A stretch of 49,512 bases of DNA. Source: a virus. Under the pieces are notes generated by a model. That model ran no database searches, had not been told where the DNA came from, and worked only from the letters and a program-made list of their open reading frames with translations. The DNA is taken from UHGV virus genome UHGV-1368206. The stretch is one strand, 5' to 3'. A program made the position numbers and the translations under genes. Each line of letters opens with the position of its first letter. Within the stretch, counting starts at the first letter, position 1. Shown here piece after piece: positions 1-49,512 of the stretch.

Positions 1-362
1 TGCGCCCAGTCTGGTTTGTTTAAAACAGGCATCAGTTTAAAAGCAAGGTGCGTTGAAGTAATGCGGATGTAGTGTGTAAGCAATGCATTAGCGCAAGACG
101 AATCGATGCCTTATGAGGTTTTGAGTTGTTTTGCGCTAATTTTTTGCCCCATACATGCCCCATTAAAAATTCTGCGAGCAGCTTTCCAGATTAAAAGCAA
201 CGCCGTTTACCTCTCCCCCATCTCATGTCATCCTCTTTCGCGGTAATCATGAATTTTCGGTGCGCACCACTCTTTCGTGATTCCCTTCTTTTTCAAACTT
301 ACAGCTTCGTCCAGAACTCGTTTTTGACGCCTATACTTTCAGTCTGACCACTGGAGGTTGAT

Positions 363-1034
363 ATGTGCGGACGCTTTTCCCAGTCAATGACCCGTGAAGA
401 TTATCTTTCCTGTCTTGCCGATGAAGCCGATCGAGACATCGCATATGACCCGGAGCCGATTGGTCGATACAACGTCGCGCCCGGTACCAAAGTTTTGCTT
501 CTGAGCGAACGTGACGAACAACTACATATCGATCCTGTCTTCTGGGGTTATGCGCCAGGATGGTGGGATAAACCGCCTCTGATTAACGCACGCGTTGAAA
601 CTGCGGCCACCAGCAGGATGTTTAAGCCGCTATGGCAACATGGCCGGGCGATCTGCTTTGCTGATGGTTGGTTCGAATGGAAGAAAGAAGGCGACAAGAA
701 GCAGCCCTACTTTATCCATCGTGCCGATGGCCAGCCGATATTCATGGCCGCAATCGGAAGCACACCATTTGAACGTGGAGACGAAGCAGAAGGCTTTCTG
801 ATTGTCACCGCAGCAGCAGATAAAGGTCTGGTAGATATTCACGACCGCCGGCCGCTGGTACTTTCACCAGAAGCTGCCAGGGAATGGATGCGACAGGATA
901 TAGGAGGGAAAGAAGCCGAAGAAATATCTGCGGACGGTACGGTGCCCGCAGACAAGTTTATCTGGCACGCAGTAACGCGCGCCGTAGGAAACGTTAAGAA
1001 TCAGGGCGCAGAATTAATCGAGCCAATCACCTGA
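363..1034 (+). CDS. yedK: SRAP/YedK-family abasic-site processing protein
   Basis: N-terminal MCGRF (Cys2 nucleophile) and the overall SRAP-domain pattern (…FWGYAPGWW…PLINARVET…). A plausible ribosome-binding site (RBS) ggagg lies upstream of the ATG at 363. Confidence 0.75.
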   Translation: MCGRFSQSMTREDYLSCLADEADRDIAYDPEPIGRYNVAPGTKVLLLSERDEQLHIDPVFWGYAPGWWDKPPLINARVETAATSRMFKPLWQHGRAICFADGWFEWKKEGDKKQPYFIHRADGQPIFMAAIGSTPFERGDEAEGFLIVTAAADKGLVDIHDRRPLVLSPEAAREWMRQDIGGKEAEEISADGTVPADKFIWHAVTRAVGNVKNQGAELIEPIT

Positions 1035-2295
1035 CAACCGGTAAATCAGAGAAGCGGGTTGTATAGCGAGGAGAAAGCATTTCTCTCTTCATCTGCCAGG
1101 TGGCCTGGATCCCCTGCCCAGCAAAATAGAGTGTTCCCCTCCCGTCCTTTGCGTTGAGGTGGTCGAGAACTTCCATCAGTTTCTCGCTGTTCTGCCGTGG
1201 CGCATTGTCATCAAACAGGTTCAGCTGAGCAACACCCTGGCTATAAAAATCACCGAGCATGATCCCCGCTTTCTGATACCGGTGCCCATCGACCCATATC
1301 GCATCCAGACACTTTACCGCGGCATTGATGATATCCCGGCTATCCTGCGTGGGCGTCAGCAATTTAATGGATCCGCTGTTACCGTAGTATTTTTCGTTCA
1401 GCGCAAACGGCGACGTCTTCACGAACGCCGATATGTGTCGGCAGTATTGATGCTCCCCACGAAGTTTCTCTGCGCCTCTGGCCGCGTATGAACAGATAGC
1501 CTGGCGCATTTGCTCATAGGTGGTAATGCGCTCCCCGAACGACCGGCTGCAGACAATTTCCTGTTTCACTGGAGCAAACTCTTCCAGCTCAAGACACGGC
1601 TCGCCGCGAAGCTCCCGCACGGTTCTCTCAAGCACCACGTTGAAGTGTTTACGGATAAAGCGGATATCCGTATCAGCTAACTGCAGGACTGTTTTTATCC
1701 CCATAGCCTCAAGCTTTTTGCTGATACGGCGGCCAACACCCCACACCTCATCCACCGGAAGTAAAGCCATTAGTTTGCGCTGCCGTTCCACATTCGAAAG
1801 GTCGACAACCCCGCCAGTAGCTTTCCATGTTTTCGCCGCATGATTGGCGAGTTTTGCCAGCGTCTTTGTTTGTGCGATGCCCACCCCAACCGGAAGCCTG
1901 GTATTACGGTAAACGGTATCTTTCAGCTCATGCCCGAACTCTTCCAGCACACGGCAATTACGTACACCAGTGAGATCGCAAAAGGCCTCGTCGATGCTGT
2001 AGATTTCAACTCTGGGACACATTTCCTCAAGGGTCGTCATCACGCGGTTGCTCATATCCGCGTAGAGTTCATAGTTCGAACTGAAGCAAACCACTCCATG
2101 CCGGCGGAACTGGTCTTTGCATTTGAAGTACGGATCCCCCATCTTGATGCCAAGCTTCTTGGCTTCGGCGGAACGCGCTATCACACAACCATCGTTATTG
2201 GACAATACGACAACCGGCTTCCCTCGCAGATCTGGCCTGAAAATGGTTTCGCAGCTTGCATAGAAGCTGTTCACATCAACCAAAGCAAACATCAC
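1027..2295 (-). CDS. umuC: Y-family translesion DNA polymerase UmuC (Pol V catalytic subunit)
   Basis: 422 aa with a typical UmuC N-terminus (MFALVDVNSFYASCE…VVVLSNNDGCVIARSAEAK…). Its start overlaps the stop of the upstream ORF (ATGA coupling). Confidence 0.9.
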   Translation of the reverse strand: MMFALVDVNSFYASCETIFRPDLRGKPVVVLSNNDGCVIARSAEAKKLGIKMGDPYFKCKDQFRRHGVVCFSSNYELYADMSNRVMTTLEEMCPRVEIYSIDEAFCDLTGVRNCRVLEEFGHELKDTVYRNTRLPVGVGIAQTKTLAKLANHAAKTWKATGGVVDLSNVERQRKLMALLPVDEVWGVGRRISKKLEAMGIKTVLQLADTDIRFIRKHFNVVLERTVRELRGEPCLELEEFAPVKQEIVCSRSFGERITTYEQMRQAICSYAARGAEKLRGEHQYCRHISAFVKTSPFALNEKYYGNSGSIKLLTPTQDSRDIINAAVKCLDAIWVDGHRYQKAGIMLGDFYSQGVAQLNLFDDNAPRQNSEKLMEVLDHLNAKDGRGTLYFAGQGIQATWQMKREMLSPRYTTRFSDLPVVR

Positions 2296-2582
2296 ATCAC
2301 CGGGCAGTCATCAAAGCCAGCTTTACTGATGATGTGAGTAACCACACCTATCAACTCAACATCTGCGAGCACATCACCCTCTATGGATTCCCCATCTTCC
2401 GTAATGAGCGACCCACCAAGGAAGCGCGCAAACTGCTGTACCCCGCAATATGAGATAAGTAAAACCGCTGATGCTAATGGTGCTGATGAGCGCTCAACTA
2501 CGGCGACTCCACGTTGTGTTTCAACGAATGTTACATGCTGGCTTATGCCAGTTGTCTCGTAAAACGGTGATTGTTGAAGCAT
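2292..2582 (-). CDS. short UmuD-like ORF (possibly degenerate or internally deleted S24 peptidase)
   Basis: 96 aa, immediately downstream of a perfect LexA box and coupled to umuC by ATGA. Its C-terminus (…GESIEGDVLADVELIGVVTHII) weakly resembles UmuD (…GDSM…DGDLLIVD…FGVVTHVI). It is too short for a full S24 domain, so homology is uncertain. Confidence 0.4.
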   Translation of the reverse strand: MLQQSPFYETTGISQHVTFVETQRGVAVVERSSAPLASAVLLISYCGVQQFARFLGGSLITEDGESIEGDVLADVELIGVVTHIISKAGFDDCPVM

Positions 2583-2598
2583 GATCCGCCTCCATTGA

Positions 2599-2618
2599 TA
2601 CTGTTTTTATATACAGTA
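2599..2618. promoter_or_regulatory. LexA (SOS) box TACTGT-N8-ACAGTA
   Basis: tactgtttttatatacagta matches the CTGT-N8-ACAG consensus exactly, 16 nt upstream of the umuD-like start. Confidence 0.8.
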
Positions 2619-2776
2619 GTTTTTCTGGGGGTGGAGATCAAGATAAGTTATATCTATCAATGGATGCTGTAGTGTAAGTGACTGATGACATGATGCATTA
2701 CAAAATCGCTTCGAAGACCATGTGAATTTCATACATTAATCCAGGCGATGCAGATCTCCTGACATCGCCATACAGG

Positions 2777-3718
2777 TTAAATGTAGTACGCAGACATATT
2801 CAAAATAATGGTGGCAATCTGCGACTGATATGATTTTTTGTAGATAACCAACTCTGCGATTTTTGAGTTGGCGTTACCAGCTTCAACACTTCCGTTCACG
2901 CCACGACGAACGGCGCCAATCGTTGCCAGCGAAAGATTAAGCGCGTCTGTCGTCATCGATGCTTTTGTCGCCGTCGTCGTCGCGTCATTAAGTGTCAGCG
3001 TGCCAGCATCCCTGGTTACTCCCCAAAAAACGGGGACGTTGTTAGCAGGAGAACCATTGCCGATCGCCGTTATGTCCGTGAATGATGATGCCGTCGCCTT
3101 TCTCATCAACGTTCCGACTGATTTTCTGTCACCACCTGAATATGCGGCATTCACCTGGAACAGCATCATATCGTTATAGTTCGCCGTCTCACTATCTCTG
3201 GCAGTGAGCGACAGCGCAGTGAACGACTGAGACACTTCTCTTGGGATGGTGGCGGAGAATACTGAAAAATCAGTGCTGCCATCGTTGAACTGGCGGGCGA
3301 TGGCCTCGGGGACTTGCAGGCAGTCATTCACACCATCAAACAAAAGTGCGTTTTTGCTGTTGAAAAGGATAACGGTCCCTGACCGGATAACGACCGGCTG
3401 GTTATCAGCCACTGGCTGGAACGCATGCATTCCATTTCCGCTCTGATCGTACCAGACAGACACAAACCCGGTACCTCCGGTACCAACAAATGACTTTATT
3501 TCGTCAATATTCACAGAACCGTATCTGTCAAAAAAGTCCTGCTCCTTGTTATCAGTGCTACGGCGAATGCGGATAATTGGCCCCATATATCTGGTTCCTA
3601 TTTTACGCAGGCTGTATGCAGCAAGTGCATCAGGATATTCACCAAGGAAATTCCCTTTCCCAATATAGTTTGTAAATTCCACATCAGGGGCAATAATAGA
3701 AGTCGTTGATATCGTCAT
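2777..3718 (-). CDS. LamG/concanavalin-like domain tail-fibre or receptor-binding protein
   Basis: WYDQSGNGMHAFQ is the hallmark motif of the Laminin_G_3 jellyroll fold. Its start overlaps the stop of the upstream tailspike gene, and it is the last gene of the tail module. Confidence 0.5.
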   Translation of the reverse strand: MTISTTSIIAPDVEFTNYIGKGNFLGEYPDALAAYSLRKIGTRYMGPIIRIRRSTDNKEQDFFDRYGSVNIDEIKSFVGTGGTGFVSVWYDQSGNGMHAFQPVADNQPVVIRSGTVILFNSKNALLFDGVNDCLQVPEAIARQFNDGSTDFSVFSATIPREVSQSFTALSLTARDSETANYNDMMLFQVNAAYSGGDRKSVGTLMRKATASSFTDITAIGNGSPANNVPVFWGVTRDAGTLTLNDATTTATKASMTTDALNLSLATIGAVRRGVNGSVEAGNANSKIAELVIYKKSYQSQIATIILNMSAYYI

Positions 3719-5529
3719 TATGCTGCCTTCGCGTTGGTAACGGTAGTATTCACCACAGGATAAGATGGGTGGTCTGTATTAAGCTTATATATCTGGCCGC
3801 CTGGTTTTTTCTGTCTGATAAAATTAAATTGTGAGTTCTGAATAGGAACATCAACATTTAATGGCAGGTTAGAGAAGTTCGATGTAATGCCGTTGATAGT
3901 GATGTTTGTTAAATCCCCAAGGGATGAAGGCAAGCCATAAGCACCTGTTTGAACGATAACCTGAGTCACACTAACCGGCCCAGTATCCTCAATATCAGAT
4001 GCTGTTATATCGCTGATTTTCGCACCGTTGGTGAGCAGAATACGCAACTGGTTAGCCAACGATTTTGACTTAAGTCCGTTGATAGTGATGTTACGAATAT
4101 CATCGCCCAGTGGGCTGGATGCATCACCACTAACCTGCAATGGCCAGATGTAATTACCTGCCGGATAGCTCGTCTGCCAGTTCAGGAGTGCAGTCAGTGC
4201 AATTGTGTCATCCGACGTACTACCACTGATGTTTTCTACCAGTCCGTTGCTGCACCCCATGCGAAAATCGATACCATCTCCGTTTTTAACGGTGGTATCA
4301 AAACCGATATCGTGAAGATACATACCATCACAACCACGCTCCTGAGATATTCCCCAGCAGGTGGTTTTGCGCATGGTAAACCCGGTTAACTCATAATTTT
4401 TACAGTTGGCCAGCAAAATTCCGATAGTTCGCCACCCGTACCAGTCACCCACCCACTGAACCGGCTCGCCGCCATTGATGGGGTGCGGAGCGGTATAAGG
4501 CACATCCGGCCCCTCTATAAAACACTCATCCTTCCCGGAGCCAATAATTTTAATATTTCTGTTCTCGTTTAATTCAAGCGCTACACCATTAGGGTTAGCC
4601 GTGTCGATAACAACGCCTTTGTTTCGAATAATATTATCGAATACACCGTCAGCTAATTTTAACGTTGATGCGTTTAACGATATCGTTAAATTATCATGGG
4701 CCAGTAATGCTGAATTTCTTATCCATGTTGATGTATTCGGTACTGAGATTGTATCAACACCAAGTTCCAGAACTCCTTCACCTCCCCTGCGCTCTAAAAA
4801 GGTCAGCGCTGCCTCAATCCGATCGTGCTGGGATGTTCCTTCAAACTGATTAGGGCTGACAGTAAACTTTGCCAGAACATTAACGGCTTCTGTTTGATTT
4901 GCTGGCTCAGAATAATTGACCAGCGCCGCAATATGGGTTCTGCCCTGGGCATCAACGCCATTACATACATTTCCATATTTATCTACGGCAATTTTTACTA
5001 ACCAGCCATCATCGCTGACACTGGTTAATAAATTTTCGGCATCAAGTGTATTTGCCTGAACGGTTCCGTCCTCAAGCAGCGCGGCAGCTCGCCTTCCCAT
5101 CTTGTCTTTGAAATTTATTGCGTCGTTAGCAGTATCAGACGACGTAAATCTCTGATTCACAGCATCAAGCGCTGAATCCACAGTTCCCTGAGACGGCATT
5201 TTTCTGCCAGTCTCTGTCAGAGTCCCGCCATTATTGATGACTTCAATAGCCAGCGCGCTATCATCAGGGCTGCGGTAATACGTTGTACTGCCTTCGGGAA
5301 TATTGCCAATATCCGCCTGGGCGTCAGCCAGCGTCATGTACTGGCGGCTAAGAGGAATGAGGTTCTGACGAGCACCTTCAATTGTATAGTGCTCATTACC
5401 AAAGCGGTCGACATACTTCTCGCCCGGGCTGGTAACGATTTCATCCATTTTTGCGCCCGCAAAAACTGCATCCCGGATATCCGTACTTGGGACAGGATTC
5501 TGCGTTGGAGTCGGTAACGGTGTTGCCAT
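3718..5529 (-). CDS. tailspike with right-handed beta-helix (pectate-lyase-like), putative capsule depolymerase
   Basis: 603 aa with a conserved N-terminal anchor domain. The central region has repetitive NG/ND/T-rich beta-helix rungs (…NISGSTSDDTIAL…ITINGLKS…ITINGITS…), typical of polysaccharide-degrading tailspikes. Confidence 0.75.
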   Translation of the reverse strand: MATPLPTPTQNPVPSTDIRDAVFAGAKMDEIVTSPGEKYVDRFGNEHYTIEGARQNLIPLSRQYMTLADAQADIGNIPEGSTTYYRSPDDSALAIEVINNGGTLTETGRKMPSQGTVDSALDAVNQRFTSSDTANDAINFKDKMGRRAAALLEDGTVQANTLDAENLLTSVSDDGWLVKIAVDKYGNVCNGVDAQGRTHIAALVNYSEPANQTEAVNVLAKFTVSPNQFEGTSQHDRIEAALTFLERRGGEGVLELGVDTISVPNTSTWIRNSALLAHDNLTISLNASTLKLADGVFDNIIRNKGVVIDTANPNGVALELNENRNIKIIGSGKDECFIEGPDVPYTAPHPINGGEPVQWVGDWYGWRTIGILLANCKNYELTGFTMRKTTCWGISQERGCDGMYLHDIGFDTTVKNGDGIDFRMGCSNGLVENISGSTSDDTIALTALLNWQTSYPAGNYIWPLQVSGDASSPLGDDIRNITINGLKSKSLANQLRILLTNGAKISDITASDIEDTGPVSVTQVIVQTGAYGLPSSLGDLTNITINGITSNFSNLPLNVDVPIQNSQFNFIRQKKPGGQIYKLNTDHPSYPVVNTTVTNAKAA

Positions 5530-5612
5530 TGTGCTTGTCGCCCTATAAATGGCGCACGAAAGCCTCAGAAGTTAATCTGATGATGTGCGCGAAGTTGAAG
5601 AGTTACTGTGTG

Positions 5613-8096
5613 TTACGGATAAATAGCGTCTGAATATTCGGACAGGGTCAGCGTCTGGGTGTAATCGCCATTTGGTTTGGCAGTTTCTACACGCCAGATA
5701 CTGGAGTTAAGCTCAGTATCGGTTGCAATGAAGTAACGACTGGCAACCTGGCAGTCGGCACCATTGTAGATATTCAGATCAAAGGCATCTGCAGCAGACT
5801 GGAATGCTTTTGCATTTCCCGCCACAGGGTAGGCGCGCCAGCGTCCACGGAAGTTACCCAGACTATCCGTCATCACCACCCACATATCGCCAAACGAAAA
5901 ATCAATGCGTTCTGACGTCGTGAAGATATCGCCATTGCGGCCGGTGAGATAACCGTTCTGCTGCCTGTTGTCGTACATGTCCGGACACTGAACAACGGCG
6001 CCACGCACCACCTGTTCAGTTTCCAGTACTTTGACCGTCATGCTCATTCGTGAATAGAGAATTCTGCGCGCTTCAAGCCATGCCCGGTCAACCGCCTGAC
6101 TACGATTACGGCAACCATCCAGGCTAATCTGACTGGCGTTAACCGTTGCGTCTTCGACTTCCCGAATGCCACTGGCGTCGATCTGCAGATAAACATAGGA
6201 CTTCTTATTGGTGAGCGGGTCAACATAATCGACTGTGACACCGTCATATCCTCCCGGCAGCGACATCTGCCATGAAACCTTATATTCATCAAAGAACATG
6301 TTTGAGCGCGCAAACACCGCATCAGGATAGCTGACCTTTTCATCGCGCCAGAACGTCAGCACATCACCGATGTTGTTTCCATCGACACGGGCTGCATTGC
6401 ATATTGTGCCGAGCCTTTCACTCAGAGAAAGCTTCTCATCTGAAAAGGTGTAATCGAAATAACTGAGTTCTGGAACCGTTATTGAGTCAGCAATCGCGTA
6501 CAACGTAGCGACATCAATGCTTGAAACATCCTGCTTACCAATAACCACCCACTCATGCAGGGCGGCGTCAGCAAATGAGCGGCTTGGTCGCAGCGTGTAG
6601 TCAATCTGGCCGGTCGTCCGGTCATAGCTGATGGTATGGCGCTGAGCCAGCATGTTGTATTTCTGCTCGCGATTGCTGTTGCTATTGTTGCTCCCCTTGA
6701 TGGTCACTCTGGCGATCGTATCATCAGGATAAACAACATTGACGCGGGTGTTTACCGCGTGAATCGCCATCAGCGTGACGACGTTGCTGTCGTTGCTGTT
6801 ATCCAGCCTCTCAATTGTGACCGCATAGCGACCTACCCCGGCGGCCGGAGTGAATTTGTGCGTGGTTCGGAAGTTACGTGTCGAGACCTGATAATCGTTA
6901 TCGAAGAAGTAATCATACTGCTCTGCCGTTCCGGGGATCTGGTTGTTGTTATCGTCAACCTTCCAGAACCGGATCCGATAGCGCGTCGTACCCGCCGTTG
7001 CGCCTAACTGAACCATCGCATGAACCCAGATTTGAGAAGACTCAAGGGGAGAGACCGACGGACCAATGACCAGCGGAGTCTGATCGTTCAGGGTAAAGAG
7101 TGTCAGATTGATTGTCGCATTCGCGGGTAAAGTGGTGATTTCTCCGGTCATGTCACCAAGATAAAACGTGGTGTATGACTGCGTGTCCTCGCCAATAAAG
7201 CTCTCTGAATAGACAATATTCCCGCTACCGGTGACATTCCTGGTAACAGGGCTCCCACCTGAGTTCCAGGTTGCATTAATCACGAAGGTAACCGGATGAG
7301 GCACAGCCAGCGCAGCAAAATATGAGAAATTGTCGTCATTGGACAGCACCGTCGCTTTAAGCTGGTTGCTCTCAATGCTTATTGCGGTCGGCGTGGATGT
7401 GGTCGCCGTCTGTGCCGGAAAATCCTCACTCTCATTCAGCCCAGGCACTTCTTCGTTATCGATATCATCGAACTGATACCCAACGTCAATGGTGCCTATC
7501 GTCGCGCCCGGGTCGAAAATCTGGTAACTGGCGCCGGCCAGACTCCCCAGATTCGATTCTGAATACCTGACAGAGGAAATGGTGTATTTCCCTATCCCCA
7601 CTTCAAACCATTCAGTGATGTATTTGTTGTTGTCGATGAACTCGAACAGCGCCTGCTGCGTCAGATCCGGAAACACCCTGCACTGCCCGTAAATGTTCGG
7701 TCGCCCTTTGTACAGTCTGGCGCGGTTAGTTTGTCCGGTGGCATCGTTATTTGGTGATTCGCCAGTCGAAATTGACGGAGCAGAGGCATTTTGCTGCCCG
7801 GTGATCCCCGACAGCACCTTTTTGGTAAAGCGGATCGGGTTGAGGTGCTCTACAGGGTTGAGCAACGTCTTCAACAGGCCGCCGCTCTCTGGCTGGTCAA
7901 AAACCGCTACCACGTCTCCGGCGCGCAGCTTAAACGACAAATCAAAATCATCGTTCAGCTCACGACCATTCAGGCGCACCTTCACATTATTGTGCAGCCT
8001 GAGCGAGTCCAGTAATGCTATCAACTCAGTACCGGGTGCCGTCGCTCCATGCTGTTTCGGCGCGCCAGGCAGGCGCTGCAGCTCATATCGAACCAT
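5613..8096 (-). CDS. central tail fibre / host-specificity protein (lambda J-like)
   Basis: About 827 aa from the ATG at 8096 (MVRYELQRLPG…), placed directly after an NlpC/P60 tail protein as in lambda K-I-J. The ORF track's extension to 8201 is probably spurious. Confidence 0.65.
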   Translation of the reverse strand: MVRYELQRLPGAPKQHGATAPGTELIALLDSLRLHNNVKVRLNGRELNDDFDLSFKLRAGDVVAVFDQPESGGLLKTLLNPVEHLNPIRFTKKVLSGITGQQNASAPSISTGESPNNDATGQTNRARLYKGRPNIYGQCRVFPDLTQQALFEFIDNNKYITEWFEVGIGKYTISSVRYSESNLGSLAGASYQIFDPGATIGTIDVGYQFDDIDNEEVPGLNESEDFPAQTATTSTPTAISIESNQLKATVLSNDDNFSYFAALAVPHPVTFVINATWNSGGSPVTRNVTGSGNIVYSESFIGEDTQSYTTFYLGDMTGEITTLPANATINLTLFTLNDQTPLVIGPSVSPLESSQIWVHAMVQLGATAGTTRYRIRFWKVDDNNNQIPGTAEQYDYFFDNDYQVSTRNFRTTHKFTPAAGVGRYAVTIERLDNSNDSNVVTLMAIHAVNTRVNVVYPDDTIARVTIKGSNNSNSNREQKYNMLAQRHTISYDRTTGQIDYTLRPSRSFADAALHEWVVIGKQDVSSIDVATLYAIADSITVPELSYFDYTFSDEKLSLSERLGTICNAARVDGNNIGDVLTFWRDEKVSYPDAVFARSNMFFDEYKVSWQMSLPGGYDGVTVDYVDPLTNKKSYVYLQIDASGIREVEDATVNASQISLDGCRNRSQAVDRAWLEARRILYSRMSMTVKVLETEQVVRGAVVQCPDMYDNRQQNGYLTGRNGDIFTTSERIDFSFGDMWVVMTDSLGNFRGRWRAYPVAGNAKAFQSAADAFDLNIYNGADCQVASRYFIATDTELNSSIWRVETAKPNGDYTQTLTLSEYSDAIYP

Positions 8097-8478
8097 GAAC
8101 CAGATACTCCACTTTGTTGAATTTTTTCGCCAGGATGACCATGCTGTCAGCGCGCACAAACCCGAATTCACCGCGGGAATGCAGGCATTTAACCGGGTCA
8201 AGCATTACGCCCACATGAACAGGGCGATCGGCGTAATAAAACACGCCGAGGCAGCCCGGCGATGCCACCGGTACCGATCGCCAGTGGGAAGATTCCTCTG
8301 AGTAGCAGGTGATGAAGTCGGCGCCCGATTCGTAGCCGGGAATATGATGCAACTCCAGACCGAGCACATGACGGTAATACAGCACCACCAGACCCCAGCA
8401 ATCCATCTGCTCAAAACAACAGGCACGGTTAACCCACGGCTTGCCATTCACAAGCCGGATAAATTCGCTCTGCGTCAT
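8083..8478 (-). CDS. NlpC/P60-family tail assembly protein (lambda K-like)
   Basis: A Cys…His…His papain-like triad is spaced correctly (DCWGLV…VHVGVML…LHSRG). It sits in the tail-tip module. Confidence 0.7.
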   Translation of the reverse strand: MTQSEFIRLVNGKPWVNRACCFEQMDCWGLVVLYYRHVLGLELHHIPGYESGADFITCYSEESSHWRSVPVASPGCLGVFYYADRPVHVGVMLDPVKCLHSRGEFGFVRADSMVILAKKFNKVEYLVHGSI

Positions 8479-8945
8479 ACGGTAATCAGTCCTGGATAGT
8501 CTTTCGTGGTGTAAATAATGGGATTGGCCAGCGTCAGGGGATTGGTCTTTCCGGAATTAACGGTGACGTTTGTGCCGTCGGCGCCGACATCCTTCACGAA
8601 CAGTGACCAGGTCTTCATCGGCGAAGCATCACCGATTGCATTCCACTGTTGATACTTACACGTGATAGCCGTCATCCTGGCGGCACCTGTCCATGCTTTT
8701 AGCGTGTTTCTGACCTCTTCAGCCCCCTGCAGGAAGGTGATCCCCATCGTGATGATGGCTGACCCGTTCTGGGTCGGTTCTGTGATATCAAACGCTGCCG
8801 GTTGATACAGGTTGCCGCCAAACGCCGCCTCCTGAAAAAGCTTGTTCACTACACGGTAATAACCAAATGCCGGGTGATAAAACTCGATGGTCTGTTTGAT
8901 ATCACTCGCCGGCCGCCGCTCCTTCCATTCGCGCAATGTTGTCAT
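8475..8945 (-). CDS. minor tail protein (lambda L-like position)
   Basis: 156 aa, ATGA-coupled between the distal tail protein and the NlpC/P60 gene. The call rests on synteny only. Confidence 0.5.
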   Translation of the reverse strand: MTTLREWKERRPASDIKQTIEFYHPAFGYYRVVNKLFQEAAFGGNLYQPAAFDITEPTQNGSAIITMGITFLQGAEEVRNTLKAWTGAARMTAITCKYQQWNAIGDASPMKTWSLFVKDVGADGTNVTVNSGKTNPLTLANPIIYTTKDYPGLITV

Positions 8946-9445
8946 AAATTACCTCCCGGATATTCCGGCATAACCTCTGTGACAAGCAGGTCATAGAGAT
9001 ATTCTGTACCAGGAACCATCCCAACGATCCAGTCGTCGTATTGCTCGGTATAGTCATTCATGCCGTTTGACAGAACCGTCGCCGTCCAGGTCACCACCCC
9101 GCCATTTTTGCTGGTTTGCACCGGCATGTTGATGAAGTGAAGCGTCTGCAGCTGCGGGCCGTAAGTGTCGCCAAGGTCTATCCGCATCTGGAACCAGTTA
9201 CGCCCGCGGTCACAGTAAGTCGGCGACCGTAGCCAGGACTTAAACACTTCCGCCTGCTTAAGAGTGAATATCCACTGAAGAGTCCAGGTTGTTTTCAGGT
9301 CCGTTGTAAACGGAGTGAATATTGCTGGCCCGACTGCCGGCTGCGTTGTCTGCCAGCCGGTATCCTGTGTCATGTTCTGGCTGGCGCGCTGCGGAAGGGG
9401 TAGAAATTCCGGGTATGAAACTGTTGCCACGTTTCCTCCGGGCAT
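8942..9445 (-). CDS. distal/minor tail protein (lambda M-like position)
   Basis: 167 aa, the first gene after the tape-measure/moron block and coupled to the downstream gene. The call rests on synteny. Confidence 0.5.
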   Translation of the reverse strand: MPGGNVATVSYPEFLPLPQRASQNMTQDTGWQTTQPAVGPAIFTPFTTDLKTTWTLQWIFTLKQAEVFKSWLRSPTYCDRGRNWFQMRIDLGDTYGPQLQTLHFINMPVQTSKNGGVVTWTATVLSNGMNDYTEQYDDWIVGMVPGTEYLYDLLVTEVMPEYPGGNL

Positions 9446-9468
9446 TAAAAAACCCGCCTGAGCGGGTT
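9445..9468 (-). terminator. intrinsic terminator hairpin (cccgc…gcggg + U6) after the HEPN gene
   Basis: The minus strand reads aacccgctcaggcgggtttttt. Confidence 0.55.
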
Positions 9469-9471
9469 GGG

Positions 9472-10005
9472 TTAATCAAGGGGAGCGATCCTCTCAACTG
9501 TGAGGCTAATTCTCTGTATTGCAGCCATATCCAAGGAGAAAAACATAAGAAACTTATCTCTTACTGTTGCCTCCTTTTTGGTGTCAACAAATAGCTGATC
9601 TAGATATTCAGACTCCACTTTCCTGATCCTGTATATTTCATTCAACCTGTTAGTGACACTTGGATCATCAAAACTATATCGCTCGATATTATGCGCAAAG
9701 TCATTGCGCATTCTTCGGAATATATCTAGGTAATCACGAACAAATCTACGAATTAGGCCCAATCTGTAAGCCATAGCTATCTTCGATTCGAGTGTACCTA
9801 AAGGTGCGGCCGGACCAGTAAATAGCTCGTCCTTTTTATTATCACTTTCTAAAAGGTAGGCACAAATTAATTCGCTCAGCCCTCTCTCAATGATACTTGA
9901 AGCAAGTAGTACTGCCCCTCTATCACTTTCCGCTGATAACATTCTGTAATTGCTAAGTACAACGGCACCCATTTCTGGACCTGTAAGAGCCTCTTTTGTG
10001 TCCAT
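9472..10005 (-). CDS. HEPN-motif (Rx4-6H) protein, MtlR/Abi-like; a moron in the tail module
   Basis: 177 aa, predicted helical, with RRMRNDFAHN matching the HEPN R-x4-H motif. Its start ATG overlaps the tape-measure stop (TAATG), and the gene has its own terminator. Confidence 0.5.
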   Translation of the reverse strand: MDTKEALTGPEMGAVVLSNYRMLSAESDRGAVLLASSIIERGLSELICAYLLESDNKKDELFTGPAAPLGTLESKIAMAYRLGLIRRFVRDYLDIFRRMRNDFAHNIERYSFDDPSVTNRLNEIYRIRKVESEYLDQLFVDTKKEATVRDKFLMFFSLDMAAIQRISLTVERIAPLD

Positions 10006-12653
10006 TAAAACGCCCCATTCGCTTTCGTTGATAAACCGAATTTGCTTATCATACCCATTGTCATTGGGCCATTGCTGTCAAGATCAGTTATGAAAATGTC
10101 TGTTATCATCTCACTTCCATTTTGGTTGCTATGTGTCTTAACATCAACACCGCTGGAATAATTGTAAACGTTGGTGATCACCTGAACAGCCCCACCACTG
10201 CCCTGCAAATCCTTATTGCTGATGACAGAGCCATTATCGCCCGGGATCATGTACTGACTGCCGTTGCTGGCACGGTAGATTTCAGGCATGCCGCCCTCAC
10301 CTACCTGGTACATTGAGCCCGCCGATACCGGCCCGCCATTTTTTCGCTTGCCGGCCAACGATGATCCAACAGCCAGCGCAGCCACCAGGGCGCCGAGGCC
10401 AATTGCAACCGCTCCGCCGAACGAACCGATCGAGGCAACAAGCGCCGCCGGCGTCCATGCTGCCGTTGTGGCTGCAGCTGATGATGTACTGGCGGCCGTG
10501 GTCGTTGCCAGAGAACTTACCTGTGTAGCAGTGGTGGCGGCTATAGAAGCTTGCTGCGCTGCCCCGCCAAACGCTGCAGACTTGGCTTGCTGGATGCCCA
10601 TTTGCACGAACGTATTAATTACGTCGTTGAGAATGGTGTTACCGATAGACTGCAATGCATCTGAGGCTGACATGCTGCCAGTGATGATACCGGTTAATGC
10701 ATTGGAAGCCTGATTGCCGAAAGCGTCCACCGCTGCGCCAAGAGCCTGATACCCTACGCTCTGTTGCGTGAACAATGCCCACATAGCATCCGTTCGTTCC
10801 TGCTCATACTGAGTATCAGCGGCTTTTTTTAGTGCTAAGGCCTGATTATGGGCGATAACCCCCTGTTGCTCGTATTGCTGGATTAGTGCTAACTGTTGGG
10901 CATGCTGGTTTGCCAGGTTCTGCACCGGATCCACATCGCCAGCTGCCTGCTGCTGCGGGGTGACAGCCTGTTGCGCGCGGATTTTCGCAAGGTTGGCCTG
11001 GTGAGTTGCCTCCAGTCTCTCGGAGGTCTCGTTGTATTGCTCCTGGCTGATTTTCTTCGCGGCCAGTGCAGTATTTAAATCCTGCACATCCTGCTTGTAA
11101 CTTGCATTCTCGCGCGCTTCAGGGAGAAGTTTCTCAGCCGCGGCTTGCGCCTTGATAGCGTTGACCGTATCCCACTTTTTAGCAGCATACTGCCCAGCCA
11201 GCGCTATTTGTTCCTGCGTAGCGCCTTTGCCAAGCGAAAGCTGAGCATTGAGGATCGCCTGTTCACGGCTTAACTCAGCTGTAGAGTCTGCGGCAAGTGC
11301 GGACTCCTGTTTCAAGCTCGCTAATTTCTGCGCAATCGAATCAGCCTGAGCTTCTGACTGCTTACCTGCCTTATTGCTTTCCTTTCTGGCCTCTGTGACT
11401 CGGTAGGTTTCAGCATACTCATCCTGAAGGGCTTTAATCCGCTTCTGGTCAGTCACCCCGGCATCGGCGGCATCATATTGAGCTTGCAGACGAGCTCTGG
11501 CCTCTCCCTCTAGTTTGGCAAGAGCGAGTCGGCGCTCGGAATTCTGCACAAGCTTTTTCGTTGCAGGATCATCACCTTTTGTCGGTGGAGCATTGAACTG
11601 GTTATTGCTAGCGTCATTCTTCGCTTTCGCTCGAATATGCGCAATTTCTCCTTCAATTTGTTTAAGCTGCACAGCTGCTTGAGCACGACGAGCCTGGAAG
11701 ACAGAATCAGACTCATACCAGCGCTGACTGTCCTTTAATTCGCCATTCAGTTCTTGCTGTAACTTAATCAACTTTGGCATTCTGGAAGAATCACCAACGT
11801 TGTTATTGTAGTAATTAAGGTTGTCTGCAACTGTCTGCATCAAGCCGGCCAATGTTGACGTCAATCCAATAGCTTGGTTCAGGTCATTTATGGCATTTTT
11901 AAACGCAACATCAAGACTGTTTTTTGCACGGTCAATACTGACCGGCATCTTGTCAAACTCTTCATTTACCGATTGAGACTGCTTCTGAATGGCATTCAAA
12001 GCATCCTGTGCTGTGAGCTTGCCCTCCAGCATTCTCTTGCGAAGATCCCCTATGGAAATGCCAAGTCCGGTAGCAATCTGCCTTGCAAGTTCAGGCATTT
12101 GTTCAAGAATAGAGTTGAACTCTTCCGCGCGAACGATACCGCCAGAGATTGACTGTCCAAATTGCCTTAAAGCATTCGCCATTTCCTCTGTCGAAGACGC
12201 ACCTATGGTTCCGATCTTCTGCAAAGTTGAGGTTAGCCCCAAAATCTGGGAATTTGTTGCGCCTGTTTCTTTTAATGCTGTAGTTAACGACTCCCAAAGG
12301 CGCTCCGTCTCTGACAGGCTATTACCCGTTTGTGACGCTATAGCAGAAAGAGTCGCTAAGGTTTCTTTTGCTACATCAATACTTGGGCTCAATCGTGTAA
12401 TGCGCGCTTGGAGAGTGACCATTTCGTCGCCAATGGCAATCAGTCTTTTCGCGGCATCAATCGTAAAAGCGGCAGCTATTGCAACACCGACTTTGTTGAG
12501 CGCGCCTTCGAATCTCCCAACAGATCTCGATGATTGCTCGAATTTGGCATCCATCTGATCGAGGCGTTTATTAACTTGCTGCTGCGCCTGAATCAGACCA
12601 GAAACATCAGCCTCTATGTCATAATAAATTTCACCTGCTTTCTCTGACATCAT
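10005..12653 (-). CDS. tail tape measure protein
   Basis: 882 aa with a long coiled-coil, Ala/Gln-rich middle and a Gly/Ala-rich C-terminal region. It lies between the tail tube/chaperone genes and the distal tail genes. Confidence 0.85.
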   Translation of the reverse strand: MMSEKAGEIYYDIEADVSGLIQAQQQVNKRLDQMDAKFEQSSRSVGRFEGALNKVGVAIAAAFTIDAAKRLIAIGDEMVTLQARITRLSPSIDVAKETLATLSAIASQTGNSLSETERLWESLTTALKETGATNSQILGLTSTLQKIGTIGASSTEEMANALRQFGQSISGGIVRAEEFNSILEQMPELARQIATGLGISIGDLRKRMLEGKLTAQDALNAIQKQSQSVNEEFDKMPVSIDRAKNSLDVAFKNAINDLNQAIGLTSTLAGLMQTVADNLNYYNNNVGDSSRMPKLIKLQQELNGELKDSQRWYESDSVFQARRAQAAVQLKQIEGEIAHIRAKAKNDASNNQFNAPPTKGDDPATKKLVQNSERRLALAKLEGEARARLQAQYDAADAGVTDQKRIKALQDEYAETYRVTEARKESNKAGKQSEAQADSIAQKLASLKQESALAADSTAELSREQAILNAQLSLGKGATQEQIALAGQYAAKKWDTVNAIKAQAAAEKLLPEARENASYKQDVQDLNTALAAKKISQEQYNETSERLEATHQANLAKIRAQQAVTPQQQAAGDVDPVQNLANQHAQQLALIQQYEQQGVIAHNQALALKKAADTQYEQERTDAMWALFTQQSVGYQALGAAVDAFGNQASNALTGIITGSMSASDALQSIGNTILNDVINTFVQMGIQQAKSAAFGGAAQQASIAATTATQVSSLATTTAASTSSAAATTAAWTPAALVASIGSFGGAVAIGLGALVAALAVGSSLAGKRKNGGPVSAGSMYQVGEGGMPEIYRASNGSQYMIPGDNGSVISNKDLQGSGGAVQVITNVYNYSSGVDVKTHSNQNGSEMITDIFITDLDSNGPMTMGMISKFGLSTKANGAF

Positions 12654-12666
12654 TTACTCCGGACGT

Positions 12667-12689
12667 AAAAAAACCCGCCGGAGCGGGTT
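12667..12689 (-). terminator. intrinsic terminator (acccgctccggcgggttttttt on the minus strand)
   Basis: A GC hairpin plus a U7 run, immediately downstream of the secreted-protein ORF. Confidence 0.55.
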
Positions 12690-12692
12690 ATG

Positions 12693-13022
12693 TTAATTGC
12701 AGGCTCTTCGCCCGACATAATAAGCTATTGTCTCATCACCAATCGGTGACATCCCTTTATCCGCCTCTGAGGAGTTCATTTGCTCTAACGACTCTCCAGT
12801 CCCTAAATATTTAACCGTCCATGATGAACAATCATAGAGGCGCTTAGAGTAAGTAGTTCCCGCAGGCCCCTCTCTTTTGGTGACGATAGTGGCCATGTTG
12901 CCATTCATATCTTTTTCAAGAATGGTATATGTACCTTTTGGATCTGAGGGAATTTTCATTACTTCAGATGCAAAAGCACCAAAAGAAACAATTGCAATTA
13001 ATGCCAGCGCTACTTTTTTCAT
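12693..13022 (-). CDS. small secreted/periplasmic protein of unknown function (moron)
   Basis: From the M at 13022, MKKVALALIAIVSFGAFA|SE is a classic Sec signal peptide; the mature protein is about 88 aa. The gene is flanked by terminators. Confidence 0.5.
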   Translation of the reverse strand: MKKVALALIAIVSFGAFASEVMKIPSDPKGTYTILEKDMNGNMATIVTKREGPAGTTYSKRLYDCSSWTVKYLGTGESLEQMNSSEADKGMSPIGDETIAYYVGRRACN

Positions 13023-13079
13023 ATCCCTATCCCCATTGATTAGTTTGGACAAATCCTAGCAGGGATAGAAGCGAACGAC

Positions 13080-13103
13080 AAAACCCGCAGTTAAGCGGGT
13101 TTA
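13080..13103 (-). terminator. hairpin terminator after the Rha/KilAC antirepressor gene
   Basis: The minus strand reads aaacccgcttaactgcgggtttt. Confidence 0.4.
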
Positions 13104-13146
13104 AATAACAAAGCCCAATTTAGGGCTTTGAATAATTTTCAGATAG

Positions 13147-13878
13147 TTACGCCACGTCAGCGCCGTGAATCAGGTGGCGTAGCGCTTTCACGCCTTCTGC
13201 ATTGTAGCGGAACGCCTCGACCTGTTTGTCTGAGTGCTTCGCCTTATCCCATACGAACATTCCATACTGCTCCGTTTTTAGTTCATGCTTGTTGGCAAGG
13301 CGACCGATCTTTTGCGGAGACACTCCCAACATCTCAGCGACATCTCCAGCTGTACGGAGATGCTCTTCAACCTTCGGCAAAGGAAGAAGCTCAATACCTG
13401 CCGCATCGTTAACAGCACGAGCCATAGCGGTTTGCTTTGCAACGTCGCTAAGCTTTGGCATGAACGACAGCGCCAAGCTCATTGCCTCAACTTCCATCTT
13501 GATCGCCCGTGCGCGGCGAAACTCTGGAAGGTGAGATGTTGATTTCAGTGGCTGCACTTGACCAGACTCAAGTTGACGCCAGCGCGTGGCTACCTTGTGA
13601 CGGAGCGGAATGCTGTATCCGGTCATTAATGTCATAGTCAGATCATGGTCAAGCTTGATCTCATCGATAACCACACGGCCATTATAAACCTTACGCTTGA
13701 TAGAAAACTCTTTAGAATCATAATCATCCATTTCTGGATAATGGCGATTAAGGGCTTCAAGCATTGCCTCAATATCACGGACTACATGAGCAGGTTGTTT
13801 CCCTGTCAGCTTAGCAATTTCGTGATGAGACATCATGGTGACAATTGAGCCTACATTTGCTACATTTTTAGAAGTCAT
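13147..13878 (-). CDS. antirepressor with N-terminal Rha (pRha) domain and C-terminal KilA-C/Ant-like domain
   Basis: The N-terminus MSHHEIAKLTGKQPAHVVRDIEAML fits the Phage_pRha pattern. The C-terminal half resembles the P22 Ant C-terminal region. Confidence 0.7.
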   Translation of the reverse strand: MTSKNVANVGSIVTMMSHHEIAKLTGKQPAHVVRDIEAMLEALNRHYPEMDDYDSKEFSIKRKVYNGRVVIDEIKLDHDLTMTLMTGYSIPLRHKVATRWRQLESGQVQPLKSTSHLPEFRRARAIKMEVEAMSLALSFMPKLSDVAKQTAMARAVNDAAGIELLPLPKVEEHLRTAGDVAEMLGVSPQKIGRLANKHELKTEQYGMFVWDKAKHSDKQVEAFRYNAEGVKALRHLIHGADVA

Positions 13879-13917
13879 TCGACATTCCTTATGTGGTAGT
13901 AAGGGTGTGACATTAGA

Positions 13918-13950
13918 GCCAGCAGCTGAACCCTGCTGGTTTTTCTTTTT
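13918..13950 (+). terminator. hairpin + T-run (gccagcagctgaaccctgctggtttttcttttt) oriented for the plus strand, between the two ant genes
   Basis: A 7-bp GC stem followed by T5CT5 on the plus strand only. Confidence 0.35.
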
Positions 13951-13953
13951 GCA

Positions 13954-14574
13954 TCACTGCAATATCCCCTGTCTCAGGTGTGGTAATACCCTGCTCCAGT
14001 TATCATCCCTCCATGGGTGAAATTCGATATGCGCTGTCTCGCGTTTAATAATTTCCCTTGCCTTGTTGATCGAGCGAGGCAGTTCCTGTCCTATTGAGTG
14101 AAAGTGACCTGCTTCACGATGCTCAGCCACTCTCAATAACGGCGTAACACTCTCACAAGCTTTAAGCATTGTGTCGCTGGCTCTCCATAGCCACGCCAGG
14201 GAACAAAGTTCATCGTCTGTGAACTGCTTGGCGATCGGCGAGCGCTCCACTTCGCGATCCAGGATATCCAATACCCAGCGGCGGAACTCTTTTGCTTTTG
14301 GCGTGCGAGCAAACATCGCAACCAGGTGAGCACCGCGCAGCGAGAAAACGCGTGATTCCTGCTTTCCTGAAGGGGTGGTCAGTTTGACCACCCCTGTCAT
14401 TTGCGCTGTAAATTCATCAGCATGCCGAGAGTAGATGCGTTGCACAGCTTTATCATCTGCATACTCCAGCGCCTGGCCAACCTCTGACGCCGTAAGCCAG
14501 ATATGACCACCCATTTCCATGTATGAAAAATTGGTATTGTGGAAAGTTAACTCGTTGTTCTGTACACTGTTCAT
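13954..14574 (-). CDS. BRO-N domain antirepressor (Ant-like)
   Basis: Bro-N signature (…ELTFHNTNFSYMEMGGHIWLTASEVGQALEY…) from the ATG at 14574. The RBS AAGGAAA lies 8 nt upstream. Confidence 0.7.
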   Translation of the reverse strand: MNSVQNNELTFHNTNFSYMEMGGHIWLTASEVGQALEYADDKAVQRIYSRHADEFTAQMTGVVKLTTPSGKQESRVFSLRGAHLVAMFARTPKAKEFRRWVLDILDREVERSPIAKQFTDDELCSLAWLWRASDTMLKACESVTPLLRVAEHREAGHFHSIGQELPRSINKAREIIKRETAHIEFHPWRDDNWSRVLPHLRQGILQ

Positions 14575-14647
14575 GTCGATATTTCCTTCGCGGGATTTGT
14601 TCGATAAGGAGCCCTGACTATCGCAAGTAGTTAGGGCTTCGTCGTTT

Positions 14648-14827
14648 TTATGCTTGAGCAATTTTCTCTCCAGTCAGGCCATACGCCTTTCTCAGCTGGT
14701 AGATCAGTTCAGTATTGAACTGCCGACACTGTTCTTCACCGTTGCGCTCTATCGCTTTGCGCACATCTTCAGGGAAGCGGACTTTACGCTGATACATGTC
14801 TTTTGCTTTTTCCATAACCTTCTCCAT
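14648..14827 (-). CDS. Arc-like ribbon-helix-helix repressor
   Basis: RKVRFPEDVRKAIERNGEEQCRQFNTELIYQL aligns with P22 Arc (LRWPREVLDLVRKVAEENGRSVNSEIYQRV). The start could instead be 14815 or 14899. Confidence 0.55.
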   Translation of the reverse strand: MEKVMEKAKDMYQRKVRFPEDVRKAIERNGEEQCRQFNTELIYQLRKAYGLTGEKIAQA

Positions 14828-14919
14828 AAATGCCCCACCGTGAGACACCCAATAAGTGTCACACCGTGCGTCATTGCTGTCAACCCCACCGTGGGGCATA
14901 ATTTCTATATTGTGATTTT

Positions 14920-15378
14920 ATGGAAGCGACAAAACATATGAGCAGAGAAGATCCTCAATTACGAATCAGATTACCTATTGAATTAAAAGAAAGAATTGAA
15001 GATGCAGCCAAGTCAAATAATCGCTCAATGAATGCCGAGATAGTCAAGCGCCTTGACACCAGCTTCCTTAGTGAAATAAAGGATGATGAAGTCATATCAG
15101 CTCATGAGGCTATGAAAATGGCGGAGAACGCAAAAGAAGAAATCTCCGGCATTATATTTAAGAGAACATTTGAAGAAATTAATAAAAAAGCCCGTATGGG
15201 GCACAAAGAATTCTGCATTGAACTCAATGATTTAGAACTAGAATATCTCACATTAGCTGACTTTAATGCATCCCTTGATAAGACACTTACGCGCCTAAAT
15301 GAACTCGGTTATGTAGTTCCAGAAAAATCAGTTGATGGAGGGGGATTTCTGGTAAGAATACCTGACAATAAAAATTAA
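14920..15378 (+). CDS. Mnt-like repressor (Arc-family RHH N-terminal domain plus C-terminal extension)
   Basis: MSREDPQLRIRLPIELKERIEDAAKSNNRSMNAEIVKRL matches the Arc/Mnt RHH consensus (DP-x-F-x-R-P-x-E-x-K…NGRSMNSE). It is divergent from the arc-like/ant operon, as in P22 immI. The start may be 14938. Confidence 0.7.
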   Translation: MEATKHMSREDPQLRIRLPIELKERIEDAAKSNNRSMNAEIVKRLDTSFLSEIKDDEVISAHEAMKMAENAKEEISGIIFKRTFEEINKKARMGHKEFCIELNDLELEYLTLADFNASLDKTLTRLNELGYVVPEKSVDGGGFLVRIPDNKN

Positions 15379-15390
15379 TGATGTTAAAGA

Positions 15391-15430
15391 GCGACGACAG
15401 GACCATTAAACCCCCTGTCGTCGCCGATTT
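15391..15430. terminator. 11-bp inverted repeat hairpin (gcgacgacagg/cctgtcgtcgc) between convergent genes
   Basis: A perfect 11-bp stem with a 12-nt loop, followed by cgatttata. Confidence 0.4.
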
Positions 15431-15497
15431 ATAGGTCACTAACTGAAGAAATTACCCCTCAGGTAATCTGAATAGATATGAGCAGTTCGTTTGATTG

Positions 15498-16193
15498 TTA
15501 TTTGACCTCTCTTTTCGCTCTCATTCGTCTGCGTCGAGCAAAGTAGTCATCAGCTGCGTGATCGTACTCTTCGCGCGTATACCCTTTCTGCTCAGGGTAT
15601 TTAGCGATGAGCATTAGCTGAAACTCGGTCATAGTGAGTTGCCATGCTTCCTCCTTGCTTATGCCGAAGTGATTGCGCGCTGCGACGATATACTCAGATG
15701 CTCTGAATTCATTGGTTGTATCGCTAGTCTCATGGCGCTGGAGTTTTCTCACCTTTGCCTTGCCAATGATTCCATGCATCATTAGATTTTGAGCAACGAT
15801 GATCATTTCCGTCGCCGGCATCGAGCCAGGACGCCACATAAATCCGCGCTTGCGTGATTTACCCGGCTTCATCCATCCGACCAGTTCCCCGATATCGTCA
15901 TCGCAACAAGCAGTAAGAACGGCATGAGCAGCCATAACTGCTTTACGGTTAAGAAGTCCGCTCTGGATATATCGCAGAACGCAATCTGGCAGGCGGCTGT
16001 ACTCATCGTGGATATAAACCTGAGCCGCCTGTTTAATTAACGGTGTCGCCTCATCGTTACATAGGTCATAAAACGTCTGAACAATCTCTGCCGGCTCTCC
16101 GATTCTCGTCATGGCCAGCAGTGACGGGCGAAAGAAATATTCCTTATCCCCGGACGTAATCAGGCACTCGCCAAACTCTTTAACAGGCGTCAT
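15498..16193 (-). CDS. putative tail assembly chaperone (positional; lambda G/GT-equivalent)
   Basis: 231 aa, immediately downstream of the major tail protein gene. No motif was recognised. Confidence 0.35.
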   Translation of the reverse strand: MTPVKEFGECLITSGDKEYFFRPSLLAMTRIGEPAEIVQTFYDLCNDEATPLIKQAAQVYIHDEYSRLPDCVLRYIQSGLLNRKAVMAAHAVLTACCDDDIGELVGWMKPGKSRKRGFMWRPGSMPATEMIIVAQNLMMHGIIGKAKVRKLQRHETSDTTNEFRASEYIVAARNHFGISKEEAWQLTMTEFQLMLIAKYPEQKGYTREEYDHAADDYFARRRRMRAKREVK

Positions 16194-16244
16194 TTTTCCC
16201 CCATAAACAAAATCAAGGGCAGGAACACCTACCCTTTGTTTTGC

Positions 16245-16997
16245 TTACACCGTAACGGTTACCGTATGCGTTGCGGTAAACCCGCCATCATCTGTCTTCA
16301 CAGTGATTACTGCGGTGCCAGCAGTAGCACCGGATGGCGCGGATACGGTGACCGTATTGCCAGCAAATGCTACTGTCGCTCGCGCTGGAACAGATGAAGT
16401 AACCGTGAAGACCTTGTCGTCAGCATCTACAGGCGCAATCGTCACTTCGAAGGTGGTGCTTTCTCCGGCGGCGATAGAGCTGGTCGTTGGCGCAACAGTC
16501 ACGCCAGTTACCGGAATGCCTTCGTCCGCTTCGGTGATCTGGAACGTGTTGCCGTCAGCCAGTTTGAACTCAAAGCTGTAGGTAACAATCTCCTTCACGC
16601 CACCACCATCACTGGCGCCAGTCGGGACCATGTAGCCAATATGGAAGTAATCCCCCCAGTGAAAACGCATCCAGACCGCAGGTTGACGACGGGCGCGAAC
16701 TTCATCAGCGATATATTTCACGAATTGCTGAATGCCAAATTCATCGGTACGATCTTTGACACGGACCTCGCCTTCGATTGAGTACGTTGGATCAAGACTG
16801 GCGATCAGGTTTGAACTGAAACCGCCATTATCTGCATCCGAGGTTAATGCCTCCGGGCTCATATCCCACGTCGCCGAAGTCGGAAGACCAAGTAATTTCC
16901 AGTCGCCCTCCGCCGGCACCTGGTCAGCACATCCATACGCCAATTCAAGCGTCTTCGCGCGACCGATTAGTTGTTCGTTATTGGAGCAGCCTTGCAT
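16245..16997 (-). CDS. major tail (tube) protein with C-terminal Ig-like (Big_2) domain
   Basis: The C-terminal 90 aa are Thr/Val/Ala-rich beta-sandwich repeats (…VTVAPTTSSIAAGESTTFEVTIAPVD…TVTVTV). Position matches lambda V. Confidence 0.7.
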   Translation of the reverse strand: MQGCSNNEQLIGRAKTLELAYGCADQVPAEGDWKLLGLPTSATWDMSPEALTSDADNGGFSSNLIASLDPTYSIEGEVRVKDRTDEFGIQQFVKYIADEVRARRQPAVWMRFHWGDYFHIGYMVPTGASDGGGVKEIVTYSFEFKLADGNTFQITEADEGIPVTGVTVAPTTSSIAAGESTTFEVTIAPVDADDKVFTVTSSVPARATVAFAGNTVTVSAPSGATAGTAVITVKTDDGGFTATHTVTVTV

Positions 16998-17023
16998 CGT
17001 TGCTTACCTCACTTCTGATAATA

Positions 17024-17048
17024 AAAAAGGCCGCTCCAGGCGACCTTA
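17024..17048 (-). terminator. intrinsic terminator (aaggtcgcctggagcggcctttttt on the minus strand)
   Basis: A GC hairpin plus U6, near-identical in sequence to the terminator at 21984..22007. Confidence 0.5.
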
Positions 17049-17065
17049 TGAAATTTGGTTTAGTG

Positions 17066-17455
17066 TTATCCGCCAAAGAGACAGGCGAATTGTAAGCGCC
17101 ACACCATGCGCCCTTCTGCGGTCATTACTGGTGATGGGGTTCCGCCAAGGTTAGATATCTGCCCGATGCAGGCATTTGTCATAGGGTTCTGCTTGACGTA
17201 GTCGATGATGGCCTGCACATCGGTCTCTGATTTCGCGTAGTCGCCGGCAGACTTACCAGTTATGACATCCACCAGGACGTAATAATCAGCAGCCATATCA
17301 CGATCTACTGCCGTACCGCCATTGGGCCGGAATACGATGAATCTCTCCGTCAATTTCCCGGTATCGGTCCATGTCAGCGACTGAACGGTATATCCGGCAG
17401 TTAAACCGGCATCAACGAAGATGTTACGAACACGCTTATGCATCGGAGGGTTCAC
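17066..17455 (-). CDS. tail terminator / tail completion protein (positional)
   Basis: 129 aa, between the gp10-like gene and the major tail gene. Confidence 0.45.
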   Translation of the reverse strand: MNPPMHKRVRNIFVDAGLTAGYTVQSLTWTDTGKLTERFIVFRPNGGTAVDRDMAADYYVLVDVITGKSAGDYAKSETDVQAIIDYVKQNPMTNACIGQISNLGGTPSPVMTAEGRMVWRLQFACLFGG

Positions 17456-17892
17456 AGGGATAGCTCCTTTTTGATTGCCGCAGTAATCGCATCGCGCTCT
17501 TCGTCGAATCCCTTCTTAAGGAATTGAGGCTCGCCATGCGGATCCCAATAGTTTCCCTTTCCAGTCCCACCACCAAAATCACTACCGGCTCTCGTCTTCC
17601 CGAAATGGGCTCTCGGCTGGCCTTTTAGCTTGCCTGGCATATCATGCACAAATGCAGCGTAATTTGCAGAGTACCCAACCCTTCCAGTAACTCTTGTGCC
17701 GTTAACGTTAATTTCCCGGAACTGACTATTCAGGAGTGTAGATGAGTCAATTGGCGTGTAATACGCCGCCCTGCTGCTGCCTAAAATCAGCGCAGACTGA
17801 ATAGCACGCACAACCTTTCGCCCCTGAATATTGTCGATGATGCGGTTGAGATTGGCCTTAGCTTCCCTTACACCACGAACCTTTACGCCCAT
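17452..17892 (-). CDS. HK97 gp10-like tail component
   Basis: 146 aa with an N-terminal MGVKVRGVREAKANLNRI pattern typical of the HK97_gp10 family. Placed between head-tail joining and tail genes. Confidence 0.55.
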   Translation of the reverse strand: MGVKVRGVREAKANLNRIIDNIQGRKVVRAIQSALILGSSRAAYYTPIDSSTLLNSQFREINVNGTRVTGRVGYSANYAAFVHDMPGKLKGQPRAHFGKTRAGSDFGGGTGKGNYWDPHGEPQFLKKGFDEERDAITAAIKKELSL

Positions 17893-17894
17893 AA

Positions 17895-18242
17895 TTACAC
17901 TCCCGTCAGAATGGCGTAATCATCCACCAGACGCTCGAACGTATCGGCGTAACGGATGACCTGCCGTACCTCGTCAGCACCGGCTGCTACCGGGTCTGCT
18001 TCGGTTGACTGGCCAATCAACAGGTAATCACCCGCCGCTGCCAGTGCATACTCAGACCAGACGGTATTCTTCACGACGATTTCAGCACCAAGACTACCGA
18101 TGCGCTTAGAAAGACCACCTTCGTAATCACAGAGAATCGCCTCAGGAGGCGAGAACCCGAGCGAATCACCGTACTCATCATTGCCGAGCTTGCGCCAGAT
18201 GGTAGCCGTAGCGGTATAGCTCCAGTTCGCGGTTGCCGACAT
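17895..18242 (-). CDS. head-tail adaptor/joining protein
   Basis: 115 aa; assigned by synteny in the head-completion block. Confidence 0.45.
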   Translation of the reverse strand: MSATANWSYTATATIWRKLGNDEYGDSLGFSPPEAILCDYEGGLSKRIGSLGAEIVVKNTVWSEYALAAAGDYLLIGQSTEADPVAAGADEVRQVIRYADTFERLVDDYAILTGV

Positions 18243-18415
18243 CAGTCATCCCTCCATCGCAGCACAACGGCACCTGTGGCGCGTATGCGGTCGCAGTTGA
18301 TGTACCACTCACCGTTGTTTTTCACGTACGCTGTGGTTTGCTGCCCGGTATCGGTCATCACCCAGACACGGACAAATGACCGCGGATGGCGCTCTTTGAC
18401 GGATATCCATTTCAT
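18243..18415 (-). CDS. small DUF551-like phage protein
   Basis: 57-aa ORF absent from the track: MKWISVKERHP…, a characteristic DUF551 N-terminus. TGATG/ATGA coupling at both ends places it inside the operon. Confidence 0.4.
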
Positions 18416-18795
18416 CAGCAACCACCAACGACCATAAACAGGCCTACACTATTACCGGCACTAATTGGGAGTTCACCAGTGCAGCCACTGGTATCAAGCT
18501 GGGCCAGCGAGTCACGCAACCAGGTGATGCTGTCAGCAACGTAATCGAACGAACGTGACGCCCCGGACGGCGCCCCCTGCGATTTAATTCGCCGGGCGCC
18601 GGAGGAGGTCGCCATGAGCGCAGCGGCATACATCAGGATAAGTTTTGCCGTGCATTCGTCGTATCCCGCACCTTCGAGGCACGGGATAATCTTGTTCACC
18701 ACGCAGAGAATCGGATCCAGCAACGCGCCGGGAATGGAATAACCCAATTCACCGAGGAACGCGTGCACGTCTGCCGCTGTGATTGGGTCAGCCAT
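18415..18795 (-). CDS. head-tail connector (gp6-like) protein
   Basis: 126 aa downstream of the major capsid protein. MADPITAADVHAFLG… has the typical head-tail connector N-terminus. Confidence 0.5.
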   Translation of the reverse strand: MADPITAADVHAFLGELGYSIPGALLDPILCVVNKIIPCLEGAGYDECTAKLILMYAAALMATSSGARRIKSQGAPSGASRSFDYVADSITWLRDSLAQLDTSGCTGELPISAGNSVGLFMVVGGC

Positions 18796-18797
18796 GG

Positions 18798-19025
18798 TTA
18801 TTTACCCTTTTTCGATTTAGCGGTGGTGTCCGGCTGCTCCTCAGCATCAGAGCCAGGAGAGGCGACTTCAAGTACGCGATCTTCATCAACGATGATTTCA
18901 ATCAAACCTGCACTCTTCCACCTGTGCGCAGTGCTTCGGTCAACCTCCACTTCTGAACCAACCTCCAACTTGCGGAGATTGGCACCAGAGAACAGGTTAT
19001 TGCCTGTTACTTTTACCAGTGCCAT
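18798..19025 (-). CDS. small hypothetical head-module protein
   Basis: 75 aa, directly downstream of the major capsid gene and tightly spaced. Confidence 0.4.
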   Translation of the reverse strand: MALVKVTGNNLFSGANLRKLEVGSEVEVDRSTAHRWKSAGLIEIIVDEDRVLEVASPGSDAEEQPDTTAKSKKGK

Positions 19026-19036
19026 TCACTTTCTCC

Positions 19037-20119
19037 TTAGCTGCTCGCAAAGAGCACGCCGTGTTTCAGGTTGATGTCCTGCTTAACCATCAGGCCCATT
19101 GCGCCCCAGGTACGCCAGATGAAGTCGCTGTTGTAGAACTGACGCGGGTCTGCAACTGTACCAACGGCCTGTCCGGTGACTGGAGCGATCACCCCTGCTG
19201 CGAGAGGAACAACCAAAATCTGGTTTCCAGTCAATTCAGCGTCTTCTTTCACAGCGGCGATGCCGGAAAGTCTCAGGATTTCATCCAGAACGGTGCGGGT
19301 CTTGTTCTGGGTATCGAAGTACTGCTCCCAGTTCGACATGATTTCGCTGGAAACATACCAGGTCTGCTGGCCATACTGATGGTTCTGCAGTTTCAGCACA
19401 TCGCGAAGAGCGATCGCCCCCTTTCGCATGGCGTCAGGATCTGTGCTGGTTGCAAAGTTGATGTTCAGACCTGCTGCTCCGAGATCGACCAGACCAACAC
19501 GCTCATCAGCCTTTAAACCTTTCCAGATCTTGCCATCGAAGGTTACGAAGTTGCCTTCTGAATCGCGGAAACCGTTAAACATGTAATCCACGATTTTACG
19601 ACGCACGTCATCAACAGAACCGCGCTGCGCGTCAGACAGGGAAGCAAGGGCAGAACCTTTATTGAAGATCGGGTCACGCCAGTGGAACTTGAAACCAGAA
19701 TCGTGCACCGGCACCATCGTGCCGTCGAAGCTGTACGCACGTGCGTCAAGTGCCGCACCAATCTGTCCCGACATTGATGTGTGCGCCCAGCCACGGCCGC
19801 CAGTACGAGCGTATTCATACACGGACTCTTCCAGACGGACCGAGCGAGACAGCGGCATCAAGTCATTAAACAAGGTGAACTCGGTATTTGGCTCGAATTG
19901 AGCAAGAACGGTCTGGTCGTACGCACGGTACATGCGGCGAATATCGTCTACCGCATTCACCGCATCCAGATGACCTTGCTCACCAAAGCGAGCGCGGGCG
20001 ATGAAGTCAGCCACGGCCTGGGCGCTCATGTTGCGCGCCATCTCCAGCTCACGGAACTGCGCCTGGTTGACTTCTAGGTTACCGGTGCGTTCACCGATAG
20101 AGCGTGAAAATACAAGCAT
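19037..20119 (-). CDS. major capsid protein
   Basis: 360 aa in the conserved order protease/scaffold, decoration, capsid. Protein-like composition. Confidence 0.7.
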   Translation of the reverse strand: MLVFSRSIGERTGNLEVNQAQFRELEMARNMSAQAVADFIARARFGEQGHLDAVNAVDDIRRMYRAYDQTVLAQFEPNTEFTLFNDLMPLSRSVRLEESVYEYARTGGRGWAHTSMSGQIGAALDARAYSFDGTMVPVHDSGFKFHWRDPIFNKGSALASLSDAQRGSVDDVRRKIVDYMFNGFRDSEGNFVTFDGKIWKGLKADERVGLVDLGAAGLNINFATSTDPDAMRKGAIALRDVLKLQNHQYGQQTWYVSSEIMSNWEQYFDTQNKTRTVLDEILRLSGIAAVKEDAELTGNQILVVPLAAGVIAPVTGQAVGTVADPRQFYNSDFIWRTWGAMGLMVKQDINLKHGVLFASS

Positions 20120-20130
20120 TCAGTTGCTCC

Positions 20131-20562
20131 TTACTTGATAACGACGCGCAGCAGATCGCCTGCAGCAACGGTGTACGCTGTGTCTTCTTCGACAAATGCG
20201 CGAATTGATTCATCGGCGCCGGCGGCTTTAACCTGGCCATTTGCGATGGAAAGCGGTTGTCCTTTTTTGTACGTGCCTGCAGCGGCACGTACGTTGAGGA
20301 ACATGCCCTGCATTGGATGAATGCCAACCACCAGCTCATTCACCGGTATGGAGTCATCAACCGTCTGGCAGCGCAGATAATCAAAGTCAGCGATATAGAG
20401 GATCGCCTCTTCGTTACCATCAACCGACGCCGTGAACTTCCCGACAGAGAAGAAGCCAACGGTACCTGGTTTAGTGGCGGCCGCCGCGGCACCTTCACGG
20501 TTAAGCAGCGGATTTGGGAATACGCCACCGGCGTGAATTACGTGTTTTCCGTCTTTAGCCAT
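20131..20562 (-). CDS. head decoration protein (DUF2190-like)
   Basis: 143 aa between the scaffold/protease and the capsid gene, with a Gly/Ala-rich beta-type composition. Confidence 0.5.
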   Translation of the reverse strand: MAKDGKHVIHAGGVFPNPLLNREGAAAAATKPGTVGFFSVGKFTASVDGNEEAILYIADFDYLRCQTVDDSIPVNELVVGIHPMQGMFLNVRAAAGTYKKGQPLSIANGQVKAAGADESIRAFVEEDTAYTVAAGDLLRVVIK

Positions 20563-20565
20563 TTT

Positions 20566-21951
20566 TTACTCCGGCATTTCGCTGACTGATTGGTTGTTAG
20601 TGGCCTGCAGGAAAGCACCATTCAGGCCGGTTGAGGTCTGGCATTTAGCAAACAACTCGTTGAGCGGCTCACCGTCGAGGGCGTTTACTGCAATGTCAGT
20701 CATGCCAAATTTGGCTTTCACCGCGGCACGCATGCTGGCCTTCTCGCTCTCCGAGTTAGCGTTGATCTGGGAATTAAGCGCCATTACCTGTTCGGTAAGC
20801 GTTTTAGCCCAGGCTGGCATCTCTTCATTGTTGGCTGCCTGCTCTTTCTTCTTGGGCTTGCCGGTTTCCGGGTCGATTTCTTCATCGCCTTTTTTCTTGG
20901 CGGTGGCTTCTTCGGCCTTCATCTGGTTGTATGCGTCCATCAGCTCGGCGTCGGACTTGCCTTCAGTCGGCTTACCAGCGGCTTGCAGCGCATTGATAAT
21001 CAGTTCTTTCATCGGATCGTTCTCTCCGTTGGTTTTAATCTCGTACTCAATGGGTTTGCGCACGACTTCTACAGGTTCGCCGACGAACACGGCTTTGCCG
21101 TCATCATCGATGAGGTACTTCTGCTTCAGGTATCTGGTGTCATCGCGATAGATGAAGTTGTCCGGCCACACCGTTTCAGGCCAAAGCCACTTATCTTCGG
21201 CGTCACCCTCGCGCAGCTTGTCGCTGATAGCCCGGGAGATGTCGTCGAATGAGAAGTTAGAGGCGTTGGTGAAGAAGAATTTGGTCTTGTTGAGCAGGCC
21301 GTCGCGGGTGCAGTCAATGCCATCAGCAAGGCGGGCAACTTCGATCTGCTGCTCATTGCCTTCAGAGTTAACGAAGATACCCACGCCCTCCTCCGGCGTG
21401 CCGGCACCAGGCTCATCAAGTAGCACCGCCACATGGTCAAACATCATGTTGGTGGCGATCTCGTTGTACTTCTTGCCCTTTGATTCGCCGTTGGCAGCAA
21501 TGCCGGAATACAGCAGGCCGGTGGATATGTGGATCGGGTCTGAGTTGGTACCAGCCAGCATCTCATCCAGACGGTTAATAAGGCGCTTGCCCTTGTCGCT
21601 GGATTCGGCGTACTGGCGGTTAACGTACATATCGCCAGTCACCTTTCCGTCTTTGTGGCTGACATCCTGCAGCCAGGCGCCTACGTGGTATTCGTTCACT
21701 GCCCGGACATCGCGAGCAGACACATGCTTGCCGTCCACTTTCGGGTGGCCCAGCGGCATCGGGTTACGCTCAAGTGTGTTGTAGGCCTTTTCGATTTCTG
21801 CTGCCGGGTACAACTTCCGGTTCATCACAATATCGTCCACGACAGGCGTGATGCCGCGAACCACGATATGTGGCTTGCCGTCTATGGTTTCAGTGGTGAT
21901 GTTTGAAGCGGAGTTGACGACGGTCAGCACGTTAACGCGGTTGCGTTTCAT
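20566..21951 (-). CDS. prohead protease / scaffolding fusion protein (lambda C/Nu3-like)
   Basis: 461 aa with a Lys/Glu-rich helical C-terminal half of scaffold type. Sits between the portal/MuF genes and the capsid gene. Confidence 0.55.
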   Translation of the reverse strand: MKRNRVNVLTVVNSASNITTETIDGKPHIVVRGITPVVDDIVMNRKLYPAAEIEKAYNTLERNPMPLGHPKVDGKHVSARDVRAVNEYHVGAWLQDVSHKDGKVTGDMYVNRQYAESSDKGKRLINRLDEMLAGTNSDPIHISTGLLYSGIAANGESKGKKYNEIATNMMFDHVAVLLDEPGAGTPEEGVGIFVNSEGNEQQIEVARLADGIDCTRDGLLNKTKFFFTNASNFSFDDISRAISDKLREGDAEDKWLWPETVWPDNFIYRDDTRYLKQKYLIDDDGKAVFVGEPVEVVRKPIEYEIKTNGENDPMKELIINALQAAGKPTEGKSDAELMDAYNQMKAEEATAKKKGDEEIDPETGKPKKKEQAANNEEMPAWAKTLTEQVMALNSQINANSESEKASMRAAVKAKFGMTDIAVNALDGEPLNELFAKCQTSTGLNGAFLQATNNQSVSEMPE

Positions 21952-21983
21952 GCTGGGTCCTCGTTAGTGGATTTCAGGCAATA

Positions 21984-22007
21984 AAAAAGGCCGCCGGAGC
22001 GACCTTA
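21984..22007 (-). terminator. intrinsic terminator (aaggtcgctccggcggcctttttt on the minus strand)
   Basis: A 6-bp GC stem (one G·U pair) plus U6, immediately downstream of the AT-rich moron. Confidence 0.55.
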
Positions 22008-22024
22008 TTCAATAGGGTGATTAA

Positions 22025-22537
22025 TTATCTGAATTTAAGTTCTTTTTCAGCATCCATGACAATGGCATCAATGATTTTTTGAGCCTCACCAGACATGTCA
22101 CTATATGCCCTAAATTCTGGGTATCCATCGACAACAACATTGTGTTCTATGTCAGCGTCCTTATCTATAAATCGGCTCAAGAGCTCTTTAGTGCTTTGAC
22201 TTAGCGAGATAGGAGCCAGTACATAGTGGCGTTGAACTTGCCTTAATAATTGGTGATATCTTTTCCAATCTACAGTTCGACCTTTCCGCGGCTTATCATT
22301 TTTCCCTGCATTATATTCTTCCTCAGCATAGTAATGAGCCTGTCCGTATAATGACTTAAGCTCAATTAAGTCATCAACCAGTTGATTGTATGCTGCATGT
22401 TTTTTCTCCCACCACTTTTCATGGTAAAACCGGTTTAACGCAAATCGCGCTGTAAACCACGCGGCAGCGACACCTGTTACGATTGGCACAATCAGCGTCA
22501 GAAAAAACGAACCAGCTTCCTGAGGTGTAATGTTCAT
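22025..22537 (-). CDS. membrane-anchored protein of unknown function (moron in the head module)
   Basis: 170 aa with one N-terminal TM helix (FFLTLIVPIVTGVAAAWFTARFAL), AT-rich coding sequence, and its own terminator. Confidence 0.5.
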   Translation of the reverse strand: MNITPQEAGSFFLTLIVPIVTGVAAAWFTARFALNRFYHEKWWEKKHAAYNQLVDDLIELKSLYGQAHYYAEEEYNAGKNDKPRKGRTVDWKRYHQLLRQVQRHYVLAPISLSQSTKELLSRFIDKDADIEHNVVVDGYPEFRAYSDMSGEAQKIIDAIVMDAEKELKFR

Positions 22538-22576
22538 TTAATTAATGCCTTATAGGTTATTCAACACTATTAAGCA

Positions 22577-23581
22577 TTAATTGGTATCGGTTTTCCACTG
22601 CTTGCGCTCTTTCGCCAGCTTCTCAGCCAGCCCTTCATTGAAAATACTGCCGTCGTCGTTGAGTAGCACCGGGATCTGGCTGCAGTAGCAGTTGTACCGG
22701 TTGCCATTCTCGGCGTAGAAGTCCCGCACCTCTTCTGTGGTATAAACCTTGCCGTGGCGGCTGGCGTGCCAGGTGCGAGTCGTTGGCTTGAGCGCTGACA
22801 GCCACAGCAGGCCGGTATTCAACCCCAGCCTGTCAGCAGCCCAGTCCGTCTCGTTCCATTGCGCCTGCCGCAGCGCACCGACCTGCTCAGTCTGAGCGAT
22901 GGTCTTTGCCTTCGACATCGACACATCGAGGCGCTTGCTGATAACGCTGGCCGTTTCGCGAGGATTCACTCCGCGCGCCACCGCATCGGTAATGATGTTG
23001 GCTAGGTCGCCGCGGGCGGTATCGCTGATGACCTTCCAGTCACTGAACGTTGTCAGTCTTGCCGCCGCTATCTGGTTCAGATAACCGGGGCTGTTTAAAA
23101 GCTGCTGTAGCGTCGTCTGGCTGGCGTAGACCTGCGACTGCTGCGAGAGGTTATTGAAAGCCTCCAGCGTGCCGCGCTGCGCCTCTGCGACGACGTAATC
23201 CATCGCCCATAGGTTTTGCTCGCCACCATCCAGCAGGTAATCGTCGAGAATGACCTGCACCGCTTCCAGTAGGTCCGCCAGTTCCTGCGCCGACATGTCG
23301 TAGATAAACTTGCCGGCATTGACCTGGTAGAGCCGCATGTCCTCGCCGTGGTTATGGCAAAGGAAGTGCCAATCATGGCTGTTTACCTCACGCTCTCGCC
23401 CGGTCAGTCGCTGGTCGAACAATGCTTTCAGCGCTCGCTTGATGCCGAGATACCGGTCCTCGATATCCCGGAACATCGCGCTGACCTGCTTCGCCGATCG
23501 CGTGGGGTCAGCCTTGCTACGCGGCACTACTGGCGTACCGACTTTCGCCTTTTGCTCCGGATTCATCGGAAAGAGGATCAT
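22577..23581 (-). CDS. minor head morphogenesis protein (Mu gpF / SPP1 gp7 family)
   Basis: 334 aa with the conserved Phage_Mu_F core (…SRHGKVYTTEEVRDFYAENGNRYNCYCS…). Directly downstream of the portal gene. Confidence 0.75.
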   Translation of the reverse strand: MILFPMNPEQKAKVGTPVVPRSKADPTRSAKQVSAMFRDIEDRYLGIKRALKALFDQRLTGREREVNSHDWHFLCHNHGEDMRLYQVNAGKFIYDMSAQELADLLEAVQVILDDYLLDGGEQNLWAMDYVVAEAQRGTLEAFNNLSQQSQVYASQTTLQQLLNSPGYLNQIAAARLTTFSDWKVISDTARGDLANIITDAVARGVNPRETASVISKRLDVSMSKAKTIAQTEQVGALRQAQWNETDWAADRLGLNTGLLWLSALKPTTRTWHASRHGKVYTTEEVRDFYAENGNRYNCYCSQIPVLLNDDGSIFNEGLAEKLAKERKQWKTDTN

Positions 23582-25013
23582 CGGTAGTTACCTTTTTGTT
23601 TGGGTCAGGAGTTTGCACTTCTTCACGCGGCTCTAACTCTCCCGCTTCCCTGACCTCATTCTCATCGACAGCTGGTGTTCCGTAGGCTTGCTGTGTATCC
23701 CTGGCGACCGCCGCCATTTCCTTCATGTTGGCAATCTTTTCTTTCTCACTTGGTGCTAGTAAGTCAGACCAGGTTAAAGTTATTTCGCCAGACTTCGGAG
23801 GCTCAATGACTTCTACTGTCCACAGCCGCTCAATTACCGCGGTCGCGCGATCAGTCTGGAAACCCGCACGACGACCGTTGCAGCGCTTAGCAAAGTCGTT
23901 TTTGTCCTGATCTGACGCAAGCCTCCCTGTCTGCTGACCAAAGAGAATGGTGAATGGCATCTGGACTGAAGAGGAAAACTGATTTGCTGACACTGTCCAT
24001 GTAGGACTTGGATCCGCTGCCGCCACCGACAACACTTTGGCTTCACCATCTTGAGTCACCAGCGCTGAATCTGTACCAGAGTTCAGCTTCTGTATGGCGG
24101 CATTTAGTGCTTCCGCCAGGCCTGAGTAACCGGCTTTCTTTGCTTCATCAATGATGGTCTTGAGGTTTGTTTCCTTCGACATGTTGATGCCGAGCTGTCT
24201 GCTGGCGTTCTTCAGGAAGCCTTCCGCACTACCGCCGGAAGTTTTCGCCATATCAAGCAGGTCGTTGTAACCAGCTCGCAGAAACGGAATGCCGGCCAAC
24301 GATGACTCGTCTTCTGAGCCTTCGCAAAAGATGATGATTCTTTCGGGGTGGATCTTAATCGACCGCATCGGACCGGAAATGTTGCCATTGTCTCCGACTT
24401 GTTGCTCCTGGAAGTAATAGAACTTCGGCATGCCGTAGTCTGAGGATTTCTGGTCCTGTTCAAGTTCCCCGGGCTTGACCTGTGCCTCCCATGCAGGAAT
24501 CATTTTTACCAGGCCACGCTCGCGAGAATTCCGCATCACGCTACGATCGACTGGCTCCCACCACTCCTTACTGTCTGCAAACTGAAGAATAAGGGCGGAG
24601 TAATGACCTACCAGATTTCGCCGGTCTGCATCCTTCACCTTAGCCCAGTGTTTCTTCATGAGTTTGGTGACTTTTTTCTCCCAAGGCGTCGATTTTTTCG
24701 ATTTTTTGGTCTCATCACCGTCTACGATCACCGGCGTGTCAGTCCAGCATGCATCGAGCAGTTTATGCACCGCGCCAAAGGCAGCGCCATTACGCTCATA
24801 CATGTTGTAGAAGTGGTCAAAATCGAGACGCTCCGGGTAACCAAATTCGCACCATAGATGATGTCGTTTCGTGTTCCCTGACTTCCCTAGCCCTGAAGCA
24901 TATAACTGGCGCGCACGACCCACCTCGTTAAGGCTATTCACTATGAGCCCAGCGAGGGTTTGCATTTCGGTATCGTTACTCACTGAGATTTCCTTAGGTG
25001 AAGAAAATTGCAC
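23517..25013 (-). CDS. portal protein
   Basis: 498 aa, immediately downstream of the large terminase gene, with an acidic C-terminus. Confidence 0.75.
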   Translation of the reverse strand: MQFSSPKEISVSNDTEMQTLAGLIVNSLNEVGRARQLYASGLGKSGNTKRHHLWCEFGYPERLDFDHFYNMYERNGAAFGAVHKLLDACWTDTPVIVDGDETKKSKKSTPWEKKVTKLMKKHWAKVKDADRRNLVGHYSALILQFADSKEWWEPVDRSVMRNSRERGLVKMIPAWEAQVKPGELEQDQKSSDYGMPKFYYFQEQQVGDNGNISGPMRSIKIHPERIIIFCEGSEDESSLAGIPFLRAGYNDLLDMAKTSGGSAEGFLKNASRQLGINMSKETNLKTIIDEAKKAGYSGLAEALNAAIQKLNSGTDSALVTQDGEAKVLSVAAADPSPTWTVSANQFSSSVQMPFTILFGQQTGRLASDQDKNDFAKRCNGRRAGFQTDRATAVIERLWTVEVIEPPKSGEITLTWSDLLAPSEKEKIANMKEMAAVARDTQQAYGTPAVDENEVREAGELEPREEVQTPDPNKKVTTDDPLSDESGAKGESRYASSAA

Positions 25014-26469
25014 CGACTTGTTTGTGGTTGTTTTTCGCTACTGCGAAGTAGCGGAACCCGTCGGCTCCGTGTGATGTGAAGTCGTGAAGGGGTTTATCTT
25101 TCCAGCATCCTCGCTTGTCATCCCACTCCTTTCGATACCCCTCAAGGTGAGATATGCCCTCAGCGCATTTCTCTTCATCGAAAACACAGGATGGGAGGAT
25201 TTCACGCACCGACTCAATGCCGGTATCTACACCGACTTTTGGCACCATCTGGAATGTCATGCTGTAAACCTGACCGTCGATCTCATACCCTTCCTGGGCG
25301 AGTTCCCTCCGAGATTTTGCGTCTGCACCAAATTCACGATTATCGATGTCGTGCGGCCCCCAGTGCTCGCCGTACTCATAGCCGCGGTCTTTCAGCACCT
25401 TCATGTAGTGCCGAAGCCCCTCGCCAGAGTTTTCGTAGTAGTCGATGATGTGAAACTCCTCACCAACCTCGCGAACAAACCAGATCGCCGTGGAGTCGCC
25501 CACACCAATATCCCAGAACGTGTGTACCGGGAGGTGCGAGTTATCAGGGATTTGGCCGATCCGTTTATTGGTATAGAGCCAGCGGAATTGTTTGGCGTAG
25601 TAAGCACCCTCGACCGACTGTTGGAACGCCTCCGCCGGTATGGTCGGGTATTCGCGCTTCATGTCGTCGCCGAGTGTTTTCTCTTTGGCGTAATACCAGG
25701 CCTTTTGGCGCTCGTTGACGACTACTCCGTGCTTTGCCTCCATCTCGGCGAAGTATTCAACTAAGCGCTGAGGTAGCGGCTCTACCGGGTCAATTGCGTA
25801 CTGCGGATTTTTCCACCACGAGAAGAAGAAAAACTTCCAGTCGAGCGCTGATAGTGGCTTGCCCTGCAGCATGGCTTTCTCTGCCGTCTGGCAGTAATCA
25901 AAGAAGTAACCCGCCCGGCCTTCCGCCGTGCTCTCGATAGTAGCAAAGCAACCTGTCGATACCGCCTCAAACGCACCAGTGACGATTTCACGGGCTTTGT
26001 CAGGATACTTGGCGCATATCTTCCCGAACTCGGAAACATGCAGATAGCGCAGCGTACCGCCACGAAACGACGTGCTGACGTATAGCGAGCCGCCCTTCTT
26101 AAAGACGAGCTCACCGGAAGAGTCGTTGCTGGCCGGGTTGGCTGCCTTTATCTCAGCCGGCAGTTTGTCGTATGCATACTTCACCTTTTCCCGAAACAGG
26201 CGCTTTGCGTCAGTCAGCGTATGGGCAATCAGCGCGCACTTCGCCGACTCGAACAGGGCCGCGTCCAACTGGATGATGCATACCTCAGTTGTGAAACCGA
26301 GTTGACGAGCTTTCAGGATGATATTGCGGGTATGGATCCCCTCGAAGTATTCGCGCTGCTCAGGCGTCATCCTGAACCGCGTCGGCTTACCCTCTTTGTC
26401 GGTGATCCAGTAAAGATTGTTCAGCCGCCAGTCTTTGTTGGACAGCAGCTTGAGGTGCTCAGGTTTCAT
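24994..26469 (-). CDS. terminase large subunit
   Basis: 491 aa with a Walker-A-like LGFTTE motif and a C-terminal nuclease region (…WDIGVGDSTAIWF…DFTSHGADGFRY…). Confidence 0.85.
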   Translation of the reverse strand: MKPEHLKLLSNKDWRLNNLYWITDKEGKPTRFRMTPEQREYFEGIHTRNIILKARQLGFTTEVCIIQLDAALFESAKCALIAHTLTDAKRLFREKVKYAYDKLPAEIKAANPASNDSSGELVFKKGGSLYVSTSFRGGTLRYLHVSEFGKICAKYPDKAREIVTGAFEAVSTGCFATIESTAEGRAGYFFDYCQTAEKAMLQGKPLSALDWKFFFFSWWKNPQYAIDPVEPLPQRLVEYFAEMEAKHGVVVNERQKAWYYAKEKTLGDDMKREYPTIPAEAFQQSVEGAYYAKQFRWLYTNKRIGQIPDNSHLPVHTFWDIGVGDSTAIWFVREVGEEFHIIDYYENSGEGLRHYMKVLKDRGYEYGEHWGPHDIDNREFGADAKSRRELAQEGYEIDGQVYSMTFQMVPKVGVDTGIESVREILPSCVFDEEKCAEGISHLEGYRKEWDDKRGCWKDKPLHDFTSHGADGFRYFAVAKNNHKQVGAIFFT

Positions 26470-27071
26470 TACGCCCCCTGAGACAATGAATCCATCAGGT
26501 CAGAGAGTTGCTTAACAGAGTTGTCGCCTTCCGGGCCGTCGATATCGTAGGCCTGGCGTTCGAGGCCGACGAGGTTCTTCAATGCTTCACTGAGAGCCTT
26601 CACCGACTTAACACGCTCCGGCATGCTGATTACCTTGTGGTAAATCTCATTGAGTTTGTCCTGGCCCTTGTCGTCAGGGTTGAGCATCAACTCTCCGAGT
26701 TTCTCCAGCGCTGCTACATCCGCGCACTCGGCGCCCAACTCATCAAACAGGGCATTGGTTATCTGCCTGGCGCGTTTTATGTCACCGCGATGCTCCATGC
26801 GTACCGTAGCAATGACCTCAGCTGTAGCCTCTATAAGTACGCGCTCTGACAAAGTCGTTTCAGTGCGTACCTGTTTGCGTACCTCTGCTTTGCGTACCAG
26901 ATCGTCAGCGCGTTCTTTCACCTTCGCATTCAGGTCGCGAGACCAGTCATCACGCTTGGCGCGCTTACGGATAGCCCCTTCGCTAATGCCATGTTGAGAT
27001 GCAATCTCTCGGAGAGACATCACCCCGGCCCGGTACGCCGTCTCGATGGCCTCCCAGTCCGGTTTGCTCAT
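26469..27071 (-). CDS. terminase small subunit
   Basis: 200 aa with an N-terminal HTH (MSLREIASQHGISEGAIRKRAKRDDW). Coupled to the large-subunit gene. Confidence 0.7.
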   Translation of the reverse strand: MSKPDWEAIETAYRAGVMSLREIASQHGISEGAIRKRAKRDDWSRDLNAKVKERADDLVRKAEVRKQVRTETTLSERVLIEATAEVIATVRMEHRGDIKRARQITNALFDELGAECADVAALEKLGELMLNPDDKGQDKLNEIYHKVISMPERVKSVKALSEALKNLVGLERQAYDIDGPEGDNSVKQLSDLMDSLSQGA

Positions 27072-27286
27072 TCGTTACTCCGTTTTCTTTTGTGCTGGCT
27101 GCACCTTCACGCTCTGGCTGATGCCATACTTCACGATGAATGCTGACACCTTTACGTAATCAGGCTCTCGCTGAATCATCTGGCAGAATAACGTCAGTGT
27201 TTTGAGATAGAGCGGCAGCCACCAGCGGCTTTTTACTTCTAATGAAAGCGTGCATATCGGCATAGGTTCCCCCTATTCGATAACCA

Positions 27287-27310
27287 TTAAAAAAGCCACC
27301 AGCAGTGGCC
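27287..27310 (-). terminator. intrinsic terminator (ggccactgctggtggctttttt on the minus strand)
   Basis: Hairpin gccac/gtggc plus U6, after ORF 27321..27557. Confidence 0.5.
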
Positions 27311-27320
27311 TTTGTGATGA

Positions 27321-27557
27321 TTACTCAGTCGCGGTATCAAACAGCGCCAGCGCTTCGGTCGCTTCCTGAATCGCCTTACGGGTTTTCGATACAATCTCAC
27401 TTTCCGTGTAAACACGATCGAAAGAGTCTGCGAACAGCTCAGCTTTGAGATTGCTATCGCCAACCCAGTCAATGGCCAGCTTCGCCGCGGCGGTGTCGTA
27501 ATTAACTTTCTTGATGATAGTCAGGCGGATTTGTTCTGCAGGTGTAATTTCTGACAT
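27321..27557 (-). CDS. small hypothetical phage protein
   Basis: 78 aa with protein-like composition, followed by a terminator. Confidence 0.4.
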   Translation of the reverse strand: MSEITPAEQIRLTIIKKVNYDTAAAKLAIDWVGDSNLKAELFADSFDRVYTESEIVSKTRKAIQEATEALALFDTATE

Positions 27558-27620
27558 GTTTTACCTCTATGCGATGGGGGAGCATTATCGAAGCCACTCG
27601 CTGAAGAGCTTCTGTAATGC

Positions 27621-27821
27621 TTACTGCCGTGGGGTGTGATGGTAACGGGAAATGGTCTTGCCGTTTGCGTTCATCACATGGGCTACCTCTCCCGGCTTCA
27701 GGAACACGTTCTGATCCATTCCCGATACCGCGATGCTCTGCTGGTCAGGGTTGAAGCCAACGCTCAGTCCACAATGGATTTCTTCGCCACCACCTGGCGA
27801 CATCACTTTTACTGTTAACAT
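27621..27821 (-). CDS. small hypothetical phage protein
   Basis: 66-aa ORF. Confidence 0.3.
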   Translation of the reverse strand: MLTVKVMSPGGGEEIHCGLSVGFNPDQQSIAVSGMDQNVFLKPGEVAHVMNANGKTISRYHHTPRQ

Positions 27822-27888
27822 GCTTTTCCTTCTGCTTCTGTTAATTAAAAGCTCCTGCTATTGCGAATTCTCACAAGGTAATGATTAA

Positions 27889-28047
27889 TCACTCAGCGCC
27901 ATTATTCTGCTTTGTAAAACCAAACATTAATGCCACCAAGAGAAATGAATAGTGCGTATACCCTGGATAATGGAATTGCAATACCGAACCAATGCAAAGC
28001 ATGGAAAATGATAATGCGAATTTTCTTCCAGACCACGCCAGTCTCAT
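27889..28047 (-). CDS. 52-aa hydrophobic peptide (putative small membrane protein), partner of the 290-aa moron
   Basis: ORF found by hand, below the track cutoff: MRLAWSGRKFALSFSMLCIGSVLQFHYPGYTHYSFLLVALMFGFTKQNNGAE. The RBS AGAGGT lies 8 nt upstream, and the gene begins 19 nt after the stop of 28066..28938. AT-rich. Confidence 0.35.
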   Translation of the reverse strand: MRLAWSGRKFALSFSMLCIGSVLQFHYPGYTHYSFLLVALMFGFTKQNNGAE

Positions 28048-28065
28048 TGTATTACCTCTGATCAA

Positions 28066-28938
28066 TTATTTGTCTATGACACCCTCAACCTTTGCTTTTG
28101 CAAGGTAGGCAAGGTTTTTATTTCCATCCTTCATTACACTTTGCATTTTCGGAGTAACTTTGATGAATCCTCCGAGAACAGAGGCCACCGCTCCAACGCT
28201 TAACATCGCTAAGGGATGCTCACTATTCATGGCAGCCACACCTGCTGTTGCAGCGGCCATCACCTGACTCAGGTCGAACTCAAAGGAGGAGGAAATATTA
28301 AATTTAATTGGACTTCTCCAACCTTGTGAATTTAATGCATCCAAATCAGCTATAGATCTTTTGAATCCGTCAAATGCTTTCGCTTTAGATAACTCAAAAT
28401 CTCCAGAATTAATAACTTCAAAATAAAGCTCGTCTATATACGAATGAAGTGCTATTAATTCATCCGTTCTCCTTTCCTTGAACTCCAGAATCTCATTAAG
28501 GCTGACATCAGGGCCTGGCACAGGAAGAAGGTTGCATAAATCAAATCTCAAGGTTTGCTTTACAACGGTATCACTGTCAGAAAAATTAAGCTCATCATTG
28601 AGAGAATGTATTCGCCAGTCAGTATCTTTATGCTTCGTCCTCATCAAGTCCAGGGTTCTGGTCTGAGATAAGGCATCAAATTCAGCATACATTGAACTTG
28701 CCATACTCCTGACCGAGAATTTAGGAACCTCAAGCTTACCAAGGCGCATTAACTCCTCTTCGCAAGGCAACCAATGATGAATCATATTATTTGTGGGGGA
28801 GACCAGTCTGTCCCAGTATAATAAAAAATAATTTATATCTAATCTGTTTATTGACTTACCAGTTCGAAATCCATGGCCACCAGCAACCTTAATCAATTCA
28901 TTTCTAGTAAAAACCACACCTCTTTCCATAAATCCCAC
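28066..28938 (-). CDS. 290-aa protein of unknown function with a C-terminal hydrophobic segment (AT-rich moron)
   Basis: GC content is visibly lower than in flanking genes. A hydrophobic stretch AAATAGVAAMNSEHPLAMLSVGAVASVLGGFI lies near the C-terminus. No motif recognised. Confidence 0.55.
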   Translation of the reverse strand: MGFMERGVVFTRNELIKVAGGHGFRTGKSINRLDINYFLLYWDRLVSPTNNMIHHWLPCEEELMRLGKLEVPKFSVRSMASSMYAEFDALSQTRTLDLMRTKHKDTDWRIHSLNDELNFSDSDTVVKQTLRFDLCNLLPVPGPDVSLNEILEFKERRTDELIALHSYIDELYFEVINSGDFELSKAKAFDGFKRSIADLDALNSQGWRSPIKFNISSSFEFDLSQVMAAATAGVAAMNSEHPLAMLSVGAVASVLGGFIKVTPKMQSVMKDGNKNLAYLAKAKVEGVIDK

Positions 28939-29020
28939 TCCTGAATGATAACAGGTTATAATGTTAGCATTATCTAAGGTAATGAGTTGTGATTAATTTC
29001 TGCAATTTGGTTCGTAACTT

Positions 29021-29248
29021 CTAAGCTTTTCTGCTGGTTTCTTTCTGACAGTTCGCCAGCACCGATTTGTTGTGCGCCAGTATGTCGCGCTTGGTATGCT
29101 TATCCAGCACATCGATATCGTGCTCAGTCAGGTAGATAATTCGTACCCAGTTGCAGGCCGTATCAACCACCATCGGGGCGGGTAAACTTTTCGCGCAGCT
29201 CCCGATCAACATCGTCATCAGGCATATGGCTAACAGTCTGCTGTACAT
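29021..29248 (-). CDS. o-spanin (Rz1/LysC-like outer-membrane lipoprotein)
   Basis: From the internal ATG at 29248: MYSRLLAICLMTMLIGSC has a lipobox (LIGS|C). The gene starts inside the i-spanin gene in another frame (overlapped spanin architecture). Confidence 0.5.
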   Translation of the reverse strand: MYSRLLAICLMTMLIGSCAKSLPAPMVVDTACNWVRIIYLTEHDIDVLDKHTKRDILAHNKSVLANCQKETSRKA

Positions 29249-29438
29249 TGCTGGCCTCTCTGGTGGCTTCCTCTTTCCGTTCAGCTGCAGCGACGCTTGC
29301 AGCGGCTTTCTCTTCAGTGCGCGTTTGTGCTGATTTGGCTTCTGCCTTACTGGTACCGCGAGCATGGCCAATACCGAATGCGCCAGCGATAGCACCCAGG
29401 ATGAGGACCACCAGCCCAGCAATAATTTCAAAACTCAT
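29163..29438 (-). CDS. i-spanin (Rz/LysB-like)
   Basis: An N-terminal TM helix (IIAGLVVLILGAIAGAFGI) followed by a charged coiled-coil region, in the lysis cassette. Confidence 0.55.
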   Translation of the reverse strand: MSFEIIAGLVVLILGAIAGAFGIGHARGTSKAEAKSAQTRTEEKAAASVAAAERKEEATREASNVQQTVSHMPDDDVDRELREKFTRPDGG

Positions 29439-29782
29439 TGCTGCGGCTCCTTCTGTTCGTCGGCCTTATCTTTCAATGCCGGCTGGCGTACGTATTGTGA
29501 GAGCACCGCCAGCACTACCAGCGCAGGGCTAATTAGTGCAACGATATTTGGCGGAAGGATGTTTTTGATATCCGGCGGCAGCATTGCCCATGCATGAAGT
29601 GCTGCATCCGGGAACGACTGCGCCCATACACCGACCAGCGCGCCAGCAGCTCCCAGACGAACAGACCAAGTTCTAAGTAACAGGCGAGCATGTCCCACAA
29701 ACTCAAGCCGGGTATACTTTCTTAACAGCAACAACGTTAAAACAGCCACCAGCGCAAGCAGGAAGAAGATAATTAGCTTCAT
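29435..29782 (-). CDS. LysA-like multi-pass membrane lysis protein
   Basis: From MKLIIFFLLALVAVLTLLLL, with about three TM segments. Sits between the endolysin and spanins as in P2 (Y-K-lysA-lysB-lysC). Confidence 0.45.
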   Translation of the reverse strand: MKLIIFFLLALVAVLTLLLLRKYTRLEFVGHARLLLRTWSVRLGAAGALVGVWAQSFPDAALHAWAMLPPDIKNILPPNIVALISPALVVLAVLSQYVRQPALKDKADEQKEPQQ

Positions 29783-30321
29783 AGGTTTACTCTCTCCTTC
29801 ACCCACCCGAATAGAAATTCTTCATTGGCTTCCCGCGCTTCCGCCAGTTCGAGATACCGTGCGCCCTGACTGCAGTTCAACCCTTTCAGTATCACCGTGA
29901 CCCCTGCGCTACCCCGTACGGCGAGGTAACTGCGCAGCGCGGCGATCGTGATGTTCCCAATGACGCCATCCGGTTTGAGGTCGGGATACAGCTTGCCGCG
30001 TTGGTTCAGTGCCGTCAGCCAACGCTGCAGGAACGTTGTGGAAACACGCGGCCCCATGTTGACGCCGGTATCGCATAACTCTTCTGCGATTGATGGTGAC
30101 AGTTCGGCGATCTTGTCAAATTTGGGTTCCAGCCAATACTGCTGAATATAGATTTCTTTCGCAGTTTCCCGAGGGAGCTCTTTCATATCGCCTTTGTAAC
30201 CGTATGCACGCGCTGTGTTCTGCGTGATACCCCAGCGAGTAGGACCACCTTTATCATTCGGGTTATTTACGTAACCCCCTTCTTTACCGAGAATGCCCTC
30301 GATAATCTGGTCTGCTGTCAT
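29779..30321 (-). CDS. endolysin, GH108 N-acetylmuramidase with PG-binding domain
   Basis: From the ATG at 30321: MTADQIIEGILGKEGGYVNNPNDKGGPTRWGIT… is the GH108 signature. The start is ATGA-coupled to the holin stop. Confidence 0.8.
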   Translation of the reverse strand: MTADQIIEGILGKEGGYVNNPNDKGGPTRWGITQNTARAYGYKGDMKELPRETAKEIYIQQYWLEPKFDKIAELSPSIAEELCDTGVNMGPRVSTTFLQRWLTALNQRGKLYPDLKPDGVIGNITIAALRSYLAVRGSAGVTVILKGLNCSQGARYLELAEAREANEEFLFGWVKERVNL

Positions 30322-30629
30322 TGTGCTTTCACTCCGGTAATGCGCTCCCAGAAATACGTGAGGGCTACAGAACCCATTGCGCCACTGATACCGGCCGTCG
30401 CGAGAATCATATAAATGCTCAGACCGCCTTCTATGCTGACCAATCCACCGATGACCCCGGTGAACCCTGAAACCACGATCTGCGCGAGAGCATTTATCCA
30501 GCTCCACTTCGCCTTGCCCTGCTTTACATCCATCAGGAAACGGACCAGGCCGCCCCAGCCAGCAATGATCAGCAGAGCCAGCCAGGTTATTCCGGCAATG
30601 CTCTCTTTATCTTGCATACGTTTTGCCAT
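30318..30629 (-). CDS. holin
   Basis: 103 aa with at least two TM helices, the first gene of the lysis cassette. Confidence 0.65.
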   Translation of the reverse strand: MAKRMQDKESIAGITWLALLIIAGWGGLVRFLMDVKQGKAKWSWINALAQIVVSGFTGVIGGLVSIEGGLSIYMILATAGISGAMGSVALTYFWERITGVKAQ

Positions 30630-30731
30630 AGGTTCACCTCCGGGTTAGCGGGGTGCTGTGTGTGCTTGAAAGGAACAGGCCCATCGGGCTGATTTAACAA
30701 CGAGCCGTATCGATGATGATTCCCGTGAGCC

Positions 30732-30762
30732 TGAAATAGAAAAAGCCAGCTTGCAGGCTGGC
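30732..30762 (-). terminator. intrinsic terminator, a candidate tR'-like late terminator upstream of the lysis genes
   Basis: The minus strand reads gccagcctgcaagctggc + tttttctatttc: a perfect 6-bp GC stem plus a U-run, about 110 nt upstream of the holin start. Confidence 0.5.
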
Positions 30763-30825
30763 AATGAGGGTAAGTAGTGACTCTAAGTTCTGATGTCGAC
30801 AAGCCGAAATGTGACACACATCGAC

Positions 30826-30880
30826 ATAATCAAAAATTGATTAAATACACCTTGCCATATAATCAAAGTTTGATTATATT
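30826..30880. promoter_or_regulatory. two related palindromic operators overlapping a plus-strand promoter (TTGCCA-17-TATATT)
   Basis: A perfect 23-bp palindrome atataatcaaagtttgattatat (30854..30876) and a related taatcaaaaattgatta (30828..30844) share the half-site TAATCAA/TTGATTA. The candidate -35 TTGCCA is at 30852 and the -10 TATATT at 30875, upstream of ORF 30927. Confidence 0.5.
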
Positions 30881-30926
30881 GAATTCAACGACAGGCAATC
30901 CCGCCACCGAAACGAAGGATTGAAAA

Positions 30927-31136
30927 ATGACCGCTATCAAAGCTACTTACATAAGCAAAGACCAGAACCTGACCGATGGCACCACCGTTTACTGGTTTGA
31001 TGTAAACGGAGAAACCTACGGGGTTGTGCATGGCGGCGAAAGCTATAACGCCAAGGTTGTTGATTGTGACGGGACTCCATCAGACCAATACACAATTGAC
31101 CAGTTCAACATTTCCGAAGAGATGATCGCAGAATAA
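30927..31136 (+). CDS. small acidic protein of unknown function (first gene of the reverse-oriented cassette)
   Basis: 69 aa with the RBS aagga. Its stop overlaps the next ATG (TAATG). Confidence 0.45.
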   Translation: MTAIKATYISKDQNLTDGTTVYWFDVNGETYGVVHGGESYNAKVVDCDGTPSDQYTIDQFNISEEMIAE

Positions 31137-31327
31137 TGCCCCTAACAGACTACATAGGCACATACTTTGGCGGCAATAAATCAGCCTTTGCCCGCCATAT
31201 GGATGTCATACCTCAGCAGGTGACTAAGTGGGTTAACGACGGCTGGATTGTTGTCAACCATACGCTATATAGCCCACGAAGAACCGTCCCTGAGAATATA
31301 TCCGGCGGTGGCTCTGCTGGAGATTAA
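31136..31327 (+). CDS. YdaS/Cro-like HTH DNA-binding protein
   Basis: GGNKSAFARHMDVIPQQVTKWVN matches the YdaS-antitoxin/Cro-like HTH pattern (GG-x-x-ALA-x-x-LGVS-Q-VSQW). 63 aa. Confidence 0.55.
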   Translation: MPLTDYIGTYFGGNKSAFARHMDVIPQQVTKWVNDGWIVVNHTLYSPRRTVPENISGGGSAGD

Positions 31328-31515
31328 TCAAACTATCTGGTTCAGGGCTCTGCGCGGAAGGGTTTTGACGCGTCGTGCAGCACATCTCTACCCAAGAGCC
31401 CTGACCAGATTGCAGAAACGACAAAGCCCCGACGTTTCCGCCAGGGCCTTTTTGTTCATCATGCCGCCACTTAAAGTTAAGGCAGCATATCAAAGTAGAC
31501 TCAAATATGACGTAT

Positions 31516-32199
31516 TTAGTTGACTTTTGCAAGGCATTGCTGCGAAAAAGTCGCTTTTTGTTGTGAACGTGATCGAGAAACAGATAGTAACGACTGGTTA
31601 TCAAGTTCCTGGTAGATGTCCATCATAGCCTGCCAGTAATCTGAGTAATTGTGGCACCAGTTATCTGGCTTGATTCCCACCATAGAGGCCGGGGAATAGA
31701 GGTCTCCCCTGCCGGTTACTTCAGCCTTTTTATTTTGAGCTGCCAGCCAGATAAGCTGACGAAGGCGCTCGACCGTTTTCTTTGCAATGCGCACGCCGGA
31801 CAACTTCTCCCTGAATTTCTCCCACGCCCAGCGGGTGATCGTCTCCTGGTGCTCCCAGCGGATATTGTCGCTGTAATTCCAGAGTAGCCAGGCTTTCTGA
31901 TGCTCTTCCAGCGACAGGAGCGCCCGGCGCCAGCTTGCCGTCGAATACTCAACTGGCTGCACCAGGGCTATGGCTAAGCCTTTTGCACGTGACTGGCTGC
32001 CGGCCATCGGTGGGCTGTCAGGGTTTACCATTCGCTTCTTCTGTGGGTCGTAAACTTTCTTGCGCCCGCGGCTTCGCGGAGTAGCCTCAAACATCGCGTT
32101 TTCCGCAAAGGCTACCAGTTGCCCTTTCGTTGCCCCGCTCAGATCGGCGGTGGCCACTATTAGCTGCTGGCGAACATACTCAAGGTACTGGGTATTCAT
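31516..32199 (-). CDS. late-gene antiterminator Q-like protein (Phage_antitermQ family, QuuD-like)
   Basis: 227 aa, immediately downstream of rusA and a ylcG-like ORF, as in the DLP12 nin-Q region. Lies upstream of the lysis cassette. Confidence 0.55.
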   Translation of the reverse strand: MNTQYLEYVRQQLIVATADLSGATKGQLVAFAENAMFEATPRSRGRKKVYDPQKKRMVNPDSPPMAGSQSRAKGLAIALVQPVEYSTASWRRALLSLEEHQKAWLLWNYSDNIRWEHQETITRWAWEKFREKLSGVRIAKKTVERLRQLIWLAAQNKKAEVTGRGDLYSPASMVGIKPDNWCHNYSDYWQAMMDIYQELDNQSLLSVSRSRSQQKATFSQQCLAKVN

Positions 32200-32336
32200 G
32201 CTTTATCTCCTGAAGCCTGATAGATGCGGACGAAATTCTTCAAAATGCGGTAGTCAACAAGTACGGTGCCGCGGTGCCGGCAAAGGCGCAGCTTGTACCA
32301 GCGGTCGCGGATGCGCTCTATAACGTCACGGCTCAT
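32196..32336 (-). CDS. YlcG-like small protein (46 aa)
   Basis: ORF found by hand: [46 protein letters not shown]. It is ATGA-coupled to both the rusA stop and the Q start. Confidence 0.4.
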
Positions 32337-32695
32337 TTGGCCTCCAGTTCGGTGATGGTTAATTCAAGCCGACCACCTTTAACCATCGGCATCCTCTTCA
32401 CGCTGTAGTAATCCACCTGCTGATCATCGAGCCAAAACCCGGATTTGGTCAGAGCGTCGAATGCTGCCTTTTGCAGGTTGTCCAGGTCCCGGCGACGCCG
32501 ATCAGGCATGTGGCACTCGATGCGGATTTTTACTGGTGTGGTCAGGCCAATATCCAGCATTGAGTCTTTGATGATTCTGGCGACGCTGTCGCGGTACGCC
32601 TGCCCTTCTGCGCTGATATGCGTGCGCCCGCGGTTATGCCGGTAGTAGCGGTTGTTACTCGGCGGCCATGGGAGACTGATGCGATATTCATTCAT
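32333..32695 (-). CDS. rusA: RusA Holliday-junction resolvase
   Basis: 120 aa with canonical RusA motifs (…[33 protein letters not shown]…). Confidence 0.85.
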
Positions 32696-32982
32696 GCTTT
32701 TACTAGCCCCTCTTTCAGCCAGATAACCTGCGTGCGAGCCATGCCTTCAAGAGCGCACTCCTTTGCATATTCCGCATCGACCAGGCGGGTGCGGCGATCA
32801 ATCTCGTCGTGGCAACTACTGCATGCGATGGTGGCGATCAGGTCAGGCGGCTTGATTCCGGTACCGCAGAGACCAGCAAGACGAATGTGAGCCAGTACTG
32901 AGGTTTCAGGATTTCCGTTGCATACGCCGGGGATCCGCACCTGACATTCGCGGCCGCGCGCCGCTTTGCATAAATTAGCCAT
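32692..32982 (-). CDS. ybcO: YbcO-like DUF1364 protein (Cys-rich, putative Zn-binding nuclease)
   Basis: 96 aa (…[20 protein letters not shown]…[12 protein letters not shown]…), in the DLP12-like position between ninE and rusA. Confidence 0.55.
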
Positions 32983-33145
32983 GCGCTCTCCTCGCCGCGA
33001 GACGCAGCCATTTCTGATCCACCAGGCGGGCGGTGTAGCCCTTTAGTGTCGGGATATCGGAAGGCTTAACCTCTGGATTACGCTTGCGGCGTGCCGGAAC
33101 GCGGAAAATTTCATTGGTAATGACGCGGGAAAGTGGAGTAGACAT
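32975..33145 (-). CDS. ninE: NinE-like protein
   Basis: 56-aa ORF found by hand: …RRKRNPEVKPSDIPTLKGYTARLVDQKWLRLAARR, compared with lambda NinE …[37 protein letters not shown]. Overlap-coupled on both sides. Confidence 0.5.
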   Translation of the reverse strand: MSTPLSRVITNEIFRVPARRKRNPEVKPSDIPTLKGYTARLVDQKWLRLAARRAHG

Positions 33146-33600
33146 CAGGCCTCCTGCTTATCGCGCAGTTGCTGGTACTCGCAACCGTTCGGGATAGTCA
33201 GGGCCAGACCGAACTGAGCGCACCACATTTCAACCTTCAGCAGGAAGATATGCATTTCACCGGTATCGAGGTCGGCGGTATGGCGTGGCTCCCAGGTTGT
33301 TGTCTTCTCACCGGTTGTGAAGTCGGTGTAGGTGACCTCTTCGCATCCGAGGTAGGTCTTTTTAAGGTTGCGCTTTACCCATTCCGGAGTCGCATCGGTG
33401 CGTCCGGAGTTAATCAGAAATTCGCTGATTTCAGCCAGCCACATGTGAAGAAGTGAATTTTGAGAAAGGCTGCGCTTCTCGCGCCAGGGCTTAACCTGCA
33501 GGCGGAAGCACTGGCCGGCATCCAGCAGTGGCTGAATCTGCTGACCGATGGCCGCGAAGTTACCGCGATGGAGCTTTATGCCGTCTACTGGCAGAGTCAT
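33145..33600 (-). CDS. ninB: NinB (Orf-family recombination mediator)
   Basis: 151 aa: REKRSLSQNSLLHMWLAEISEF matches the NinB core (RNRSLDQNRKLWACLGDVS). Confidence 0.75.
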   Translation of the reverse strand: MTLPVDGIKLHRGNFAAIGQQIQPLLDAGQCFRLQVKPWREKRSLSQNSLLHMWLAEISEFLINSGRTDATPEWVKRNLKKTYLGCEEVTYTDFTTGEKTTTWEPRHTADLDTGEMHIFLLKVEMWCAQFGLALTIPNGCEYQQLRDKQEA

Positions 33601-33782
33601 ACGGCCTCCTTAACGGAAACCGCGGAATGCAGAAAATCCCAGGTGCATTTCTGCATCTGTGACTGGTTGAAAGGTGTTCTGATTGTCGTTTGCACTTTGA
33701 GTCCCCTCAAAGCGCAGAAGTCACCGGAGTTGTTCAGGCTCCGATGACATGATTATGGCTGGTTGATAACGGAAAATCAAAA

Positions 33783-34079
33783 CTACTTTTTGGCGTTCTG
33801 CTCGGCCATTTCGATGTAGCGAGGATCTGATGCGCGGGGTAGTTGGATGCTCTGCTCGCGGTAGTAGCGAACTCGCTCCATGAAATACTCCCGGAGGTGT
33901 TCAGGCTGCTCGCGCGCTACAACCTCGGCGACGACGGGCATGTTCATCCTCTCTTTGTAAGCGACGCCGGACGCGGCAAGATCTACGTTGACCTTGTCCT
34001 GCTCGTCTTTCGGTTTGGCTGCAATGTTCCACTGTGACATAAAAGAATCCCCTCTGGTGTGGAGGGGATTATATATCAC
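33783..34079 (-). CDS. hypothetical nin-region protein
   Basis: 98-aa ORF in a tightly packed early operon. Confidence 0.4.
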
Positions 34080-34118
34080 GGAGGAGCTTACCGCGCGGCT
34101 TTGCGTTCTGCAGGGGAT

Positions 34119-34319
34119 TTAGGCATTGATAACCTTCCCGCAGCGCTTGCAGTAAATTCCGTGATAGGTTTCTGGTCTAGATGCTTCCATCATTTGCATA
34201 ATTGACGAAATATCTGCTTCTGCCGACTTGAGATTCATAGCCTGAGCGCCTTTTGTTATCGCCACCCGGAATGAATGACCAAAAATTTTGCCGAAAATAC
34301 CCTGGCATTTGTCCATCAC
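34119..34319 (-). CDS. small hypothetical protein with C-terminal CxxC
   Basis: 66 aa (…CKRCGKVINA), coupled to neighbouring genes. Confidence 0.4.
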   Translation of the reverse strand: MMDKCQGIFGKIFGHSFRVAITKGAQAMNLKSAEADISSIMQMMEASRPETYHGIYCKRCGKVINA

Positions 34320-34513
34320 TTCACCTCCCGATCAAGGTCAGGAAGCACTGCTTTAACGGCTTCGTGGACCTCTTTCATTGAACGATCAAACCAGTTTACC
34401 GGGTTTACATAACCGTCGAACTTTGCGCCTTTCGCATTAATTTTTGCTACCGTAATATCTCTGGCCGCGTTAATCATCGCCACGGCTACAACTTCAGGGA
34501 TTTTGTTACTCAC
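34316..34513 (-). CDS. small hypothetical protein
   Basis: 65 aa, ATGA-coupled. Confidence 0.4.
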   Translation of the reverse strand: MSNKIPEVVAVAMINAARDITVAKINAKGAKFDGYVNPVNWFDRSMKEVHEAVKAVLPDLDREVK

Positions 34514-35345
34514 CTTTCACCTCCTGCGTGGCGGCTGCGAGCATGGCTCGGAACACTGCATTTCCAGTCCATAGCTTATTAATCGCGGTAGTTTCGATTC
34601 TGATAGCACTGGCTCCAGCTGACTGCATTTCTGCGGTAGGCTCCTTCGGAACCATCACGTAACCATCCGGAATTACCGGAGAGTTGCCCGATACCGCTTC
34701 CTGCAATCGCTCAAGCTTGACGTATTCCTGAACCTTGTTGCCATCGCAGGTATTCAGCCATTGAACAGCCTTTTCCGCATCAGTGTGAAATGCACAGGTG
34801 CGCCCGTCGTCAAACTGCATTTCGTAGAGGTCGGCGACTTGTTTAAACTGCGTTTCCGGCAACTTGTTAGCCGTCGTTACAGGTTCAGCCTGGGGCATGG
34901 CGGCGCGACGTTCGATACCATCTAAAGCAATTCGAAGCGCCTGAATGACGGTAGAGCTATCGTTTGGTGCAATCCCGTAACGTTCGAATACGGCGATATG
35001 GTTGCGCATGAAGGTAGGCGTAAGCTCTTTGTAGGCATGAGCCAGCGGGCCAGAAACATCCTCCGGCACTACCGGCGCTGGCTGCGCGTGGCGATAGAGC
35101 TTAGTCCCAGGCGAAAACGACTGGATAAGACGACGATAAGCGAGCGCATCACCTCCATCATCACCAACAATAATCGCCGGCTCGCTGTCAGCCTTGCGGC
35201 GTTCCTGTAGCTCACGCAAGCCATCAGCGGCAGTCAGCAGGTCTTGAGCTCCACGTACATCTGTCCACTTGAGATTACTGGCGAAATGCTCCAGACGCTC
35301 GATTACTGAAGTAATACGTTCATCCGTTATGGTTGATTTGGTCAT
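34506..35345 (-). CDS. hypothetical early protein (279 aa)
   Basis: Long ORF with protein-like composition, coupled to its neighbours. Confidence 0.45.
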   Translation of the reverse strand: MTKSTITDERITSVIERLEHFASNLKWTDVRGAQDLLTAADGLRELQERRKADSEPAIIVGDDGGDALAYRRLIQSFSPGTKLYRHAQPAPVVPEDVSGPLAHAYKELTPTFMRNHIAVFERYGIAPNDSSTVIQALRIALDGIERRAAMPQAEPVTTANKLPETQFKQVADLYEMQFDDGRTCAFHTDAEKAVQWLNTCDGNKVQEYVKLERLQEAVSGNSPVIPDGYVMVPKEPTAEMQSAGASAIRIETTAINKLWTGNAVFRAMLAAATQEVKGE

Positions 35346-35638
35346 GGTTGGCTCCAGTTGTCTTCAATCGCCACGCCTAAACGGTGCAGCCAGTCGGCGA
35401 GTTTCAGCATCGACTCGCGGTCGCTAAGTCCACTCGGAAAGTCTTTCAGTTCGATAGTTGGCATAAAGCGACCAAAGCTATCGCGCTCTACGGTCAGGAA
35501 TTGCTCCAGAATAGTCTGCTGAATGCAGCTGTTATGCCGCACCAGGTAAACTGATTGTGAGTTTTTCTCCTGATAGTCGTACCGATAGCTGGTCAGTATC
35601 ATCTGGCTTCTGCTGCGGTCAGTTCCTCGCCACATCAC
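35342..35638 (-). CDS. hypothetical early protein
   Basis: 98 aa, coupled. Confidence 0.4.
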   Translation of the reverse strand: MMWRGTDRSRSQMILTSYRYDYQEKNSQSVYLVRHNSCIQQTILEQFLTVERDSFGRFMPTIELKDFPSGLSDRESMLKLADWLHRLGVAIEDNWSQP

Positions 35639-36060
35639 TCAGCCTCCACCTTGATGCCCTGCGCGATAATTTCTTCGCGCCACATCTCGATACATGCCGC
35701 CTGATACTCGACAGGGTTGAACTCTTCGCAGCGAGAATCCCAGAATCGCTCATGCCGATAGTCCGGCAACTTCACGGTGACGGCGCGGGACTCCAGCTCG
35801 GCTATGCGCTGGCGGTAATCAGCCACCATTCGACGCACTCCTTCAAGCGGCGTGACATCGCCTCCGTCTGGCGGGTCCATGTACTCAACGCCTGGAGGCA
35901 GGAGCTTGCAAAGTTCTTCGTCTACCTGTTGCGCCTTCTCCAGCGCCTCTACCAGCGCGAGGACGTGTACAGTATGCATCGCCATATTGAACTCTCCGTG
36001 TTCGTTGGCTTTCTCTGCTTCCGCTTTTAGGCTCTGCGCCAGTTCGGTGATATCAGTCAT
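35635..36060 (-). CDS. hypothetical early protein (possibly Ea22-like)
   Basis: 141 aa, acidic and helical. Confidence 0.4.
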   Translation of the reverse strand: MTDITELAQSLKAEAEKANEHGEFNMAMHTVHVLALVEALEKAQQVDEELCKLLPPGVEYMDPPDGGDVTPLEGVRRMVADYRQRIAELESRAVTVKLPDYRHERFWDSRCEEFNPVEYQAACIEMWREEIIAQGIKVEAE

Positions 36061-36329
36061 GCGGCACGCTCCTGTTTACTTGCTGAGAATGTCGGCTCCA
36101 TTTCGATCACAACTTCAAATAGGCCAACACTTTTACCATCGACGAACAGCTCGATATTCAATGGCCAGTGGTCCTCCCATCCGTCATGATTTTCCCAGTA
36201 GTCTTCAGCCGCATCCTGCACCATCTGCTCGTATTCCCAGTCGTCTGTCGATTCATCTACCTCTCGCGGGTCCAAATAATCGGCAGATTTAATCCCGGCT
36301 CCATTAACGGCATATTGAATGATGCTCAT
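36057..36329 (-). CDS. hypothetical acidic protein
   Basis: 90 aa, Asp/Glu/Trp-rich. Confidence 0.4.
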   Translation of the reverse strand: MSIIQYAVNGAGIKSADYLDPREVDESTDDWEYEQMVQDAAEDYWENHDGWEDHWPLNIELFVDGKSVGLFEVVIEMEPTFSASKQERAA

Positions 36330-36901
36330 TTGTCGGCCCCCTCGCGCAGCATGCTGCAGAACTCGTAGGCTGCATCAGGCAATGAGCGGTAATAAGCCTT
36401 GGCCTCAACGAATACAGAATTTTCTTCACCGCAGTAAGCCGCAAACTCTTCCACCCCATCAGCCTTAATCCCGTCTACGATGCGATCGGTAGCGGGAGTT
36501 TCTATTTCAGGCTTGGCATAAACAGGCCAACAATCAGTGCCATCAGAATTTTTGTGACCATCTGTGTCGTGAACATCAAGATATTCACCGCATGGGAGCG
36601 GATCATTCCAGGTTGGTGGAATAGCATGCCAAGACAGATATGCCTGAGGTTGTTCAAATGCAGCCTTCAGCGCCACATTCTCCGCCGCCAACTGCTTCAC
36701 CCAGTCCTGCAGGTCTACGCCAGCCGGGCAGCCTGAAAGCTCGCGGCATTTCTCGAACGTTAGCGCCTGAGCCACGCTCTCCGCTTCCTTGTCCGCATAC
36801 GCCTTCGCCAGGTCCAGATACTTACGCTCTTTGATAGACAGCTCGCCCGCCGACTCCAGCGACTGAATGAGCTCGTTTACTGCCTGTAGTGTGATAGTCA
36901 T
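36326..36901 (-). CDS. hypothetical early protein (191 aa)
   Basis: Its C-terminus …MLREGADK and the DNA junction are repeated at the next gene. Confidence 0.45.
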   Translation of the reverse strand: MTITLQAVNELIQSLESAGELSIKERKYLDLAKAYADKEAESVAQALTFEKCRELSGCPAGVDLQDWVKQLAAENVALKAAFEQPQAYLSWHAIPPTWNDPLPCGEYLDVHDTDGHKNSDGTDCWPVYAKPEIETPATDRIVDGIKADGVEEFAAYCGEENSVFVEAKAYYRSLPDAAYEFCSMLREGADK

Positions 36902-37143
36902 TTGTCGGCTCCTTCGGTAAGCATGGCGATGATTTCTTCCGGTGTCTCTTTCACGTCAATACGTTCTCCGGATGTCATTTTCAGGCTTGTCAGGCCAGCG
37001 AAATACATGCTGACGATGTGACCTGCGGCAACAAATACAGGCTCGTAGACTGTTTCTGGTTCCCAACCGTATGCGCCCTGGTGCTGTACCACGATTTTTT
37101 GTGTTAATTTCAGAAGAATCATTTTCTTACTCCCGCCAGGCAC
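36898..37143 (-). CDS. hypothetical early protein
   Basis: 81 aa, C-terminus …MLTEGADK. Confidence 0.4.
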   Translation of the reverse strand: MPGGSKKMILLKLTQKIVVQHQGAYGWEPETVYEPVFVAAGHIVSMYFAGLTSLKMTSGERIDVKETPEEIIAMLTEGADK

Positions 37144-37424
37144 TGGTTAAACAGGTTGGTCATTGGGTTTACGCCGCCAGGACGCTGGCGATACTGAACC
37201 GATGGATCGCTTTCGGTGATAGTTGTTGTGTCGATCAGGGTGTAGCGGAAGCTCCTGCACTCACCTTCCCGCTTTATCAGACCGTCACGGTTCAAATGCC
37301 ACAGGGAGGAATTGACCGCCGAGGAGTCAAGACCGGTACCGCGGCGAATATCCTGAAAGTTGCATCCCGGATGCAGGCCGATGAAGTTGATAACGGCTTG
37401 TTTGCCAGAATTCTTTTTCATCAA
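37119..37424 (-). CDS. hypothetical protein, possible winged-helix
   Basis: 101 aa, downstream of the helicase gene. Confidence 0.4.
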   Translation of the reverse strand: MMKKNSGKQAVINFIGLHPGCNFQDIRRGTGLDSSAVNSSLWHLNRDGLIKREGECRSFRYTLIDTTTITESDPSVQYRQRPGGVNPMTNLFNQCLAGVRK

Positions 37425-38851
37425 AATCCACCCCGCTTGGTTGGTTTTTCCTCTTTCTCGCGCCGGCGCTGACTGGCAGCTTCCTGATCGCAGTCATAAA
37501 TCGCTCCGTGACGCTGCTCGCAATAGACAACACCTGTCTCACCATGCCGGTTAAGGCGCAGCAGAAGCTCTGTGTCGCTTTGGTTAGCGTTCTCGTCGTA
37601 GGCGCCTTCACGGTAGATGGCCAGCCAGTAGTCGCAATCCTGTTCGATCTGACCGGTGTCGCGTGAATCGCTCGGCAGTGGTCGCTTGTTGGTTCGCTTC
37701 TCCAGATCTCGGTTAAGCTGGGTAAGCAGCACGACAACGCAGTCCAGCTCCTTGGCGAGCATCTTCAGGCCTTTGGTGATTAGCCCATAAGCAAGGTCGT
37801 TTCGTTCAGCTTTATCAGCGGTCATCAGCGTCAGGTAATCGACCAGCACCATTCCAACCTTTCCGCGCTCACGCTTGATTCGCCTTGCTTCAGAGGCGAT
37901 GTGCGCCAGCCCGACTCCAGGCGTGTCGTCGATCAGCAGGTTATTGGTGTCTATCAGGGCACTCATCACGCCAGTAGCTTTCCGAAGGTCGCCATCCCAG
38001 TCGCCGCGGTAACCAAAATCGTCCTTGGTCATATCCGGATAGAACAGGTTCGGCGTAAGACGTCCCTGTTGAGCGGTGATTTTTTCAACCATTTGCCCTT
38101 CTGGCATTTCCAGGGAGAACATCAATGCGGGAGCGTTTTCCACGGTGGCGCAGTTAACAGCCAGTTGCGTGTACAGAGTGGTTTTCCCCATCTTTGGTCG
38201 TGCACCGATGACAAACAGGCTTCCGCGTACAATTCGCTTCACACCAAGCAACTCATCGAGAGAACGGATCCCGGTAGACAGCCCGCGGGAACGACCGTCC
38301 GGTTTCATCCTTTCGTCAAATTCGGCCGACCAGTCATTTACGGCGTCATAAAACGTGCGAAGGCCTGTTCTTCTCCCGGTTTTGACGTGGTCGTTTATCT
38401 CAGTAAACAGACCCTGGATAGCGTCGAATTTCTGATCTGCCGTCATACCGTTTCTGGCATAGAGCAATTCGATCGCCTTCGTGGTTTTCTCGATGCCGTA
38501 CCGTTCCATTGCTGTCTCACGGACACGCATTGCATAGGCCACAATATTCGCCGCGCTTGGCGTGTTTTTTGACAGTTCAGCCAGGTATGCAAAGCCACCT
38601 ACCGATTCAGTCAGCGACTTGCTTTCCAGCGCATCGAACAGTGTCAGCAGGTCCACCGGCTTCTGGTCCCGGTACATCTGACGCATTTCGGCAAAAATGA
38701 CCTGGTGCGGTCGCGAGTAAAACGATTCTGGCTTGAGTATCGACAGAACTTTCTGAGTACGTTCGCTGCTGTCGTCATCCAGCAGGAGTCCACCCAGTAC
38801 GCTTTGCTCAGCCTCAATGCTGCTTGGAGGGGTCATGAATTCAGAGGTCAT
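37421..38851 (-). CDS. dnaB: replicative DNA helicase (DnaB family, P22 gp12-like)
   Basis: 476 aa with DnaB N-terminal motifs (IEAEQSVLGGLLLD), Walker A GARPKMGKTT and the RecA-like C-terminal domain. Confidence 0.85.
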   Translation of the reverse strand: MTSEFMTPPSSIEAEQSVLGGLLLDDDSSERTQKVLSILKPESFYSRPHQVIFAEMRQMYRDQKPVDLLTLFDALESKSLTESVGGFAYLAELSKNTPSAANIVAYAMRVRETAMERYGIEKTTKAIELLYARNGMTADQKFDAIQGLFTEINDHVKTGRRTGLRTFYDAVNDWSAEFDERMKPDGRSRGLSTGIRSLDELLGVKRIVRGSLFVIGARPKMGKTTLYTQLAVNCATVENAPALMFSLEMPEGQMVEKITAQQGRLTPNLFYPDMTKDDFGYRGDWDGDLRKATGVMSALIDTNNLLIDDTPGVGLAHIASEARRIKRERGKVGMVLVDYLTLMTADKAERNDLAYGLITKGLKMLAKELDCVVVLLTQLNRDLEKRTNKRPLPSDSRDTGQIEQDCDYWLAIYREGAYDENANQSDTELLLRLNRHGETGVVYCEQRHGAIYDCDQEAASQRRREKEEKPTKRGGF

Positions 38852-39737
38852 CGCAGGCCCCCTCTCGCGTCTTTACGTAAACGTCAACGTTCAGGAAGTA
38901 TTCAAGCGACTTGCGGCGCCATGTGCGACCAGTGCGGTTGTCCGGGCGATTCTCCAGCATCCAGCGGCAGTTGGTAGCGATGTAGTTCAGGTACGCTTCC
39001 CAGTCTGCCAGGGTGAACCCTGCACCGCCGAGCTGGCGGTTCGCTGCTCCGGCTTTTTTCCAGAAGTTGCGGATCATATTGCGACGCTTGTCAGTCAGGA
39101 CTCGTATTCCCTGGGCTTCAGGCAGTACACGGTGATAAACCTCAACCACCTGCTCACAGCTGAGAGACGATTTTTTCTTGTCCTGATTTTCTGTCGCTGA
39201 TGCACTCTCTCTTACGTTAGTAAGAGAGTTATTTAATATATTGTTATCTGTGGACACTGGCTGGACATCTGCTGGACACGACACGTCCGCATGCATTGAT
39301 ATAACTGCATTTGGGCTGGACACTGGCTGGACATCTGCTGGACAAAAATTTGACTGATATTCGTCATATTTGACCACTTTTAGAACAGTAAAACGGTTGT
39401 TCGATTTGGTGGTGATCATCCCCAGGTTCTGGAATTTACGGAGCAGTGATTTAACACGATCAGCAGTCAAACCCGTTTCCATCGCTAGTGTGTTTCGCCC
39501 TGTGATGAACTCGCCACGTTCACAGATCACATCTCCGACATCAGTCGATACCAGTGTCTGTTCGTGGTTAGCTCGCAGGAGAAGGTGAACCCACAAATGC
39601 GCCGCCTCTGCATCCTTATAGAACGGCACATCCATAATTTTACGGTGCAGCAAGGCAAACCCCTTACCGCCTTGTGTACGCGGTTGATGGAGCCTTCTGG
39701 CCTCTCTGGCTTCGGCTAAATTGGATACGTTACCCAC
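38841..39737 (-). CDS. replication initiator (lambda O / P22 gp18-like) with internal origin
   Basis: 298 aa with a winged-helix-like N-terminal domain. The origin iterons lie inside the coding sequence and translate as the peptide repeat CPADVQPVS x2. Confidence 0.6.
   Translation of the reverse strand: MGNVSNLAEAREARRLHQPRTQGGKGFALLHRKIMDVPFYKDAEAAHLWVHLLLRANHEQTLVSTDVGDVICERGEFITGRNTLAMETGLTADRVKSLLRKFQNLGMITTKSNNRFTVLKVVKYDEYQSNFCPADVQPVSSPNAVISMHADVSCPADVQPVSTDNNILNNSLTNVRESASATENQDKKKSSLSCEQVVEVYHRVLPEAQGIRVLTDKRRNMIRNFWKKAGAANRQLGGAGFTLADWEAYLNYIATNCRWMLENRPDNRTGRTWRRKSLEYFLNVDVYVKTREGACDDL
39229..39380. repeat. origin of replication: TGGACA-type iterons (two 28-bp direct repeats, about seven TGGACA cores at 11-bp phasing) plus an adjacent AT-rich segment
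   Basis: tggacactggctggacatctgctggaca occurs at 39241..39268 and 39307..39334, followed by aaaaatttgactgatattcgtcatatttgacc. Confidence 0.6.
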
Positions 39738-39963
39738 GGCCTCTCTCCTTGCGTTTCAGTTCTTCCAGGATGGCACGCATCTTCTCTGCCACAATCGGAT
39801 TAACCGTGCGGATGAAGCGGTCGCGGGTTATGTTTTTATGTACAGCGGTATGGTAATAGCGTGAATTTTTTGCCATTATTCCTCCTGCAACTACTGTCGT
39901 TTTTGCAATTGAAAGCCGTTGGTGTTCCAGCACCGCGGCTTTCGCCATTTCTGAAGTCTTCAC
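39730..39963 (-). CDS. small hypothetical basic protein
   Basis: 77 aa between the cII-position gene and the O-like gene. Confidence 0.35.
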   Translation of the reverse strand: MKTSEMAKAAVLEHQRLSIAKTTVVAGGIMAKNSRYYHTAVHKNITRDRFIRTVNPIVAEKMRAILEELKRKERGRG

Positions 39964-40508
39964 ATAACCCCCAGCATCGATGTCACCATCGTCATCAGTG
40001 GGCCTACCTGCTCCGGCATGAGGCGAAACAGCGAAGCGATGCCCTCGCTTACCTCCTTCAGTTTCTGATGCTCAGGTGCGTTAAGAAGCACTGCCTGCTT
40101 GGCCTCAGCACACTCTTTCATTGCCGAAGCTATCAGCGACATGGTGTCGTTCTGCGGTGCCAGCTTTGTTCGGAATTCCAGCGGTAAAACGGCCATGATT
40201 GCCGGTGTCAGCTGGCGAACGTTCTCGCGGTACTGATCGGAATCAAACCGGTTATCCAGGAAGCGAAAGAGTTTCTGCCGGGCCCGGCTGATATCGTCAG
40301 GAAAGCTGATTGAATCGCCGCCCTGCTCCCGGTACTCGTTGATGATCAGAGCAGAAACCACATCCTGATTGTCGATAGCCGAGGCCCAGGCCCTTACTGC
40401 ATCTCGGATCAGGTCATGATCGTGACACTGTTTTGTTTGAGCGCGATTTATCATCGCGGCCGGAACGAATCCGGTATTGTGTTGATACGTAAGTGATTGC
40501 ATTTGCAT
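39960..40508 (-). CDS. hypothetical protein in the cII position (possibly YdaT-like)
   Basis: 182 aa, immediately downstream of the cro-like gene. No HTH recognised. Confidence 0.4.
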   Translation of the reverse strand: MQMQSLTYQHNTGFVPAAMINRAQTKQCHDHDLIRDAVRAWASAIDNQDVVSALIINEYREQGGDSISFPDDISRARQKLFRFLDNRFDSDQYRENVRQLTPAIMAVLPLEFRTKLAPQNDTMSLIASAMKECAEAKQAVLLNAPEHQKLKEVSEGIASLFRLMPEQVGPLMTMVTSMLGVM

Positions 40509-40598
40509 TCCCTTAGTTAAATAGTTTCCAAATGGCTGATAATTCAGCCGTTAGATTTAATTTCCTGATTGTTAAAGAGCGTTGAGCTTTAACGCGGC

Positions 40599-40853
40599 TC
40601 AGGCGGCAGTGTCCGGATGCGGGAATAGTGCTGGAAGGTCAGGCCTAAACTCATACGCCTTGATCTCCCCGCCAACCGCACTAACAAGCTCAGGAACATG
40701 GACTGGCGAAATACGTTTCTTGCCATTAAGCCAGTCGCAAATTGTTGACTGTGCCTTACCGCAACGCTTCGCCAGTTCTTTCTGGCTACCAGCGATGGCA
40801 ATCGCTTTTTCTACTGCGGAGTTTTTCTCTACTGTTGGGGTCTTCATAATCAC
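40599..40853 (-). CDS. Cro-like HTH repressor
   Basis: HTH GSQKELAKRCGKAQSTICDWLNGKKRISP. Divergent from the cI-like gene. Confidence 0.6.
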   Translation of the reverse strand: MIMKTPTVEKNSAVEKAIAIAGSQKELAKRCGKAQSTICDWLNGKKRISPVHVPELVSAVGGEIKAYEFRPDLPALFPHPDTAA

Positions 40854-40968
40854 CTCAGCTATCAGTTTAAAGCGATTATGGTTATCACTTTAGCGAATGT
40901 CAATCGCATAGGCGATTTTTTGCTAAATAATCGCTTGAGCGATAGAGTTAAAGGAGTCGTTAACAGAG
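40854..40968. promoter_or_regulatory. OR-like divergent promoter/operator region
   Basis: A near-perfect palindrome atcgcttgagcgat (40930..40943) and a further atcgcttta half-site (40866..40874, reverse orientation), between the cro-like and cI-like genes. Confidence 0.5.
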
Positions 40969-41667
40969 GTGAATATGGGATTCTCGGAGCGCCTGGCGCA
41001 GGCAATGAAAAATGCTGGATATACTCAAGGCCGATTAGCCAAAGATGTCGGCATGGCTCAATCCAGCGTAAATAAGTTACTTAAGGATGCTAACGGTTCG
41101 CGTAAGACTGTTGAGATCGCCTCTGTACTTGGTGTACGTCCAGAATGGCTTTCTGCGGGTGAAGGAGAAATGCTCGCTTCTGGTATGCAAGAGCCATATA
41201 AGCCATACCAGGTTAAAGCCCCAGAAAATGGATTCTATCGCGTGGATGTTCTAGACGTTAAGGCCAGCGCTGGTCCAGGTTCGCTGGTCACCAGTGACTT
41301 TATTGAAACCATACGTGCCATTGAATACACAACTGAACAGGCTCGCGCTTTGTTTGGCAACCGGCCATCACAGCACGTTAAAGTGATCACGGTTAATGGC
41401 GATAGCATGGATGGCACTATTTCCCCTGGCGACCAAATATTTGTCGACACTGGCGTTACACATTTTGATGGCGACGGTGTGTATGTTTTCGTTTTCGGAA
41501 AAACTCTTCATGTGAAACGCCTACAGATGCAGCGTGACAGACTAGCTGTCATTTCAGACAACCCTATCTATGAAAAGTGGTACGTTGAAGCTGGGGATGA
41601 GGACACTTTCTATATCATGGCGAAAGTCCTGCTCAGGCAATCAATAGATTACAAACGTTTCGCATAA
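40969..41667 (+). CDS. CI-like repressor, HTH + LexA-type S24 autopeptidase
   Basis: N-terminal HTH (GYTQGRLAKDVGMAQSSVNKL) and a C-terminal S24 domain with a GDSM-equivalent (NGDSMDGTISPGDQIFVD) and catalytic Lys (HVKRL). Confidence 0.85.
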   Translation: MNMGFSERLAQAMKNAGYTQGRLAKDVGMAQSSVNKLLKDANGSRKTVEIASVLGVRPEWLSAGEGEMLASGMQEPYKPYQVKAPENGFYRVDVLDVKASAGPGSLVTSDFIETIRAIEYTTEQARALFGNRPSQHVKVITVNGDSMDGTISPGDQIFVDTGVTHFDGDGVYVFVFGKTLHVKRLQMQRDRLAVISDNPIYEKWYVEAGDEDTFYIMAKVLLRQSIDYKRFA

Positions 41668-41687
41668 CCCGCTCCGGCGGGTTTTTT
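41667..41687 (+). terminator. intrinsic terminator after the cI-like gene (acccgctccggcgggtttttt)
   Basis: 5-bp GC stem, 4-nt loop, U6. Confidence 0.6.
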
Positions 41688-41759
41688 ATTGCGCTCAAAC
41701 CGCCCTCCTTACCGCCACCCTAACTTTTCCAACCTCTTTATCTAATTTTTTTACCTCTT

Positions 41760-41860
41760 CCTCTAAAAAATATCGCTTTATCATTCAACTAATTATCGCA
41801 TTACCGATTATAAATATCGTTTTGGCGATTGACTCAAATAATCGCTTTAGCTATTGTTTA
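41760..41860 (+). promoter_or_regulatory. OL/PL-like region: operator half-sites ATCGCTTTA x2 and promoter TTGACT-17-TATTGT
   Basis: The -35 TTGACT is at 41829..41834 and the -10 TATTGT at 41852..41857, 17 nt apart. aataatcgctttagc in the spacer matches the OR motif aataatcgcttgagc. Confidence 0.5.
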
Positions 41861-42188
41861 GCCATCGAAACGAAACATCGATGCGGCCACCAGAGTTAAG
41901 CCGCGGCGGACAGCAAGTCGCCTGCTTTTTAACAACATGCAAAGTCGGAACAGCACTCAGTAATCCTGTTTAGACCCCAACGCAAATGTGCGGCGTAGCA
42001 CCGGGCGCGATCCGGTCGGTGTGAGGCTACCCCCTCGCGAGAGCGATAAAGGCGTGAGAACGGGAAACACGGACGGGATGAGAGGTGCGAAGCGCAAACA
42101 GATTTATTCCAGTCCATTCGAAGTTGAGTGGGCTGGGCTGAATTAAGCATTTCTCCCGCATCAGCGGGTAACGACAGAGGGTAAGGCG

Positions 42189-42407
42189 ATGGAACCAGAA
42201 TATTTCTGCACAATTACTTGCGAAACCACCTTAACGCATCTTTTCAGGGAGGATATCAACTATGAAGTCTTTCTGATTGACGGTGATTACTTTGTGGCTG
42301 ACCAGGAGGGCAACCAAAAAGAAGTTTTCAAATCTGATTACAACGAAAACGTCTGGCTTACTACTGATGGCAAAAGTGCTCGATTCATCGAGTGCAACGC
42401 GAGATAG
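42189..42407 (+). CDS. hypothetical acidic protein, first ORF of the early-left operon (not N-like)
   Basis: 72 aa, followed by a terminator. It has no Arg-rich motif. Confidence 0.4.
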   Translation: MEPEYFCTITCETTLTHLFREDINYEVFLIDGDYFVADQEGNQKEVFKSDYNENVWLTTDGKSARFIECNAR

Positions 42408-42408
42408 C

Positions 42409-42430
42409 AACCCGCTCCGGCGGGTTTTTT
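42409..42430 (+). terminator. intrinsic terminator (aacccgctccggcgggtttttt)
   Basis: Same hairpin sequence as at 41667 and 12671. Confidence 0.6.
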
Positions 42431-42551
42431 CATACCCAAACGGGTTCAACGAGCCTGTTTCGTTATGACAACCGGCGGCCATCCACCGCCAGAGATTAAG
42501 CGCAGAAGTCTTTCTTGTTCCGCTGGCCGGCGATAAGGCAACGAGGGTGAT

Positions 42552-42689
42552 ATGAATCACGATGAATTTGATGATGGTCGTTGCGGTATGTCGCGCCGGT
42601 GCTGGCGAAACCTGACCCGCATCTGCATTGGCTTGATAGCCATATACCTGCTGATTGCCTTGTTTGTGATGGAGGTCTTCCATGATTAG
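42552..42689 (+). CDS. 45-aa peptide with C-terminal TM helix (Kil/Hok-like candidate)
   Basis: Found by hand: MNHDEFDDGRCGMSRRCWRNLTRICIGLIAIYLLIALFVMEVFHD. The RBS gagggtga is upstream, and the ORF overlaps the next gene's start by 8 nt. Confidence 0.35.
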   Translation: MNHDEFDDGRCGMSRRCWRNLTRICIGLIAIYLLIALFVMEVFHD

Positions 42690-42888
42690 TCAGCACTACG
42701 GTACCCAGACCGTTAACCGCGGTGCCGTTCAGCCAGGCATGCTGGTTAAGCATCGCGACGGCACATGGACGGCATCAACTCACAAGCACGGCAAGCTGTA
42801 CCTTCACCGCGGCTGCGAACGTACCTACACCAAAGCTCTGCTCATCGAGATCTACCTCGATGGACGCGGAAACGGCTTAAGCAACTAA
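42682..42888 (+). CDS. small hypothetical protein
   Basis: 68 aa. Confidence 0.4.
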   Translation: MISQHYGTQTVNRGAVQPGMLVKHRDGTWTASTHKHGKLYLHRGCERTYTKALLIEIYLDGRGNGLSN

Positions 42889-42958
42889 CCAACCTATTCA
42901 ACCGATCTGCCTGGCAACAAGCGGGCGGGGTTCGTACACCAAAAATTCAGGAGAAACC

Positions 42959-43930
42959 ATGAGCGAAGTAACGGACTTAACTGTCATCGAAATCAAACCT
43001 GAGCAGGCGCCAGTGCTTTACGTTTCGGGTGGTCTTGACGCTTATCTTGAGCGCATCCGCCAGTCTGTAAACGAAGTGCCCGACCTGAGCACCAAGAAAG
43101 GACGCGATCGCGTGGCTTCATTGGCCGCGTCAGTTTCTCGCAGTAAAACGGCTATCGAAAAGCCTGGCCGCGAGTACCTGAAACGTCTGAAAGAGGCTGT
43201 GCGTCCTGCTGAGGCCGAAATTAAGAAATTCGTTGATGCGTGTGACGAGTTGCGCGACGAGACGCGCCGCCCGCTAACCGAGTGGGAAGCCGAGCAGGAG
43301 CGCATCAAGGCCGAAGAAGCCATGAACGCGCTACATGCCGAAGCTCTGGTGATGAACGAAGAATTCGACCGCCAGCGCGCCGCACAAATCGAAGCAGACC
43401 ACGAAATGGCACTGCTGATGAATGACAAGTTTGATCGTGAACGTGAAGAGCAGCTCCGTCTGGCGGAACAGGCACAGCGTGAACGTGATGAGCGACTGAA
43501 GCAAGAAGCGGCAGAACAAGCCCGCCGCGATGCCGAAGCGAAGCACAAAGCGGAGATTGAAGCCGCAGCGCGTCGCGAGGCTGAAGTGAAAGCACGTGCA
43601 GAGCTGGCTGAACGTCAGCGCATCGAAGCGGAGCAGCGTGCGGCACGCGAGAAGCAGGAAGCCGAAGCCCGGGCTGAGCGTGAAAAAGCCGCGGCAGTCG
43701 AAGCCGAGCGCCTTAAGGCAAAACAGGCAGAAGAAGCCCGCCTGGCTGAAGAAAAGCGCAGAGCCGAAGAGCAGGCAAAAAGAGAGGCTGACGTTAAACA
43801 CCGTAAGACTGTCGGCACCAATATTGTCAACGCGCTAACCAGTCATACCAGCATCACCCGCGAGCAGGCTATCGAAGTGCTTACGGCATTGAAAGATAAC
43901 CTGATCCCCTGCGCGACAATTCATTACTGA
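42959..43930 (+). CDS. phage protein with TolA-like Glu/Ala/Arg/Lys-rich coiled-coil repeat region
   Basis: 323 aa. Residues about 110-270 are low-complexity (EAEQRAAREKQEAEARAEREKAA…), and the N- and C-terminal ends look globular. Confidence 0.5.
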   Translation: MSEVTDLTVIEIKPEQAPVLYVSGGLDAYLERIRQSVNEVPDLSTKKGRDRVASLAASVSRSKTAIEKPGREYLKRLKEAVRPAEAEIKKFVDACDELRDETRRPLTEWEAEQERIKAEEAMNALHAEALVMNEEFDRQRAAQIEADHEMALLMNDKFDREREEQLRLAEQAQRERDERLKQEAAEQARRDAEAKHKAEIEAAARREAEVKARAELAERQRIEAEQRAAREKQEAEARAEREKAAAVEAERLKAKQAEEARLAEEKRRAEEQAKREADVKHRKTVGTNIVNALTSHTSITREQAIEVLTALKDNLIPCATIHY

Positions 43931-43938
43931 GGTGACTC

Positions 43939-44136
43939 ATGAATATCACATGCGAGTGCGCTGACATGCGCACATCTGTTGGCCCACACAACACTCTCAA
44001 AGTTGAGATGGAAGGCGTTGTGCTGGCCGGAACTGTAAAAACTAGGGACGTACTTCCCCAGCTCGACGGCGCAGAGGTGATCGAGTGGTTGGTTGAGCAG
44101 GGTTACGTCATCACCCATCAGGAGCGTGCAGCATGA
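43939..44136 (+). CDS. small hypothetical protein
   Basis: 65 aa, ATGA-coupled to the next ORF. Confidence 0.4.
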   Translation: MNITCECADMRTSVGPHNTLKVEMEGVVLAGTVKTRDVLPQLDGAEVIEWLVEQGYVITHQERAA

Positions 44137-44291
44137 CAGCGGCAGAACGATGGGACGAAGAGTCTTTCCTGCGTCTGATGCGCGACGTGATACCGGATAA
44201 GCCAGAGAGCGACAACGAGCCAGTCAATCTGGCCGCCGATCGGCAGAATCCGGTCATTGGCTGGGATGAGTTTGCGGGGAATTACACATGA
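44133..44291 (+). CDS. small hypothetical protein (52 aa)
   Basis: Found by hand: MTAAERWDEESFLRLMRDVIPDKPESDNEPVNLAADRQNPVIGWDEFAGNYT. ATGA-coupled at both ends. Confidence 0.35.
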   Translation: MTAAERWDEESFLRLMRDVIPDKPESDNEPVNLAADRQNPVIGWDEFAGNYT

Positions 44292-45013
44292 ACCTTGATG
44301 ATTTAGATGCGCCATTTGCCAGTGAGGATATTGAGTGGCGCATTCAGCAGGCGGGAAAAAACAATAACGGCATTTGGGCGAAGGTGTTGGCCTACGTAAC
44401 CAACCGCGCAATCATGAAGCGGCTGGATGAAGTATGCGGCAAGGCTGGCTGGCGTAACGAGTACCGAGATATTCCGAACAATGGCGGCGTTGAGTGCGGT
44501 ATTTCCATCAAGGTTGAAGGCGAGTGGATCACCAAGTGGGATGCGGCAGAAAACACACAAGTTGAAGCTGTGAAAGGTGGTCGCTCTGGCGCCATGAAGC
44601 GCGCCGCCGTGCAATGGGGGATCGGTCGTTACCTCTACAATCTGGAAGAAGGGTTCGCAGTGGTTTCAGCAACGCGCGCGCCGGGGTTCCACTACGCCAA
44701 ATCAAAAGAGGTTGGTCAGTTCTATTGGAAAGCTCCCGCACTGCCAGCCTGGGCACTGCCATCAGGTATTACAGTCGCGCAGAAAGAGCAACCTCATGAT
44801 GGATCTCAACACAGAGACCAGGCACCTCTGTCCGTGGATGCGGACAAAATCCTCGCCGAATTCTCTGCATACGCCGGCTCTGAAAACGATAGCGATCGGC
44901 TTAAGCATCGCTATGAAGACACATGGAAATTGCTTAACGGCTTTGCTGAGCACCAGAACAAATGCAAAGACGTTACTGGTATCCGACTTAAAGAGTTAAA
45001 ACAGGCGGCATAA
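44288..45013 (+). CDS. Rad52/Rad22-family single-strand annealing protein (Sak-like)
   Basis: GISIKVEGEWITKWDAAE…GGRSGAMKRAAVQWGIGRYLY is the Rad52 N-terminal core. It precedes the ssb gene. Confidence 0.7.
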   Translation: MNLDDLDAPFASEDIEWRIQQAGKNNNGIWAKVLAYVTNRAIMKRLDEVCGKAGWRNEYRDIPNNGGVECGISIKVEGEWITKWDAAENTQVEAVKGGRSGAMKRAAVQWGIGRYLYNLEEGFAVVSATRAPGFHYAKSKEVGQFYWKAPALPAWALPSGITVAQKEQPHDGSQHRDQAPLSVDADKILAEFSAYAGSENDSDRLKHRYEDTWKLLNGFAEHQNKCKDVTGIRLKELKQAA

Positions 45014-45481
45014 ATGGCAATAAATACCATCATCGTTTCCGGCAATGTGGGGAAAGACGCGGTTCTCCGCGTCACGCCAAACGGAAAACACATTGCGTCA
45101 TTCTCTATTCCCGCCAAAACCGGATATGGTGAGAATGAAAAGACATCCTGGCTGAATTGTAAGATGTTCGGCGCCATGGCTGAAAAGCTATCCTCTGCAG
45201 TCGTTAAAGGCGCGAAGGTTACAGTCTCTGGTGAGTTTGTTATTGAAGAATGGACTCGACAGGATGGTTCTACAGCGCAAACACCTACCATTCTGGTTCG
45301 GGATATCGATCTGCCCCCAAGAGGTACTTTTGGAAATGATAAGCCGCGACAACGACAAGTTCAGTCGCAGCAATCATCAGCACCTAAGCAGCACAGCGAA
45401 CCACCTATGGATTTCGACGACGATATTCCATTTTCGCCGGTAACTCTTCCCTTCCCACGTCACACCATTCACGTCATTTAA
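45014..45481 (+). CDS. ssb: single-stranded DNA-binding protein
   Basis: OB-fold N-terminus (MAINTIIVSGNVGKDAVLRVTPNGK…) and an acidic C-terminal tail DFDDDIPF. Confidence 0.85.
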   Translation: MAINTIIVSGNVGKDAVLRVTPNGKHIASFSIPAKTGYGENEKTSWLNCKMFGAMAEKLSSAVVKGAKVTVSGEFVIEEWTRQDGSTAQTPTILVRDIDLPPRGTFGNDKPRQRQVQSQQSSAPKQHSEPPMDFDDDIPFSPVTLPFPRHTIHVI

Positions 45482-45489
45482 TCAGGAGC

Positions 45490-45780
45490 ATGAACATGCC
45501 ATCACCTCTTCCCGGGGCGGGATATTTACGCCAGCCAAAACATTCAGGCACCAAAGAGGAGGTGCTGGCGAGGTGCTTCGAGGCAATCGCAAATAACGAT
45601 TACCAGACGCCGAGCATGGAAGTTCGGATTCAGGAACGATTCGAGAAGGATGTCTGGTTCGACAATCTGGAAGCAAGTAAACGCCCTCAGTATGTACCGG
45701 TCGGACCGATGCGCCCATCACGTGAGGATGAACGAATCAAACGCTATCGGGCCCGCTTCGGGTCTGTTAGCAATAACTGA
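45490..45780 (+). CDS. hypothetical protein
   Basis: 96 aa. Confidence 0.4.
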   Translation: MNMPSPLPGAGYLRQPKHSGTKEEVLARCFEAIANNDYQTPSMEVRIQERFEKDVWFDNLEASKRPQYVPVGPMRPSREDERIKRYRARFGSVSNN

Positions 45781-45793
45781 ATGCAGGTCATTT

Positions 45794-46453
45794 ATGACTA
45801 AACAATATTCTCTTATCTACGCTGATCCTCCCTGGTCATATGGCAACAACATCAGCAACGGTGCAGCTGTCGACCACTACCCCACTATGAGTCTGCTCGA
45901 TATGAAACGGCTCCCGGTATGGGAGCTCGCCGCGGAGAACGCCGTATTGGCGATGTGGTACACCGGCACCCACAACCAGGAGGCGATCGAGCTGGCCGAG
46001 TCCTGGGGCTTTACGGTACGCACGATGAAAGGCTTCACCTGGGTGAAATTGAATCAGCTGGCCGAGCTGCGCATTACCAAAGCTCTGGCAGAGGGAGACG
46101 TCGCCGATTTTTACGACTTCCTTGACCTGCTGAATGCCGAGACGCGCATGAACGGTGGCAACCACACCCGCGCCAACACGGAAGACGTGCTGATCGCCAC
46201 CCGCGGCGCCGGGCTGGAACGTAAGCACGCTGGCATTAAGCAGGTAGTCTACAGCCCGCTCGGGGCGCACAGCGAGAAACCTTGGGAAGTTCGCCACCGT
46301 CTGGAGTTGCTCTATGGCGACGTACCGCGGATTGAGCTGTTCAGCCGCAGCGCAGCGCCAGGCTGGAGCCACTGGGGAAACCAGTGCGCCACCGCTGCCG
46401 TTGAGCTGATCCCCGGCTGCGCCATCGACGTTGTGAAGACGGAGGCAGCATGA
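45794..46453 (+). CDS. MT-A70 family N6-adenine DNA methyltransferase
   Basis: From the ATG at 45794: MTKQYSLIYADPPW… carries the DPPW catalytic motif, and the C-terminal half is conserved. The track's 5' extension to 45650 is unlikely to be coding. Confidence 0.75.
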   Translation: MTKQYSLIYADPPWSYGNNISNGAAVDHYPTMSLLDMKRLPVWELAAENAVLAMWYTGTHNQEAIELAESWGFTVRTMKGFTWVKLNQLAELRITKALAEGDVADFYDFLDLLNAETRMNGGNHTRANTEDVLIATRGAGLERKHAGIKQVVYSPLGAHSEKPWEVRHRLELLYGDVPRIELFSRSAAPGWSHWGNQCATAAVELIPGCAIDVVKTEAA

Positions 46454-46668
46454 CACCAGCCGACGAAAACGCCATCCGCGCTGCCTGCCGTCGTTGTACC
46501 GAGGAAATCAAACAGGCTATGCGCAAAAAGCCAAAGCCTAACTGGGACGCAACAGTTAAGCCCATCATCAAGAAACACCACCAGAAAATTGCACCTCTGG
46601 GAGTTAGCCTCCTGGAGTTCGTCGTTTACACAGGGCGGCTTAATCGCCGTTTCGGAGTGGAATCGTGA
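46450..46668 (+). CDS. small hypothetical protein
   Basis: 72 aa, ATGA-coupled. Confidence 0.4.
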   Translation: MTPADENAIRAACRRCTEEIKQAMRKKPKPNWDATVKPIIKKHHQKIAPLGVSLLEFVVYTGRLNRRFGVES

Positions 46669-47255
46669 AAGAACGCGGAATGATTTTTAACAGTGAGATG
46701 GTTCGCGCCATTCTCGACGGTCGAAAGACGCAGACACGGCGCCCAGTGAAATTCCCTGTGCATGATAAAAACCTTGGGTGCGAGTTGGCTGGCAATGAAC
46801 TGGCCGGGGAGCTGTCGGCAGGGAACTATCTGAACAGCGCATTTGGCAAGCAAGGCGACCGCATCTGGGTGCGGGAGACTTGGGCACGCTACAACATCGA
46901 CCAAGACAGCTACGATATGGCATACCGAGCTACTCCTCCAGAAGACTGGCCTGAAGAAGGAAAATGGCGACCATCTATCCACATGCCGCGCTGGGCCAGT
47001 CGAATTCTGCTGGAAATTACAGGCGTACGTGTTGAGCGGTTGAACGCTATCAGCCAAGAAGATGCGCAAGATGAAGGCATGGAGCTTACCGGATGGCGGC
47101 CAACATACTCTGACCCAGATAGTGGCGGAGAGGTTTGGACTCCATATGACAACTTTGCGCGGCTGTGGGATTCCATCTACGGCGAAGGAAGTTGGAAGGT
47201 CAACCCTTGGGTGTGGGTTATCGAGTTCAAACGCGTTGAAGGCGGTGCAGCATGA
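46665..47255 (+). CDS. ASCH/PUA-like domain protein (tentative)
   Basis: MIFNSEMVRAILDGRKTQTRRP…GDRIWVRETW is the pattern typical of prophage ASCH proteins. Confidence 0.45.
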   Translation: MKERGMIFNSEMVRAILDGRKTQTRRPVKFPVHDKNLGCELAGNELAGELSAGNYLNSAFGKQGDRIWVRETWARYNIDQDSYDMAYRATPPEDWPEEGKWRPSIHMPRWASRILLEITGVRVERLNAISQEDAQDEGMELTGWRPTYSDPDSGGEVWTPYDNFARLWDSIYGEGSWKVNPWVWVIEFKRVEGGAA

Positions 47256-47473
47256 CAGCAGAAATCATCGATCAGGCCAACGAGCTTGCGCAGCAGCGAA
47301 TCGACATGGCGATCGCAGCGCACCGCATCAACCGCAACGCCGTATCAGCTGAGCATTGTAGTGAATGCGGAGAGAATATCCCGGCGCCGCGGCGCGCTGC
47401 AGTTCCCGGCTGCCAAACATGCGCGGAATGCCAATCTGTTATCGAGCTGAAGAATAAGCAGAGGGGTCTCTGA
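47252..47473 (+). CDS. TraR/DksA-family C4 zinc-finger protein
   Basis: CSECGENIP…CQTCAEC (CxxC-N17-CxxC) plus an N-terminal coiled coil. Confidence 0.7.
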   Translation: MTAEIIDQANELAQQRIDMAIAAHRINRNAVSAEHCSECGENIPAPRRAAVPGCQTCAECQSVIELKNKQRGL

Positions 47474-47475
47474 CG

Positions 47476-47817
47476 ATGATTGGAATACTCAAACCGGTCC
47501 CGGAATCACAATGGCCTGTACGGTGCCACGATCCGAAGCGGAGCAACGTCTGGGCTAACTCTTATTTTCTGGTCCAGGTGTTCCAGGAAGAGAACGGCGT
47601 TATCCGTCTGTCAGTGAACACCACCAGTATTGCCAGTTCCGGCCGGTGGAAGGATGGCATCAGCTGGGATGTGCTGCAGGAGATAAAGTCAGCTGTCGGT
47701 TACGGGGATCGTGATGCCGTTGAGATATATCCGCGGGATTCAGGCATCGTTAACGTGGCGAATATGCGGCACCTTTGGATTACACCGGAGCCAATCTCTT
47801 TTGCCTGGCGTAAATAA
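47476..47817 (+). CDS. hypothetical protein
   Basis: 113 aa. Confidence 0.4.
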   Translation: MIGILKPVPESQWPVRCHDPKRSNVWANSYFLVQVFQEENGVIRLSVNTTSIASSGRWKDGISWDVLQEIKSAVGYGDRDAVEIYPRDSGIVNVANMRHLWITPEPISFAWRK

Positions 47818-47921
47818 CGCAACTTATAGCCAGTTATGAGCTGGCTATTGGGTGCGAAAACACCGCCCCATTATCCCTTTTACCCGGCCACGCGCCGGGT
47901 TCTTTTTGCCTGGAGAACACC

Positions 47922-48170
47922 ATGAGCGAAGTTATTCAGCTGACTCCTAATAAATGGGTTTCGGAAGAAGTGCTGATGACGATCACCGGACTCACCAAAA
48001 ACGCTATCAAATCGGCCCGCGAAAAATCATGGATGGAAGGTCGCGAGTATCGGCATTATTCCGGAGACTGCCAGCCTAAGGACAACTCCCCTATCCTCTA
48101 CAATCGCTTAGAGATAGACAACTGGGTTGAACGTCAGCGCCCGGCGATCCCGCGCCAGAAATCTGTTTAA
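47922..48170 (+). CDS. xis: excisionase (DUF1233-type Xis)
   Basis: MSEVIQLTPNKWVSEEVLMTITGL…SWMEGREY… matches the enterobacterial prophage Xis family. Immediately upstream of int. Confidence 0.65.
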   Translation: MSEVIQLTPNKWVSEEVLMTITGLTKNAIKSAREKSWMEGREYRHYSGDCQPKDNSPILYNRLEIDNWVERQRPAIPRQKSV

Positions 48171-48201
48171 ATACCCCAGTTATTCACAACAAGGAGAACA
48201 C

Positions 48202-49482
48202 ATGAAATATCCTACCGGGGTAGAAAATCACGGGGGTAGTTTGCGCCTGTGGTTTATATATAAGGGTGTAAGGGTTCGGGAAAATCTCGGTATACCTGAC
48301 ACCCCAAAAAACAGGAGAATGGCAGGAGAACTGAGAACGACCATTTGCTATGCCATCAAGATCGGCACTTTCAATTATGTCGAGCAGTTTCCGCAGTCTT
48401 CAAACCTTGGGCGATTTGGCCTGACGCGCCCAGGGATTACTGTTGGCGAACTCGCCAAAAGATGGTTAGAGCTTAAGAGGATGGAAATTACGCTTAACGC
48501 CTTCAACCGTTACCGGTCTTACATCAAAATTTGCTGCGAATTACTGGGCCCAGACAAAATGCTTACCAGCATTAACACGGAACAGATTCTGTTAGTGAGA
48601 AAGGAGTTACTTACAGGGTTCCAGATTTGCGGGATACACCAGAAGAATCGCTCCGCCAAAAAAGGCAGAACAGTGAGAACAGTAAATGTTTACCTTAACT
48701 GCCTTGGAGGTATGTTTACTTTCGCTAAACAAAATGGGTATATCGACAGAAACCCATTCGAAGGCATTGATCCTCTCAGGAAGAGTAGATCGGAACCAGA
48801 TCCACTTACCCACGATGAATATTTCCGACTTCTTAACGCTTGCCCATCAGAGCAAATAAAGAATCTGTGGATACTGGCCGTTAACACTGGACTTCGCCAC
48901 GGAGAAATCAGTGCGCTGGCCTGGGAAGATATAGACCTGAAAAAATGGATAATCACTGTAAGCCGCAACATTGCCATTAAAGGGCATTTCACCCCGCCTA
49001 AAACAGAATGCGGTAACCGGGAAATAGTGCTCACCGACGCAGCAATACAGGCTCTGAAAAGCCAGATGGCTTATACCCGAATGGGCAAACAGCATCAAAT
49101 AGAAGTGCATTTGAGAGAGTTCGGCAGAACAAGAACAGATGCATGTACTTTCGTATTTGTTCCGCGGCTGACTGCAAGAAATGGAAAAGGTGGAGACTGG
49201 TATGCACCTGGTTCATTCGGCGCGACGTGGAATGATGTGCTCAAGAGAGCCGGCATTCGCCATCGCCGTGCATATGAATCAAGACACACTTTCGCATGTT
49301 GGGCATTAAGTGCAGGAGCAAATCCAAACTTCATTGCCTCACAGATGGGCCACACGTCAGCGCAAATGGTTTACAACGTTTACGGAAAATGGATGACTGA
49401 CAACAACAGTAATCAGATGGCGATACTCAACGCAAATTTTGGAGGTTTTGCCCCATCCATGCCCCAGGCACTAAATCAGTAA
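48202..49482 (+). CDS. int: tyrosine integrase
   Basis: From the ATG at 48202, with the RBS aaggag upstream. The catalytic region carries R…HxxR…Y (…RHTFACWALSAGANPNFIASQMGHTSAQMVYNVY) and an N-terminal arm-binding domain. Confidence 0.85.
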   Translation: MKYPTGVENHGGSLRLWFIYKGVRVRENLGIPDTPKNRRMAGELRTTICYAIKIGTFNYVEQFPQSSNLGRFGLTRPGITVGELAKRWLELKRMEITLNAFNRYRSYIKICCELLGPDKMLTSINTEQILLVRKELLTGFQICGIHQKNRSAKKGRTVRTVNVYLNCLGGMFTFAKQNGYIDRNPFEGIDPLRKSRSEPDPLTHDEYFRLLNACPSEQIKNLWILAVNTGLRHGEISALAWEDIDLKKWIITVSRNIAIKGHFTPPKTECGNREIVLTDAAIQALKSQMAYTRMGKQHQIEVHLREFGRTRTDACTFVFVPRLTARNGKGGDWYAPGSFGATWNDVLKRAGIRHRRAYESRHTFACWALSAGANPNFIASQMGHTSAQMVYNVYGKWMTDNNSNQMAILNANFGGFAPSMPQALNQ

Positions 49483-49512
49483 CCACTTTTCCCTTTCATT
49501 TCAACGTGTCAT

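Follow-up and report, generated by a model that had tools for sequence, protein, structure and literature searches.

A DUF6236-family gene and a predicted membrane peptide gene in an AT-rich insert between the lysis and terminase genes of a lambdoid prophage

We define "the window" as the whole stretch of DNA analysed here, 49,512 nucleotides of the virus genome UHGV-1368206. It is a lambdoid prophage whose genes lie mostly on the minus strand. The integrase gene is at 48127-49482 and the Q antiterminator gene at 31516-32199, and the lysis genes are a LydA-type holin (30318-30629), a GH108 endolysin, a DUF7940 holin-like gene and a pair of spanins. The i-spanin gene (29163-29438, minus strand) overlaps the o-spanin gene (about 29021-29248, minus strand; lipobox LIGSC), and both were assigned by matches to PHROG Rz-like spanins (E 6e-31 and 2e-31 for the pair). 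The spanin pair, 29021-29438 on the minus strand, provides the final genes of the lysis cassette and stands outside the insert that is the subject of this report. On the far side of the insert, and likewise outside it, is a 66-aa gene of phrog_3909 (27621-27821, minus strand), which is kept in relatives that are free of the insert. It is followed by a DUF2560 gene (27321-27557) and the terminase small subunit (26469-27071), all three identified by PHROG and Pfam matches, and then by the terminase large subunit (24994-26469), with the portal gene beyond. In its structural region the window shares 83-84% identity with temperate phages of Klebsiella and Enterobacter.

The interval between the spanin and phrog_3909 genes is occupied by an AT-rich insert of about 1.2 kb (27838-29041, unstranded), delimited by blastn breakpoints and by base composition. 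When the window is aligned to the insert-free relatives E. coli p10A and Klebsiella phage ST13-OXA48phi12.2, the match ends at about 29042/29031 and restarts at 27850. In alignments to K. pneumoniae prophages that carry the same insert ahead of other downstream genes, the match runs out at 27837. The left breakpoint (about 29031-29042) falls just inside the o-spanin stop or after it, and the right breakpoint (about 27837-27850) comes about 16-30 nt ahead of the conserved gene that follows; the breakpoint comparison also makes the insert longer than its two open reading frames. At 0.392, the GC content in 27838-29041 falls below that of the window as a whole (mean 0.511, sd 0.035 across windows of equal size) and of the flanks (0.53), and no other 1.2-kb stretch is as low (rank 1 of 967 windows of equal size). 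The initial annotation, made from the sequence alone, had described GC content here as clearly lower than in the flanking genes, and it is. Taken together, the breakpoints against relatives and the low GC indicate an inserted module and not a mere compositional fluctuation.

The term moron is used here in the sense of Hendrix and Juhala, and two of its hallmarks are found: additional DNA separating genes that are neighbours in relatives, and a GC content that deviates from the surroundings. The earlier proposal of a separately acquired two-gene moron in the slot between lysis and terminase genes is thus borne out by the breakpoints and by the related prophages without the insert, and we consider it very likely that the cassette is a real, mobile two-gene moron. 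In phage lambda, bor and lom are morons in or beside the same late region, and HK97 gp15 is a superinfection-exclusion moron. The cassette resembles these in being extra gene content of deviant base composition between conserved late genes, in its patchy occurrence among relatives, and in the membrane association predicted for its products; it differs in that the sequences are unrelated, no terminator is seen beside the cassette, and its promoter is a putative one.

Near-identity DNA searches of phage and E. coli collections with the module returned matches only to the flanking 66-aa gene, and an E. coli-type cassette used as the query found no match among complete E. coli genomes. No RNA family was found in the region with Rfam. 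A likeness between the two ends of the insert (ATTAATCA...TTACCTT) can be seen by eye, but a repeat finder missed it and it is not conserved, and we do not regard it as a flanking direct repeat.

The larger of the two genes in the insert (28066-28929, minus strand) encodes a 287-aa protein of the DUF6236 family, an assignment supported by Pfam PF19749 (E 8e-34), phrog_23128 (E 7e-72), homologues and an AlphaFold2 model. An open reading frame of 290 codons had been reported at this place and on this strand; the frame is correct, but its start is not, as the GTG at 28938 overlaps a Shine-Dalgarno sequence (AGGAG, 28938-28942, minus strand, read directly from the sequence) that precedes the ATG at 28929 by 8 nt. 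We take this ATG to be the true start because the homologues all begin M-E/K-R-G-V-V. A word-indexed search recovered 123 homologues, and all of these begin MxRGV.

The protein had also been described as lacking any recognisable motif, a statement that the profile searches overturn. The Pfam DUF6236 profile is matched at 117.7 bits (cut-off 26.2) by residues 35-281, which align to profile positions 75-321 of 324, and PHROG 23128 is matched at E 7.1e-72 by residues 4-287 over positions 1-288 of 288. All 56 aligned homologues match Pfam DUF6236 too. The protein is therefore no orphan: it belongs, over its full length, to a widespread family that is already catalogued. A pairing with a small peptide is mentioned in none of the family's annotations. 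Residues that are invariant in the family include R3, G4, Y38-W39-D40, W105, P136, P138, F150-K151 and E157-L158. One of the closest homologues, from metagenomes, is 100% identical to the window protein, and others from Enterobacter hormaechei and K. pneumoniae are 86-89% identical. Those homologues that bear a name are all called "DUF6236 family protein" or "hypothetical protein".

A search of 1.84 billion cluster representatives with the family profile found 2,056 clusters at E<=1e-3, or about 2,000 clusters at 50% identity. Nearly all of the best 150 of the 2,056 are single-domain proteins of 275-310 aa, and the same 150 representatives provided no informative domain fusions, only short N-terminal extensions and one SEC-C motif. 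Members of the family occur in marine, soil and gut bacteria. A literature search found no paper that names DUF6236 or PF19749, and neither the window proteins nor 56 family members have a match in NCBIfam. With databases of 2023 or earlier, no defence system was recognised by PADLOC-DB v2 either, which gave 0 matches at E<=1 for both window proteins and, for 56 family members, no meaningful match, the one hit being a spurious Cas12a at E 0.008. The initial annotation had proposed a candidate for an undescribed system; neither protein matches anything characterised, but the large one is a member of a family that has been catalogued.

The AlphaFold2 model of the DUF6236 protein, built with 56 sequences, has a pLDDT of 78 and a pTM of 0.80. 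A confident alpha/beta region makes up the N-terminal part (residues 1-140); three helices follow at 144-200, and the C-terminal part has strands at 208-216, 256-266 and 274-277 and a stretch of low confidence at 220-255. The family profile, searched against PDB sequences, gave nothing but noise, such as 14-3-3 and Tet4, and the predicted fold found no match among solved structures.

Inserted between the predicted strands 208-216 and 256-266 is a hydrophobic element of two segments, VMAAATAGVAAM - NSEHP - LAMLSVGAVASVLGGFIKV (residues 220-258; codons at 28156-28272, minus strand), which is apparent from hydropathy, from low pLDDT at residues 226-253 and from composition. Glycine, alanine, serine and threonine make up 41% of this element in the window protein, compared to 22% elsewhere, and charged residues 12% compared to 26%. 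A C-terminal hydrophobic, Gly/Ala-rich segment had been noticed initially, and the comparison extends it to the family: in every one of the 56 aligned members the maximum of a 19-residue hydropathy average falls at about residues 235-255; the median is 1.57, and the window protein reaches 1.90. A Pfam scan of the 56 members gave only faint and inconsistent matches of membrane type in the C-terminal insert (SLATT_fungal at E 0.11, DUF3482, MafB). We also considered a glycine zipper, but dropped the idea: 82% of the inserts contain the pattern [GAS]xxx[GAS]xxx[GAS], and so do 73% of composition-matched shuffles.

From these features we infer that the element may be a membrane-docking hairpin. 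In half of the family, however, its hydropathy is borderline for a transmembrane helix, so that a buried element or one for oligomerisation is an alternative. No signal peptide, lipobox or outer-membrane features are present. The DUF6236 product would accordingly be pictured as a cytoplasmic alpha/beta-plus-helical protein without a signal peptide, which the small-residue-rich hairpin would dock to the inner membrane. Membrane association of both products is predicted from hydropathy and from AlphaFold2 secondary structure.

The second gene (27889-28047, minus strand) encodes a 52-aa predicted membrane peptide, MRLAWSGRKFALSFSMLCIGSVLQFHYPGYTHYSFLLVALMFGFTKQNNGAE, and was identified by homologues located 3' of DUF6236 genes, by invariant residues, by a pN lower than pS and by an AlphaFold2 model. 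A 52-aa frame with a good ribosome binding site, 19 nt after the large gene, had been picked out by hand. The frame and the binding site hold up, but the gap is 18 nt; the Shine-Dalgarno sequence, GAGG (28055-28058, minus strand, by direct reading), lies 7 nt before the ATG at 28047 and 8 nt past the upstream TAA. The N-terminus of the peptide is basic, and a conserved aromatic-Pro turn joins its two short hydrophobic helices; in the AlphaFold2 model the helices span residues 3-26 and 28-50 and meet at the conserved proline.

Homologues of 47-53 aa are encoded on the same strand 7-18 nt past the DUF6236 stop (the true ATG is sometimes closer) in prophages of K. pneumoniae, E. coli, K. quasipneumoniae and Providencia, and on 11 IMG/VR contigs. 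An alignment of five peptides, from the window clade and the E. coli / K. quasipneumoniae clade, revealed 12 invariant residues (W5, K9, I19-G20, Q24-F25, P28, V38-A39-L40 and F42-G43), and the more distant Providencia peptide has the same residue pattern. Substitutions between homologues are mostly synonymous: pN is 0.20 and pS 0.68 for E. coli vs K. quasipneumoniae, and 0.04 and 0.18 for the window vs K. pneumoniae, ratios of about 0.2-0.3 that indicate purifying selection. With homologues after the large gene in four lineages and pN well below pS, the small open reading frame is, as judged by sequence conservation, a real gene, and the hand-made call proved sound. The peptide has no match in Pfam, PHROG, PADLOC or NCBIfam, and its gene is usually overlooked by gene callers and left uncalled in most genomes. 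Two other observations on this frame were set aside. The two open reading frames share a common frame in the window clade, but not in the other clades, and their fusion by read-through of the stop was rejected; and a weak tblastn likeness between the peptide and a 62-aa hydrophobic open reading frame of E. coli p10A was judged to be compositional.

The peptide is present in 11 of 49 viral (IMG/VR) loci, and the remaining 38 carry DUF6236 alone. It is absent, and has left no remnants, throughout the 288-aa clade of Enterobacter, Citrobacter and E. coli and in all non-Enterobacterales homologues examined. In a neighbour-joining tree the peptide-bearing loci form three clades that are distributed across both main Enterobacterales branches, and the peptides have diverged in step with the DUF6236 proteins that they accompany. 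These sequence relationships are most simply read as one gain of the peptide gene, at the base of this group, and at least three losses thereafter. Because only 11 of the 49 viral loci carry it, the peptide is an accessory and not an obligatory partner.

This distribution bears on whether the two genes form an addiction or toxin-antitoxin-like pair, in which the peptide is a membrane toxin of about the size of Hok or TisB that is held in check by the DUF6236 protein, or the reverse. The size and hydrophobicity of the peptide do resemble those of type I toxins, the two genes are tightly linked, and DUF6236 genes reside among toxin-antitoxin modules in some islands and plasmids. However, 38 of the 49 viral loci, and every distant lineage examined, have DUF6236 alone and no remnant of a peptide. 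Among its 4 called homologue clusters the peptide always accompanied DUF6236, and neither Hok/Gef nor any other toxin family was matched. If toxin and antidote were bound to each other, in either direction, one partner alone would hardly be expected to have been lost repeatedly, and we regard such a pair as very improbable. The initial annotation had likened a large protein with a tiny membrane peptide to abortive-infection and toxin systems; the two genes do not form an obligatory two-component system, which argues against a dependency like that of toxin and antitoxin. We prefer to think of DUF6236 as the functional core and of the peptide as a dispensable membrane partner, added in some Enterobacterales lineages, that would anchor or modulate the DUF6236 protein.

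The genomic contexts of the cassette and of its larger gene are diverse. Gene pairs identical or 86-89% identical to that of the window are found in different phage backbones. At 40 of the 49 IMG/VR loci the cassette is co-oriented with lysis genes upstream of it, terminase genes downstream of it, or both. It stands behind at least five families of endolysin (GH108, lysozyme, GH19, M15 and GH104) and, in Enterobacterales, ahead of at least four types of terminase, and the order of the DUF6236 gene relative to DUF2560 and HNH genes is variable there. The pair also occurs past tailspike genes, beside umuDC and at a prophage end. DUF6236 genes without the peptide form the last gene of Vibrio prophages, separate int from the tail fibre gene in Klebsiella phage Mulock, come after P2-like tail genes in Pseudomonas, and are found in recombinase/toxin-antitoxin islands and on Acinetobacter and Vibrio plasmids. 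Neighbours at these other locations include toxin-antitoxin modules, a DNA methylase and umuDC.

One neighbourhood contains a gene of a known abortive-infection type. Two unrelated Acinetobacter plasmids share, at 99.5% identity, a 2.2-kb cassette in which a DUF6236 gene begins 20 nt after an Abi_2/HEPN gene. Abi_2 (AbiD/AbiF-like HEPN) proteins are linked to DUF6236 in these two plasmids, whereas the window contains no HEPN or Abi gene, and the association is absent from every other locus examined; it represents a single evolutionary instance.

Morons in the sense used here also bring a promoter and a terminator of their own, by which they are expressed from the repressed prophage, and there are two kinds of evidence on how the cassette might be expressed. 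The cassette is co-oriented with the late operon, a generic -35/-10 scan of the window found no promoter above chance, and a scan for terminators found none on either side of the cassette; read-through from the late operon is therefore expected, and expression in the late lytic phase only is possible. On the other hand, a putative extended -10 element, TGcTAACAT (28961-28969, minus strand), lies 31 nt upstream of the DUF6236 ATG. It was not called by the generic scan, but is conserved in aligned upstream regions: the motif TGnTA(A/C)(A/C)(A/T)T appears 30-37 nt before the ATG in 7 of 7 of these, from three clades with diverged flanks. In the 288-aa clade the element takes the form TGcTAAATT or TGcTACATT, and in the 285-aa clade it is TGaTAATTT. 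One homologous locus has a clear terminator after its DUF6236 gene. The conserved motif and this terminator suggest that the cassette may be transcribed autonomously. In a lysogen, its genes would be expressed from their own weak extended -10 promoter and, after induction, by late-operon read-through.

Were the late operon the only source of transcript, the cassette might be a late-lytic accessory that adjusts the timing of lysis, blocks superinfection or averts the loss of progeny on debris. Its position in Enterobacterales, nearly always co-oriented with the spanin genes and directly behind them, fits such a role, as do the missing terminators between the cassette and the lysis or terminase genes of the window and the membrane-associated appearance of both products, which they share with lysis proteins. 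However, the cassette is dispensable and absent from close relatives, it is not tied to any one lysis system, given the five endolysin families that precede it, the pair occurs after tail fibres, and solo copies occur on plasmids and in non-phage islands. Neither protein matched a lysis family in Pfam or the PHROG holin, antiholin and spanin families, and the conserved promoter-like element and the dedicated terminator of one locus suggest autonomous transcription. The variety of lysis systems that the cassette follows and its copies outside phages contradict a dedicated role in lysis, and we think a late-lytic accessory improbable, less so than a toxin-antitoxin pair. The initial annotation had named a match of both open reading frames to structural or lysis-accessory proteins as the finding that would speak against cargo of the immunity type, and neither protein matches such a family.

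The slot between the lysis genes and the terminase had been called a hotspot for anti-phage cargo, and a published example substantiates this. Phage phi80 carries an experimentally validated immunity pair, Tai/Ati, between Rz/Rz1 and cos (He et al. 2024, PMC11364771). The pair and the cassette occupy the same lambdoid slot, from Rz/Rz1 to the packaging genes or cos, each combines a large and a small gene, and each is variable cargo. They differ in that tai is transcribed divergently from ati, whereas the genes in the window are co-oriented and translationally linked, and in that Ati is a soluble antagonist, whereas the window peptide is hydrophobic. BLASTP comparisons with TaiEcA (orf63) and AtiEcA (orf64) gave E values of 2.3 and 13, so that there is no similarity and the slot is all that the two have in common.

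Another relevant precedent is the RexA/RexB pair of lambda, in which a cytoplasmic protein of about 280 aa and a small membrane protein provide prophage-encoded phage exclusion at the membrane. The cassette has a similar logic, with one large protein that would be cytoplasmic and one small protein that would be in the membrane, but neither homology nor fold similarity to RexA was found for the large protein.

The cassette is mobile, it sits in an anti-phage slot and it matches no characterised system, which makes it a reasonable candidate for a new phage-exclusion module. This assignment is plausible in view of the immunity hotspot, the promoter-like element, the hydrophobic hairpins and the one Abi/HEPN-linked cassette. 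In the mechanism that we propose, the cassette is horizontally mobile prophage cargo inserted between the spanin and packaging genes that would serve the lysogen, or the prophage within it, by membrane-associated superinfection exclusion or abortive infection. Considerations against exclusion are that PADLOC has no match, that neither an effector nor a sensor domain is recognisable and that expression is possibly late only. Guilt by association is a weak argument for exclusion here, the neighbourhoods being heterogeneous and the Abi/HEPN link a single instance. We assign a probability of roughly 0.4 to this explanation as a whole, the exclusion function included.

A reading that has some appeal, but which we consider only about half as probable, is that the cassette is lysogenic-conversion cargo unrelated to phages, with DUF6236, alone or with the peptide, altering the envelope physiology, stress tolerance or host interactions of the lysogen. 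The slots that the genes occupy, after Rz/Rz1 and at the junction of tail fibre and att, are typical of conversion genes, and the logic is that of lambda bor and lom. The products have hydrophobic elements of membrane type, and copies on plasmids and islands are found beside cargo that is not defensive (a SulP transporter, tet(39) and a GT2-like gene). This reading is at odds with the missing signal peptide, lipobox and outer-membrane features noted above and with the lack of similarity between the cassette and known virulence or conversion factors. The occurrence of the family in marine, soil and gut bacteria also fits a generic conflict among mobile elements better than a niche-specific trait.

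Conflict of another kind would be involved if the genes were counter-defence cargo that shields a phage, plasmid or island from the immune systems of the host. Several classes of mobile element do carry DUF6236, a copy in a Providencia prophage adjoins a gene with a faint Acb2/Tad1 match, and the protein, like many inhibitors, has a single domain without an enzymatic signature. But a length of 287 aa and a hairpin of membrane type are atypical of the known anti-defence proteins, which are small and soluble, a position in the late operon is too late for most counter-defence needs, and the linkage in a cassette with an Abi_2/HEPN gene also argues against such a role. We therefore consider counter-defence unlikely, only slightly less so than a toxin-antitoxin pair.

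Returning to exclusion, a more speculative extension, to which we give somewhat less credence than to the explanation for the cassette alone, takes in the whole family. DUF6236 might be the core of a widespread and so far unrecognised anti-phage family with an unsolved fold that acts at the inner membrane by means of its hairpin; the enterobacterial peptide of 47-53 aa would then be a membrane co-factor, and the Acinetobacter combination of Abi_2/HEPN with DUF6236 an effector-coupled variant.

What is new here is a well-delimited member of the functionally dark DUF6236 family that occupies a known immunity hotspot and has a peptide partner not annotated before. The lambdoid junction of lysis and terminase genes is emerging as such a hotspot, and its cargo is mostly unannotated. 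We would regard the cassette as worth cloning and challenging with phages, and not as evidence, yet, of a new system. At 1.2 kb it is a compact and easily cloned candidate, and its large protein represents about 2,000 clusters on phages, plasmids and islands. A positive phage challenge would give a large "dark" family its annotation and defence a new type, while a negative one would still leave a well-delimited case of modular moron exchange in prophages of clinically relevant Enterobacterales. The gene of 47-53 aa next to DUF6236 has been missed systematically in prophages of Klebsiella, Escherichia and Providencia. Among complete E. coli genomes, at least 32 of 5,426 carry a member of the DUF6236 family that is detectable at the DNA level.

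The DUF6236-family gene and the 52-aa membrane peptide gene that follows it are not confined to the interval between the lysis genes and the terminase. In the K. quasipneumoniae prophages L032 and L033 (6001-9101) the two-gene cassette is flanked by the tailspike on one side and by the same umuDC/SRAP genes on the other, and it therefore uses both of the moron slots that are classical for phages of this type. The SRAP and umuC genes of the window itself adjoin the tail fibres at its left end (363-2295).

The lysis-terminase slot holds further cargo in other prophages. Two genes are inserted immediately 3' of DUF6236 in the Enterobacter hormaechei prophages L010 (7060-9177) and L011 (1954-4071), one encoding a 485-aa protein with a weak match to GT2 glycosyltransferases and the other, on the opposite strand, a 172-aa product; the slot gathers several cargos. 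In the Providencia rettgeri prophage L037, the gene immediately 5' of DUF6236 in the same slot (6409-6633) has a faint Pfam match to Acb2/Tad1-hairpin and possibly encodes a sponge directed against CBASS or Thoeris.

Within the window clade the two cassette ORFs (27889-28929 in the window) are in one frame, separated by TAA and six codons, an arrangement that could be read as programmed read-through joining the two products. The frame relation differs in other clades, which makes read-through unlikely. Other loci carry DUF6236 with no small membrane peptide gene downstream. At one of these, L089, a clean rho-independent terminator, ccgcctcagggcggttttttatt, is found approximately 70-100 nt past the DUF6236 stop (4858), and its position directly 3' of the gene suggests that DUF6236 is transcribed there as an autonomous unit. 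At another, L087, a different downstream ORF (approximately 2400 onward) begins with a transmembrane-like helix (MSYFYQLLIVLISGSFAAWLTT...) and may encode a non-homologous membrane partner.

DUF6236 also travels on plasmids. A 2.2-kb cassette, 99.5% identical, is common to the otherwise unrelated small plasmids pALWED1.3 of A. lwoffii (L048, 3712-5929) and pBDT2076-2 of A. indicus (L101, 1712-3928); it consists of an Abi_2/HEPN (RiboL-PSP-like) gene followed after 20 nt by DUF6236. In distant members of the family, those of Pseudomonas and related homologues (P0112, P0114, L095, L097, L098 and L100 among them), the N-terminus is extended by about 20 conserved, basic residues (MGEAKYRK..DPxYGK). 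A SEC-C zinc motif is present at the N-terminus of one representative, P0147.

Two other low-GC patches occur in the window. One contains abutting small ORFs of 69 and 63 aa (30927-31136 and 31136-31327, plus strand), neither with a Pfam match; they are encoded on the opposite strand in the interval from the Q antiterminator to the holin, the site of Stx in Stx phages. The other, within the tail-gene block (14250-16100), has the second lowest GC content of the window (0.42-0.44) and includes a 152-aa ORF (14920-15378, plus strand) whose product starts with an Arc/ribbon-helix-helix domain (Pfam E 1.5e-12); this patch may have been inserted as a moron or an immI-like element.
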